Source: Octopus vulgaris
Lineage: Eukaryota
Assembly: GCA_951406725.2 (NCBI GenBank)
Contig: OX597828.1
Coordinates: forward strand, 55,614,001 to 55,678,000
DNA: 64,000 nucleotides
Direction of reading: 5' to 3'
The position numbers and the translations under genes were made by a program. The notes beneath the pieces are model-generated. The model made no database searches. It had not been told where the DNA came from and saw nothing but the letters and a program-made list of their open reading frames with translations. Below are positions 1-64,000 of this stretch, piece by piece (within the stretch, counting starts at the first letter, position 1; each line of letters starts with the position of its first letter).

Positions 1-290
1 GCGACGCAAAACCTTTTGAGTAAATTTGGAAGTCGTAAACCGTGGATGTCAGTCATACGTACATAAGTGTGAACATGAGTCTTTGTGCTTGTGTACGTCT
101 CCCTACCACTTGACAAACGGTGTTGTTTTGTTTACGTTCGTCTAACTTACCGGTTTAGCAAAGACACCAATAAATTGGTACCATGCTTAAAATAAATTCT
201 GCGGTCGATTTGTTCGACTAAACCTATATATGGCAGTGCTCCTGTATAAATAATGTTTAATGACTGAAGCAATCAAAAGAATAAAAGACG
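1..290 (+). mobile_element. SINE family D, degenerate 3' half
   Basis: Matches the family D tail (…gtcgatttgttcgactaaa…ggcagtgctcc…aatgactgaa…aaaagaataaaag), also seen at 21980-22145 and 29711-30110. Confidence 0.7.
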
Positions 291-729
291 TGTTAGCGCC
301 CGGAAGGCCATAGAGTTGACATTAAACCAATGTATCAGTCTCGCATTAACCAGAGCGTCTTTATATATTCACTCGAGCAGTTCGATTAGGATGCAAAACA
401 TCTCTGAAGTCACACACCGATTTAGGATCATCGGATATATTACAATACCATGGATTTGCGCCTGGAAACTTGCTCTTCAAGACTCACGCGTTATCTTTTC
501 TGTTATCTTTTACTTATTTTAGTCATTGGACTGAGTCTATACTGGGCCACAGCATTCTAGAGATTTAGCCGAACAAATCGGCACTAGCATTGGCTTTTTT
601 AAAGTCTGTACTCATTCCATTGGCTTCTTTTGTTTAGCTGCTAATTTGTAGAGACGTATACAAAGCAACATCGGTTATCGGGCGATGGGAAGGAAGGCAA
701 GCACAAAACACCGCTTCACAAGTATATAT

Positions 730-760
<31 letters not shown>

Positions 761-762
761 CG

Positions 763-809
<47 letters not shown>

Positions 810-837
810 GTATATGTATATATATGTATATATATAT

Positions 838-1025
838 AGGGAGAGTTTACGAAAAAAAAAAACAAAAGACGAAGACAGATGGTGTACAAAACAAACATAT
901 GTATTAGTATAACGCTCAGGAATAGAAAAAAGGTTTTTTACGTTTCGAGCCTACGCTCTTCTACAGAAAGGAGCACAGAAATAAACAAAGAGGGAGCATA
1001 TGTGTGTAGTGGCTAAGGATTCACT
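838..1025 (-). mobile_element. ~185-bp PLE-derived terminal-repeat element carrying an HHR-like motif, copy 1
   Basis: Near-identical to 23678-23860, 24301-24484 (inverted) and 61659-61864; begins directly at a (TA)n tract; minus strand reads CTTT-CTGTAGA-A-GAGC-GTAG-GCTC-GAAAC-GTA-AAAA. Confidence 0.75.
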
Positions 1026-1370
1026 ATAGCTAGTTAACATCATCGACAACAGAAGAAACGATATATAATGTTTGACTTCCGTCAAATATTTTATATGAAA
1101 GCAAACAAACGGTGAGAACAGAAAAAAAAATTAAACATTGTAAAAAACAAGAACAGGCAACCATCAAGAATTAACACATAACTAAAAGATGAATGACTTA
1201 GCAACGCAAGATTAATAATTGTCTGTAATACAAAAGTAAAAAAAAACCCCAGAAAACACATAACAGTTTATGGGATGAACCGATTTTCTAGGATTAAAAC
1301 ACGATTAACATTTGTATACAATGTAATTAGTATAGAGGATTAACCCAAATCTGTATTTCTGTCTCATTTG

Positions 1371-1662
<292 letters not shown>

Positions 1663-1771
1663 CTATATTTAATATACACGTGATCAAGCATGCACACAGA
1701 ATTTTTTTAAAATGGTGCCTATACATATCTGTCTGTCTGTCTCTCTCTCTATGTACCTATCTATCAAATTT

Positions 1772-1804
<33 letters not shown>

Positions 1805-2734
1805 ATCTATCTATCCATCTATCTACCTATCTATCTTTGCTTGCGCGCGCACGCACACAAACACAACACACACACAATTTACGGGATTCCACACAGTTTC
1901 TTAATAGAAAAGTTCCATTCCATCCATAAGGCAGCTAACAATATTCACGCACACGCTCACGACAAGATGCACCCATCTATACATATGTTCATATGTAGAT
2001 ACACGTGTGTATAGCATTCACTGACACAGATATGACTGTAAAATATATACGATACAAAGAAAGATGCACACCCTACAGACACCCCATTATACACACAACA
2101 CTACTCAGACCAACGCAAACGAGCTAACATTTGTTTTCCTATGTGTGCTAAAGACAATCTCCAATCTATGATAATGAAAGCTGTCTATATTAACTTGTCG
2201 ATAATTCTAAAGATGGACCTATGTTTGCAGAGAAAGTTAAATATAAAACAATATGAGAAACTCCAATGAACAACATATAAAGAACAAAAGGCGAGACTGG
2301 GTGAGAGAGATATCGGGAAAGAGAGAAAGAGAGAGAACGTGTGTGTGTGTGAGAGAGAGAGAGAGTATGTGTGCGAGGGAGAGAAAAGAGAAAGGGTGAG
2401 AAAGAGAGAGAAACAAGTAGACCATCAGATAGATACAATAGATCGATAGATAGGAAGTGTTTTTCTTCTTCAGAAGCTGTTTCTTCTCTCCAGTTCCATT
2501 ATAGTTAAAAGCTTTTCTAGTTACCATTATCTCTTTATTCGACCGGAAGTTGAAGATGAACCGATATGTTGTGCCGGAAGGCTTGTAAAAAATGTTTTTT
2601 CCCCCCATTTTCTCCTCGTAAAATATATAGACGATAGTATAGAGAAAGACACAGAGGGAAGCAAAGATTTATATATATATATATAAACAAGGAGAGAGAT
2701 AGAGATAGGTAGACAGATAGATAAATAGAGATAG

Positions 2735-2797
<63 letters not shown>

Positions 2798-3458
2798 GAA
2801 GTGATAAAATTTACTTGAAAATATAGTTGGAAGTCTCTAGTAATTAGACATAAGGTAGCGAAGCAAGAAAACTGATAAAAATAAAATAAAATAAACAAAG
2901 AAAAGTACACGAAAATTATGTGAAGATCGCGTGGGTGATTTGAAAAAAAATGGCGGAAGTTTATTTCCTTTCATTATTTCGACTTCATCATGCAAATCTC
3001 GCACATTGCTGTAAAAGAAACTTCCATGTTGAGAATAGCGAACACTGATTAAAATGTTACATCGTCGTTCATAGCTATTCGTATTCATTAAGACACTAGC
3101 ACACATGTTCATATATACACATATATACACACAATGCACACGGAAACACACATATACATGTGTGTATGTATGAATGTATATATATATGTATGTGTGCGTG
3201 TATGAGTGTGCGAGTATATATGGGTGTGCGCGTGTGCATGGTGGTGCATATATTATTGACGTCACGATAATTACTTTTCTAGCTAAAGTATATGGGAGAG
3301 ATAATCCGTGCATCAGATTAGGATTAAAATGCGAGAATCAGAGAAAGGTTTTGTTATATTTATGTATGTACGTAAGTATGTATATATATATATATATATA
3401 TACATACATACATACATACATGCGTACATACATACACACATATATATATGTATGCATG

Positions 3459-3489
<31 letters not shown>

Positions 3490-3614
3490 TGTGTGTGTGT
3501 GTGTGCATGTATATATATATATCTATACGTATGTATGTGTATAGTTGGAAGTCTCTAGTAATTAGACATAAGATAGAGAAGCCACAAAAATAATATAAAC
3601 AAACTAAAAAAAGC

Positions 3615-3895
<281 letters not shown>

Positions 3896-3975
3896 ATTTG
3901 TATAACGTTGCTATTGTTTCATCCGTTTACTTTTTGTTAGAGATTTGTATCTAATCTATTCGGTATTTATTTATT

Positions 3976-3979
<4 letters not shown>

Positions 3980-4055
<76 letters not shown>

Positions 4056-4066
4056 ATTATTATTGC

Positions 4067-4120
<54 letters not shown>
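3980..4120. repeat. (GTA)n followed by (ATT)n microsatellite
   Basis: Direct read. Confidence 0.95.
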
Positions 4121-4123
4121 CAT

Positions 4124-5192
4124 TTCATTTATTGGTCACTTTCCCACTACTAACCCTCTTTCAAACGCACGAGTGGATGTTCCACTGACTGCATTGCCCA
4201 CCTGGTAGAGGGTAGTGAGTGCTGGGCAACATTCCAGATGCCAGTCACCCTGTCTCAGTGTCTACTTGACCCAGGACTGCAGCTCAATCAAGGAGACGAG
4301 CTGACGAAAGGCCTGTTTGACAAACGGCGACCATACATGTTCACCATTTAGGCAAAATATCTGGAGATTCCGCTGCCTCAGCGCATATCTGCTCATCATT
4401 AGCCACGGCATGCCCAGGCCTCCACGTAGAGGCTGCTGGTAGCAGATGGACCGCCTTACCAATGGAACCTCTCCGCTAGAATTTGAAGAGGAGGCGCTCC
4501 AACTTGGCTAGGCACGACGGTCAGGCGGTAGTAGATGACGGACGCGATTTACGCATTCGCCACCTCCGACTGACCTTTCAGTGACAGCCCATTTCTGGGT
4601 GAGACTGGTTACCCTGGTCGTTACGTCGTCCCAGTTCTTAACCACCTTGAGGTTTGGTCCGAACTAAACCTCAATCAACTTTACCGGTTCGTCAGTCCAG
4701 CACCCAACGACGCTGTTGGACGTCATAGACTTGCCTCTATAGGTGCCGAATTGCAAGCCCACTGACTTTTCAGCGTTAAATTTTTGCTCCCGTCAATTTT
4801 TCATATTCCTCCAATGATGTGCCTACCAACTCGATATCTGAAGTGTCCGACACCATCATCTTGATGTCGTCCGCATAAGCCAGCACAGCTCTTCTGCGTC
4901 CCGGTTCGAGCGGGCTACCCTGCAGCAGCTCTATCTTCCGCAGTATAGGCTCAAGAGTCAATACTACAGAGAGGAGGAGTGAGGACACCCTTGACGGACC
5001 GATCGAGAGATCTGAAACGGTTCCGATAGGTGGCAATTAACTTTGACCATCAAGATGCCACTGTGCATTGCAGCGATCCAACCTCTGAAGATAGGGCCGA
5101 AGCTACCCGATTTCAGCACAGCCTCCAGATACCGGTGGTCGAACTTATCGAATGTTTCCATTGATCTAAATTAATTAGAAACTTCCCCGAAA
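4124..5192 (-). mobile_element. Decayed non-LTR retrotransposon reverse transcriptase fragment, L1/Tx1-like
   Basis: Frameshifted minus-strand ORFs give RT motifs INLDQ..(K)TFDKFDHRYL, SVRQGCP, AYADDI and YEKLTGAKI. Confidence 0.9.
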
Positions 5193-5289
5193 CTAGTAGA
5201 AGACACTTGCCCAAGGGGCCACGCAGTGGAACTGAACCCAGAGCCATGTGGTTGGTAAGCAAGCTATTTACCACACAGCCACTCCTGCG

Positions 5290-5292
<3 letters not shown>
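5193..5292 (-). mobile_element. SINE family D head (tRNA-like plus CORE-like segment)
   Basis: Minus strand ggcgcaggagtggctgtgtgg…ggttcagttccactgcgtgg..ccttgggcaagtgtcttc, same as the head of 29711-30110. Confidence 0.85.
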
Positions 5293-5328
<36 letters not shown>

Positions 5329-5345
5329 CTGAAACAAATAAGAGA

Positions 5346-5429
<84 letters not shown>

Positions 5430-5699
5430 CAAAATATAAAGTCATATCTCGAGATCATTAGTGACAACAACGCTCAAAATATATAGCAGACTGGAATAGT
5501 AGTGCTCAAATGAGCTGTATACACTTTTTAATCCGAGGGGTGCCAATGCGAGCAGCAACTACAGGAGCACCACAAAATTCACAGAAAGATCAAACACATA
5601 CATATATTCATATATTCATTTATATCTACTGAACAGACATAAAGCCCGACGTTCAGAAATATATAGTAATATATAAATATATAAACATCATATAAAAAT

Positions 5700-6000
5700 A
5701 TATTGTACGCATAAGATCCACTCGACGTTCCATAAGAAATTTAGAAATAAAAATTGCAATAAAAGTTAGAGGTAATAATAACAATTGAATAACAATTGAA
5801 TAAGTAGTAATTAAAAAAAAAACTAAAGTATGGTAATTAAATCGTAATATAATAATTAGAAGAAAAATATAGCAATTAGTATAAAATGTATCAAGGACTT
5901 GAAATCGAATATGTGGCTTTGCATGAATGGGAGAAATTAAAAGATGAAAAATTTAATTGAGTGTAGAAGTGAATTAGTCCAGATGGAGCTGTGCGCATAC
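5700..6000 (+). pseudogene. Highly decayed Penelope-like GIY-YIG endonuclease C-terminus
   Basis: Frameshifted remnants KVW*LN, RICxLCMNxEKL and NLIECRSEL…C.YH resemble the PLE C-terminal W.LK…C.LC..EK…LLN.RSE…C.H pattern; followed by an HHR at 6155. Confidence 0.45.
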
Positions 6001-6154
6001 CATTTACTATAGCTGCTAGATTGAATTATATGCTTATAAAGTAGCATTCAATATCTATGCGAATTTTTGGGAGTACGTAATGTCTGGTCTTTTGCATGTA
6101 GCGGGTATGTAATTGTGCATTTGTTTCCGTGTACTATGTGTTGTGTGTAAAAAA

Positions 6155-6236
6155 CATCCTGACGAGGGGAGTGTAAATTTTAAATATATGATATGTTTCA
6201 TATTAGTTGGTGCATCTCCGAAACGGCCCATAGATG
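6155..6236 (+). ncRNA. Type I hammerhead ribozyme motif, probably degenerate
   Basis: CATC-CTGACGA-GGGGAGTGTA…TGCATCTCC-GAAAC-GGCCC-ATA-GATG; stem I CATC/GATG; stem III has a C-A mismatch. Confidence 0.65.
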
Positions 6237-6422
6237 AACTTTTATGTATTTTTGTAAATTTGTATAATTATCATCTATGTATTTTTCTCTGGAATTTTAA
6301 TTCGCCTTTTTAATATGTCAATGTGTGTTTTATTACCCCAAATTTTTAATTTAACAAATTTATACCAAACTAGCACGTTGCCGGGTCATAATGCTAGTAT
6401 ATATTTATATATATATATATAG

Positions 6423-6760
6423 TGAAGGCGCATAGCCCGGTGGTTAGATTGTCGTGTTTGCAATCGTGAGGTTGTGTGCTCGAATCCCGGACCGGGCTGC
6501 GTGTTGTGATCTTCAGCAAGACATTTTATTTTCCGTGGCTCCAGTTCACTCAACCGTAGAAATGAGTTGCGACGTCACAGGTGCCAAGCTGTATCGGCCC
6601 CTTTGACTTTCCGTTGGATAACACCGGTGGCGTGGAGAGGGGAGGCCGGTATGCATGGGTGACTGCTTGTCTTCAATAAACAACCTTGCCCCCGGACTTG
6701 TGCCTGAGAGGGTAACTTTTTAGGTGCAACCCCATGGTCAGTCATGACCAAAGGGTGTCT
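6423..6760 (+). mobile_element. tRNA-derived SINE family C, full length
   Basis: A-box TAGCCCGGTGG, B-box-like GCTCGAATCC, 3' tail ggtgcaaccccatggtcagtcatgacc shared with 8508-8984. Confidence 0.85.
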
Positions 6761-6763
6761 CAG

Positions 6764-6815
<52 letters not shown>

Positions 6816-7168
6816 CTATATATATATATCTATATATATATATATATATATAGTCGGATGTTCAAAGGTGCTAAATTTAGTTCTCAATCTGTAACGAAAT
6901 TAAATTACTTTTTCATTAGTAAATAAAAGAGGAAGCTTTTTACTTTTCTAAAACGTACGATGAGAATTGAAATGAAAATCTTGCTTAAGAAAGTCTTGCT
7001 TATTGATTCCTTTTATTTTATGTTTTAATGATCATATATTGATTTCACCATCGTCTGATGTAGAAGTAGTTAAACGTCTAAGTTCTACATAGACTTGTGG
7101 CGTTTCTCTCATCGACTTTCACGGTTCACTTCCTGTACGAGGCTCTTCATCATTGTCCTCATTAGCAT

Positions 7169-7212
<44 letters not shown>

Positions 7213-7854
7213 ATAATAATAATGGTAGTAGTGTTAGAAATGCGTTTTTTCTTCCCCACCTTACAATGAAACGAGCACTTAAGTGAATTACTAACATATA
7301 CTAACGATATATTGATTTCTTAAGGGAGTTATATTCGAAACTAATCGAAGCTTGACAAAGGAAGACTTGCGTTCATAGTGTAAAAGTGTATGGAGGCCAA
7401 AAATAAAAACAAGCAAAACTAGAAATGAAAATAAACGAACATAAATTTGTAAAATATAGCAAATGACCAACCGCTGAGCGAACTTAGCTAGTTCGAATCC
7501 TGGAATATAAGTAGGCGTGGTGTTTTGTTTTAGCTTACCGGAACTGGGCCTGTTTGAACGTGTCCATGTGTGGGTGTACATAATGAAAATCGTTAATAGT
7601 TAGTCGATAGCTAAACAGGTAAATGTTATATTTAAATGGATTTTGCGAAGCATTAGGTGAAGTTGAGCAAGAGAGAAAGAGATATGATCGTTTTGATAGA
7701 GATATTTATATATGTAGCTAGAGGAATCTTTTCACTGGAAACATACCAAAAGAGTTTGACCTTCAAACTCTTCCCCTGCAAATATGCAAGTGCTACTAGT
7801 AAAGCAGTTTAGTACTAAATAACATAGAAATAGTCCTGACACTTATTTTCAAGA

Positions 7855-8076
7855 TGTAGTAGTAGTAGTAGTAGTAGCAGCAGCAGAAGACGTAGTAGTA
7901 GTATTAGTAGTTGTAGTGGTAGTAGTAGCAGTGGTAGTAGTAGTATTAGTAGTGGTAGTAGTAGTATTAGTAGTTGTAGTGGTAGTAGTAGCAGTAGTAG
8001 TGGTAGTAGTAGTAGTATTAGTAGTTGTAGTAGTAGTAGTTGTAGTAGTAGTGTTGGTAGTAGTAGTAGTAGTAGT
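7855..8076. repeat. (GTA)n degenerate microsatellite
   Basis: Direct read. Confidence 0.95.
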
Positions 8077-8507
8077 AAAGCCAGCAATTTTTTTTTTGTG
8101 GGGGGGTTAAGCCTATTACATCGAGCCTAATGCTCAACTGGTACTTTTGTTATCGACACCGAAAGGATGAATTTGAACTGAGAAAATAAAGATGGATGAA
8201 ACTTTGCTGAGCATTTTGCCCGGGTTGCCAACATCGATTCTGCCAATATTGACATTATTGATAATAATCATAGAGTGTAATGGAACCTCACCTCGATTGA
8301 AACGTATGAATGTTCTTCTGTTCAATTAGCTCGCATAGTGGCTTAGTATTGCATAAATGACAAATTCGGCACCATATTACAACGTATAAAATCTTAAGTG
8401 AAGTTCACTGTCTTTGTGGATTTCTGAATAGCTAACGCATGCCTTCCACCCAGCAATCGTTTTAATTTCAACACACGACCTCGAATCCAAATGCTTGTCA
8501 TGCAAGT

Positions 8508-8984
8508 TGTGACCCCCTTCGGTCATGAATGACCATGGGATTGCACCTAGAAAGTTGCCCTCCGAGGCACAAGTCTGGGCAAGGTTGTTTATGGAAGACC
8601 AGCAGTCGCCCATGCATACCAGCCACCCCTCTCCAGACCAGCGATGTTATCCAAGGGAAGGGCAAAGGCTGATACAGCTTGGCACCAGTGACACAGCAGC
8701 TCTTTTATTAACGTGCAAGTGGCTGAGCACTCCACAGACACGTGTACCCTTAACGTAGTTCTCGGGGAGATTCAGTGTGACACAGAGTGTGACGTACAGC
8801 AGAAACAGGAAGAAAGAGTGAGAGAAAGAGTACAGAAGGGTTCACCCCCCCCCCCCTGCCGGAGCATCGTGGAGCTTTAGGTGTTTTCGCTCAATAAACA
8901 CTCACGATGCCCAGTCTGGGAATCGAAACTGCGATCCTACGACCGCGAGTCCGCTGCCCTAACCATTGGGCTATTGCGCCTCCA
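8508..8984 (-). mobile_element. tRNA-derived SINE (family B head, family C tail) with 14-bp TSD
   Basis: TSD CTTGTCATGCAAGT at 8494-8507 and 8985-8998; head ggaggcgcaatagcccaatggttagggcagcggactcgc. Confidence 0.9.
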
Positions 8985-9585
8985 CTTGTCATGCAAGTAC
9001 ACCCCAACAATTCATTAGCTTTGTTTGGTTCCATCCTTTTTCTCCTTTTATGGTTCTTACACTCTCAAGCAAAGCTGCCTTGATATACAGTCGGTGCTCG
9101 TACACTTAATAGGATCTTTATTTATTTTTTTTTTGCATTGAACCAACACAGACATCTCTTATTCTCGAATATATTTCGTTAAGTGTATCAGGGAAGATCC
9201 TTTTGGCGTCTGTATGTAACAAAATATAAGCATAATTGGAGATGATAACTTTAATTAATCGGATGAGATAATCATTTTGAGATAATCAATGCACTTCAAA
9301 TATATTTAAAACAAATAACAAACAAAGCCAAAACAATGAGTTAAACAAACAACACAACAGGATTAACGTTGAATCTTAAAATCAATGAGTACACCAGAAA
9401 ATATTGGAAACTCTAGCTGTTTTGCTGTTTTCTGTCTCTGACAGCCATTCATGACAGACATGAACTCACTATCAGTGTACGTTTTAATAATGACATTTGT
9501 GCTGTTAAATAGTGAATGTTTCATAGCAGGGTTGTAAAAAACGTGTACTTCTTATGAAAATGCCTATACAGAATCGATGAGAAAA

Positions 9586-10560
9586 GGCTGCGGGCTGGCA
9601 GAAAAGTTAAGTTAACACGCCGGGCGAAATGCTTAGCAGTATTTCGTCTGCCGTTACGTTCTGAGTTCAAATTCCACCGGGGTCGACTTTACCTTTCATC
9701 CTTTCGGGGTCGATAAATTAAGTACCAGTTACGCACTGGGGTCGATGTAATCGAATTAATCCCCTTATCTGTCCTTCTCCCAGTATCTTATCGTTTCTGC
9801 AAAAAAAAAAAAAAAATTGATATGATATGTATCAGATTTGAAAAAAAAAAAGGTACTGAAATTCATATGTTCGACTAAAACCTTTCAGGCAGTGCCCTAT
9901 TGTGGCTGCAATCAAATGACTGAATCCAGTGAAAAATATGAAGATAAAAGACACAGCAAAAAAATGCATACCTTACAAGCATCAATATATTAATACATTT
10001 AAGGCGGCGATCTGGCAGAAACGTTAGCACACCGGGTCAAATGCTTAGCGGCATTTTACCCGTCTTTACGTTTTGATTTAAAATTTGCCCAGTTCAGCTT
10101 TACCCTTCATCCTTTCGGATCGATAAAATAAGTAATCGACTAATCCCCTCCCCTGAAATTGCTGGAGTTGTGGCAAAATTTGAAACCAATGTATGAATAC
10201 ATTTAAAAATACTTTCTACTCTAGGCACAAGGCTCGAAATTTTGGGGAAGGGGCCAGTCGATTAGATCGACGTCAGTACGTAGTTGGTACTTAATTTATC
10301 GACCCCGAAAGGATGAAAGGCAAAGTCGACCTCGACGGAATTTGAATTCTGAATGTATATATGTAAAAATACTGTAAGGATCCGCGTGTCGAGCTAGCAA
10401 AATCGTTACACACCGACTAAAATTCCGAGTAATATTTCATCCGTCTGTACGTTCTGAGTTCGAATTCCATCCCATCGACTTTGCCTTTCATCCTTCCGGG
10501 GTTGATTAAATAAGTACTAGATGATCACACCGTTGAAAATTGCTGGTCTTATTTTAAAAT
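9586..10560. mobile_element. Cluster of SINE family A copies (9586-9777 +, 10002-10190 +, 10210-10355 -, 10385-10560 +) plus a family D tail
   Basis: Repeated gttctgagttcaaattcc…gtcgactttgcctttcatcctttcggggtcgataaa core. Confidence 0.85.
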
Positions 10561-10774
10561 CAATATTATTGTGAAGACTTATCCAAGTCAACCAGAAATA
10601 ATATTAACTGCAGTAGAGTAACGATTTTGCACTGAATATTTTACTATGTCTGATAGAAATAATCCTGAAGGTGTATGATCTAGTGATTAGGAGGTTGCGC
10701 TCACTATAGTTAAGACGCGAGTTCGATTCTTAGACCGTATGGTGTGTTTTGTCCTTCAATAATGTAGTTCATTT

Positions 10775-11176
10775 AAGGCGGTGAGCTGGCAGAAACGTTA
10801 GCACGCCGGGCGAAATGTTTAGCGGTATTTCGTCTGCCGTTACGTTCTGAGTTCAAATTCCGCCGAGGTCGACTTTGCTTTTCATCCTTTCGGGGTCGAT
10901 TAAATAAGTACCAGTTACACACTGGGGTCGATATAACCGACTTAATTCGTTTGTCTGTCCTTGTTTGTCCCTTCTGTGTGTAGCCCCTTGTGGGCAGTAA
11001 AGAAATAGATATTTCGTCTGTCTTACGTTCTGAGTTCATATTCCGCCGAGGTCGACTTTGCCTTTCATCCTTTCGGGGTCGATAAATTATGTACCAGTTG
11101 CGTACTGGGGTCGATCTAATCAACTGGCCTCCTCCCACAAAATTTCGGGCCTTGTGCCTAGAATAGAAAAATAAAT
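10775..11176 (+). mobile_element. Dimeric SINE family A with 16-bp TSD, nested in an older family C-like SINE
   Basis: Two tandem cores; TSD ATAATGTAGTTCATTT at 10759-10774 and 11177-11192; flanks (10667-10774, 11193-11250) join into a tRNA-headed SINE. Confidence 0.9.
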
Positions 11177-11848
11177 ATAATGTAGTTCATTTCACACACC
11201 TGCAGTATATTCAACTGAGACTGAATACCAGTGGCACCTGGAAGCTAACCTTGGTGGGTACGAGCATTCTGAACGCTCAGGTAGACAGACGTGAGGCTAA
11301 TCAACAACAACATTAAGGAACTAGAAGAGAAAATTCTTAGCACTAATTGGTTATGTAATTTTGACATTCTAATTAAATATATACGCGATAGATGTAGTGC
11401 TCCGTGCTTTCGGAAGTCGATGATATAAATTTCGGTTACATAATTTTGATCGATCAAATCGGCAACAGCCGCGCTCAGTGTAAAGCGTTCATGCTATTGT
11501 GTAAACCGAAGTGACAAAACTTTTCACACACGCGTTCACAGGCACGTAGCCCATCCCACACACATGTCCAGACATATGCACGCACACACACACTTGCATA
11601 CGTGCACACGCTCACACATGCTCTCTCTCTCTCTCTCTCTTTCTCTCTCCCTAATGAAGACTTAGTAACAGGCACTGAAACACGTATAAATAGACAAACA
11701 TACTCGCAGACACGCTTAGTTTACTTACGATCAACATCTGGCACCTTCGTCACTTTGCGGTGTCTATAAACGCCATAAAGATACATTAAGATAAATTTAG
11801 GATTTGTTTTATCTGACTGCCAGAAACAGCAACTGAATTCAATTAAAT

Positions 11849-12030
11849 CACCTATTATATAAAATCCGTTCTGTCTGTTTTCTAGGATATCGGGCATCCT
11901 CCATCCGATTGCGCTCAAATTTGATATGTAGATACCGACAGTATCAGGGCGTGTATAAGTTTTAAAAAAATTACAAAAGTCGATTTCAGGTGAGAATGCG
12001 ATCAATAAAGCCGTGGGAACGTGTAATTGT
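11849..12030 (+). mobile_element. Possible non-autonomous Helitron-like 5' end
   Basis: tattatataaaatccgttctgtctg…catccgattgcgctcaaatttg resembles 5' subterminal motifs of non-autonomous rolling-circle elements; no 3' end identified. Confidence 0.35.
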
Positions 12031-12524
12031 ACGCGCAAGTACATCAGTGGAAATCCGTCTTTTGCTGGTGTCTCAAATTTAGGTTAAATCAGTGTTTCTC
12101 AAAGGGGAGGCCTATGGGACGGTCGGAGAAGTTGTTTTGAGAAAATTTGGTTTAAATGTTTGACAACTCAGCACCGTCCATTGGACGGGGTGCGTTTTGC
12201 TCGTATTAATTAAAGAGGAAGGACAAACTGGACAATAAATACTAAGTTATGAAAAATAGAGGGGGATGGAACTGGAATCCTAGATTTACTCGATCAAGAC
12301 TGACGTGAGAATAATTAACAACAACACCAGTTAAGGAACTACATGATAGTATGTAGGAAACATTCGGCCCCAGTGTTTAGTTCAAGGATACCTCCTCAAC
12401 TTTCGCCATCCGTCTGTCCGTCAGCCCGTCGCTCTCTCCCCACCTATGAGTCTCAGAGGTTCTGTAGACGGTCATGTGCTCAGACTTTCTTTATGCCTAG
12501 TATATAAACAATACCTATACACAG

Positions 12525-12760
12525 GTGAAGGCGACGAGCTGGCATAAACGTTAGCACGCCGGACGAAATGCGTAGCCGTATTTCGTCTGCCGTTACATTG
12601 TGAGTTCAAATTCCGCCGTGGTCGACTTTGCCTTTCATCCTTTCGGGGTCGATAAATTACGTACCAGTCACGCACTGGGGTCGATGTAATCGACTTAATT
12701 CCTTTGTCGGCCCTTGTTTGTCCCCTCTATGTTTAGCCCCTTGTGAGCAATAAAGAAATA
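12525..12760 (+). mobile_element. SINE family A monomer with 15-bp TSD
   Basis: TSD AATACCTATACACAG at 12510-12524 and 12761-12775. Confidence 0.92.
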
Positions 12761-13679
12761 AATACCTATACACAGATTTAAAAGGGACGTAAGTCAGAGT
12801 GTCTCCAATGCTGAGGAGAGTGTTGAAACTCAGAACTCGGAAGATATAAGAAACCATTTTCAGATTCACATTGGTTTCAAGGGTTACAGTTCTCGTACAG
12901 CGCCTTGTCAGTGTACGAGTATAGGCGGAGCTTTATTGGATTTGAATTAAGCAGTGGCTGGAAACAAAGAGCAAACAGAATTAGTGATCGCGCTGAAAGT
13001 ATAAATACTTCACTGAGTACAAAAAAATACTGTAAATCGGTCACCAGCAACTATTATAGAATACTCTAGCATCACTTATAGAAGTAGTATAGAAGTAATA
13101 TACCAAATAATCGATGGCACGAACTGGTCAGGTACTGTAATGTTTTAAATAATTAATAGCAAGTAGAAATTTTCTTTTCACTGTGTAAAACAACAAAACA
13201 CGAAATACTGGATATTTCTACTTGCTTTGCATTTATTTTTGTTTCTATTTTGAGCAGTGCAACTGGTAGAGAAGATAGAACAATGGGGATAGACTCTCGT
13301 TTGGTATCTCGCCAGTTTTGAGATATCATGCTAATGGGGCCGATGGTATCTTTCATTATATTTGAAGTCAATTTACTACAGCAATTTCTTGTTGTTGAGT
13401 GTTTATATTCTGTAAAAAGCTGTACATTAGTGCTCGAGCACTTCTCATAATTGAACATAGAGATGCCATGCGGTGTCATTTACGACCATTCACGCGGCGT
13501 AATGTAGTTCAGTCAGAGAGAGGGAGAAAGAGGGAAGAGGGAGAAGGAGAGAGATCGAGTGAGAAAGAGAGAGAAGAATATCAAACTTTTGTACTCGATT
13601 GGTACTTTATTTACTGGTCCCATAAAATGACAAGAAAAGTTGATTTTGGCAGGATTTGAACTTACCACGCTGAGAGCCA

Positions 13680-14135
13680 GAACTAAAGTCCTCATTGGAC
13701 TGTAGCCCTGCTGGGGCATCGTCTTGAATGGGTTTAGTCGAACAAGTTGACCCTAGTAATTTTTAAAGTATGATACTGATTCTATCGGTCAATTTTGCCG
13801 AACCGCTAAATTATGGGGGTGTAAACAAACCAAAACCGGCTCTCAAGCATTGGTGACGAGACACACATAAAGACATGCCCTACACACGCATGTGCACAGG
13901 AATGTGGGGACACACACGCATACACACAGGCATACACACACGCATACTCACACACACACACACACATACATACACACACATATATATATACACACATACC
14001 CGTTTCCGTCTACAAATTCATTCAAAGATCCAAACTCACTCAGACTGTACTTGAAGACGCTTAATGTTCTGTGCCATGAGATTGAACCTGAAACAAGGTA
14101 GTTGCAAACAGAATTTCTCGACAGCCATGTTTGCA
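13680..14135 (-). mobile_element. SINE family D, degenerate, with internal (CA)n
   Basis: Similarity to 29711-30110 on both sides of the internal microsatellite. Confidence 0.7.
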
Positions 14136-14705
14136 GTTCATTAAGTTTATATAATGCAACAATTTTGCTGTTATTTAAGCAATTGAGCAATTATAACTAT
14201 ATTAAGGCAAGCATTGAATATTGCCAAGCATGTTTACGGGCCACTAAGAGAAAGTTGTAAAAGCGTATATTAAAGATTTACATATTTACAGGGTTACATT
14301 ATATCAAATCACATACAATAGGTTCTACGTCTTACATCCGTATCTATTTTATGTTACTGTCTTATTAGCTACTTCTATTCGTGTATCGATTTCTGTTTAC
14401 CATTCTGTGCACGTTCAATGTGCATGCATGTATGTATGTATGTATGTATGTATGTATGTATGTATGTATGTATGTATGTATGTATGTTTATATGTATGTA
14501 TGTATGTATGTTTGTATGTATGTATATATATATATATTTATATATAAAAAAGGAAATGAAGAAAATGCTGACAAAATAATTTAAGTAAGGGAGAGTGTGT
14601 TTAATCAGGTGAAAGTTCTTTACCGGTTGCGCATTTGTTATCCTTATCAAAAGATATTTTTTAAAGAGAGATAGAGTTCCTTTCTGATATATTTTTTCTC
14701 TTATC

Positions 14706-14762
<57 letters not shown>

Positions 14763-15344
14763 TTTAAATTGAATTTGTTTTCTCAAATTGAATTTGTTTT
14801 TTGATAAAATTTAAATTGAATTTATTTTATTATTATAAATTTGAAAATATAGCCACGAAACGCGGGTAGTCTATTTACTAATTATATACTATTTATTTAT
14901 TATTTAGTACTGTATATATTTTAGGTAGTTGTTTTATTGTATCTTTAATTTTTTTCGATATGATTAAAGTATATCATTGTTGAATGGCTTAATAGTGGTT
15001 CTTCTCTCCCCTCTCTCCCTCTATACACACACACACATACATATATATATGTATATAATATGTATATTCTGTGCACATCTTAGTGTACATATATATTCAC
15101 TTACACATGCATACATATACCTTTATATTATGCATGTTGTATATCAAACACAAGATACATATTTATAGATACATATGTCTCTCTGTCTGTCTTCTCTCTA
15201 TATATCTGTCTGTCTTTGTACCTGTCTGTTTATATACATTATATACATGGACACACACACACATATAATTTAAATTTGTATTCATATGCTTCAATATATA
15301 ACTTATGCATATACATGTAAAAAAATATATATAATGTAACGTAA

Positions 15345-15373
15345 AATATTCTTTATTTCTATTTCAGGTAAGT
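15345..15373 (+). promoter_or_regulatory. Candidate recursive splice site (3'SS immediately followed by 5'SS)
   Basis: aatattctttatttctatttCAG|GTAAGT: pyrimidine tract, AG at 15366-15367, perfect donor; TGTAAC branch-like motif just upstream. Confidence 0.55.
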
Positions 15374-15595
15374 AATGCGATAACTTCTAAAGAAATCTAG
15401 CAAGGTGAAAAGGTAAAAAAGAAAAACCATTTTGTTTCCATATTTCTATTCTATATCTGTGTATTAAGGCCACTATTTGTTTCAGGTTAAAGAAATTCTC
15501 CATAATTATACAAGCTAATCACATACAAAAATTGGTATTTGTCTACATTTTGGAGACAAAATGAAACTAATTGCAACATTAATACACACATAATG

Positions 15596-15720
15596 TGTTG
15601 TGCCTGGGGAGAGTCATTTTGTTTTTATGCCTTATAATGTAACACACTCATCTGTAAAATTTCCACGAATGTGTTACATTATAAGGCACAAAAAGAAAAT
15701 GACTCTCCCCAGACACAACA
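15596..15720. mobile_element. Palindromic MITE-like fold-back
   Basis: ~52-bp arms tgttgtgcctggggagagtcatttt…taatgtaacaca / tgtgttacatta…aaaatgactctccccagacacaaca around a ~20-nt spacer. Confidence 0.75.
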
Positions 15721-15834
15721 GAATATGCTTCAACACACGAACTCATAAAGAATCTTTCAAACCAAATCCCAAAACGAATCACAAATAATCTTTATCTTCC
15801 AAAGCAGTGTTGAGCCCTCACTCATTCTCATTGT

Positions 15835-15894
<60 letters not shown>

Positions 15895-16219
15895 TATAAA
15901 ATACCTGATTTCAAAATTAAAGTATTGTTCAACCTGTGGGGATGTGACACTCGTTTGAATGGTTCGTCTCATGTAAATGAAATAAACGTGCGCTTGTAAT
16001 ATTATTTGTCTGTTGAGTGTGTTTTCTTTTTTTTTTTTTTTTTTTTACCTAAGGCTGTAATATATTAAGATCATCGACACTTAACGTTCACTCATGAATT
16101 GTAGTAATTCGTGACAAGCTTCAATAGATATCGGTCTAGTGTTCTCTAATCAAACGAACTCATTTGGTAAGATCTGTAGATCCCAATATGCAGTTGTCAC
16201 GAATCACGTATGTATGCAC

Positions 16220-16253
<34 letters not shown>

Positions 16254-16323
16254 TTACATACATACATATGCATATATATATATATATATATATTAATTTG
16301 CCTCTCTATATAGATAGAGACAG

Positions 16324-16357
<34 letters not shown>

Positions 16358-16377
16358 ATGTATATATATATCTGTAA

Positions 16378-16417
<40 letters not shown>

Positions 16418-16668
16418 TAAGCATAAGCATATGCATTATGTGTGTGTGTAAGCTTCAGGGATCAAGTTGTAGGAAGAAAGTTAGCTTCAAGCAATCCGAA
16501 GTAAATATTTAAAAAAAAGTCACTTTCAGAGACAATAGTAGTTTATTGAAACGGGTGTTGAGGATTTTTTTCCGTATCGAAGAACGATAAGCTGAAAAAA
16601 GGTATTTTTATATTCCAGGGTAAGCGACCAGAGTTGCCGGGTCTGGGAATAAGAATACAAGAGTTACA

Positions 16669-16743
16669 GAATGGAGTAGGAATGATCCGGGCTACATATG
16701 TTTCAAAGCAAGTTCATGTAGTCCGGATCTTTCCTACTCCATT

Positions 16744-16744
<1 letters not shown>
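16669..16744. repeat. 29-bp inverted repeat with 18-nt loop abutting (TA)n
   Basis: gaatggagtaggaatgatccgggctacat (16669-16697) vs atgtagtccggatctttcctactccattc (16716-16744), 2 differences. Confidence 0.9.
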
Positions 16745-16804
<60 letters not shown>

Positions 16805-16849
16805 TTTGATAGCTGTTGACTAGTAGATCAGTATAACAATCATTGATAA

Positions 16850-17300
16850 AGCAATGCCTTTACGAACCTTTCAGATTCAATAAGACTTGTGCATCACCTG
16901 ATAGTCCCTCTCCATACTATTACCGTGATCCAGACACAAGCCGAGAGAAGGTATTTAGTGTCAATTTGCGATGCAATCTCACAGCTCTCAGAACGTCATG
17001 GTCTTAGGCAGAATATCCTCAAAATATCGGATACCATTTGCTGCATTTCCAGTTTTGTATCAGAGCGACCTTATAGAAACATGTTTTTAAAAAGCTGAGG
17101 GGTGCTTCACTTCCTGTGGTCTTTCAGCGGGAACCAATTGGAACTTCAGAGTGCCCGTGCTTTTGCTAGATGGTCGTCAAATTTACACTGGGTCCATCGG
17201 CCCTTTCATAAGGACTTTCTTATAGTTACTGCTGGGTTTCTTGTATCCCTCTTCACCAGTCAAACCTGGTGGAGGTGCCGGTTTAGACACCGACGACCCG
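16850..17300 (-). mobile_element. Possible decayed Tc1/mariner-superfamily transposase remnant
   Basis: Minus-strand fragments SGR…KRDTRNPAVTIRK, VKHP and IDTKYLLSAC resemble maT/Tc1-type transposases; heavily deleted. Confidence 0.35.
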
Positions 17301-17861
17301 ACAAAATAACAAACTAACTAAACTTTATTCATGGATTAGCAATGCTACGAATGTTTTTATGTCTACGATGTTCTTTCCGTTCTCATCTTCCAGATCCACT
17401 TACAAGGCCTTGTGTTGTCTGCTATGTATATATAAATCTATTTATGTGTGGCTTTGTGTTTGTGTTCGTCTCTCACTAACACGTTAAAGCGAGCGTTGTT
17501 TCGTTTACATACCTCAGCATGGCCGTTATCCAGTGACTGAAACAAGGAAAAGGAAAACGACAGTGACTAAAAATACCATGTAATTTAAAGCCTGCTGGAA
17601 ATAACAGGCATACAACCCTCAAATCACTCTTCTACCATCTAAAATTGACGGGCACTTTTCGTAATGTAGACTTTATAAATTATACATTCTTTGAGAAACA
17701 GGATAGGCATGGATGGAATAAATTTGATTCGTAGGCTTGCCCGATTAGGTTTAACTAGGGACTCAACAGTCCTCAAACAACAACCGTCATCAGCAACAAC
17801 AGCCGTTCAAGAATTCGGACCTGGAGATCTACATTTCCAGCGACTTTGAGGCTCACCTCCC

Positions 17862-18000
17862 AGTGGTGTCGGGCGTCAACGGAGCGCCCTCGTCTACAAC
17901 AAAACGACCAAAGTATTTTTCTTTTTTCCAAGGTCTGGGGTCTCCCGCCCCTAAGCCCTAGACAATCATCTAATCACCCTTACACGTCTTGTTGCTTAAC
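17862..18000 (+). mobile_element. ~140-bp retro-element 3' end terminating in (CAA)n
   Basis: Inverted second copy at 37885-38023; both end in a CAA tail. Confidence 0.7.
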
Positions 18001-18046
18001 AACAACAACAACAACAGCAGCAACAGCAGCAGCAGCAACAACAGTC

Positions 18047-18400
18047 GAGGCGCAATGGCCTAGTGGTTAGTTCAGCGGACTCGCGGTCGGAGGATCGTGG
18101 TTTCGATTCCCAGACCGGGCGTTGTGTGTGTTTATTGAGCGAAAACACCTAAAGCTCCATGATGCTCCGGCAGGGGGTGTTGGCGACTCCTGTTATACTC
18201 TTTTGCTCCAACCTTCTCTCATTCTGTCTTCCTGTTCCTTGTCCCCGACTTCCTATGCAACCGCTGAGCTTGGATGCGCATTCATCCATCTGTAGATGCT
18301 CTCGGTGTCGGAGGTTGACCTGCGGGTCTTACGAATAGCAAAGGACCACGTTTCGGACTTCTCCCATCTTGCGACCTCTGGGACGAAGACGGTTCGCTCA
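18047..18400 (+). mobile_element. tRNA-derived SINE family B, full length, (CAA/CAG)n tail
   Basis: A-box TGGCCTAGTGG, B-box GTTTCGATTCC; near-identical to 43726-44092. Confidence 0.9.
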
Positions 18401-19384
18401 ACAGCAACAGCAGCAACAACAACAGTGACAACAACCAGAGACAACAACTAACAAATGTAATGCGTATATAAATACAGATGCTCGCGATCGATTAGGTAAA
18501 AATAAAAGTCAAAACACTCTACCACACACAGAAAAACACATAAACACACACACACACATACACACACACAGAGTAATCCCCTCTCACCGTCTGACACACT
18601 CTGTCTAGCAGACACAATTACATACAGACGAGCACATGAAATCATGTATGATGAATACACAGAAGTACACCAACATTCACATACTGAAACTAAACCAAAC
18701 GTGACTACATTATACATCGACATTCGTATAGTTATTTACATTAACAGCCGCTTGGTGGCAACCGATTGTCTTTAACTAAGAACAGCCACCGGCTACAGGG
18801 TTTCATATAACTCAAGAACATTGCACTCACTTTGCTAATACATAAATATCTAAACACCTTCCATATTTAATATTTCATAGCTGTTTTCTATTCACAGAAG
18901 ACATTGTTATGAGTTTAGTCAATAAAATATGTATATGTACACACGGTTTTTGCTTCATCTCTTTATCTTTCACTAATGATTTGTCCTCAGCCACTTTCGT
19001 CTGTCACTGGCATTTAATCGTTTTTAGGCTCGATATTTTGTCATTTGTCACTGATGTGCAGTCATCCATGACCTTATTGGTTCAGCGAGAGCCTTCTTTT
19101 GCTGCAGTTATCACGTTGCTAATATGCGTGAGATGGACGCAAACGTGCATACACGTAGCACATGCACATGTTTGTCTTTATTCGTATGTGTGCATTTATT
19201 AACATGTGCAAGGCACACCGGATAAAATGATCAGAAGCATTTAGTCCAGCTGAGTTCAAATTCCGATTTTCGGGACCAATAAATAAAGTGCGAGTTGAAC
19301 CCTAGGGGCGACGTAATTAATTAACTCCATCTCTAAAAATTTCAGACGTTGTGCCTGGAGTAACAAAAGGATTTATTTATATGT

Positions 19385-19548
19385 GTATATCTATCTCTGT
19401 CTGTCTGTCTGCCTGTCTATCTGTCTGTCTGTATGCATGTCTGCTTATCTGTCTGCCTCTTTGTCTGTCTGTCTGTCTCTCCAGCCATCTATCTATCTAG
19501 CTGCCTATCTATCTATCTGTCTGTCTGTCTCTTTGTTTATCTATTTTC

Positions 19549-19615
<67 letters not shown>

Positions 19616-19664
19616 GCTGCCTATCTATCTATCTGTCTGTCTGTCTCTTTGTTTATCTATTTTC

Positions 19665-19729
<65 letters not shown>

Positions 19730-19782
19730 CATCCATCCATCCATCCATCCATCCATCCATCCATCCATCCATCCATCCATCC

Positions 19783-19846
<64 letters not shown>

Positions 19847-19850
19847 GTTT
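19385..19850. repeat. (TCTG)/(TCTA)/(TCCA)n compound tetranucleotide array with an internal duplication
   Basis: Direct read. Confidence 0.95.
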
Positions 19851-20264
19851 AACCATCCATCTGTCCATCCATCCGTACATTCATACATCCATCCATACAT
19901 ATATATCTGTGTGCATGCGTACAGATATGTGCGTATATACAGGCAAACATACATATACATATAAAAACAGCAATCCATAAGTGTGCCAAGTGAAATAGAA
20001 AAGAGCTCTCGCTGCAGTAAGATGAAACAATTTTGCACGCGCACACACACATACACACACACACACGGTTTATTCATTATATTTACATATACAGCCAGCA
20101 CACATCTTTGCAATATAGTATGCGTCTGTCTCTCTTTCTGTATGCCTGTCCGTGCCCTCGCATATACTCTCATGTTTCCTCAAGGAAATCATAGAAGTAC
20201 TTCACATGTATTCGGCTTTCACACTCGTGTATAATATATGATCTAACATAATATGATATAATTA

Positions 20265-20450
20265 TTTCAAATTTTTGCCACAAGGGCAGCTTCGGTGAGG
20301 TGGGGACGGGTCAATTGCATCGACCCCAGTGTTCAGTTGGTGCTTATTTTATAGACCCCGAAAGGATGAAAGACAAAGATGAACTCGGCGGAATTTGAAC
20401 TCAGAACGTAGCGACTGGTGAAATACCACTAAGCATTTCGTCCAGCGCCC
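20265..20450 (-). mobile_element. SINE family A
   Basis: gaccccgaaaggatgaaagacaaag…ggaatttgaactcagaacg. Confidence 0.85.
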
Positions 20451-20546
20451 TCGCCCTCTTAATATAATATATTATAATATAATATAATATAATATAATAT
20501 AATATAATATATATATATATAATATAGTATAGTACGATATATATAT

Positions 20547-20588
<42 letters not shown>

Positions 20589-21083
20589 TAATATAATATG
20601 ATATATATAATATAATATATATAGTGTAATAAAATATAAGATAATGTAATATATGTAAGTACCTAGTTATGTGTGAATGTGTGCATGTGTATATGTGTGT
20701 TTTTCGTATGCCACCAACTTTGCTGCCACTTCTGTATATTAGCAACATCAATTCGACTATCCCACCTCTCTCGCTACCAAAAGTGCTACTTATAGCATGT
20801 GTATCACAAGTATCAATCTTTCTCTTTACCTCGGTTGCCAAATGAAACATGCCGGCGTTTTCCCTGAACTGGTTTCAAAGACGAACCCATGCTTTAGTTG
20901 AGTGCATTTCACTCACTGCACATCGAATGCAGTTGTAGATCAGTTTCAGCCAACCACGGCTAAAAGCAATGTGCATTTGTGAATTCTCTAACCATTTACC
21001 GCTATCGAAACATTCAATACTTTCATCCCAAGTAAACAATTATGATAATAATAATAATAGTAATAATAATAGTAATAATAGTG

Positions 21084-21144
<61 letters not shown>

Positions 21145-21159
21145 AACTATAACAATAAC

Positions 21160-21625
21160 CGATATTAAAGTATTCAGTGTGGGGGCATGAAAGTGAAAAC
21201 AATTCCAATTATAATGGGAGCATTTGGCATAATAAAAAAGAAAAATATCTGAACAAAAACATAGACGCTATACCAGGATCTTCAACGCTATCCAAAAAGA
21301 TGCTCTGCTAGCAACATCCTACGCAAGATAATTAGATGATTCACCTTTGGAAAATGGGTGTTATATTCAACATTCTTAAACAACCCTTATTCAGGGATCT
21401 TTTGAGCGGGATGGGATACGCGACCTGAAGAAAATTCTTACTAGGCCCCACCTGCAAGGTCATACACTTTACCTTGATATGAGACCACCATTTCGCGCAC
21501 ATATGGTTGTGATGCATGTGCCGGATGTACCCTTATCAGACGGGTAGTTATGATTGGTATACTGGGCTTCGTATATTTTACACCAGTGTCACTTTGATGG
21601 CATGCACTACTCTCTCACTCACTAA
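21160..21625 (+). mobile_element. R4/Dong-like LINE 3' end (restriction-like endonuclease remnant plus 3' UTR) between (TAA)n tracts
   Basis: Translates MKVKTIPIIMGAFGII…IPGS…IQKDALLA; the following sequence recurs after the same peptide at 44670-44835 and ends in (TAA)n. Confidence 0.7.
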
Positions 21626-21627
21626 TA

Positions 21628-21654
<27 letters not shown>

Positions 21655-21658
<4 letters not shown>

Positions 21659-21980
21659 CTTGATGCAGTAGAAGCACTGACTCTCATAGCTTTTGACCTT
21701 AACTGATTGGTAGGGTTATCATGAATATGTTTTGTCTTGGGCTACTGTAAATATTCTGCTCAGTACTGCAGATTTGCTTGTCAGTTGTTTGACCTTAACT
21801 AGTTGAGGATGTCCCTTAGTGACTGACGATGTTTGCATTTCTCATTACGAGCAGAGGTAGTGGAGTAGCATCATAGTCATGAGTTGAGAGGAGTTTTGGG
21901 TGGGGGTTAAATAATTTACCTCTGGAAACATGGGTGTTTTATTCATCATCCTTAAACAAAACTTATTCAAGGATCTTTTG
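21655..21980 (+). mobile_element. Second fragment of the same LINE 3'-UTR repeat
   Basis: Its end (tttacctctggaaacatgggtgtt…ccttaaacaa…cttattcaaggatcttttg) duplicates ~21338-21403. Confidence 0.6.
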
Positions 21981-22145
21981 CTGGTGTGTTTACGTCCCCG
22001 TTCCTTATCGGTTCAACAAGAGAGACCGATAGAATAAGTAACAGGCTTACGAAGTATAAGTCCTGGGGTTGATTTGCTCGACTAAAGGTGGTGCTCCAGC
22101 ATGGCCGCAGTCAAATGACTGAAACAAATAAAAGAATAAAAGAAT
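21980..22145 (+). mobile_element. SINE family D 3' half
   Basis: ctggtgtgtttacgtcccc…gactaaaggtggtgctccagcatggccgcagtcaaatgactgaaacaaataaaagaataaaag. Confidence 0.85.
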
Positions 22146-22989
22146 ATACATACACACACACACAAACACACACTCACACACACATATGCATACAATATAT
22201 TGATACAAACATACGCACAACACTTACACGCATTGCTGTTATGTTTAAGCACGGTCTAAAAGGAAACAGAGCTTGAACAGAGCGTCTCATGAGAGCGAAA
22301 CCAGATGCCTGCCATGTACTGAACGACCTCGTTTCTACGTACGTAAGAGACCCTCTGATACAATTATATCTGGGAAATTAGCTAGTCTCTTCATATCACA
22401 AGAGGCTTACGTATAACGTCGTAACCAATCACCCAATTGTAGGTAGACTGCATATTGATATTTCCATTCCAGAAATAACCAGCTTAACAACGGTTTCAGA
22501 TTTTACGCCATGACTAAAATTCCCGCCAAAGTCTGTACAGTGCCTTGTTATGACTACATGCAAACGTTATGGGAAAAAAAACGAGAAAAAAACCCAGGGA
22601 TAAATAAAAAGTGTAAGGAGAGAAAGGGGAGATATTTAAAGAGGAGGAAGAAGAAGAAAAAGTGATTTAAGGAGGAAGGAAAAGAGAGAAATGTGTTTAT
22701 ACGCGGGAAGTCCATTCCCTAAATATAGGACATGTTTAAAAAAATCGATAAATTTGTCGCGCTTTCAATGTTTGTTTATTTTAAACACGCACCCCCTCCC
22801 CCCTACGCACACGCACTTACTCACGCACGCACACAATTTTCTTGTGGGCAAAATTGAATAATATATGAGTAATCCAATTAGATATCTATTTGTCGATAAA
22901 AGAAAAGTGCCTGACAGGATCAGGTGCAACGTGAAGTGAAAATCTGAGGGACTTTTTTTCGTTCATCAGTTGTTGTTCCATCTTGAAAG

Positions 22990-23049
<60 letters not shown>

Positions 23050-23056
23050 ATTATTA

Positions 23057-23117
<61 letters not shown>

Positions 23118-23125
23118 CATTATTA
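22990..23125. repeat. (ATT)n microsatellite
   Basis: Direct read. Confidence 0.95.
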
Positions 23126-23616
23126 CCTCTTGTTTTCTAATGGCTACTTAGTGCAATGCATCAATCAGTCGGTATCGTTTCTATAGAAACATAGTGAAGT
23201 AACAAAAATATAAATATATATAAATATGATTGTGCGTGCGTGCGCGCTCGTGTGTGTGTGTATACATATATATATATATATATGCATACACACACTTTCA
23301 CAATCCTTTCACTGGTTTGAGCCATTGGAGTGCTGCAATAGAAGAGCGCAGAATTTCACAGGATTCATGGGGAATATCGACTCGGAAACTTACACGAGCC
23401 TGGTACTTATTTTGTTAAGCATTTATTAGTGAAAAAAAAACACGCACACACATTGACGAGACAGATGGGTACAACATTAACAGCTCCTGATTTCGATGTG
23501 CATAGGCACTCATACGCATAAGCATAGAAAGACACACACATACACACATATATGCATATTTATGTATACTTTCACAGATGTTGATGCATACATATATATG
23601 CATGCATACATACATA

Positions 23617-23677
<61 letters not shown>

Positions 23678-23678
<1 letters not shown>

Positions 23679-23856
23679 GGGAGAGTTTACGAAAAAAACA
23701 AAAGACGAAGACAGGTGGTGTACAAAACAAGCAGATGTATTAGTATAACACTCAGGAATAGAAAAAGTCTTTTACGTTTCAAGCCTACGCTCTTCTATAG
23801 AAAGGGACACAGAAAAAACAAGGAGAGAAAAAAATGTGTGTAGTGGCTAACGATCT

Positions 23857-23860
<4 letters not shown>
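23678..23860 (-). mobile_element. ~185-bp PLE-derived HHR element, copy 2
   Basis: Flanked on both sides by (TA)n; HHR core mutated to CTATAGA. Confidence 0.8.
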
Positions 23861-23903
<43 letters not shown>

Positions 23904-24300
23904 ATCTATGCATACACACAGACACACACACCTATTATTCGACCTTGTTACAGTGGGTATTTTAGAGACTTTTGTGTGAAATCAGTTTGAATGGACATTT
24001 AATGGAGACATATATATTCTATTTACTTTCGTCCATTATTCTTCGATTAATGAAGATGAACTGATAAAACATGTCAAATACTTAATAATAATTGAAGGAG
24101 ACGAATTTACAGCTATCATTTACAATTCAATTCTTGTTACGCTCCGGTGAGTTCTGACTAAGCAGAATTAATTTCGAAGATATTGCAACTAATACTAACA
24201 GATATGCCGTCCCTACAATACGTTTGCAACTATATACTCGCAAGAGACTAGATTTGATTGGGATTTGTGCGCTACTTTTGTTAACATGGCTTGCATTGTA

Positions 24301-24484
24301 TCAGTCGCCATGATAGATCGTTAGCCACTATACACATTTCTTTCTCTCCTTGTACTTTTCGGTGTCTCTTTCTGTAGAAGAGCGTAGGCTCGAAACGTAA
24401 AAGACTTTTTCTATTCCTGAGTGTTATACTAATACATCTGTTTGTTTTGTACACCACCTGTCCTCGTCTTCGTAAACTCTCCCT
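24301..24484 (+). mobile_element. ~185-bp PLE-derived HHR element, copy 3 (inverted relative to copy 2)
   Basis: Reverse complement of copies 1, 2 and 5; contains the motif at 24367-24404. Confidence 0.8.
24367..24404 (+). ncRNA. Minimal type I hammerhead-like motif with variant core CUGUAGA
   Basis: TCTTT-CTGTAGA-A-GAGC-GTAG-GCTC-GAAAC-GTA-AAAGA: stem I 5 bp, stem II 4 bp, palindromic ACGT stem III, GUA site. Confidence 0.65.
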
Positions 24485-25429
24485 ATATATCACACGCTCA
24501 CGTGGTCGCACATGTTGATCCTGTCGTTTCTTACCACACACGAGCCTCTCCACTGGACCTTCTATATACCCTTTACGGATTCTCCTTTGGACATTTATCC
24601 TCCGGCTGCACCTCTCCTACCTCCGGATCACTGTGGACTACTACTCTTGATGAAAAATCCTTGCGTTGTAGATGCTGCCTAGTTGGTACAGTCCCTGAAA
24701 GGATGGTAAAAGATGTACCAGATTCAAGAAATCTATAGAACCCCTTCTCCTCATATCTGACTGGTGGTCAATCTTAGAAATCAATATTTCATGAAGACGG
24801 ACTCCATTACATTAATATGTGGGGCAATTATAGATTGCTTTTTGACATGGCCAAATGTCTGGGTGATGAGTTTAATATTTAATATTACTATAAATGTAAC
24901 ATATGAAAATATTGTAACAATCATGTTTAATTTTAGATAGATCATTTCTGTGTTCTTTTAAAAATGGCGGGCTATAAGGAATTGATTGAGAACAGTAGAT
25001 ATTTTTATAATGAGCGTAACCAAGATTTTAGCATAGTAAGCAAACACGTTAGCTTTGGTTTCAATTGCAAACTTGAAACCATTCAACTACGCAGCCGATT
25101 CAGTGTCATTATTATTCAGTAGGCAATCAAACAACACTTCTTATGTTATTTCTTATATTATGTGTGGCACTACCATAGTCTACATTACGTGAAACCATGT
25201 AAAATATTCAACATACGTGTCTGAATGATGATGAGTCACGTCTTATGCAGATTCTCGAAAATGATTGCCCATGCTTATAATACATAGATAGATACATACA
25301 TACTTGCATTCCTACATACACCCATTTTTAACTGCCGTCCTGGGTCCATCTGCTCATTACAAACCGATTGTAGAAGATCTAATGTAAGTTATAAATGCAC
25401 CGTCCTCAACACATTACACAATTCTACAG

Positions 25430-25480
<51 letters not shown>

Positions 25481-25484
<4 letters not shown>

Positions 25485-25790
25485 CAACCATAAATTTAAA
25501 ACAATGATATGCTGCTCATCTCAATTCTTTTAGATACGAGAAACACAGTAAATCCACAACATTCGCCAGTCACATACATCATTTCAAAAATAGTAATTGT
25601 AAAAGAACATTGTAATTGTAATAGAACATTGTGTTATGATTCATAATAGATTCAGGGCTTCCATACCAAGGTCAACGCTTAACCTGTAAGTTATGCCTAA
25701 AAGAGGCATTCCACATATTAAAAGACAACTCCTCGACACTACTAAACAAATATAACGAAGCCCTGAGTACATGCAACCTAAATCACCACA
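25481..25790 (+). pseudogene. Penelope-like element GIY-YIG endonuclease C-terminal remnant
   Basis: Translates LKQ*YAAHLNSFRYEKHSKSTTFASHIHHFK…IIDSGLPYQGQRLTCKLCLKEAFHILKDNSSTLLNKYNEALSTC, the PLE H..SF…C.LCL.E…LLN pattern; starts at a (TA)n tract. Confidence 0.75.
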
Positions 25791-26036
25791 GAGCATATAT
25801 CCACAACATCCCTTAGGTGATCCACAGCAACCCTACTTAACTTTCCCTTATCTCCATTTTAATTTTTAATCTTTAATTGTTTAACTCCCTATCTTATTTT
25901 AAAGATCTCAAGCATTTAACACTACATATTTGGACACACAAGCGGATATATGTATGTCTAAATGTGTGTGCATGCATTTTTATGCATATATGTATATGTA
26001 TGTGGGTATATGTCCGCATATATATATATATATATA

Positions 26037-26431
26037 CAACAGCAAAATTAAGGAACGGCCATAATAGGCCGTTCAACCCACTAGAAATAGCAGCCAAGGC
26101 TTCAACCGCAAAAAAATATTAATTCCGTAATTTTAGGTCAGATATAGCCGAGACAGTAGTGGTGCTGCCTCGTGTAAATATCTCTCCCGTCTGGCTTTCT
26201 TTACTGATGAATCTGTTAGCCTATGGAGGATTAGTTTGATTTAATTTAATCAGGCTGATTTACCATTAAAAAATAGATGAAACGATGCATTGTATAAAGT
26301 ATAACAGGGTAAATGTTTTTAAAATTTTCTCCTTGTTTACGGAATTAATATTTTTTTTGTGGTTGAAGCCTTGGCTGCTATTTCTAGTGGATTGAACGGC
26401 CTATTATGGCCGTTCCTTAATTTTGCTGTTG
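26037..26431. mobile_element. Fold-back PLE terminal structure: ~94-bp inverted arms enclosing an HHR
   Basis: Arms 26037-26130 and 26337-26431 are near-perfect reverse complements. Confidence 0.85.
26199..26299 (+). ncRNA. Type I hammerhead ribozyme with canonical core and extended stem II
   Basis: CTTTA-CTGATGA-ATCTGTT…AATAGAT-GAAAC-GATGCATT-GTA-TAAAG; stem I CTTTA/TAAAG; quasi-palindromic stem III; predicted cleavage after 26294. Confidence 0.85.
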
Positions 26432-26558
26432 AATTTATTAATAGTCTCTGACTATTTCCTTTTTCCCACTAGACCGCTGGTGGCAAATAATTTCTGCTGA
26501 ATTTTTTGCTACCCTATATTGATTAATTATATATATATACATATACATATACGTGTGC

Positions 26559-26628
<70 letters not shown>

Positions 26629-27510
26629 AAGTACGTATGTCTATATATGTGTGTATGCATATGCACCCATGTATATGTATGTGGGTGCGAGTGTACGTAT
26701 GTCATTATACCCTCTTTGCTCCTCTCTCATTCCTACCTATCACATCAACCTATCAGAAGTCTATTTAAAAATTTTTGACATCATTGTATTCTTCTCTCCA
26801 CTTTAAATTTTACTACTAAAACTACTACTTATTTTGTATCTAATATATACCTTTTCTGTAACCATCCCTTAATACAGACTTATCATATCTACCCACATAC
26901 CTCACATATCTCACACACATTCACTCCTTACCTTGTAACCTCTTCTATCCCCCACTCCCCTCCTACTCTCCTCCTCACATTTCTTGACCACCACTTAACA
27001 TTCTTTTTCTCACCTCTGTCACCCTTTTTTCACCCTTTTCACTTATTTTCTCTCTCTCTCCCTCTCTTCTTTTTTCCCTCCTTTTATAACCATTACTCTT
27101 TTATCTTTTTTTCCTTATTCTCTCTTTCTTCCTCTCATTTTCTTTTCTTCTCTTCATTTTGACCTAGATCCTCATTCTATCATAAAACCCAAGCCATCCA
27201 CAAATAAATACCACCAATACATTCTCAAATTTTTATTCACACCCAAAACCCCTCGAATGGGCGACACAGAATCCACGACTGCATAGTTCGAAATGACTAA
27301 ACACGAACTACTATCGGAACATATATACCATGTGCAGGAAACTTTTTTACCACTTCTATACACAACTTTACTCGAATAATGAAACTGCAACTACAATATT
27401 TTATATGTTATTTCTACTTTCATTCTCTTATTTCCCTCTATTTTCCCTATCTCCTCATTTTCTATAATAATTCTTTATTTTGAACTGAATCATTTAACTC
27501 TCTCACATCG

Positions 27511-27556
27511 TCTCTGATGAAGGAATATCCATAATAGGACAGAAACAGCTGTAAGA
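27511..27556 (+). ncRNA. Minimal hammerhead ribozyme motif (PLE type), imperfect stem II
   Basis: TCT-CTGATGA-AGGAATATCCATAATAGGACA-GAAAC-AGCT-GTA-AGA; palindromic ACAGCTGT stem III. Confidence 0.7.
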
Positions 27557-27623
27557 TTATATTCGTTTCCTTATAAATGTCCTGAAAACTCCTCACAGCC
27601 TTGGCTTTATCTGTTTTTGCCTG

Positions 27624-27678
<55 letters not shown>

Positions 27679-27811
27679 GGCTCATAAAAGACCCACATTA
27701 AACATCTCACTCGTATCACGATCAAACCGAGAGTTTAACTGTGGCCTGTCCTTACTTAGCGCTTACTTAGCATTACTTGCCAGTCTTTGCGTCTTCTAGA
27801 TACCAATACCT

Positions 27812-27881
<70 letters not shown>

Positions 27882-28310
27882 AGCGTGTGTGTATGTTTGA
27901 GTGTCTCCATCTTTCTATGTATATGTATATCTATCTATCTATCTATCTACACATACACACAATCACACCCACTCACACACATACAGACGCCAGCAACAAT
28001 GTGATAGCTGAAGATCTTTCATATTACGATCTAACGGCCTATGGCAAACTTTTAATGGAGGAGCGACGAGTAAAATACACTCACTATAGATTGTCGCCAT
28101 TCTTTGCTACCGTTGACAGCAAATATGTATCCCGTAGCACTGACAAGTCTACACAATAGAGACATATATCTTTAATAGAGATTGACAGATATATATTCAC
28201 ACACACACACAACCACACACACACAGAAATGCACACACACAGAAATGCGCACACACAAACATGCACATATACAAATATGCATATATATGGAATTTCAGCA
28301 ACCACCGTCT

Positions 28311-28430
<120 letters not shown>

Positions 28431-28699
28431 TAGATAGATGCGTATGTATATGCAGGCACAAACACACATACAGACGTGGGCACATACACTCACACACACA
28501 CACACACGCACACGTACATATGGATACATATATCGACAATGTATCATATATCCGGGAAAGAAGCGCAGTCTAAATTACAGCCCAGTAATGTAGTTATATG
28601 CAGTTAAGTCTATGTTTGCTCATAGAGTGACAAATGCTTTCACATCTACAAAAAACTTAGGCCCATGGACATCTCGTCAGACACTAAAGCTGGAGGCAC

Positions 28700-28828
28700 T
28701 GCTTATCAACCACATGGTTCCGGGTTCAGTCCCACTGCCTGGCACCTTGGGCAAGTGTCTTCTACTTAAGCCTCGGGCCGACCAAAGGCTTGTGAGTGGA
28801 TTTGGTAGAACTAAACTGAAAGTCGCCA

Positions 28829-28873
<45 letters not shown>

Positions 28874-29007
28874 ATGTGGTTGTGTATCTGCGTTTGCCCC
28901 CTCCCCCAACATCGCTTGACAACCGATGCTCGTGTGTTTACGTCCCGCTCGACTAAAGGCGGTGCTCCAGCATGGCGGCAGTCAAATGACTGAAGCGAAT
29001 AAAGGAA
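28700..29007 (+). mobile_element. SINE family D with internal (TA)n and an internal deletion
   Basis: ccacatggttccgggttcagtcccactg…ggcaccttgggcaagtgtcttc…gactaaaggcggtgctccagcatgg. Confidence 0.85.
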
Positions 29008-29045
29008 TATATATATATATATATGTGTCTGTATATATATATATA

Positions 29046-29130
<85 letters not shown>

Positions 29131-29139
29131 ATATATATA

Positions 29140-29184
<45 letters not shown>

Positions 29185-29227
29185 GTATGTGTTATGTATG
29201 TATTGAGTATGTATGTATATATATATA

Positions 29228-29268
<41 letters not shown>

Positions 29269-29310
29269 GTATGTGTTATGTACGTATTGAATATGTATGT
29301 ATATATGTAT

Positions 29311-29450
29311 AGCTGAAATTTACAGAAAAATAAAAGACGAAGATAGGTGTATAAATAACATAAATGACGCTGGGGAAGATGAGAAAGTCTTTTAGGTTTC
29401 GAGCCTACGCTCTTAATCAGAAATGAACAGGAGGAAATAAACGGCGAGTG
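29311..29450 (-). mobile_element. Diverged relative of the 185-bp PLE-HHR element, copy 4
   Basis: Minus strand TTT-CTGATTA-A-GAGCGTAGGCTC-GAAAC-CTA-AAAG; follows a (TA)n-rich tract. Confidence 0.65.
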
Positions 29451-29677
29451 TATAAAATATACATATGTATGTGTGTGTATGTGAGTATGTGCGCTATTGT
29501 GTGTGTGTGTGTGCGTGTAAGATCTATGATACTGTATGCAGAGCTGGTTTTGTTTCGTCCCTATTATTATATGCTTTGATTAATCGTAAACCCATATACA
29601 TATATTTATAAATGTGTGTTCATGCGCTCGTATATTAGTGTGTGTTCATGTGCGTGCCAGTGCACGTTTATAAATAT

Positions 29678-29710
<33 letters not shown>

Positions 29711-29711
<1 letters not shown>

Positions 29712-30107
29712 CTCTTTTGCTTGTTTCAGTCATTTAACTGATGTCATGCTGGAGCACCGCCTTTTAGTCGAGCAAATGAACCCTAGGACTTATTCTTTGT
29801 AAGCCTAGTACTTATTCTATCGGTCTCTTTGAGGAATCGCTAAATTACGTGGATGTAAACACACCAACATCGGTTGTTAAGTGATGTTGGGGGAGGGATA
29901 GCAAACACACACACACACACACATATATATACATATACATATATACGTCAGGCTTCTTTCAGTTTCTGTCTACGAAATCCACTCACAAGGCTTTAGTAAG
30001 CCCGAGGCTATAGTAAAAGACACTTTGCCCAAGTTGCCACGCAGTGGGACTGAACCGTGAACCATGTGGTTGGTAAGCAAGCTACTTACAACACAGCCAC
30101 TCCTGCG

Positions 30108-30110
<3 letters not shown>
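29711..30110 (-). mobile_element. SINE family D, full length, with internal microsatellite, inserted in (TA)n
   Basis: Head ggcgcaggagtggctgtg…ggttcagtccc, CORE-like cttgggcaa.gtgtct, internal (TG)/(TA), conserved tail. Confidence 0.9.
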
Positions 30111-30152
<42 letters not shown>

Positions 30153-30349
30153 ATATAAGGTATCTACCGTTCATACAAAAGGCTTTCCGATATAGTGACG
30201 GAAGAGAGAACATCTTGCCATGCCAGTGCATATCTCTCGTAGGATATCTGTGAGAAAAAATAATCTACGATGTATATTTCAATCATTTTCCAAGAATAGT
30301 TCTGAAATGGCGCGAATATAAATTGCTTGCTAGAAAAATTAGAAACCTC

Positions 30350-30399
<50 letters not shown>

Positions 30400-30821
30400 G
30401 AACTCTACATCCTGTTGCAGTACTATTGATAACATACATGGCATTGTAAACACCTAATATGTATTATTATAAATGCTCTCAATATTTGGTCAAGAATGTA
30501 TATAATAATTGAGAGTAATAAACAACTGCAGTTAGACACCGGATTATCTCACGCACAATTGCACATGCGCGTACTGTTGAGCGTGGAAGTGAGTGTGTGT
30601 GTGTGGGTGTGGGTGTGTGTGTGCTGTTATGCGATATTGAGATTTAATTAGTCATAGACGAATTTCCTTTTCAAATTTACCATTTCTCAACTTCTCACTG
30701 TCTGTCTCACACACATGCGTATATATACATGAATGCATCCATCCATCCATCTATCCGTCCGTCCGTTCATCCATCCATCCATCCATCCATCTATCAATGC
30801 ATGCATAAATGCATACATACA

Positions 30822-30855
<34 letters not shown>

Positions 30856-31370
30856 CATATACATGTATACGGACTTCGTTTTTGTCATTCGAATGTGCAT
30901 GCTCACACGTGAGTGTGCGTTTCATCTTTATTGATAAATAAAAAAAATATACGTAAGATCAATTTAATTTTGTGTCATATAAACACATTTGTATGTATAA
31001 CTATAACATAAAAACCATACTCAAGCATACATATTACATATATATATATATATATATGTATTGACATAAACACACATGTTTCGTGTAGCACACAATTAAT
31101 CAGACGCATATTTTTAATACATCTATAATGATGTTATATATTGAAGGAATATGAAATAAAATCTTTTTTGCTCTTTTCCTCATTCCCGTCATTTCTATTC
31201 TTTCAGAAAATATTTCTAGCGCGCATGCGCATACACAAACTAACACACTGGCTCATGGAAATACACATGAATAAACATGAACACAAACACAGCGAGCTAA
31301 GACCGGATAATCCAATGAAACCATATCCACCAACGGCCTATTGACATACAAAGAAATATTTTAATCAATA

Positions 31371-31417
<47 letters not shown>

Positions 31418-31612
31418 GCAGTATGTCAAACCGATCACGCGCGCACACACATACACACACTGTCAAACACGTAATCACAGGCACACGAACACGCGCACAT
31501 GCTCTAGCACCCACCCCGCCGCTCATGCGCACAACTAGGCACACGCATAAACAGATTTTGTCTTTATTAATTTTAAGCATAAATCCATACATACACACAC
31601 ACAAACACACAC

Positions 31613-31666
<54 letters not shown>

Positions 31667-32377
31667 GCATACACATGAAAATGCACTCATATATATATAT
31701 ACATATATATATACATTCATAATGCACACATATGTAGACATATATGTGTGTATGTATACATATATTCATATATGTGTGTGTGTGTGTGTGTCTTTACACA
31801 TATGCGTGTTTGTCTAAACAAATATATATGTATATATAATTACACACACACACAAGTATATATACCATAAAGTTATATATACATACACACACATGAGAAT
31901 GCACTCATATATATACATATATGTGTGTGTGTGTATACATATATTCATATAGATGTGTGTGTGTGTCTTTATACATATGCGTGTTTGCGTAAACAAATAT
32001 ATATATGTATATATATTTACACACACACACGCACGTGCATACACACACACACACACACACGCACACACACACACATACACATATACTAGATACACAGCTC
32101 TCTCATTTTTCCTCTCTAATGATTTTTGCCAACTATTTTTTCATTGAATAAATCGGGTGACATTCGAATAGAAATAGGAAAAATATATATATATATATAA
32201 AAAGAACAACAAAGAAAATAAAAAAGCAAATTATTGAAAAAAATGAAGAGAAGAAAGAAAATGAACGATAAGGAGAAAAATCAACAAGAACATCCTAACA
32301 CATAAGCATATACTCGGACAAAACATACACACACACATACATACATGTGCATACAAATATAAAATAAAAACTATATA

Positions 32378-32413
<36 letters not shown>

Positions 32414-32773
32414 TGTGTCTGTGTGTGTTCGTGTGTGTGTTCGTAGAGCGTCGAAAATTGTGGGAAGAAATATGATAGGAAAATGTATAGAGCTTGTTAT
32501 GAATGATATACGCCTCCAGTCTTAAACAAAATGGTTTAATGAAAATTCGATTGTTCAACCCTGGTAACTGGACGTACGATTTCTTTCTTTCTCTGTCTGT
32601 CTGTCTGTCTCTCTCTCTCTGTCTAGTCATATGTGTGTTTGTATGTGTATTGATATAAGTACATATGCATGCATATATGTGTACATATGTATGTGTGTAC
32701 ATATGCACAGTGAAGTAAACATATTAATATATGAATATTATTATCCAACTTCACTTAAATGGATGCGAACACA

Positions 32774-32815
<42 letters not shown>

Positions 32816-33967
32816 AATAGCATGTCCTCGAGTATTTTCTATTGATAGAACGCCATTGTATTTTTTCTTATTAATTATATGTACCAAAAGGGGAAAGAAA
32901 GCCGGATTCTTACAAAATAACTTAACACATTTAATCCGGTACTACACTGTATGTTAACCCCAAGTGTTTAGGATCTGTTTAGAGTATAAATAAAGTAATT
33001 AGAATGACACTTCAGTTAAAAGAATAATGTATGTCCAGTACGCACACGAATTTATTTGCTGATGTGTATGTTCAATAGATATGTTTTAATGCTATACCTG
33101 TCTATGGAATATTCAGCCAGTCCTTACCCCCATACACCGCGTTTACTTCACGAAGAGAATGCTGGTTAGTAGATCGAGTAAATTTTCATCGTTGACACCC
33201 ACGGAGAACCTACCACAGCTGAAGTAAGCTGGCTGACCTGAAGCTAAGTAAAAAGTATGTATCAGAAATGCATAAAGAGAGCCAGTGCGTCAGAAGAAAG
33301 TTTGCATCTCTTTGCATCTATGCCCTAGGTAAACCACCCTCTACCACCTCTCTTGCAAACATCTCTGTAGGCAGCCATCGGTTGGTTTCTCGATCTGTTC
33401 GAAAGAGGAACGAAACATCTCACAAATTATTCCGTCTTGTATTTAAAACTAAGGACACACTAGATATTTTAGTCATACTGAATACTATGTGAATATGTTG
33501 CAAAAGGCTGAAATATCGATAATCATGGGTTTGCTCCGTCAGAAATGACTGGAGGTTAAAAAACAACAATAACAAATATTAAATAAATAGGGATATAACG
33601 TTTATAAAGACGATCCAACTAGATGAATCGTGTATAGGCATCTGACCTGTGATATCTTCTTTATACGGCATATTGTTTTGAAAACAGGAAGCGAATTCAT
33701 TGAGTAATGTAGTTCCAGACATTCATAATACGTGGTCGACCATCTTTGATCAACGTCTGCGCAATCAAAACTGACTTAATTTGTCTTACATTTAACATTT
33801 AACATTGCCCTTTGGTAACTTGAACGGAGCCCACTTTGTTACAGGCGTTTGGGTCACGTTTTCGGTGTGAGATTAACTTCATCTAATCAGATTCGGTACT
33901 CATGGACAGGACTAGGGGAGCTGCATTTTCTCATGTCAAACCATAAAACAAAGAACAACAACACTAG

Positions 33968-34390
33968 CAGTTGTTGGATTGAACTGTTCGATCGAGCGGT
34001 AGTTCGACCAAGAGGACGGCGAGCTAGCAGAATCGTTAAGACGCCGGGCGAAATGCTTAGCGCTATTTCGTCTGCCGCTACGTTCTGAGTTCAAATTCCG
34101 CCGAGGTCGACTTTGCCTTTCATCCTTTCGGGGTCGATTAAATAAGTACCAGTTCCGCACTGGCGTCGATATAATCGACTTAATCCGTTTGTCAGTCCTT
34201 GTTTGTCCCCTCTGGGCAGTAAAAAAATAGGTAGTTCGACCAAGCAGTTGTTCAACTTACCAGTTGTTCACACTAAAGGTTGTTCGACCTTGATGACGTT
34301 CGACCAAGCGCTTGTTCGACCAAGTGTTTGTTCGACCTAGCAATTTTACTATCAAGTGGCTGTTCACTTTAAAGGTTATTCGAACGTTCT
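33968..34390. repeat. 16-bp minisatellite (consensus approx. GTTGTTCGACCAAGCA) interrupted by a SINE
   Basis: Units gttgttcaacttacca, gttgttcgaccttgat, gacgttcgaccaagcg, cttgttcgaccaagtg, tttgttcgacctagca etc. Confidence 0.8.
34013..34229 (+). mobile_element. SINE family A with 15-bp TSD
   Basis: TSD GGTAGTTCGACCAAG at 33998-34012 and 34230-34244. Confidence 0.92.
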
Positions 34391-34886
34391 AATAATTTCC
34401 ATTTAGTATTATAAGTCGCTGAGTATTCTGCACATATGTGAATCGTATCTCATTCTCTGGTAAAACTCAGCATGACATAATGCGTGTCAAGGCTGAAAGT
34501 TTGAATTGCATTTACAGGCCTTCCGACTGGCAAAAATACTATTAATCCAAAAGGCAGAATTTTCGTGCCCCCAAGAGTTGAGTGGGCCCACAACTTCAGT
34601 ATGGGGAACTAACTCAAAATACCATTTATTCAGATCGAAACCAACTGCTTGGGGAAATTTCTTCACTACATGACCATCCTTCCAGAAACATATATGTATA
34701 TACACATATGCGTGTAGACACACAAAAACAAATACACAGACAACCAGGTTTATACATACACATATTTAGAGCTATAAAAAGCTTGTCGATAAGTTTTTAA
34801 TAGATTATCGATTATATTATAAGGAAAGGATGTACAATACTATGAAATTGATTAAATATATATAGATTTTGTATGTTTGTCTGAAC

Positions 34887-34917
<31 letters not shown>

Positions 34918-35231
34918 CACGCACATATGTGTGTGTATCACGCTATTGTAGTCTCTCGTAGACTTGAAAAAGACAGTTCTGAAATTTCTTATTGAACTGC
35001 CTACACAAATGATTTATTTATGTCGATCAAATATTTGTGCTAGATGTTACCTCCTTCCAGCAAATCGACATTTGTCTACACATGTGCCTGATGTCCCACA
35101 CCCCAGGTGTCCAAATAATCGCAGAGCAATGCTTGATGAAGTGATTTGCTCAAGAACACACCACCTGGTCCAGGAATTGAAACTACGATCTCGTTATTGT
35201 GACAGCAGCACAGCAGCACACTATCCACGCG

Positions 35232-35269
<38 letters not shown>

Positions 35270-35272
<3 letters not shown>

Positions 35273-35730
35273 TTCTTTACTACCTACAAGGGGCTAAACA
35301 CAGAGGGGACAAACAAGGACAGACAAACGGATTAAGTCGATTACATCGACCCCAGTGCGTAACTGGTACTTAATCTATCGACCTCGAATGGATGAAAGGC
35401 AAAGTCGACCCCGGCGGGATTTGAACTCAGAACATTAAGTCCAGAGAAATGCCGCGAAGCATTTGTTTAAGTGCGTTAGCGTTTCTGACAGCTCACTGCC
35501 TTAGCTAACTGACACATTGGTTTTGTATTTTGGTACAAAGCTAGCAGTTACAGGGGTGAGTTTAAGTCAGTTACATCGACACATCTGCTCAACTGATACT
35601 TATTTTATTGACCCCCGAAAGGATGAAAAGTAAAATTGACCTTTTCGAATTTGAACTCAGAACGTAGAGACAGACGAATTGCCCCTAAGCATTTTGCCGG
35701 CGTGTTAACGTTTCTGGCAGCTCTCTGCCA
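35270..35730 (-). mobile_element. Two tandem SINE family A copies
   Basis: Family A core at ~35340-35430 and ~35575-35665. Confidence 0.85.
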
Positions 35731-35752
35731 TAACTCACTGAATATCAATATT

Positions 35753-36148
35753 CTTTTCTATTCTGAACACAACACCCGAAATTTTTTGGGAAGGGTCAGA
35801 CGATTAGATCGACCCATACGCAACTAGTACTTAATTTATTGACCCCGAAAAGATGGAAAGCAACGTCGACCTCGGCGGAATTTGAACTCAGAACGTAAAG
35901 ATAGGCGAAATACCTATTTCTTTACTACCCACAAGGGTCTAAACGCAGAGAGGACAAACAAGGACAGAGAAACGGATGAAGTCGATTATATCGACGCCAG
36001 TGCGTAACTGGTACTTATTTAATCGACCTCGAAAGGATGAAAGGCAAAGTCGACCTCGGCGGAATTTGAACTCAGAACGTAGCGGTAGACGAAATACGGC
36101 TACGCATTTTTTCCCGGCGTGCTAACGTTTCTGCCATCTCGTCGCCTT
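35753..36148 (-). mobile_element. Dimeric SINE family A with 18-bp TSD
   Basis: Same dimer layout as 10775-11176; TCACTGAATATCAATATT (35735-35752) vs TCACTGAATATGGATATT (36149-36166). Confidence 0.88.
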
Positions 36149-36739
36149 TCACTGAATATGGATATTGTTTTGTATCTTTGTTTACTTGTGATTTCCAAAA
36201 TTTAATGAAAAGTATTGAAGAGATATCTAGAACTTTCAATACTAACTTAGTCGTTGTTCATTGCCTGTTTATGAAGCTTTATGCGTTGATGATTGAACAA
36301 TCAATGTAACATCACGAGACATTTTCATTTCATCAGAAGACCACCTTATGTTGCCTCGTTCTGACAATGCGGCAACATGGCTAAAGTACAGCATGGTAAT
36401 ACATCAATATAACTTGATTCATGTAACCTGAACGAATTAAAATATATCTGCCGCTAAAAATACACTCTTCATAGAATTGATAGAGTGCAGATCTTAAATT
36501 GTGTTTTCAGTATTGTTTCGTCGATCAATTATTAGTTGTATGTTGCTGAATCTCGTCTATATTTCCTGTACGATCGATTTAGTTTTCGTCGGTTTCGTCA
36601 TAAATCAGAAAAAAAATGTCCATATCATTCTTAGAACTTCGGATTCTTGTAGGATTGATATAGTTTGATGTTCAGCTTAGGCAGTAAAGCAGGAAAAATC
36701 ATGGGAATAAAGGTGTATTAAAGGTGTATTAAAGATTAA

Positions 36740-36960
36740 TTTCAAATATTGGTTGAAAGACAGCAATTCCAGGGAAGTGTAAGTCGATTACACTAGGCCT
36801 AGGATTCAACTAGTACTCATTTTATCGACCCAGAAAGAACAAAAAGCAAAGTGGAACTCGGCGGAATTTGTACTCAGCACGTAGAGATGGGTGAAATACT
36901 GCGAAACATTTAAAGACGGACATTGCTTTGTGTGCTAACGATTCTACCAGCTCGTCGCCT
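36740..36960 (-). mobile_element. SINE family A, degenerate
   Basis: ttttatcgacccagaaagaac…ctcggcggaatttgtactcag…ccagctcgtcgcct. Confidence 0.75.
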
Positions 36961-37884
36961 GAAGTTTTATTAAAGATTAAGACCGGAAGCTTAAAGGGAG
37001 GCTTTTTCCTGTGTCAGGGAGACTGGACCGTTGATACGTTCACTTTATATACTATATACACTTTTATTTCATTTCATCGTCATTTCCCTTTTTCTTTTCC
37101 CTCATCTTTTTATATGCCCCCCCCCCAACGCCAATTGTGAAACACAATTTGTAATATTGCCGTCATGTATGTCCCTACGGCACATGAAATCCTTTTTCTC
37201 TTCGTCCTTTTCATCATCATTATCCTCCTTTTCATGATAACCAACATCAAGAGCAGCAGCAACAGCACCACCACCAAAATTTCAGGCCCTGCGCATACAG
37301 CAGAAAAGATTATGAATATTGTCTTCTGGAAGCCGTTTCATATTTTATACGGTGATCTCATGTGGCCAATAAAGTAAACAACAACAACAACAACAAAAAG
37401 CAACAATTATTAATGTCGTCTTAACCACTGTTACAATTATCAATGTTATTGTTGTTGTTATTGTAGTTGTCGTGTTGCTTCTGCTGCGTTTATTGTTGTT
37501 ATTGCTGTCAATCAGCTTCATGAAATCGGATGTGTACAACAGTCCATTGGAAGGATTGAATGCTATCAATAGACATTTACAGCACTTACAAGATTTACAA
37601 CAGAGACAGCTTTCACATCTTTATTAGCAACAGAGTGCAGGCGACGTTAAGATATCTACAAGTAATCCTACGCGGCTTGGCACAATGACCACTATGAGCA
37701 ATAGTGGCGAGGGCAAAGCTGCTTCTGTTGTAATTGTTTTTACGGTGATGACAAAAATGATGATGATGATATCAACGGCGACGATGATAATAAAGATAGT
37801 GAGGCGACGTTGATGATAGTCGTGTCTTGCATTTTTCATCGGAAATGTTGAGATGGCATTGCTGCTGCAGCCGTTGTTGTTGTT

Positions 37885-38023
37885 GTTAAGCAACAAGACG
37901 GGTAAGGGTGATTAGGTGATGGTCTAGGGCTTATGGGCGGGAGAGCCCAGACATTGCAAAAATAAAAAAAACTTAGGTTGTCTTGTTGTAGTCGAGGGCT
38001 CTTCGTTGACGCCCGACACCACT
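37885..38023 (-). mobile_element. Second copy of the (CAA)n-tailed retro-element end
   Basis: Reverse complement of 17862-18000. Confidence 0.7.
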
Positions 38024-39328
38024 AGCGGAATCTAAACTCAGAACGAAAAGACAGACGAAATAATACTAAGCAATTTTCCCGGCGTGCTTACGTTTCTGCC
38101 ATATTTGCCGCCTTCGGGTTGGGGTTAATATTAATGCTTTCATGTTGAAAGCTTGGAGGTGTGATTAAAAGAACTCACTTGATTATCCTGTGGTTTCTAG
38201 TTCAATCTTACAACATAACAACCTTCACAAGTGACTTTTCGCATAGCATCGGGTCAACTCAAGTGTTGTGAGTGTAAATGGACAGTAAAGGATTTGATTG
38301 GAGCCTACAGGAAGAGCTGTACTTATCTTTTCTTGCATGGTTCACCTAAATGTCCTCCACTTCCTTCCTTTTCCTTTTCTTCATTTTCTTTTTCCCACTC
38401 CGTGGTGCATAAAACATCGTTTCACTCTCGCCATGCTACTCTGTTCATGGCTACTATGCGCACGTGGTTCTGCGCCTCCCAACCCCCGGTCTGCCCTTCT
38501 TTTTCAACGGTTCTGTTCCTTCCTGGTTAGGAACTACGGCTCTTCCAATGAGTTTTACATTACACCGCCACTTTTACCCAGCTAAAAAAACACCATCATC
38601 ATGCTCTTGTACGTCTTTGATAGATTCTATTCTGCTCCAAGGACCCAGGCCAGGTTTCCGGTCGGTGGAAAACTCGAAACGATGTCCGTATTAATGGGCT
38701 GTTTTCTTCTAAAACAAGTCGGGTTTTTGCCCCAATCTTCACCTCACATGTTTCAGTAATCCTGCAAAGAAAAGGGAAAACAGGGGAACATGATGCTCTC
38801 CTCACATTAATTTCGACATTAAGCACAAACCAATACATTAACAAAATAACTATGGAAATATGAAAATAGGAACTGCATTATGTATGAGAGACGAATGATT
38901 GTGGACTATTGTTATTTAAAATGAGGAGATGTAATCGGCTGGTAATGAAAAGGAGTTTTAGGTGTATTTTATTCAGGGGAAGTATAACTAGGACTACGTT
39001 ATCTAATGTGTCTTGGCTGTTTAATAACTGAAAAGGTGTGATTTGAGAGAGTGTTAGCTGGTGTCCTTGGAAGTCCAACCACATAACGTGTTGAATAGTC
39101 AGCTACATGGTAAATACTTAATGTCAAGATATATTCGTCTCAGGAAATACAACAACAGCAGCAACAACAACAACAACAATAACTAAGACTAAATGTAAAA
39201 TTCAGTTCATGAAAACGCATAGTGCTATACATATAAAAGTACAGACACACACATACACACACATTCTTATATATCTTTTTTGCTTTTATATGTATACATT
39301 GTATGTATTGACATATAAGGATATATAT

Positions 39329-39373
<45 letters not shown>

Positions 39374-40129
39374 GTTCACACACATATAGACACGTATGCA
39401 TGTGTATGTGTGAGAGTTGTGGTGTGCGTTTACATAACATACATATAAATACTCAGACAAATATGTAGGTGTGTGTGTATGTATATATATATATATATGT
39501 GTGTGTGTGTTTGTGTGTGTATACGCACACACACACATATACATATATAATATCACACACTGAGAGAGAGGAGGCTGAGTGAGTGAGAGAAGAGAGAGAG
39601 AGAAACAGAGAAAATGAGAAAGAAAAAGAAAGAAAAAAAGAAAGAAAGAGAGACAGAAAGAAGGAAAGAAAGAGAGAGAGAGAGAGAAAAGATGAATGAT
39701 AACAATCAGTCACCTGACTTTTGTGATGTTTTTGCTAATCTTAATACACCAAAATAATTCAGACAGACACCGCAACTGTAGTGTACTAGTGGCACCGACA
39801 TTTCGACCAGAAGACCCCGCCCATTTCCAAACATTACCATATTTAGTCAATCCCCTTCTCCTTTCACTTCAAAATCCATATATTTACTTGTTCTGCTACC
39901 TCTACTTCTTCCCTATAATACGTATCACGGTTTTTACCTCCCGACCACCACGACCACCACCTTCGATTTCCTCTCACTTCCTCTGACACTTTGCTCTCCC
40001 TCTTTCTCTTAGCTTCTCTTTTCACTGCTACTTTCACTTTCTTTATACGGTTTGTTCGTCTTGTCTTATTTTTGTTCACTACTTCTCATTGAAACCTTTT
40101 ATTTCTCTCTCTGCCTGCCTGCCTGTCTC

Positions 40130-40163
<34 letters not shown>

Positions 40164-40703
40164 ACTGTGCTTGTGTCTCTCTGTCTGCCTGTCTCTCTGT
40201 CTGCCTGTCTCTCTGTCTGCCTGTCTCTCTGTCTGCCTGTCTCTCTTTCTCTCTCGTCTTAAACACGTTTCATCAACTCCTCTTCGCTTACTCTCTTTTC
40301 TCTCTTCCGCCATATATACTCATATCATCGCGTAACCCTATCAATATTTTATTTCCCGTTTCACACCTTTCCTTCTTTTCTTTCTTTCTTCCTTCATTGC
40401 TTTCTTCTTTCCACTTTTCTCTGTTTCCTTCTGCTTTCCTTTCCTTTCTCCCTTCCTTCCTTCCGTCCTTTCAATCATTCTGTATTTTTCATTTATTTCT
40501 TCCACACCTTTTTTTTTTTAATCACCATTCAGTTGAAGATTATGGGTTGATAATAACCGTATGATGATGTTGACCAAGTTGCTGTTCTTGATGATGATGA
40601 TGATGATGATGAGGGTGAGGGGGTGGAGGAGGAAAAGGATAAGAAAGAGGGATCATATGGCAGTCCCCTTCTTCCTGCTCCCAATCTTCTTCCTCTTCCT
40701 TCC

Positions 40704-40739
<36 letters not shown>

Positions 40740-40972
40740 CGCCATTGTCATAAGGCAATCACCATGATTTCTCTTTGTCTGTCTATTAATCTATCTATCC
40801 ATCTCTACAAGCCAATCACTCTCTCTTTCTCTCTCTCTCTCCTCCCCCCTCTCTCTGACACTAATTGATTCTATTTTTGTCTTCTATTAGAGAACAAATA
40901 CTATCACTTTAAACAAAATGAATAAACACAAGCACACACATACACACACGCATATGTACCCGTATATATGTG

Positions 40973-41013
<41 letters not shown>

Positions 41014-41343
41014 GTGTGTGTGTGTATCAATGTAGTCTAGTGTTTATCACTCTGTGTGTGGTTGTGTGCCTGTGCGTACGTCTGTATATGTGTGTATGCA
41101 TGAGTATACGCACCCACGCACACGCACACGCACCCACCCAACCTCACGCACCCCACGCACCCCTCCCCACCACAGTCCCCAAAATTTCAGGCCTTGTGCA
41201 GAGAACAGAAAGGAAATAATCTCAATCAGATTAGTTTCAATTCACTGCTGCTCTCTCTCTCAATGTCTCTCTCTCAGTTTGTCTGTCTGTCACTCTCTCT
41301 CTCAATGTCTCTCTCTCTCTCTCCCTCCGTTTCCAACGCGCAG

Positions 41344-41344
<1 letters not shown>

Positions 41345-41411
<67 letters not shown>

Positions 41412-41420
41412 ACACATACA

Positions 41421-41481
<61 letters not shown>

Positions 41482-41498
41482 ATACACACACACATACA

Positions 41499-41537
<39 letters not shown>

Positions 41538-41949
41538 ACACACACACACACATACACACTGATACAGACACACGTACATATTCACTTCAGGCACATTTGC
41601 TTGTTTGAATATGTTTATCCGATCGAACAGTTTCACTCACCCACTCACTCGTCACTCAATCATTCGGTCACTCATCCACTCACTCACTCACTCACTCACT
41701 CACTCACTCACTCACTCATTCAATCACACAATCACTCACGCACATAATCATTCACTCACTCGTCACTCAATCACACACTCACTCTTCCACTCACACACGC
41801 ACTCATTCACTCACTCATCCACTCCCTCACTCACTCACTCACTCACTCACTCACTCACTCACTCAATCACACACTCACTCTTCCACTCACACACGCACTC
41901 ATTCACTCACTCAGTGACACGTTACTTCCGCACAGCAATAAACCTCGGT

Positions 41950-42017
<68 letters not shown>

Positions 42018-42067
42018 ATCTATCTATCTATCTCTCTTATCTATCTATCTATCTGTCTATCTAACAA

Positions 42068-42118
<51 letters not shown>

Positions 42119-42230
42119 CTGCCTATCTGTCTGTCTGTCTGTCTATCTGTCTATCTGTCTATCTGTATGTCTATCCATGTGTCTATCTCTCGTCTTTCAG
42201 TGTGTGTGTATGTGTGTGTGTGTCTGTCTG
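41345..42230. repeat. Compound (CA)n, (CACT)n, (TCTA)n, (TC)n, (TA)n microsatellite block
   Basis: Direct read; explains the 184-aa and 233-aa low-complexity ORFs. Confidence 0.95.
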
Positions 42231-42424
42231 TTTGTCTGAGGTTTGTCAGCCGATTTTCATTTTGTATATCAGTGTATCCAATTCCTCGCTTCAATGTGTG
42301 TGTTGACACCGACATCCACCAACACACACACTCATTTACACATTAGTATTTGTACATACACATCATCTATCTATCTATCTATCTATCGATCGATCAATCA
42401 ATTTGTTCCCCTCTCGATATATGC

Positions 42425-42473
<49 letters not shown>

Positions 42474-42485
42474 CACACATGCACA

Positions 42486-42532
<47 letters not shown>

Positions 42533-43725
42533 ATATATACCTTACTGAGTAACATGTTCCCCATTCGCACCGGTTCGCTCGAATCGTTTGTTCGAATGAA
42601 ATACAGAAAGCGTTTCTCATAGCTTACTTTATACAATTATTTATTTATATTTTTACTCATTTATTTATTCTTGCCGCTGAAGAGTGGCCTACTCAGAAGA
42701 GGACATTATATAATTCACGTCACAGACTTGTTTTACAACGATTTCAGATGTCCCTTTAAAGTTTTCCAGTGACAGTTAATCAATAGCCTCTGCGGAGAAT
42801 TTTCAAATTTAATAATAATTTCGGAATATTTGTGAAGATTATTTGCCGTGATGATAGCAAGAAATGTACATACGTGTTTCATTGTAAGCGTGTTTGTATG
42901 TGTGTGTATATACATACATACACACACACATATATATATATATATAATTAGTGGAAGAGCTATACGTGAGCTACTTCAAGTTTCATGCTTGGATAGCGCA
43001 ATTATCGGACGGATTTGCATAACGTGCTATGCACTATCCCTCCTTATGTCATTTTTGTTACATGACACCACGATTCTACATATATTCTTCTCTCTTTCCT
43101 TCTCTGTCTCCCCCTCTATCTTCTCCTCTCTCACATATAAACACGCACAACCGCAAGCTGGTAGATTACTTAATCTTTTCGTTCGTCCCCGAGGAACAAG
43201 TTTAAGAATCTTTATCTTGTAATTACACTCTGCACAATTACCGTTGTGTCAAGCATCATAGTTAAATGAAGTAGTAATAAGTTAAAGTGGAATAGTCATT
43301 TACTATTAATTATACATTTTATTGGAATGATATAACCGATTACGTGCTATTACGTAAAGTTAGTGTTTCTAATATTATGGCGTATTGAGACCTGAGTTGA
43401 TTAGACCATAACATCTGAGTACTAATTATAGAATGTTCCAGCATTTTTTCCCGCCTATATTTGAGTCATTGGTCTTGTTACTTTAAGCATACAAACCTTC
43501 TTAAGAATTTTTTTTAATTTACAAAGGCAGTGAAGGGACCTTTATATAATTGCTCGAATTGAGAGAAGCAGCAGTCAAATATCTCTCAAAAGCTGTTTTG
43601 AATAACGAAGTATATATTGACGTTTAAGTCCATTGTATACAGGACTGAAAAGTGATACTTACAGATGGTAAAATTTTGCTTATAGGTCTCCATCGTCAGC
43701 ACTAATACAGCAGCAACAAGAAAGT

Positions 43726-44092
43726 GGAGGCGCAATAGCCCAGTGGTTAGGGTAGCAGACTCGCAGTCGGAGGATCGTGGTTTCGATTCCCAGACCGGGC
43801 GTTGTGTGTATTTATTGAGCAAAAACACCTAAAGCTCCACGCGGCTCCGACAGGGGGGTGGTAGCGACCCCTGTTGTACTCTTTCGCTCCAACTTTCTCT
43901 CACTCTCTCTTCCTTTTTCTTGTCCCCGACTTCCTACGCAACCGCTGAGCCTGGATACGCATTCATCCATCCGTCGATGCTCTCGGTGTCGGGGGTTGAC
44001 CTGCTTTCTCTTCTGCGGGTCTTACGAATAGCAAAGGACCATGATTAGGACTTCTCCCATCTTGCGAGCTCTGGGACGACGACCGTTCACTC
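43726..44092 (+). mobile_element. tRNA-derived SINE family B, full length
   Basis: ggaggcgcaatagcccagtggttag…gtttcgattccc; (CAA/CAG)n tail to ~44153. Confidence 0.9.
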
Positions 44093-44489
44093 AACAGCAA
44101 CAACAGCAGTAGCAACAACAGCGGCAGCAGCTGCAAGAGAAGCAGTAGCAACAATAAACATCGTGTAGATCATATGCTGTTTCTATAACTAGGCGAGGAA
44201 AGGTATGGCTCGAACCCATATCAGAATGTTTGCAACTGCGGGCAGTTTATAGGATTACTAACCGTGTATTTTGTGCAGAAGACTTGACTAATGTTACTAG
44301 TGATATATCCATATAATAGATATCTATGTAAATGTTGGTTGGCTGATTATTCTAGTTAAAGAGAGAAAGCGAGAGAAAGGAAGAGAGAGAGAGGGGGGAG
44401 AGTGTGTAGGTGAGAGAAGGGAGAGAGAAACAAAGATACTGATAGGGTCAACATATGAGGTGCATAATGAGTGCACACACTAGGCTTGA

Positions 44490-44835
44490 TAGCTGGCAAT
44501 AACACAAAAGAAATTTGGAAAATGTGGAACCTCAAGACTAAAACAATACCTGTGGTCATAAGTGCCCTAAGAATGATAGCAAATGGGGCTGATTCACCTA
44601 GCTCAGATACCAAGAAATCCTAAAATGGAAGAAATTAAAAAAAGAAACAATGCTAACCTCACCTGCTTTTTTTTTTGCAGGGCCTCACCTGCAAGGTCAT
44701 GTTCTATTTATCTTGATATGAGATCACTATGTCGCGCGCATATGCTTGTGATGCATGTGCCTTGAGTAGCTTTATCAGAAAAGTAGTCATGATTGGGCTT
44801 CGTCACTTTGACGGCATGCGCTGCTCTCTCACTCA
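44490..44835 (+). mobile_element. R4/Dong-like LINE 3' end (endonuclease C-terminus plus 3' UTR)
   Basis: Translates EIWKMWNLKTKTIPVVISALRMI…AQIPRNPKMEEI; followed by the UTR shared with ~21440-21620. Confidence 0.75.
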
Positions 44836-44869
44836 CCAAGGTTAATTATAATAAAAGGAATAAAATCCA

Positions 44870-45160
44870 AATAGTTAATACATGGGTGATAGCATCACAT
44901 TGCTTTGACCTGGAATCATAAAATGGCAACAGAAAGAACTGATGAATGTGGATAGGAATAGAAGAAAAGTATTGACAATACACGGAACCTTCCACCCTGA
45001 GAGTAACATCGATAGGCTGTACTTGTTCAGAAGATATAGTGGAGGAGGTTTGATATGTTCCCAGGATTGTATCGAAGCATAGGAAAACAGCTTAGGGTGG
45101 TGTGTAAATTATACCATGGAGCCATTGTTGAAACATGTGAAGAAGGCTGGCTCCATTATA
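44870..45160 (+). mobile_element. R4/Dong-like LINE RT thumb-region fragment
   Basis: Translates GIIKWQQKELMNVDRNRRKVLTIHGTFHPESNIDRLYLFRRYSGGGLI, matching the HP..D.DRLY..R..GG.GL motif. Confidence 0.8.
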
Positions 45161-45169
45161 AGTGATAAT

Positions 45170-45520
45170 TGTCTTTACGTTCTGAGTTCAAATTCCGCTG
45201 AGGTCAACTTTGCCTTCCATCTTTTGGGGTTGATAAAGTAAATACCAGTGGTACACTGGGGCCGATGTAATTACATTACCATGTTCCTAGGAGCCTCTTG
45301 CCTTTCGCCACAGTTTAAAACTAATCATAATAATTCTCTCTAAATTTAGCAGAAGAGGAAGGGGCAAGAAGTTTACATCGACCGCTGTGCTAGAACTCCG
45401 AAAGAATGAAAGACAGTTGACCTCGCTTGAATTTGAAATGAGAAAGTTATGGGCCGGAAGAAATGCCGCTAAGCATGTTGTTCGATGCTCTAGAAAATTC
45501 TTATAATCCACCATCTTTCT
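45170..45520. mobile_element. Two partial SINE family A copies in opposite orientation
   Basis: Core at 45170-45275 (+) and 45370-45520 (-). Confidence 0.7.
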
Positions 45521-45917
45521 TGCTTAGAAAATAACAAATATCATTTTTGTTGATATCATTTCTTTATCTTATTTTCCGGTATTTCTATGGAGAATGTCAA
45601 ACTGTCTTCTGTTATTGCCAACCAATATTACTATCAACAGTTTAGAATGTCAAATATTAAATTCAAAAAAGTAAATGAATAAATAAATAAACGAAAAATA
45701 TAAAAAGTAAATCAAAATAAATATGATGACGTCAAGACAGAAATGATTTTAACTGAGTAATGATATTTGTCCCAAGATATTATCTTGTCAGCTATGATCC
45801 GTTACCTTTATTGAATTTTAAATAGATTTTTCAGTCATTCTAATTTTTTGCTTTTTTTTTACCTCTCACTGCCTTTCTGTTTATAGATACAAAACGAGAG
45901 TGTCTGTGAGAGAAAAA

Positions 45918-45966
<49 letters not shown>

Positions 45967-46536
45967 TTATGTTTTTCTCTTCCTATCTGTTCTGTTTTTT
46001 ATCTCCATTGTATATACATTTCCTCTTTGTATTTCTGTCTGTCTGTACACGTTTCTTCCGTTTCTCTTTCTTTTGTCCTTGCTCTCTTTTTCGCTTTCTT
46101 TCTTTCTTTTTCCCTCCCCACCTCGCTCCCTTCTATTTCTATCTGCCAACATGGTTGAACATCGTTTGAGAAATATTAATCAACGTTTTCTTTTCTCCTT
46201 TTTTTTTTTTTTTGTTATTGTCATTAACTGATTATGCATATTCTCTTTTTGGAACTTGCAATTTAATTATTATCTTTATTATATACCATTGTGTGATGGT
46301 CTGCTGAGAAGCTTAACACCTATCACTTGCAACGTCTTCATTTTTTTTTCTCGCTTAAAAACAGAAGACAAAATAACAAACCCCTCAGCAACTTAAAGGA
46401 AGTACAGGAAATGAGTTAACAAACCTAATTAGTAGGATATTAAACGAAAAACTCCAAACACTCACCTTTACCGATAGAATAATGTTTTAGAGAAACCAGT
46501 GTCTTACTAGAAATAGTATATCAATTTGACGAAATT

Positions 46537-47045
46537 AAGGGTCTGGTAACCTTCGCGTTCGGGCGCAATTGCACCTGCGAGTCCATTTTATTGCGCCCGC
46601 AGGCTGGTATATTCGTATGTACAAAATATAGTAAATTTGTCAATCATAAAATTTATACAGTATTCGTATACCTATTTGCGACATGGGTCGTGTTTCCACT
46701 ACGACTGAAAACAGTTGGACTCGAATAGAAAATTACCATTTGAATGGAAAGTTTGTTTTCACTATAAAACACATATTGCTATGTTTGTACCACCCTCTTG
46801 ACACTCAGCTAGACTTTCGCTGAAAATATAGACTACCTCATAAGTAATATAAACGTCCTAAATCCAGTGGCGGCGTTAATGAAGATGTTACGCGTCACAT
46901 TAATGTGCTAAGTTAATGTATATCTATTTATACATAGTTATATACAAGATTTACACAGATATAAGAGTTAGAACTATTGATAGCCCGCGGACCTTTTTCT
47001 TTGGAAATTTTTGCCCACCACGCTAAAAAATTTTCCCCACCCCTG
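46537..47045. mobile_element. hAT-type MITE
   Basis: Termini aagggtctggtaac… and …ttttccccacccctg (CAGGG-type TIR), subterminal gcccgc motifs at both ends; TSD imperfect. Confidence 0.55.
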
Positions 47046-47394
47046 GTTAAATTATACTTACGTCGAATATCGTGCTGTTAGACCTGTATATAAATATATT
47101 GTCGTTGAATATCGTATTTATAAGCTCGAGTGTGAATCATGTTGATTTTGAATATTGCATTTAACGCCATGACTTTCAATTATATTCACAGTGAATATCG
47201 CGTTATGTAAACCTGAGCTCAGATTGTGTTCACGTTGATTAAGCATTTTCATATTCCATAGACAATAAAATATATGTAACAGTAATATATTGAGGATGAA
47301 CCACTAGTAAACTGAAATAAATACTTATATATAAAAAACAGTGATGCTGGTGGAGGTGGTAAAGGTTAACTTGCATAGTTTTAAAAACATATTA

Positions 47395-48205
47395 CATGTG
47401 TGCAGTCAGTCGTGAGTTTAACGGTTCGGTTTTGTAACCTTGTTCTTTTTGAGTTCTGTCCCATTTCTGTGGCGAAAAGTACTCCTCCAATACTGTTCTA
47501 GCCTCGTCTACAGAATTCATATCTTTTCTGTCCGAATGATTTTGCAGACTACTGAATAAATGGTAATCAAACAGGGCAATGTCCATTCAAACCGCACCAG
47601 GCCTAGAAATATCCTCACTGTATGTGGCCGAGTAATATCCTGTCGGAAGAAGACTTTTAGTCCTGAAACGAAAGTTGGTCGTTTTTCTTCTAGCGCTGAC
47701 TTAAGCCTCTCGCAGTTGATCTCCTTTGTCATCGTTTAGTTTGGGTTTAAAAGTTCAAAATAAACTAAGCCTTTCATATTCCACCAAACAGATAACAAAC
47801 ACCTTACATTGGTGAAGATCTTCTTTAGCCTGGGGTACCGGTGTTTCTCCTTTCCCTACACACTGTCTTCAAAGCATGACATTTATATAGAGAACCCATT
47901 TCTCGTCACCAGTCACTATTCGGTCCCAAAAAGGTTCACTGGTGAAACGTAACAGTACAAAGAAGAACACACATTCATCCTCTGCATGCGATTAGACTCG
48001 GAAAGTTTGTGAGGAATACACTAAGACAATTTGCTGACTTTTCCAATGGTACGCAGGTGTCGATGAACGGTTGAATGACCAAATCGAAGCTTCTCTGCTA
48101 ATTCCTGAACAGTTACGATAGAATTTTGTTCCACCAGGTTTTGCAGGACGTCCTCGTCGAGCTCTACAGATCTTCCAGAACGAGGCTCGTCTTCTATGCT
48201 CTGTT
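47395..48205 (-). mobile_element. Decayed mariner transposase
   Basis: Minus-strand motifs EDEPRSGR, DRIVTGDEKW, FFRQDITRPH and DIALFDYHLF (cf. mariner YSPDLAPSDYHLF); frameshifts and stops. Confidence 0.9.
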
Positions 48206-48634
48206 TACTATTCTTTTTTCACCATTTCGTCTGTTTACGTCTAATACTGTTTGAAACAAATTGTCAAATTTTATAAACCATAATTAATTTGCTAATAGGT
48301 TTTGGTTATTGTCAAGTAGTTTAGGATCATTCAATAACATGTTTAATCGTGTTTAGTCAAACCTAGTTTTAGAGTCGTTTTAAAGATTCTAAGCCGAAGA
48401 TTGCTTTGAACACCAACGCCTGAAAAAGCTACTAAGTAGATAGGTATGGCAGCGGAAACCAGAGTACGTTGGTTGTAGTTGAGAAAAGATCACAAATCTT
48501 CTATTAGTGAGGGGTATTTCGCCCCACGCAGGAGAAGAGTACGAGCTAAGGAGTAAAACACTTGTGATTCTGAGAAATTGGGTTTAATGACCACCAGAAA
48601 AAGCGCATGTAATATGTCAAGAGTAACTCAAAGA

Positions 48635-48940
48635 TGATGAGCTGGTAGGAACGTTAGCACGCCGGGCGAAATGCGTAGCCGTATATCGTCTGTCGTTAGG
48701 TTCTGAGTTCAAATTCCGCCGAGGTCGACTTTGCCTTTCATCCTTTCGGGGTCGATAACTTAAGTACCAGTTACGTACTGGGCTTTGTGCCTAGAGTATA
48801 AAAGTTATAATTCCTTCATGATCGACTTTGATATTCATCCCTTTGGGGTCGATAAAATAAGTACTAGTTAAGTAGTAGTAGAAGCAATAGACTTACCCTC
48901 TGTCCCGAACTTGCCGTCCTTGTGCAAAAATTGGAAACCG
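48635..48940 (+). mobile_element. Two SINE family A copies
   Basis: Family A head and core at 48635-48810, second core at 48820-48940. Confidence 0.85.
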
Positions 48941-49580
48941 ATATATCAAGAGTAAATCCCACAGTCTCTACGTTGGGCAAAACATCTCTAATGGTTAATT
49001 TACCTATAAATGTAGGCATACATGTAGATACATACGTACATATATACATAAATGCATATACACACACACATATACATACATGCAAATTTGGGTATATGTG
49101 TGCGTGCGCATGTGTGTGTATATACACGTGTATGTAAATAGGTGCGATACGTACACAATCAATAAAATAATGTATTTCTGTAGGTGTATGAGCAAGGAAA
49201 GCTAGCAATAATTGCTATATACTAATCGGAGAATTTTACCTCGCGTTCCCATGTTTCCCCAGCTAACTCTCATCAGCATAATTAAGCTGTCTTCGATGTA
49301 ATCAGGCTTACCACAAACTAGTTAAGTTGTTCTCGATGTAATCAAGCTGACAGCATTGTTACTGAACTCTTTTCTTTTTCTCAGTGGAACCAGAACAGTC
49401 TCAATTCGAGAAACTCACAATAACTTTCCAACCTTAATGAAACTAAAATGACACCTACGCTTAATTTCGGTTTCCTATACGTAACTGCAAGAAATTCAGG
49501 AAATCACGCACGAGCACAAGAGAGGAAGAGAGAACGATAGAGAGGAAGAGATAGAGCGAAGCAGAGAGAAGGAAAGTGAG

Positions 49581-49642
<62 letters not shown>

Positions 49643-50350
49643 AGAGAGAGAGGTAGGATGGAGATCAGTAAAAGCACATAGGAATTAGCAATATCCATAA
49701 AATAGTACTAATTTCTACTTTCAATTGCTTTAAAACTATTTCACTCTTATGATAAAAGGTTTGGATTGTTATATATAAATAAGGGAAATATATTAATATA
49801 AACAAATATAACGTATTTGCAACCTTTCCGCAGTATTTTTCACACATCCAAACATATATATGTATATATATTATTCATTCATGCAAATATACCCACACAC
49901 ACCTACGTATTTAGACATGGTTCAATATGATCTAGTGAGTGTACATATATGTGGCGGTGCTCCAGCATGGCCACAGCTTGTGAGCTGAAACTAGATAGAA
50001 TGAAAAATAAAATAAAATATACATTTATGTGTCTATGTCTATCAATGAGAGTTTGAGTGTGCGGCTGCAAATATCTACATCTGATATATCTGTAAACTAA
50101 TCACAATTTCATTTTGCTTCCTAACACGCCACTTACTATATTCTATGTTACATGTTCCTTCCTCTTTTAATTATTTTTGCTAATCCCGCTATTTATTCAA
50201 AAGTATTCACTGATAATCAACCATACATCATACACCAATATATAACAGTTGCAAAATCATCTATCTAGTCTTTCTCTGTACATTCACGTTTCTGTATATG
50301 TATGTATGTATGTATCTATGTACATAAATACACTTATATGTATGTGTATG

Positions 50351-50351
<1 letters not shown>

Positions 50352-50431
<80 letters not shown>

Positions 50432-50603
50432 GTATATATAATATATATATATATGTATATATACGTATATATGCATATATATATATATGTATATATATAC
50501 GTATATATGTATATATATATATATATACGCATATATGCATATATATATACACGTATATATGCATATATATATATATATATATATATATACACGTATATAT
50601 GCA

Positions 50604-50655
<52 letters not shown>

Positions 50656-50735
50656 TATATATACATATATATATGCATATATACATATATATATATATAT
50701 ATGCATATATATATATATATATATATATATGCATA
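50352..50735. repeat. (TC)n-(TA)n compound microsatellite
   Basis: Direct read. Confidence 0.95.
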
Positions 50736-53039
50736 TTCATATTCATTTACAATAGTCATTTTGGTCCTCTCAGCACAACACACACAAACGACAGAGATTA
50801 AGCTGAGCAAATATTTTACCAAAGATATGAATTAAAAATGCGAGCAAACATGTCTACTTTTAACTAAAAACAAAAAGCCACAGTAAAAACAATACATAGT
50901 GTTTAGCCCATCCACTTCACATCACTCAGTCAATCGATAAAATCAATAACTAGGCGTAGTAGAACACCTTTTTTGATATAACACCTTGCAATCAGTGCAT
51001 AGATACTTAAAGCGTTGTGATTCAATCGTCCCTACTTCTTCGCCACAATTACTGGCTTTCTGCCTGGTGAAAAGCGCTGAGTAACGCAACATGTAAGCTT
51101 TCTGTGAATATATATATATAACTCGAGCGGGTTTCTATCAAGATAGGTGAAGTCAATTTATTTTCAGTATTCTGATGATGACAATGGTAAAGAAAAAATA
51201 GCGTACAGCAATGCTTAATTGATTTTCGTGTATTGTATATCTAGGCCAACTCCGATCGAGGTGATTTCAAGCATGCATTAGATGCAACCAGGAAGACAGG
51301 CGCACTCAACAAAACTGTTGATCTGCTTATGTCATGGGGCAGTAAGGCTTAAAGCCTTTCTTCTGTCCTGGACATGCGGCGATCAATCACGCAGGTTGTA
51401 GTGTCGGTGTTTTGACATGTAGAAGAAACAACTATGCGATTGCTGATGAATTAAAATTAGCGGTTTAATCTTCACAATTTTTCTGTGCTTTGATTCTTTT
51501 ATCTCGTGGGAAGGCAAATAGTACCCTTGTCCCTTGAAGGGCTACTGAGAATGGCAAAAGCAATGCATAAAATGTTTAGCTTGTTTCTCATAGAAAAATA
51601 TGAGCAATAAGGGAAATCTAGTGAGCTAGTTGTGGAAACCAAACATTGCATCGTTGTTTTCTAGAATTTGGATTGGTAGAATAACTAGAGAAAAAATTGG
51701 GTGAGGGCGTGAGTTAGTGGAAGTATTCCTCTTTTAAATCTCTTAACCAGTGGGGAAGGCAGTGCCTATGATCTATAATATAGCCTAGTGGTGGAAGGAC
51801 GATATCCTCAAACGGGAAACCTGATCCGAAAGCTGTGCTCGCGACAAGACAGAGAGGAAACTAGAGAGAGACAGATCTTTCTAGAACAACACTGCCATTC
51901 CATTTGATCTGATCTGATCGCACGAAGTGCAAATCTCTTTTTAGTTGTTCAGAGGGAATGTGAGTGGGTCTATGGCTGTAGTTGTGCAAATGAAGCTCAG
52001 CTCTAAGTCAAAAGGTGTGGAGTGCTCTTCATCACTGACATATTATTTCACTTTCAGTGGTAGCCAATGGCACTCACCACATATTTTGAACTCAAATTTA
52101 AACGTGCAGCGATATTGTTTAATGCTCTATTTTTAATTATTGGCAACCTCACTTCTCAGTGAATAACCCAACTCATTCTCGCCTTATATGTGTTCAATTC
52201 AGAACTGGAGCCCGTTCTGTCTAAGTTCCCGCGGATGTTGCAAATGAGTGACGTCTGTAACTGTTGTTTATGTTACTGAACTGGCTCAGCTTTTCTTCAT
52301 TATTCTGTCTCTGTAACTATTACTTCTCTTACTGTTGATTTGATGTTGTTGGTGTTGACGTTGTCGCTGTCATTTCATTCGACATTTTCTTGACATTCTC
52401 CAACATTTTGTTGTTGGTCGTGACAATGTTGACATATTTATCTTTACTTCTTTCCGCTGCATTATTTTTGTTCTTGTAGTTGTTATTTTTCTTCATGTGT
52501 TGTTTTTGCTACTACTGTTGCTATTGCAAGGGGTATTGATGATGGCGGTGGTAGTGGCATTGGTTACATTGGTAACGTTTTCCGAATCACTGCCTTGTCA
52601 AATCATAGCATTACTGACGCTCCTAGAAACAAAACATACTCACCTGATATTATATCTTTGCGAAATATCTTCGTAAGAAGCCATTTTTTTTTCTTTCGCT
52701 TTGACAAGAAAAATATTGAAAGTAGACAGCAACATTTCTATCGCCTCATATGTCAACGTTGCCTCCTACTGTTCCTCCAGCCACTCTTCTCTCTGAAAAC
52801 ATCAGATTTGCTGCAATTTTTATTAAAAAATATATAACCGCTGGTTTAAATGAAGTCACAAAACATCTGCGCCACCTCGTAATTAGGAGAAACACTCCAA
52901 GTTTTTTGAAAATCTTTTTTCTGTGAGAATGTTTTAAACAATGATAATGGGTGAAAATTCCATCATTCGCAAGAGAAATTCTTGCATTTTAAATTAAAAT
53001 GTATGGAGCTTAGACCTTTAAGACCTGACGAACTCTATT

Positions 53040-53049
53040 GTAATAATAA

Positions 53050-53109
<60 letters not shown>

Positions 53110-53334
53110 TAATCCTTTCTACAGTAGGCACAAGTCCTAAAATTTGAAGTTAGAGACTAAGCCAATTACATTGATCCCAGTGCGTGACTGGTACTTATTT
53201 TAGCGATCCCGAAAGGATGTCAGGTAAAGACAACCTCGGTGGAATGTGAGATCAGAACGAAGCGACGGGCGAAATAACGCTAAACATGTCTTTCAGCGTG
53301 CTTAGGATTCTGCCAGGAAGCCATCTTAATACTA

Positions 53335-53370
<36 letters not shown>

Positions 53371-53517
53371 GTGACAATTATAATAATAATAGTACTGCAG
53401 AAGGATGAAAGGTAAAGTCAGGCTGTGCAGAATTTGAATTCAGAGTGTGAAGACGGACGAAATGCCGCTAAACATTTCGTCAGGAGCGCTAATGATTCTA
53501 CCAGTTCCGCCGTTTTC

Positions 53518-53561
<44 letters not shown>

Positions 53562-53571
53562 TAATAATAAT

Positions 53572-53613
<42 letters not shown>

Positions 53614-53760
53614 TAATAATCATAATAATAATAATAATAATAATAATAATTTTACCTGTGAATTTGCGTGTGTAATCTGGGAATGCATACAATGAGCTTG
53701 TCTGCCCTAGGTTTACGGAAAACACTCGGCGAGAAACGGAAGAAAATTTTAAAAAAGAAG

Positions 53761-53803
<43 letters not shown>

Positions 53804-54020
53804 CTTTTTTTACTGTAGACAGAAGGCCTGAAAATTTAGGCGAGTGTAATAGACGATTACATCAATTCCATTGCTTGACAGGTACTTGTACTATGGACAC
53901 GGAAAGGATGAATGACAAAATCAGCCTCGCTTGAATTTTATCTCAACGTAAACACAGTCGAAATACCGCGAAGCATTTTGTCTGCCACGGTAACGATCCT
54001 GGTAGCTCGCCGCCTTAGTA
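53040..54020 (-). mobile_element. Three degenerate SINE family A copies interleaved with (TAA)n tracts
   Basis: Cores at 53115-53330, 53400-53515 and 53805-54020. Confidence 0.75.
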
Positions 54021-54604
54021 ATGATATTTGTGATAATAATGATGCAAATGTGTGTGTATGTGTGTATATGTACAACGGACTTCCATACAATTTACGTCTA
54101 CCAAATTCATTCAAAAGTTATTGAGGACATATAGTTGGAAAGGTTTTTCCAAGTCGACGTACAATGGGAAAGAACGAAACCGCGTGGTTAAATCATCATA
54201 TATATATATCTTCGCTTTAAAAATATGTGACAGGGGCGTGGAAATGCAATTGGGTCACGCTGTTGGACTTGTTTTATAGTTTGCCGAGAAATCACGTACT
54301 ATATTTTAGATTATCTACCGATGCCAAACTATGGAGGCAGACATGAACGCTCTTTGGTTAGCCTTCACGGAGAAACAAAACTTCTAGGAAAATCGTTTCC
54401 TGCATTTTTTCCACCGATTATGGTTTCACAGTGGGAAACGAACAGGCGTCTAACAAGCTGGGAGTTCACGCACATAAACACACACAAACACACATTCATA
54501 CATCCGAATGCGCACCTGATTAAATGTGTATGCATTTGTGCATGCTTATACGTGTGCATGTCTGTGAGCATATGTATCAATATACATATATAAATAATTG
54601 AATA

Positions 54605-55077
54605 AGTTGGAGTCAACTAGGAGTACAGTTGAATATTTATTTGTAATCACTACAACTGTTTCGATGCAGCACAGTTCTACAGGCTTGTAGTTATTTGGTT
54701 ATGTAACCTTTCCCTGCATTATGCGGTCTAGTTGTGTTTCTTCAAGTGATATGAAATATTGTCGCTGTGAACTCAAATTCTCGATTCTAAGTACATCATT
54801 TCTATCTGATATGGCCTACGCGTTAATAGTAGCCACTGAATGTATCAAGAAATGTTTTGTGGATAAAAGTCTATTGATAAGCTGTTTTCAATGTATGTAT
54901 GGGGTGGGGCTGGTTGAACTTGATTTTTTTGTACTGTTGATATATTCTTCGTGGTTTGTTACACTTGTGATTGCCCTTTATGACCAAATACCTTCAAGCC
55001 TGGAGAACTAGGTTGCGTGGAAACAATTGCAGTTATTACAAATAAACTTCCAACTGTACACCTTCTTCACTCCAACT
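54605..55077. mobile_element. Fold-back PLE terminal structure with 58-bp inverted arms and a degenerate HHR
   Basis: Arms 54605-54662 and 55020-55077 (10 mismatches); minus strand ATCAC-TTGAAGA…CTGCATC-GAAAC-AGTT-GTA-GTGAT over 54646-54750. Confidence 0.65.
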
Positions 55078-55232
55078 AATTCATTTATCTATTCACATAC
55101 CACAGAAGTCACAGCACATATCAAGCAGCTCGTATTATACTACTACTGGATAGCACCGGGTGAAAACTGAACATGGATGAGCTTTATACTGTACACTACT
55201 ACGTTCTTAACAGAGTATAACATAAAAAATAC

Positions 55233-55310
<78 letters not shown>

Positions 55311-55340
55311 GTCTGTCTATATATCTATTTATCTATCTAT

Positions 55341-55412
<72 letters not shown>

Positions 55413-57319
55413 ATACATACATATACTTATATATGTGCGTGTGTGTGTGTGTTACATATATATGTATATATATGTATATATACATACATACATACATACA
55501 TGCACATACACACACGCATGTATATATGTGTGTGTAAAATATATGTATATTTATACATACATGTGGTGAATGTGTGTATGAGAGAGAGAGAGTGTGTGTC
55601 ATTCTAACTTCTTCATTTCCTCTTTTTCTTTCTTTGTCGTTATACATAGAACTATCTGAGGGTAGGGGACCCTTTCTGCAGTATCTCCTTCTTATTTCTT
55701 TTTTCAATTTCTGGAATTCATATAACTCATAAAGCCATTTGTGTTTTACTCACTTTAATCTAGTCCTTCCCACCACTAATTCTCGTTAATCTTCTCATTA
55801 TCTCCAGTTCATCAATCTCTTGTTTTTCTCTGAAATAATTTTTCACCTTCCGTTTTATATTAATTATATCTGTTAAACATTTTAATTTCCTACAATTAGC
55901 TCAGACATAGTAATGCATACACAGGCACCTACACAAAGACACATAAAAAGAATTACAACAACTCACGCTGACTCAGAAATATGAATATTTGTGTAAATAC
56001 ACAGACAGTGAGACATAAACACACATTTTGAGTAGACGAACACACATACAAACTCAAGCATAAACACAGAATTAAAAAATAGCGATACTTTACATACATA
56101 CTATGAAGTACAAACTTGCATGCTTGATTGATACACATTCGTATACACATTTTATTCAGGCACTGTACACTTGCAGATGCCAATAAAGAAGAACAAAGAT
56201 ATTTTCCCATTACACAAACTCATTCCCCACCTCCACAAATCGATCAGTAGAAAAGCGCATTCCACTAGTGTGAATTCACCAATAAGATAACAACCTACAC
56301 TTTCTTGAAAACTGCGGCGAAGTTTGGACGGTGGATAGTTACCGTTTTACAACAGGTGGGCGATGAAAATTTTTATTGAAAAGCTTTGAAAACAAACTAA
56401 CGAAACCCACGCACAAATATCGCGTATTCACTTGAAGTGTTTGGTGATTTTGCCAAAACGGAGGAAAATAGAATTATAAAAGCTTTCAGTCTTCTCTCTC
56501 TACGATATTGACAGGAACACTTTTACAACTAAACATAACATTATCTTTTGTGACATCGAATATAGATATTAATTCACATAAATAAAAGTAACTACAGCGA
56601 CTAAACATCTGAGAATCACACACACATACACACACACAAACACACACACAAATACACACACACAAACACACACACATACACACACACAAACACACACACC
56701 TTAAGTTCAGTTATTATATAGAAATGTATAGATATTATTCAGTCGTGCTTGCGAATTACCAAAAATCATTGTAATATTAGTTCTGAGGTTTATTATTATT
56801 ATTATTATCATTATTATTACTATTATCGTCGTGCGAACAGCGAGCCACTAATCAATTAATTCATTCATTTATTCATTGATACATATATATATATATATAT
56901 CATATGAACCGATTCTAACAGCTCAATGAGAAGTATTCAGTGTTAGAGCTATTACAGCAATTTGAAAATTGAAAAATTTAAAGAATTCCTTTGCCGGTAT
57001 TGGAACTGAATAACACCATAAAAAAGAAAAGATAAAGAATACAAATACAGCAAAACCAGGAAGATTTTTTCTTTTCTTTGTATTTTCACTCCAAGTGAAC
57101 TTGTCCTGTCTCTATTTGTTGATAAGTACGGAAAGAATTGTGACGGATCTTAGAACGGGAAAAAAATAGAAAGAAAGAAAAAGGAAACCACAGTTTAGGA
57201 AACCAGGTGACAAGCTAGAGAAACACTACATTAGCAACTTTTACATTATACAGTAACTGTTTAGGCACTGTGACATTTCGACTGATTTCACCGTAACCAA
57301 AAAAAAAAAAAGAGGAACA

Positions 57320-57408
57320 ATGCCTTTTGGTTCATTCGCTGAATTTAAGGGCCGAATACTGTACCCTCCAACAGAAGCTGCCCAATTTGCTAAGCTATCA
57401 TTCCAAAG
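57320..57408 (+). CDS. Candidate short coding exon of the host gene (MPFGSFAEFKGRILYPPTEAAQFAKLSFQ + AG, phase-2 donor)
   Basis: AACA-ATG start context, 29 stop-free non-repetitive codons, strong donor AAG|GTAAGT, in unique sequence; product not recognised. Confidence 0.6.
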
Positions 57409-58007
57409 GTAAGTTCTGTTCAGTTTTGAGTTGATGTCTCTTTATATCTATAAACTGTGAGATTTGCATATCTGAATATCTACATTTTACGTATTGCTTG
57501 CACTATAGAACCTTCCTCAAATCAGCTGTTGACTGAAGATCGCATCGATTTCCATGCCCTCCGACATTATCCATCCCTCCAACAATATTGGGCAGTGTGG
57601 AATCTTTCCTGGCAATGTTTGGGTTCTTTTGGCTTACACTCTAACTAGCATATACTCTGCTTTAAATCGTGCGGTCACCAACCCTCAAACTAAGTGTATA
57701 CATATCTTATTTGGGACAACATTTCAGCGAAAGTTAGTCGCTTATACCAAAGTTTTGACATGTGTAGATAATACGTTTTACTGAATACAAAATGCAAATA
57801 AGCGTTCGCATTACAAATACATATGTTCATACACACGCGGTACGAAGGCACACAAACATATAAACACACAACACATACGCACACATTTTACACGTTCTCA
57901 CACACATTCTTTATTTGAGTTAAAATTTTACAATGTATTTACTGAACCTCACCTTATTAGCACCAGTTGGAATGTATAGCTTACAGATTATCTACTTTTC
58001 TTAATAT

Positions 58008-58338
58008 CACGTGATCACGTGACCGTTCAGGCAATCAGAGGTTGCTACATATCGCTGGTTACAATGCGCTTCGCATTGTTTTAGCCATCAAATAATGCTA
58101 CCCCGCTGGCTAAGCGAGCAGGTCAACAGAGCTAAGCAAGCAGGCCAACAGAAGAAAGAGTGAGAGAAAGTTGCGGCGAAAGAGTACAACAGGGATCGCT
58201 ACCACCCCATGACGGAGTCTCGTGGAGCTTTAGGTGTTTTCGCTCAATAAATACTCGCAACGCCCGGTCTGGGAATCGAAACCACTATCCTACGACAGCG
58301 ATACCGCTGCCCTAACCACTGGGCCATTGCGCCTTCAC
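58008..58338 (-). mobile_element. SINE family B head with a third type of tail, 14-bp TSD
   Basis: TSD ACTTTTCTTAATAT at 57994-58007 and 58339-58352. Confidence 0.88.
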
Positions 58339-58799
58339 ACTTTTCTTAATATACATTGCAAATATACACATCTCAGACGACCATACATCCATACAACACG
58401 CAACAAGCCTATTCACAACTTTCATGTATTACATCCCGCCTACGATATTGGTCAACTCAGAGATACTTGTCCAAACTGCCGCCCAATGAAATACAGTATA
58501 GTACCAATACTTGCATTATTCATTAAAACAATAAAAATAAGGTATTTAACCGAAAAGTTTCGATTGAAGGAACTCAACCCAATTATAAATATCCATCTCT
58601 TTTTGAAAAAAATAGATGGACTTTTGACTTACAAATTATTCTTAGTAATGTAAATTACACGAAAATTCCTTTCAGGTGAGAATCGTAACTGTGTCCTTGA
58701 GTTAACTAGCTAAGCTCTTGATCGAAGACTGTTTTCGAAATAATTTAGGACATAGAATCAATTGTTTGACATGCTTTTATAATGAAAAGTTTAAAAGTG

Positions 58800-59505
58800 C
58801 AGCCATGGATGTGTGGTTAAGAAGCTTAGGGGAACTGAACCACATAGTTTCGAGTTCAGTTCCCCTTCGCGGCACCTTAAGGGAGCCTCTTTTAGTAGAG
58901 CTCCAGGCCGACAAATGCCTTATGAGTGAATTTGATCGGCGGAAACTGTGCAGTAGCCAGTCATATGTATATTTGTATGTTTTCGAGATGGTATTTGACC
59001 TCACTGCTTGGTAACAGGTGTTGGATTGTTTACGTTCCCATGAATTAGTTGTTTGGCAGAAGAGACTTTAAAGATAAGTACTAGGATCAATTTATCCGAC
59101 TAAATCTTTGAAGGTGGTGCCAATCATAGACGCAGTCCAATGCCAAATAAAAGTTTCAGAAAAAATAAAAAAGAAGATATATAAGTAATGAGTTGATACT
59201 GATTTATGAGAAGATGATTTTAAAACTCTTGAATGTAATTTCCCCATTTTAATAGAATTGTTTACAAGATTTGAAAGTATACATAGTCTCGTATGCATTT
59301 ACTAACTATATCCTGTTCATCTTTGGTTGCGTTGATTAGCCTGCATTGTTGAAGATTGGTTCTCAACCACATGGTTCTGGATTGAGTCCAACTGCGTGGT
59401 AATTTAGGCAAATGTCTTCTTTTGTAGTTTCGAGCCAACCAAAGTCTTGTGAGTGGTAAACGGAAACTAAAAGAAGCCTGTATCTTAACGGAAAGAAGCC
59501 CACCG

Positions 59506-59563
<58 letters not shown>

Positions 59564-60182
59564 TATATACATTTATATTTGTATGTATTTGTGTATCTGT
59601 GTTTGTCCCCATCATCGCTTGACAACTGCTGTTGGTGTGTTTGTATCCACGTAATTTAGCGGTTCGGCGAAAGTGATCGATCGACTAAGTAGTAGGATTA
59701 CAAACAATACATCCTGGGGTCTATTTGTTCGAGTAAAGGCGGTGCTCCTGCATGCCCGCCGTCAAATGTCTGAAACAAGTAAAAGAATATTACTTATATG
59801 AGAAACAAAACCATTTCTGCATGCTTGCAAAAGAAAACCAATTCTGAGCATCAAAAGAATATCATGGCGTCAGTCGTGTTTCGAACATAAGCTACTCAAA
59901 TGGCAATGATATTTCAGATTTCAGATTACCAAAAGGGAAATTTAAAATTCAAATACAGAAATACAGCGCAAATGAATTACGCCACTTCAAAAGCGCAAAG
60001 GTGTAAAAGTTAACTCGCATGAGATGCAAAATTCATAATATATGTACAATATGACGTTTACTGCGTAGTTCATTCCTGAAGTAAAATTTCTGCCGAAATT
60101 TATGTACAGGAATAATTTGAAAGTGTTAGCCTACCGAATGGTTATAATGAAACGCCAATATTTTAACATACATAGCAAGGCT

Positions 60183-60243
<61 letters not shown>

Positions 60244-60870
60244 AATATTAAATTTCTAAATATCTCATAGATATATATATATCTATGTCGATTTGCTCGA
60301 CTAAAGGCGGTGCTCCAGCATGGTCGCACTCAAATGACTGAAAGAAATACAAGAATAAAAAATATGTATATGTATATATATATATATATATACATACGTA
60401 CACCTTTTAATCACTTATCGCTTGCTTATTTCGGTCATTCGATCTGGGCCATTCTGGGTCTCGGCCTTGAAGAATTTTAGTCGAATTATTCAGTCCTTGT
60501 ACTTTTCTTCCCACGACTGGCACCTATTTTACCAGTCGTCTTTGGCGGTGTCGCTTGGTTACGAGTACGTAAAACATCAAACAGGCTGTCAAACAGTAGT
60601 AAGGAAAAACGCAGATACAAAGACATGCCCACGCATACATACACACACACACACACACATAAATGTATGTACGTATGTATGAATTTATATAACGGGCTTC
60701 TTTCAGTTTCCGTTTTAGAAATCCATTCAGAAGGCTTTGTTTGGCCAAAGACTATAGTAGAAGACACTGAAATTATATACTACAAGTCACTTCCCAACCA
60801 CATGGATCCAGGTTCAGTCTCACAGAGGGGATTGAACCTGGAACCATGTGGTTGGAAAGCAGACTTCTTA
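58800..60870. mobile_element. Cluster of SINE family D copies (58800-59175 +, 59355-59790 +, 60285-60360 +, 60420-60870 -)
   Basis: Family D head, core and tail motifs. Confidence 0.75.
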
Positions 60871-61533
60871 CCACAATTCTACACCTACAGAGAATATATG
60901 CATTCTCTTTCTTGCTCATATTTTATCACCAATGCTACTCTTCTCAGTCAATCAATCATACGATATTAATCATCAGTGTGTTCAATAATTATATATTTGT
61001 CTGCTCTCGGTTCTCATTCTCGCCTCGTGTTTATTAAGAATATCTCTAAAATGACAACGAATGATATTGCTGTATATCATTTTGAGAACTTATGATATTG
61101 TCTATAAGAAAGTTAATGAGTAAGTCAGCACCAGTTCATAGAATGGTGCGATTGATTACTCGTGTGCAACAGTTCATCAGTCTGTTGCACGAGGCTTCTG
61201 TTCGACCATTGGGGAAATCCGATCTTCATCTCAGTTCGGTTAAGTGCACACTCGCATGTATATATATACATATGTATGCATATGTGCATATATAAAAATA
61301 TGCGAGTATATACATATATGTGTGTGTATGTCGGTATGTATGTGTATATATATGTATATATCTATGTATGTATATATATATATAGAGAGAGAGAGATCAA
61401 TAAATGGTGGGGTTGTGTTGACCGCACGTGGAGAAATGATAAGCAAGGAAAATTTTTTTAAAAAATGCAGAATGCCCAAATGAAAGAAAATTTTAATAAA
61501 ATGAGAAATTGATAAAATATATAAATATATATT

Positions 61534-61574
61534 TATTCAACCGGTTTTCGTCATTGTATGACTTGTCAAGAATA
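61534..61574 (-). ncRNA. Minimal hammerhead-like motif with U3-A8 covariant core
   Basis: Minus strand TATTC-TTGACAA-GTCAT-ACA-ATGAC-GAAA-ACCGGT-T-GAATA; stems I and II perfect; one extra A before stem III. Confidence 0.6.
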
Positions 61575-61658
61575 TTTATGTTAAAAAAGTTTTTTAAAAA
61601 TTAGAAAGGGGGAAAAAGAGAAAATTGCATTGTTATATATATATATATATATATATAT

Positions 61659-61860
61659 AGGGAGAGTTTATGAAAAAAACAAAAGTCGAAGACAGGTGGT
61701 GTACAAAACAAACAGATGTATTAGTATAACACTCAGGAATAGAAAAAGTCTTTTACGTTTCAAGCCTACGCTCTTCTACAGAAAGTGACACAGAAAAAAC
61801 AAAGAGAGAGAGACAAGGAGAGAAAAAATGTCTGTAGTGGCTAATGATCTATCATGGCGA

Positions 61861-61864
<4 letters not shown>
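61659..61864 (-). mobile_element. ~185-200-bp PLE-derived HHR element, copy 5
   Basis: Flanked on both sides by (TA)n; shares terminus atcatggcgactga with copy 3. Confidence 0.8.
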
Positions 61865-61925
<61 letters not shown>

Positions 61926-61929
61926 CTGG

Positions 61930-62290
61930 CGCCACGGCACTAGCATGAGTGTGTTGTGGTAAGGAGCTTGCTTTTCAACCACAAAGTTCCAATTTCTGTT
62001 CTAGTGTCTTCTATAGCCTCGGGTCTAGTGAGTGAATTTCGTCTCTGGAAATTGAAAGAAGCCCATCGGTTAGATATGAATATACATCAGTGTGGCTGGT
62101 GGGGATGAGTATGTGTCATTGTGACAGCATTTGTCCTACACCGCCTCTTGACAACTGGTGTTGGTGTAGTTTATGTCCTTGTATTCTAGCGGCTCGGCAA
62201 AGAGGACTGATATAATAAGTTCCAGATGTGACGAAGTTGAACTTGAGGTCCCTTTAGGTCTCTGGGGGAGACTTGGAGTCAATTTGTACA
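61930..62290 (+). mobile_element. SINE family D, degenerate
   Basis: tgtggtaaggagcttgcttttcaaccaca…gtgtcttctatagcctcggg…cttgacaactggtgttggtg. Confidence 0.65.
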
Positions 62291-62566
62291 AATAGAAAGC
62301 AAAACCCAAACATATGATAATAGTAATAATAATAATAATAATCACATAATAAATATCATAATCACAAATAATAATAAATTGTAGTTATATAACTTTTATA
62401 TGATATAAGTATGTGCTTGTATATATATATATATATATATATAATCTGATATAGGATAAACATTTTTGAAAAAAATTTTATCAATGACCAGCATATTAAA
62501 AAAAATACCTTTAAAGGTTAAATTTTATAAACAACTTATAAACAAGGGCAAAAAAAAGTTACAATA

Positions 62567-62809
62567 CCAAATATGTCGAAATATAAACTTAATCGTCAAT
62601 AACCATATAATGTATCACTATTAGCACGCGTCTGGAAAGTATTTATTGCCGATGACGAGAAAATTCTAAATGAATTAACTCAGAAATTGGGACCAATCCG
62701 ATAATAACGAATTTTTCAGAAATTTCTATCGGCTTACTTTCGAGACGCGTGCTTATAGTGATAAATTATATGGTTATTGACGAATAAGTCTATATTTCGG
62801 CATATTTGG
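62567..62809. repeat. ~240-bp fold-back element (~75-bp near-identical inverted arms)
   Basis: ccaaatatgtcgaaatata…gcacgcgtctggaaagta vs tactttcgagacgcgtgc…tatatttcggcatatttgg; pairing continues inward (gccgat/atcggc). Confidence 0.85.
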
Positions 62810-62945
62810 CATATATACATATACACACACACACATATGCATATAAAGCAAACCTAATGAAAAACAGTAAAGCAAAAATATCCAAAGGGATGTTCATACG
62901 TGTATTTTTAGGTACTCGCTCGAACTAGAAAAACATATATAATAG

Positions 62946-62978
62946 TATAACGTTTCGGACACAGTCCTTCGTCGGATA
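62946..62978 (-). ncRNA. Minimal hammerhead-like motif with U4C core
   Basis: Minus strand TAT-CCGACGA-A-GGAC-TGT-GTCC-GAAAC-GTT-ATA. Confidence 0.55.
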
Positions 62979-63477
62979 ATAGAGATCCATTCATGGTAGA
63001 TTGTTAGGAGATGAAAGGAGATAAACAGGGAGAAGAGAGATTGGATAAAATAAACTTCGTGGGATAGGTTTACATGTTCGGCATCTATCTAATCTAATTA
63101 GAAGTGCGATAGAAGATAAGCCAATGCATGTCCCCCAACACTTTGATACACACAAACGTACACACACTGACACACACGTATATAAAAGATTGTATAATAA
63201 GATATATCATATATGAATGTATATATACATATACTAATTTGCATTTATATTAATTTCTACATAGTAATTTCGCTTTAAAATGTTCATTTTTTGACTATTT
63301 GCAAGCACATTCTACTGCCATGTGAACATTTTGTGAGAAAGTGGTCCTAGGAAATATAAAACGTAAATTGAATGTCTTTGAGACTTCAATTCTTTTAAAA
63401 ATATAACAAAAATGATATAGCTTGAATGTTTTTTGACACTTCAATCCTCATAAATGTATATTAAAAATAAACTCCCA

Positions 63478-63650
63478 CATCATCATCATCATCATCACCA
63501 TCACCATCGTCATCACCATCACCATCCTCCTCCCTCTCCTCCTCGTCATCATCGTCGTCATAGTCGTCATCGTCGTCATCATTATCATCATTATCATTCA
63601 AGGGAGCATCAACAATATCAAGCCCAACAAAAGAACAGTAACGAAACTTC

Positions 63651-63715
<65 letters not shown>
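63478..63715. repeat. (CAT)n and (GA)n microsatellites
   Basis: Direct read; source of the poly-His/poly-ER ORF. Confidence 0.95.
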
Positions 63716-63718
<3 letters not shown>

Positions 63719-64000
63719 TCGGAATGTGTATGGAATCGTCTCGCGATAAGCACGAACTATTCAAAATAATGAAAAAAAGGAGCAATAACTATTTAACATA
63801 ATAATCTACAAAGTAAATAAAGAAAAATAATAGACTAATGAGTGGGTTACTTATATGGTCATTCACTTTACTAGAAATAGCAAACAACATTTTTTTGTCT
63901 CTGCTGGTCTATGTTTGCCTTCAGTCAAACTGATTCCCTCAAGAATCACATGTCATGAGAGACAATCAAGGTATCTTTACGAGATCACTTGGTCTGACAT

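Follow-up and report, generated by a model that had tools for sequence, protein, structure and literature searches.

The window, by which we mean the whole stretch of 64,000 nucleotides analysed, contains five copies of a repeat, the number given by a first-pass annotation of the sequence; searches with blastn and nhmmer confirmed these five and located no further ones. Their positions and the features of the focal copy (copy 3) are listed in Table 1, with strands given in the hammerhead sense, i.e., plus for the focal copy and minus for the other four. The terminal sequence described as common to the copies was found in four of them, copy 4 being diverged, and the core CTGTAGA was confirmed in copies 1, 3, and 5; the different core of copy 2 retains U6. 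The copies had also been described as lying next to or inside (TA)n. This is correct for copies 1, 2, and 5, whereas the TATATAT of the focal copy belongs to the element itself, and the copy extends beyond it for ~180 nt. The focal sequence (24301..24665) aligned with the 5' region of an ORF-bearing copy of a Penelope-like element (PLE) at locus L134, across and beyond the usual 3' end, and none of 90 tail-anchored copies ran on past that end in the same way. The 430 nt between copies 2 and 3 had no match elsewhere in the sequences compared. The window (1–64000) is rich in microsatellites, and no tRNA gene, no tblastn match to the PLE protein, and no long complex ORF (after filtering) was found in it.

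Table 1. Repeat copies in the window, elements of the focal copy, and loci of the sister lineage.
Feature	Position	Strand	Basis or remark
Copy 1, 5'-truncated pLTR	839..1020	-	U6; terminates in (TA)n
Copy 2	23678..23861	-	begins at uORF ATG; core CTATAGA; within (TA)n
Copy 3 (focal), 5' leader of PLE	24301..24484, continuing to ~24665	+	pLTR plus ~180 nt of 5' UTR
Copy 4, decayed, older subfamily	~29311..29447	-	core CTGATTA
Copy 5	61660..61864	-	begins at TCAGTC; U6; within (TA)n
TCAGTC, initiator-like	24301..24306	+	putative transcription start; 5' ends of copies
Putative uORF, four codons (ATG, three codons, stop)	24310..24324	+	
Minimal type I hammerhead	24368..24403	+	sequence; consensus of minimal PLE hammerheads (PMC4209133) except position 6
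Stem I	24368–24371/24400–24403	+	hammerhead of focal copy
Core; extra A	24372–24378; 24379	+	hammerhead of focal copy
U6 replacing canonical A6	24375	+	exact 28-mer counts; unselected sample
Stem II	24380–24383/24388–24391	+	hammerhead of focal copy
GAAA; ACGU palindrome; predicted cut	24392–24395; 24395–24398; after 24399	+	
TATATAT, element-encoded	24484..24490	+	usual 3' terminus; putative internal priming site for nicked (TA)n
Sister-lineage loci	L184, L186, L188, L194, L286–L315		

The hammerhead motif has C3, U4, G5, G8, A9, G12–A15.1, U16.1, the G10.1–C11.1 pair, an extra nucleotide, a palindromic helix III, and an NUH triplet, and lacks only the canonical A6. Stems I–III had been reported as retained, but stem III consists only of an A-U and a C-G pair without a loop, i.e., the ACGU palindrome of the minimal hammerhead. 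A scan of positions 24250–24520 against Rfam returned no hammerhead at E ≤ 10, and among the 150 of 312 Rfam matches listed for the window, there were only spurious matches of the miRNA type.

The repeat is the truncated pLTR of an autonomous PLE of the Neptune/Nematis type, in agreement with the PLE affiliation proposed in the annotation: ORF-bearing copies with RT and GIY-YIG hold the repeat. Among the best 30 genomic matches, the 3' end was fixed, and several copies shared sequence further upstream, which led into a C/T-rich region and then into an ORF for a GIY-YIG endonuclease and an RT. At L061, a near-complete ORF with one frameshift is followed by a unit with CTGTAGA, and the unit was found downstream of the ORF throughout L061–L065. 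At L135, L146, L147, and L148, the 3' region, the unit, the 5' UTR, and the ORF start follow one another as partial tandems. The ~190-nt unit is also located upstream of the ORF start codon and therefore represents the pLTR. Full-length PLEs with this terminus, which the annotation had proposed to seek, were found with the unit at both ends, and their order is the 3' region of the prior element, a TCAGTC-like start, a short uORF, the hammerhead, the tail, TATATAT, a leader of ~670 nt, and the ATG. In L128 and L134, this leader is 72% pyrimidine, measures 767 nt from the cut site to the ORF start, and contains 5–7 AG dinucleotides and five upstream ATGs.

The PLE protein showed 50% identity over 483 amino acids to P0013, which matches both RVT_1 and GIY-YIG. 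The PLE ORF itself matched RVT_1 with an E-value of 6e-6, below the curated cut-off, and the YIG motif was present in the translations; the L061 protein, whose ORF has one frameshift, gave no Pfam GIY-YIG match, and the PLE ORF gave no match in the PDB. A CX2-5CxxC linker and the CCHH motif of the endonuclease, which are features of Neptune and Nematis (PMC8557442), were read in L040, L042, L044, and L060. Inverted, 5'-truncated partner copies were seen at L017, L106/L107, and L348/L349. The genome comprises 2.8 Gb in ~30 large contigs. When 100 stretches of 10 kb at round coordinates were sampled, two of which adjoin the window, the U6 lineage gave 36 matches, or 36 per Mb, corresponding to ~100,000 copies (Poisson range roughly 70,000–140,000). 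Fragments of a different PLE-like RT family were also seen at L065 (459–974 and 7188–8501) and L297, one of them just downstream of a U6 copy.

Position 6 was tabulated over the genomic copies, as the annotation had suggested. Across 17,348 exact 28-mers genome-wide, it was U in 16,703 (96.3%), C in 397, A in 197, and G in 51, and reversed-pattern controls gave 0 matches against the 16,703 of the U6 pattern. In an unselected 1 Mb, 28 of 30 core-bearing copies had U6 (one read by eye), with one C and one A. The A6U change is lineage-wide. U6 is fixed throughout the family, as the annotation had claimed for the core CUGUAGA, but N7 varies, so the core is CUGUNGA. A6 makes up 1.1% of the exact matches, which is within about twofold of neutral back-mutation as judged by the T-to-A rate at U4 (U4 was altered in 327 matches, and about one third of the first 100 had changed to A). 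The flanks of the 30 A6 loci examined were mostly those of U6 subfamilies. In an old set with a GUC triplet, for which position 6 and stem II were left free, the first 100 of 266 matches had U in 83, C in 13, and A in 4. GGGC/GCCC was considered as stem II of this old GUC subfamily and was rejected, the stem being mostly GAGC/GCTC; A6 occurred in one of five GGGC/GCCC matches. Copy 4 and L169, which are old and unselected, also have A6, and a small old A6 branch with the tetraloop may exist.

The CTGATTA of copy 4 had been taken as evidence of a hammerhead ancestry. It is weak evidence, given that the copy is old and decayed, that G8 is also lost, and that A6 occurs in 1.1% of matches in any case. 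The hammerhead origin of the U6 motif is instead supported by a sister lineage that has the canonical core CUGANGA. This lineage gave 5,356 matches, the first 100 of which had A6 in 96 and U6 in none, and 12 matches in the 1-Mb sample, corresponding to ~34,000 copies. It is distinguished by a 3-nt loop II and by a compensatory G-C in place of C-G at pair 4 of stem I, and it shares the layout of the U6 lineage and its (TA)n ends; from this common layout and the homology, it too appears to be a PLE. When a tree of 222 copies was built leaving out positions 6 and 7, the 193 tetraloop copies formed one clade (support 0.87), and the 29 triloop copies were placed apart. Single copies at L078 and L420 combine A6 and the tetraloop with sister-like 5' flanks and are possible intermediates or recombinants between the lineages.

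To describe the conservation of the fold, we used 225 copies, leaving out loci that had been selected for A6 or for stem II. Clustering by the columns outside the core gave five clusters (163, 19, 12, 8, and 6 copies), the 17 copies in smaller clusters being excluded, and the five subfamily consensuses are 9–25% apart. The core columns were invariant across all five (15 of 15, compared with 72 of 133 columns outside), although some loci came from patterns that fix the core, and it was largely these patterns that supplied the two oldest clusters, of 8 and 6 copies. Among the 36 columns of the hammerhead, only N7 and H17 varied, and H17 was A, C, or U but never G in a consensus. Stem II and loop II were invariant in sequence, and no stem change separates the subfamilies. 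U6 was present in 203 of the 208 clustered copies; that U6 itself is unchanged is not significant, because the same is true of about half of the outside columns. Contigs of four other organisms, aligned at 80% likeness and represented by the stronger rows (16 weaker ones not included), provided a check that is independent of these search patterns; apart from N7, H17, and two CpG sites, no position of the motif showed differences of at least 5%. The remaining core positions show no decay following the A6U change, which indicates that the hammerhead fold stayed under selection.

Paired changes in stems I and II were found in rare old copies, with 24 matches compared with 4 in controls, although several of the matches are not family members. 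The stems were paired in 90% of cells, and five pairs were changed on both sides, in 18 self-chosen rows of 33 that came partly from double-change patterns and are biased accordingly. Ten of 30 double changes pair, which alone is not above chance. The paired changes of the old copies bear on the proposal that the conserved block acts at the DNA level, as an internal promoter element, or is a chance passenger, and that its resemblance to a hammerhead is a relic. The block lies 70–100 nt after the putative transcription start, PLE promoters are located in the pLTR (PMC6765202), and the hammerhead strand folds no better than its shuffles (z from -0.6 to +0.8), all of which suit such a promoter. 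However, it does not account for the paired stem changes of the old copies, and N7 and H17, the two positions that a hammerhead leaves free, would be the only variable columns of the 36 with a chance near 1 in 630; we consider this explanation improbable.

A tail motif had 6,910 matches, and the ends of the copies were mapped in the first 90, from which 6 near-identical duplicates were removed. The 84 copies that remained were grouped by their starting point: 10 begin downstream (3') of the predicted cut, another 3 no more than 3 nt away from it, 37 between it and the uORF ATG, 24 at -10 to +1 of this ATG, and 10 further upstream, continuing into the PLE 3' region. When truncation at a uniform rate was taken as the expectation, no pile-up of 5' ends was detected at the predicted cut (3 of 74 within 3 nt, compared with 3.6 expected), which is spanned in 71 of the 84 copies. 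In the initiator-like zone, by contrast, 24 of the 34 copies that reach it stop at -10 to +1 of the ATG, where 3.2 were expected (P ~ 2e-17). The initiator consensus is TCAKTY, and transcription likely starts at the initiator-like TCAGTC. A splice acceptor was dropped as an explanation for the favoured 5' end, because the stop point, closely followed by an ATG and a stop codon, is found again in subfamilies and in the sister lineage at sites that lack a preceding AG. The ATG lies within ~10 nt of the putative start and is quickly followed by a stop, after four codons in the U6 lineage, where the stop may be TAG, TAA, or TGA and was present in 95 of 101 copies matched by script, and directly (ATG-stop) in the sister lineage. 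This short reading frame may represent an upstream ORF that is conserved, or else a promoter motif.

On the 3' side, 49 of the 84 junctions fell at (TA)3 or more under a strict rule, 16 were unparsed, and 19 lay at interrupted or other repeats; (TA)3 was also found at the 5' junction in 42 of 81 copies. The targeting of (TA)n reported in the annotation is borne out. In ORF-bearing copies of two subfamilies, TATATAT sits at the same junction, and two longer copies (L017 and L380) end at other internal words that match the microsatellites flanking them, which suggests that priming at (TA)n occurs by microhomology. From the cut to the 3' end, L134 measures 94 nt and L128 measures 99 nt. For PAc, a Poseidon element, RT initiates internally 85–92 nt past the cut, as computed from the published positions; uncut RNA is its main substrate, and initiation proceeds without homology to the target (PMC11167929). 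The short octopus copies likewise appear to have been templated on uncut RNA.

These ends suggest the following model. Transcription would begin at TCAGTC, the PLE endonuclease would nick (TA)n, and the nicked end would anneal to the internal UAUAU ~95 nt past the cut site. RT would then copy back toward the cap, giving solo copies of up to ~195 nt, and read-through RNA of tandem elements would give the longer copies. U6 is predicted to weaken the U-turn and to add a helix, U4-G5-U6 with A15.1-C-G, that holds the monomer off, and most template RNA would stay uncut as a result of this lock. The copy ends provide in vivo support for internal RT initiation, and they suggest that (TA)n targeting is based on microhomology.

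The first-pass annotation had treated the repeat as a discrete, non-autonomous mini-element of ~185 bp, and a separate mini-element or retrozyme that multiplied from a short master of its own, possibly by way of circular RNA, would explain why many copies begin at one position and why tandem triplets occur at 2 of 30 loci. However, the 84 tail-anchored copies do not form a discrete unit: their 5' ends lie 15 to >260 nt upstream of the anchor, in a continuum from which 10 copies reach the PLE 3' region. The repeat is continuous with an autonomous PLE whose ORF-bearing copies have the identical U6 core, several subfamilies, as well as the sister lineage, have the same stop point, and the units do not start at the cut site, so a separate short master is very unlikely. 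The two triplets (L019:1073–1670 and L022:1080–1694) are split by short (TA)n and have private changes in common, and they may reflect local duplication or retrozyme-like copying.

Whether the U6 fold is an active variant or serves recognition had been posed in the annotation, and these are the right pair of alternatives. In the reading that we prefer, to which we assign a probability of about one half, cleavage by the U6 hammerhead in the pLTR of this autonomous PLE would be slow and would require either dimerisation or the element's protein. What leads us to favour such attenuated, assisted cleavage is that variation follows a catalytic pattern: N7 and H17 alone are free, and no subfamily consensus has G at H17, as in an active core. 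A natural A6C hammerhead has low but detectable activity that is better with Mn2+ (PMC3088659, PMC7151607), the monomers of minimal hammerheads are described as inactive and their dimers as weak (PMC4209133), and the PAc hammerhead cleaves only with protein (PMC11167929).

It is also possible, at somewhat less than even odds, that the element is built exactly as described but that its U6 hammerhead is catalytically dead, the fold or a rod favoured by U6 being kept for binding the PLE protein or a host factor. We keep this reading close because the loop sequence is frozen too, stem II and the GUAG loop being invariant to a degree that catalysis would not require, and because no trace of cutting was seen in the templates. 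A complete mutational scan found low activity for every single and double mutant of CUGA apart from the C3-G8 swap (PMC9901934), and hammerhead mutants of PAc had no effect on insertion in vitro (PMC11167929). However, a dead fold would not explain the active-core pattern of free positions, and the canonical-core sister copies span their cut site too, so uncut templates are not peculiar to U6.

Folding predictions gave the lock helix a probability of 0.5–0.98 in six of nine U6 copies, at most 0.13 in the other three (L110, L342, and L345), and 0 in 10 of 10 A6 copies; the sister lineage has its own predicted off-fold, in which the 5' strand of stem I pairs with GAAAC. The model predicts that the lock helix would compete with both the active and the dimer forms, which would also suit a dead fold. 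A more elaborate scenario, which we regard as doubtful, has an active A6U hammerhead in at least five subfamilies and ~100,000 insertions, with the U6 lock being opened by the PLE protein and thereby timing cleavage to the transposition cycle; as read in that scenario, U6 arrived together with the GUAG tetraloop. The function of PLE hammerheads is described as unclear in PMC8557442. Should U6 prove able to cleave, the consensus for hammerheads and the descriptors used to search for them would have to be made wider, and very large families currently escape detection; should it prove unable, the octopus element would offer a clear example of selection maintaining a ribozyme fold without catalysis. 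The two sister lineages, with A6 and U6 in one genome and back-mutants in every subfamily, provide a ready comparison for cleavage, protein binding, and insertion.

The element type, the pLTR hammerhead, and the solo truncated copies are already known. The minimal hammerheads of PLE pLTRs (Cervera and de la Peña 2014, PMC4209133) share with the octopus motif a U-rich 5' flank, a short stem I, the extra nucleotide between A9 and G10.1, G10.1–C11.1, a palindromic 15.2–16.2 without loop III, an NUH triplet, and an occurrence mostly as solo copies of truncated PLEs. Here, however, U6 replaces A6, whereas the core variant described in the available part of that study is U3-A8, and its descriptor demanded the catalytic boxes. 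We found no A6U hammerhead and no octopus PLE hammerhead in the literature searched, although the published PLE hammerhead variants may include A6U. CUGU had three matches in supplement file 2 of PMC4209133, and the two examined both lie outside the core. Penelope families of Octopus vulgaris are listed in PMC13282606, in the accessible part of which the word ribozyme does not occur.

In protein and arrangement, the element resembles the EN+ PLEs Neptune and Nematis (Craig et al. 2021, PMC8557442), which have RT, the linker, and, at the C terminus, GIY-YIG with CCHH, partial tandems as pLTRs, and a microsatellite bias; the octopus ORF, in contrast, is preceded by a pyrimidine-rich leader and begins ~770 nt downstream of the cut, and its clade is assigned by motifs. 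PAc, the Poseidon of Anolis (Frangieh et al. 2024, PMC11167929), is similar in its internal RT start ~90 nt past the cut, its AT-rich targets, and its uncut RNA template, but its start is non-homologous to the target and its core is canonical, whereas the usual 3' end of the octopus copies coincides with an internal TATATAT that matches (TA)n. The Bcep176 A6C hammerhead (PMC3088659, PMC7151607) is likewise naturally altered at position 6, with the remainder of its core intact; it has C and not U, is confined to one phage locus, and has a measured activity that is low and prefers Mn2+, whereas the octopus variant is known from sequence. Non-LTR retrozymes (PMC7229834; bioRxiv 10.64898/2026.07.22.740005) are likewise non-coding (150–400 nt), pLTR-related, and equipped with a type I hammerhead, in contrast to which the octopus copies are mostly solo, variable in length, and continuous with an autonomous PLE.

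Two minor observations were made among the other loci. At L312, a U6-lineage copy has a sister-lineage copy fused directly to its 3' end, a junction that suggests template switching or insertion at one target. A further hammerhead-like family, which combines CUGAUGA with a long stem II, was seen at L075, L176, L336, and L344.

Follow-up and report, generated by a model that had tools for sequence, protein, structure and literature searches.

The insertion in the window and its hammerhead motif

The window, that is, the whole 64-kb stretch of octopus DNA analysed here, lies in a 2.8-Gb, microsatellite-rich genome. It contains an insertion formed by two arms in the head-to-head orientation, each belonging to a repeat with a 484-bp monomer. 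A target-site duplication is not discernible within the (TA)n microsatellite on its flanks. The features are as follows.

26037..26529, no strand assigned: whole two-armed head-to-head insertion, (TA)n on both flanks
26037..26130, minus strand: inverted arm made of unit positions 290-383, its end being the 'short' 3' site beside (TA)n
26129..26529, plus strand: forward arm, lacking its 5' part, with positions 81-482 of the 484-bp monomer, up to the 'long' 3' site
26337..26431, plus strand: part of the forward arm pairing with the inverted arm
26394..26415, plus strand: 8-bp hairpin immediately upstream of the short 3' site, repeated in mirror image at 26053-26074
26432..26529, plus strand: 'tail' of about 100 nt between the short and long 3' sites, on one arm only
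26199..26299, plus strand: type I hammerhead motif, cut predicted after 26294
26199-26203 and 26295-26299, plus strand: stem I, CUUUA/UAAAG, 5 bp
26204-26210, plus strand: hammerhead core CUGAUGA
26211..26278, plus strand: stem II, 68 nt, with a 7-bp base, a 4-bp middle helix and a 12-bp distal hairpin
26279-26282, plus strand: hammerhead core GAAA
26283-26292, plus strand: stem III, CGA-UGCA-UUG, 3 bp, palindromic loop
26292-26294, plus strand: GUA site
26367, 26380 and 26386, plus strand: candidate A-to-I sites, A>G in contigs

The first-pass annotation described near-perfect inverted arms at 26037-26431, each with an 8-bp hairpin. The arms are real (94 and 95 bp, complementary in 92 of 95 columns, with one gap) and so are the hairpins, with the loops ATAATA in the left arm and TATTAT in the right one, but the element continues 98 nt further, to 26529. 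The inversion joint is private to this locus, the arms overlapping there by 2 nt (AA), and the fold-back has an energy of -213.6 kcal/mol (z = -23.7). A 16-nt motif at 26372-26387, together with its mirror, also occurs in two unrelated loci, L227 and L234, and is apparently a common host repeat.

The motif at 26199-26299 has the CUGANGA, GAAA and NUH core and the three helices that define, at the sequence level, a type I hammerhead; the core, the GUA site and the 5-bp stem I are as first annotated. The claim of a stem II of about 68 nt with three helices also holds, all three being present in the MFE folds. Stem II departs from the canonical form, in which a G10.1-C11.1 pair opens a 4-bp helix II with a contact between loops 1 and 2: here its base is A-U at 10.1-11.1. 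Stem I is 7 bp in most family members and only 5 bp in the window copy because of T at 26198, where 69 of 72 matched copies have A and three have T. An Rfam scan of the 64-kb window gave no matches at the gathering score.

The suggestion that this is the best ribozyme candidate fared less well, given the single hammerhead, the 5-bp stem I, the dimer-type stem III and the fold. The stem II helices and the fold-back do appear in folding, but the hammerhead fold as a whole is not the MFE one: it lies within 0.3 kcal/mol of the local MFE, and its ensemble penalty is 1.9 kcal/mol in the local fold, close to the smallest values seen in the family (0.9-8.7 kcal/mol), and 5.5 kcal/mol inside the fold-back. 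By its letters, the 3-bp palindromic stem III is of the kind that would need a dimer. With one hammerhead and without unit positions 1-80, the copy therefore cannot release a monomer; it would make a poor, weak ribozyme candidate and is probably a dead-end stump.

Two contigs come from runs (X1 and X2) that are only guessed to be RNA, belong to the same study, have depths of 5-6, which we do not take as expression levels, and lack matched DNA. The X2 contig (26076-26385) spans the private inversion joint and the predicted cut site, uncut, and has two differences from the window, both A>G (26367 and 26380). The X1 contig (26139-26436) carries the window letters at 26198, 26218 and 26360, also spans the predicted cut site uncut, and shows A>G at 26367, 26380 and 26386. 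Such changes are absent from the contigs of runs X9 and X10, and among genomic copies G stands at these three positions in 1 of 210, 0 of 221 and 0 of 17, respectively. This suggests a plus-strand transcript with an A-to-I edited fold-back, at least partly uncut.

A tandem repeat family with two fixed 3' ends

A DNA search yielded at least 149 matches, from the 40 candidates scored out of 1459. The natural unit is 484 bp, and the loci mapped to it show tandem and head-to-head arrays in (TA)n. The period and the tandem junction are in the same register at independent loci, and the head-to-tail joint keeps one register across subfamilies. A 16-nt stem III pattern produced 61 matches against one in the control, and a less strict stem II pattern matched exactly at 1824 places, with none for the reversed control. 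The latter uncovered younger subfamilies with units of 488-497 bp and arrays of up to 9.35 units; the 20 loci studied for them were chosen among the first 100 listed of the 1824 matches, those with multiple matches being favoured. One of these loci, L168, has seven complete units over its two arms with no more than one substitution between them, as against 2-50 between units of different loci. The two arms within a locus are mostly 95-100% alike, the medians to other loci being near 93%. Contigs of the family were found in runs guessed to be RNA.

No PLE (Penelope-like element) ORF is joined to the unit in the 50 loci whose frames were read (L001-L030 and L118-L137), and tblastn of two PLE proteins over all loci to L187 produced matches only in separate neighbours, none joined to the unit. 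Likewise, no ORF, LTR or linked RT was seen in the loci examined, a subset of the 1824 matches, nor did these loci contain a contiguous RT and GIY-YIG ORF sharing the repeat, as would be expected of an autonomous PLE. In the family, units that code for nothing stand in tandem and each holds a type I hammerhead, as in non-LTR retrozymes, the window copy itself being a sub-monomer stump. By its sequence, this copy is a truncated representative of an ORF-less tandem repeat of about 490 bp, of the non-LTR retrozyme type. The earlier reading of the fold-back as an inverted partial pLTR of a PLE insertion is right as to the PLE-type inverted fold-back, but the arms derive from a non-coding tandem unit and not from the pLTR of an ORF-bearing PLE.

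The hammerhead stems are conserved in other family copies, as the first-pass annotation had proposed to check. In 32 distinct copies, 95.7% of stem cells are paired, with three two-sided changes. In 27 copies covering several subfamilies the fraction is 93.5%, against 27-45% in slid-partner controls, and two-sided changes occur at nine of 34 pairs, in all five helices, these counts overstating the number of independent events, as the copies are related. The long stem II is also kept across subfamilies; its base in the 27 copies is A-U in 21, G-U in one and unpaired in five. Judging by the aligned copies, selection acts on the hammerhead within the family. The loop of stem III is palindromic in almost all copies (UGCA, UAUA), a feature tied to hammerhead dimer action in the available part of PMC4209133.

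The 3' ends of the arms fall at two sites of the unit, at about 380 (short) and about 482 (long), approximately 100 nt apart. Overall, a short end is combined with a long one in 46 of 51 inverted loci; two short or two long ends occur in none, and five loci have one atypical end. In the first set, 57 loci selected for their similarity or for a match to the stem III pattern (two of them, L047 and L048, being a local duplicate), 36 are inverted, 33 of these with a short and a long end and three with one atypical end. The second set of 20 gives 15 inverted loci, 13 and two, respectively. An inverted 5'-truncated arm and a one-sided tail, the marks of PLE-type insertion, are present in the family loci.

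The lengths of the arms and the inversion joint differ at every locus; the two arms are of independent length, and their 5' ends rarely match. We rejected the readings in which the arms are a constant component of the element or terminal repeats like those of MITEs, since arm length and joint vary per locus. Because each locus has a private inversion joint and private arm lengths, the mirror-image arms are, on this sequence comparison, a by-product of insertion and lie outside the repeat unit. The predicted cut site is not a preferred place of 5' truncation: four of 93 arm ends fall at unit positions 240-252, with 2.5 expected. Eleven of the 93 fall at positions 466-8, near the long 3' site, with 5.2 expected, as if RT stalled on completing one round or on meeting the second primer. 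The short ends of the 57 loci mostly read TTTT(GCT)2 followed by the TA repeat (21 cases), one or three GCT also being seen, while internal copies read GCTGTTG (43). Telomerase-like slippage at RT initiation is a possible source of the variable GCT count, as is a non-templated first base.

Several loci have peculiarities of their own. In L170 and L171 private variants recur at period 3 within the arrays, and in L169 one arm shares variants absent from the other; a trimeric template, later duplication or an assembly effect may be responsible. In L003 (1146-1360, 2290-2486) a piece of flanking host DNA has been captured, inverted, between the two arms, and in L006 (2378-2900) a fragment of a mariner-like transposase interrupts one arm. 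The flanks of L014, L026, L075 and L130, and those of L104 and L139, reveal two more hammerhead-ended families beside (TA)n, in one of which about 65 nt separate the short from the long ends.

Known retrozymes, Penelope-like elements and candidate drivers

Metazoan non-LTR retrozymes, as presented in the available parts of Cervera and de la Pena 2020 (PMC7229834) and Li et al. 2026 (10.64898/2026.07.22.740005), are likewise ORF-less tandem repeats with one type I hammerhead per unit, a GC content of about 36%, dispersal as monomers to multimers and a self-paired monomer (the circular fold z being -5.0 to -9.3 here). The likeness is one of sequence, with cleavage predicted and circles putative. 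The unit of 484-492 nt exceeds the 170-400 nt of retrozyme RNAs in PMC7229834 and is within the 51-972 bp range of 10.64898/2026.07.22.740005. Unlike the retrozymes of these two sources, where stem II is about 4 bp with a G-C base, the family has a 68-nt stem II with A-U or A.C at its base; the head-to-head arms and fixed ends were not found described for metazoan retrozymes in the same parts.

These ends resemble those of EN+ Penelope-like insertions, which, according to excerpts of PMC8557442 and PMC3846280, have a 5'-truncated inverted arm and a tail of 30-40 nt on one end; two fixed internal RT start sites and an AT-rich target are also shared (same excerpts and PMC11167929). The differences from the excerpted insertions are the absence of an ORF, the tail of about 100 nt and arms that may each hold several units. 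Hydra-clade PLEs have the (TA)n target, a hammerhead near the 3' end and often a non-G-C stem II base, as far as the accessible sections of PMC8557442 go, although the Hydra hammerheads published there have a short stem II as opposed to 68 nt here. The Hydra families of the present genome follow the same end rule, and some share the long tail and long stem II; unlike the unit, they encode RT and endonuclease, and they have no convincing DNA homology to it. The window element thus belongs to an already known kind, the non-LTR retrozyme, with PLE-type ends.

An intact element encoding 727 aa lies beside locus L005 (L073, 1498-9093) in the tandem-plus-inverted form, with a 70-nt tail. Pfam has no family for its ORF; the RWK, DKT and CxCX5C motifs, compared with section 11 of PMC8557442, the part available, place it by sequence in the Hydra clade. 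All 150 scored matches of this family are 98-100% identical; it is very young, with many near-identical copies. Its inverted pairs are short plus long in eight cases of eight, with the 70-nt tail. The same holds for both inverted pairs of a Hydra family of about 980 aa (tail about 115 nt, stem II 60 nt), and in a group of about 900 aa stem II is 47-56 nt and the tails are longer, about 140-150 nt. As the long stem II and long tails occur in several Hydra families, they are Hydra traits in this genome. The families with a stem II of 47-60 nt are represented by loci L222-L225 and L236, and by L227-L229 and L235; a descriptor made for short stems would overlook hammerheads of this kind.

An autonomous element clearly homologous to the unit at the DNA level was sought at 20 long and 30 short loci of the Hydra clade and at 30 of the 727-aa family, and none was seen there. 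The best similarity is to the pLTR of the 727-aa family: under one scoring it ranks above all of 300 shuffles, its nhmmer E is about 7, and its score is reached by one of 400 genomic controls for two of the three queries and by seven of 400 for the window copy. In this alignment the hammerhead cores do not fall into register. Candidates among the other Hydra families were dropped, as they offered only a 16-nt motif resembling a common host repeat and weak alignments. A partner search by the short-end junction gave 23 new places, and the 20 fetched were 19 family stumps and one chance match, with no PLE ORF. None of the autonomous Hydra elements is a proven partner of the repeat; still, a Hydra-clade PLE is the driver that we would moderately favour.

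Proposed mechanism and alternatives

We consider it very probable that the window element is a non-LTR retrozyme stump pasted into a TA microsatellite in trans by the RT/endonuclease of a PLE, probably one of the Hydra clade. Array transcripts would self-cleave, probably as dimers via the palindromic stem III loop, and be ligated into circles. The PLE enzyme would nick both target strands, and two cDNAs would begin on one RNA, one per fixed site, each running a variable distance of 0.05 to 9 units before their 5' ends are joined head to head. In the window copy they would have stopped after 94 and 401 nt, giving the fold-back, whose arms would pair into a duplex in a read-through transcript that ADAR may edit.

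A cleaved linear monomer was rejected as the template, since many arms cross the cut site and the 5' ends do not pile up there; the template is therefore a circle or an uncut multimer. The long identical arrays on both arms lead us to favour, from sequence comparison, rolling on a circle, as proposed for retrozymes in the accessible part of PMC7229834. A PLE origin of retrozymes is argued from pLTR homology in the available text of 10.64898/2026.07.22.740005, with the mechanism left open. In vitro, an anole PLE uses two adjacent internal RT start sites and cuts both strands, and its hammerhead is dispensable for insertion (PMC11167929). A more specific version, in which the arrays would record the step still missing from the picture of Penelope and retrozyme integration, is speculative, and we would sooner expect it to fail than to hold. 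In it, a dimeric Hydra-clade RT would use one circular hammerhead RNA to prime both target strands, at two obligatorily different sites, and roll round it, with telomerase-like GCU-triplet slippage at the start; the hammerheads would form a new subclass of Hydra type, whose conserved 68-nt stem II would bind a protein or control activity.

The same retrozyme might have acquired its arms by fold-back self-priming on an antisense template, a model that the available part of PMC3846280 proposes for rotifer PLEs, or be driven by Neptune or Naiad elements, which also target microsatellites (PMC8557442, in part). We regard this as rather unlikely: fold-back alone leaves unexplained both the always-different fixed sites and the independent arm lengths with their rarely matching 5' ends, while the long tail, the long stem II and the non-G-C stem II base occur in Hydra elements. 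It is less probable still that the unit is a pLTR stump of an undiscovered autonomous PLE, its arrays arising without circular RNA by template jumps on a short linear RNA or by later tandem duplication. The ends, tail and target are indeed those of PLEs, the ORF check covers a fraction of the family (100 of 1824 matches listed), and the period-3 and arm-private variants of L169-L171 fit later duplication. However, none of the loci examined links an ORF to the unit, subfamilies share a single register of the head-to-tail joint, and both arms of L168 are multimeric and identical.

We give very little credence to the window copy being an active, host-relevant cassette, with the arms as a functional clamp and the hammerhead cutting a host transcript at 26294. 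Its core is intact, its fold is at most 0.3 kcal/mol from the local MFE, and the X1 and X2 contigs, with locus-private letters and A>G in the arm, suggest plus-strand transcription. Yet both contigs run uncut through the predicted site, arm length and joint differ at every locus, stem I carries a rare mutation (T at 26198), the ensemble penalty reaches 5.5 kcal/mol in the fold-back, and no host-gene exon was recognised by eye among 126 open frames of at least 90 aa, so that the host gene of the first-pass annotation stays putative.

It is the family-level end rule that is of interest; taken alone, the copy in the window is of small importance, unless a read-through transcript carries its fold-back in edited form. 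The mobilisation of animal retrozymes is stated as open in the available parts of PMC7229834 and 10.64898/2026.07.22.740005, as is the origin of PLE inverted ends with a one-sided tail in those of PMC11167929 and PMC3846280. A young high-copy family, a near-absolute short/long rule, identical multimeric arms and candidate drivers with intact ORFs in one genome make both questions testable in vitro. We found no paper on octopus retrozymes or long-stem-II PLE hammerheads; the supplements of PMC7229834 and 10.64898/2026.07.22.740005, outside this search, may list the family.

The window-wide repeat search was dominated by microsatellites. Other CUGANGA motifs occur in the window at 4301, 6159, 27514, 51172 and 53025 on the plus strand and at 49276 and 22969 on the minus strand; several are followed by GAAA and TA repeats and are probably the ends of other PLE families.
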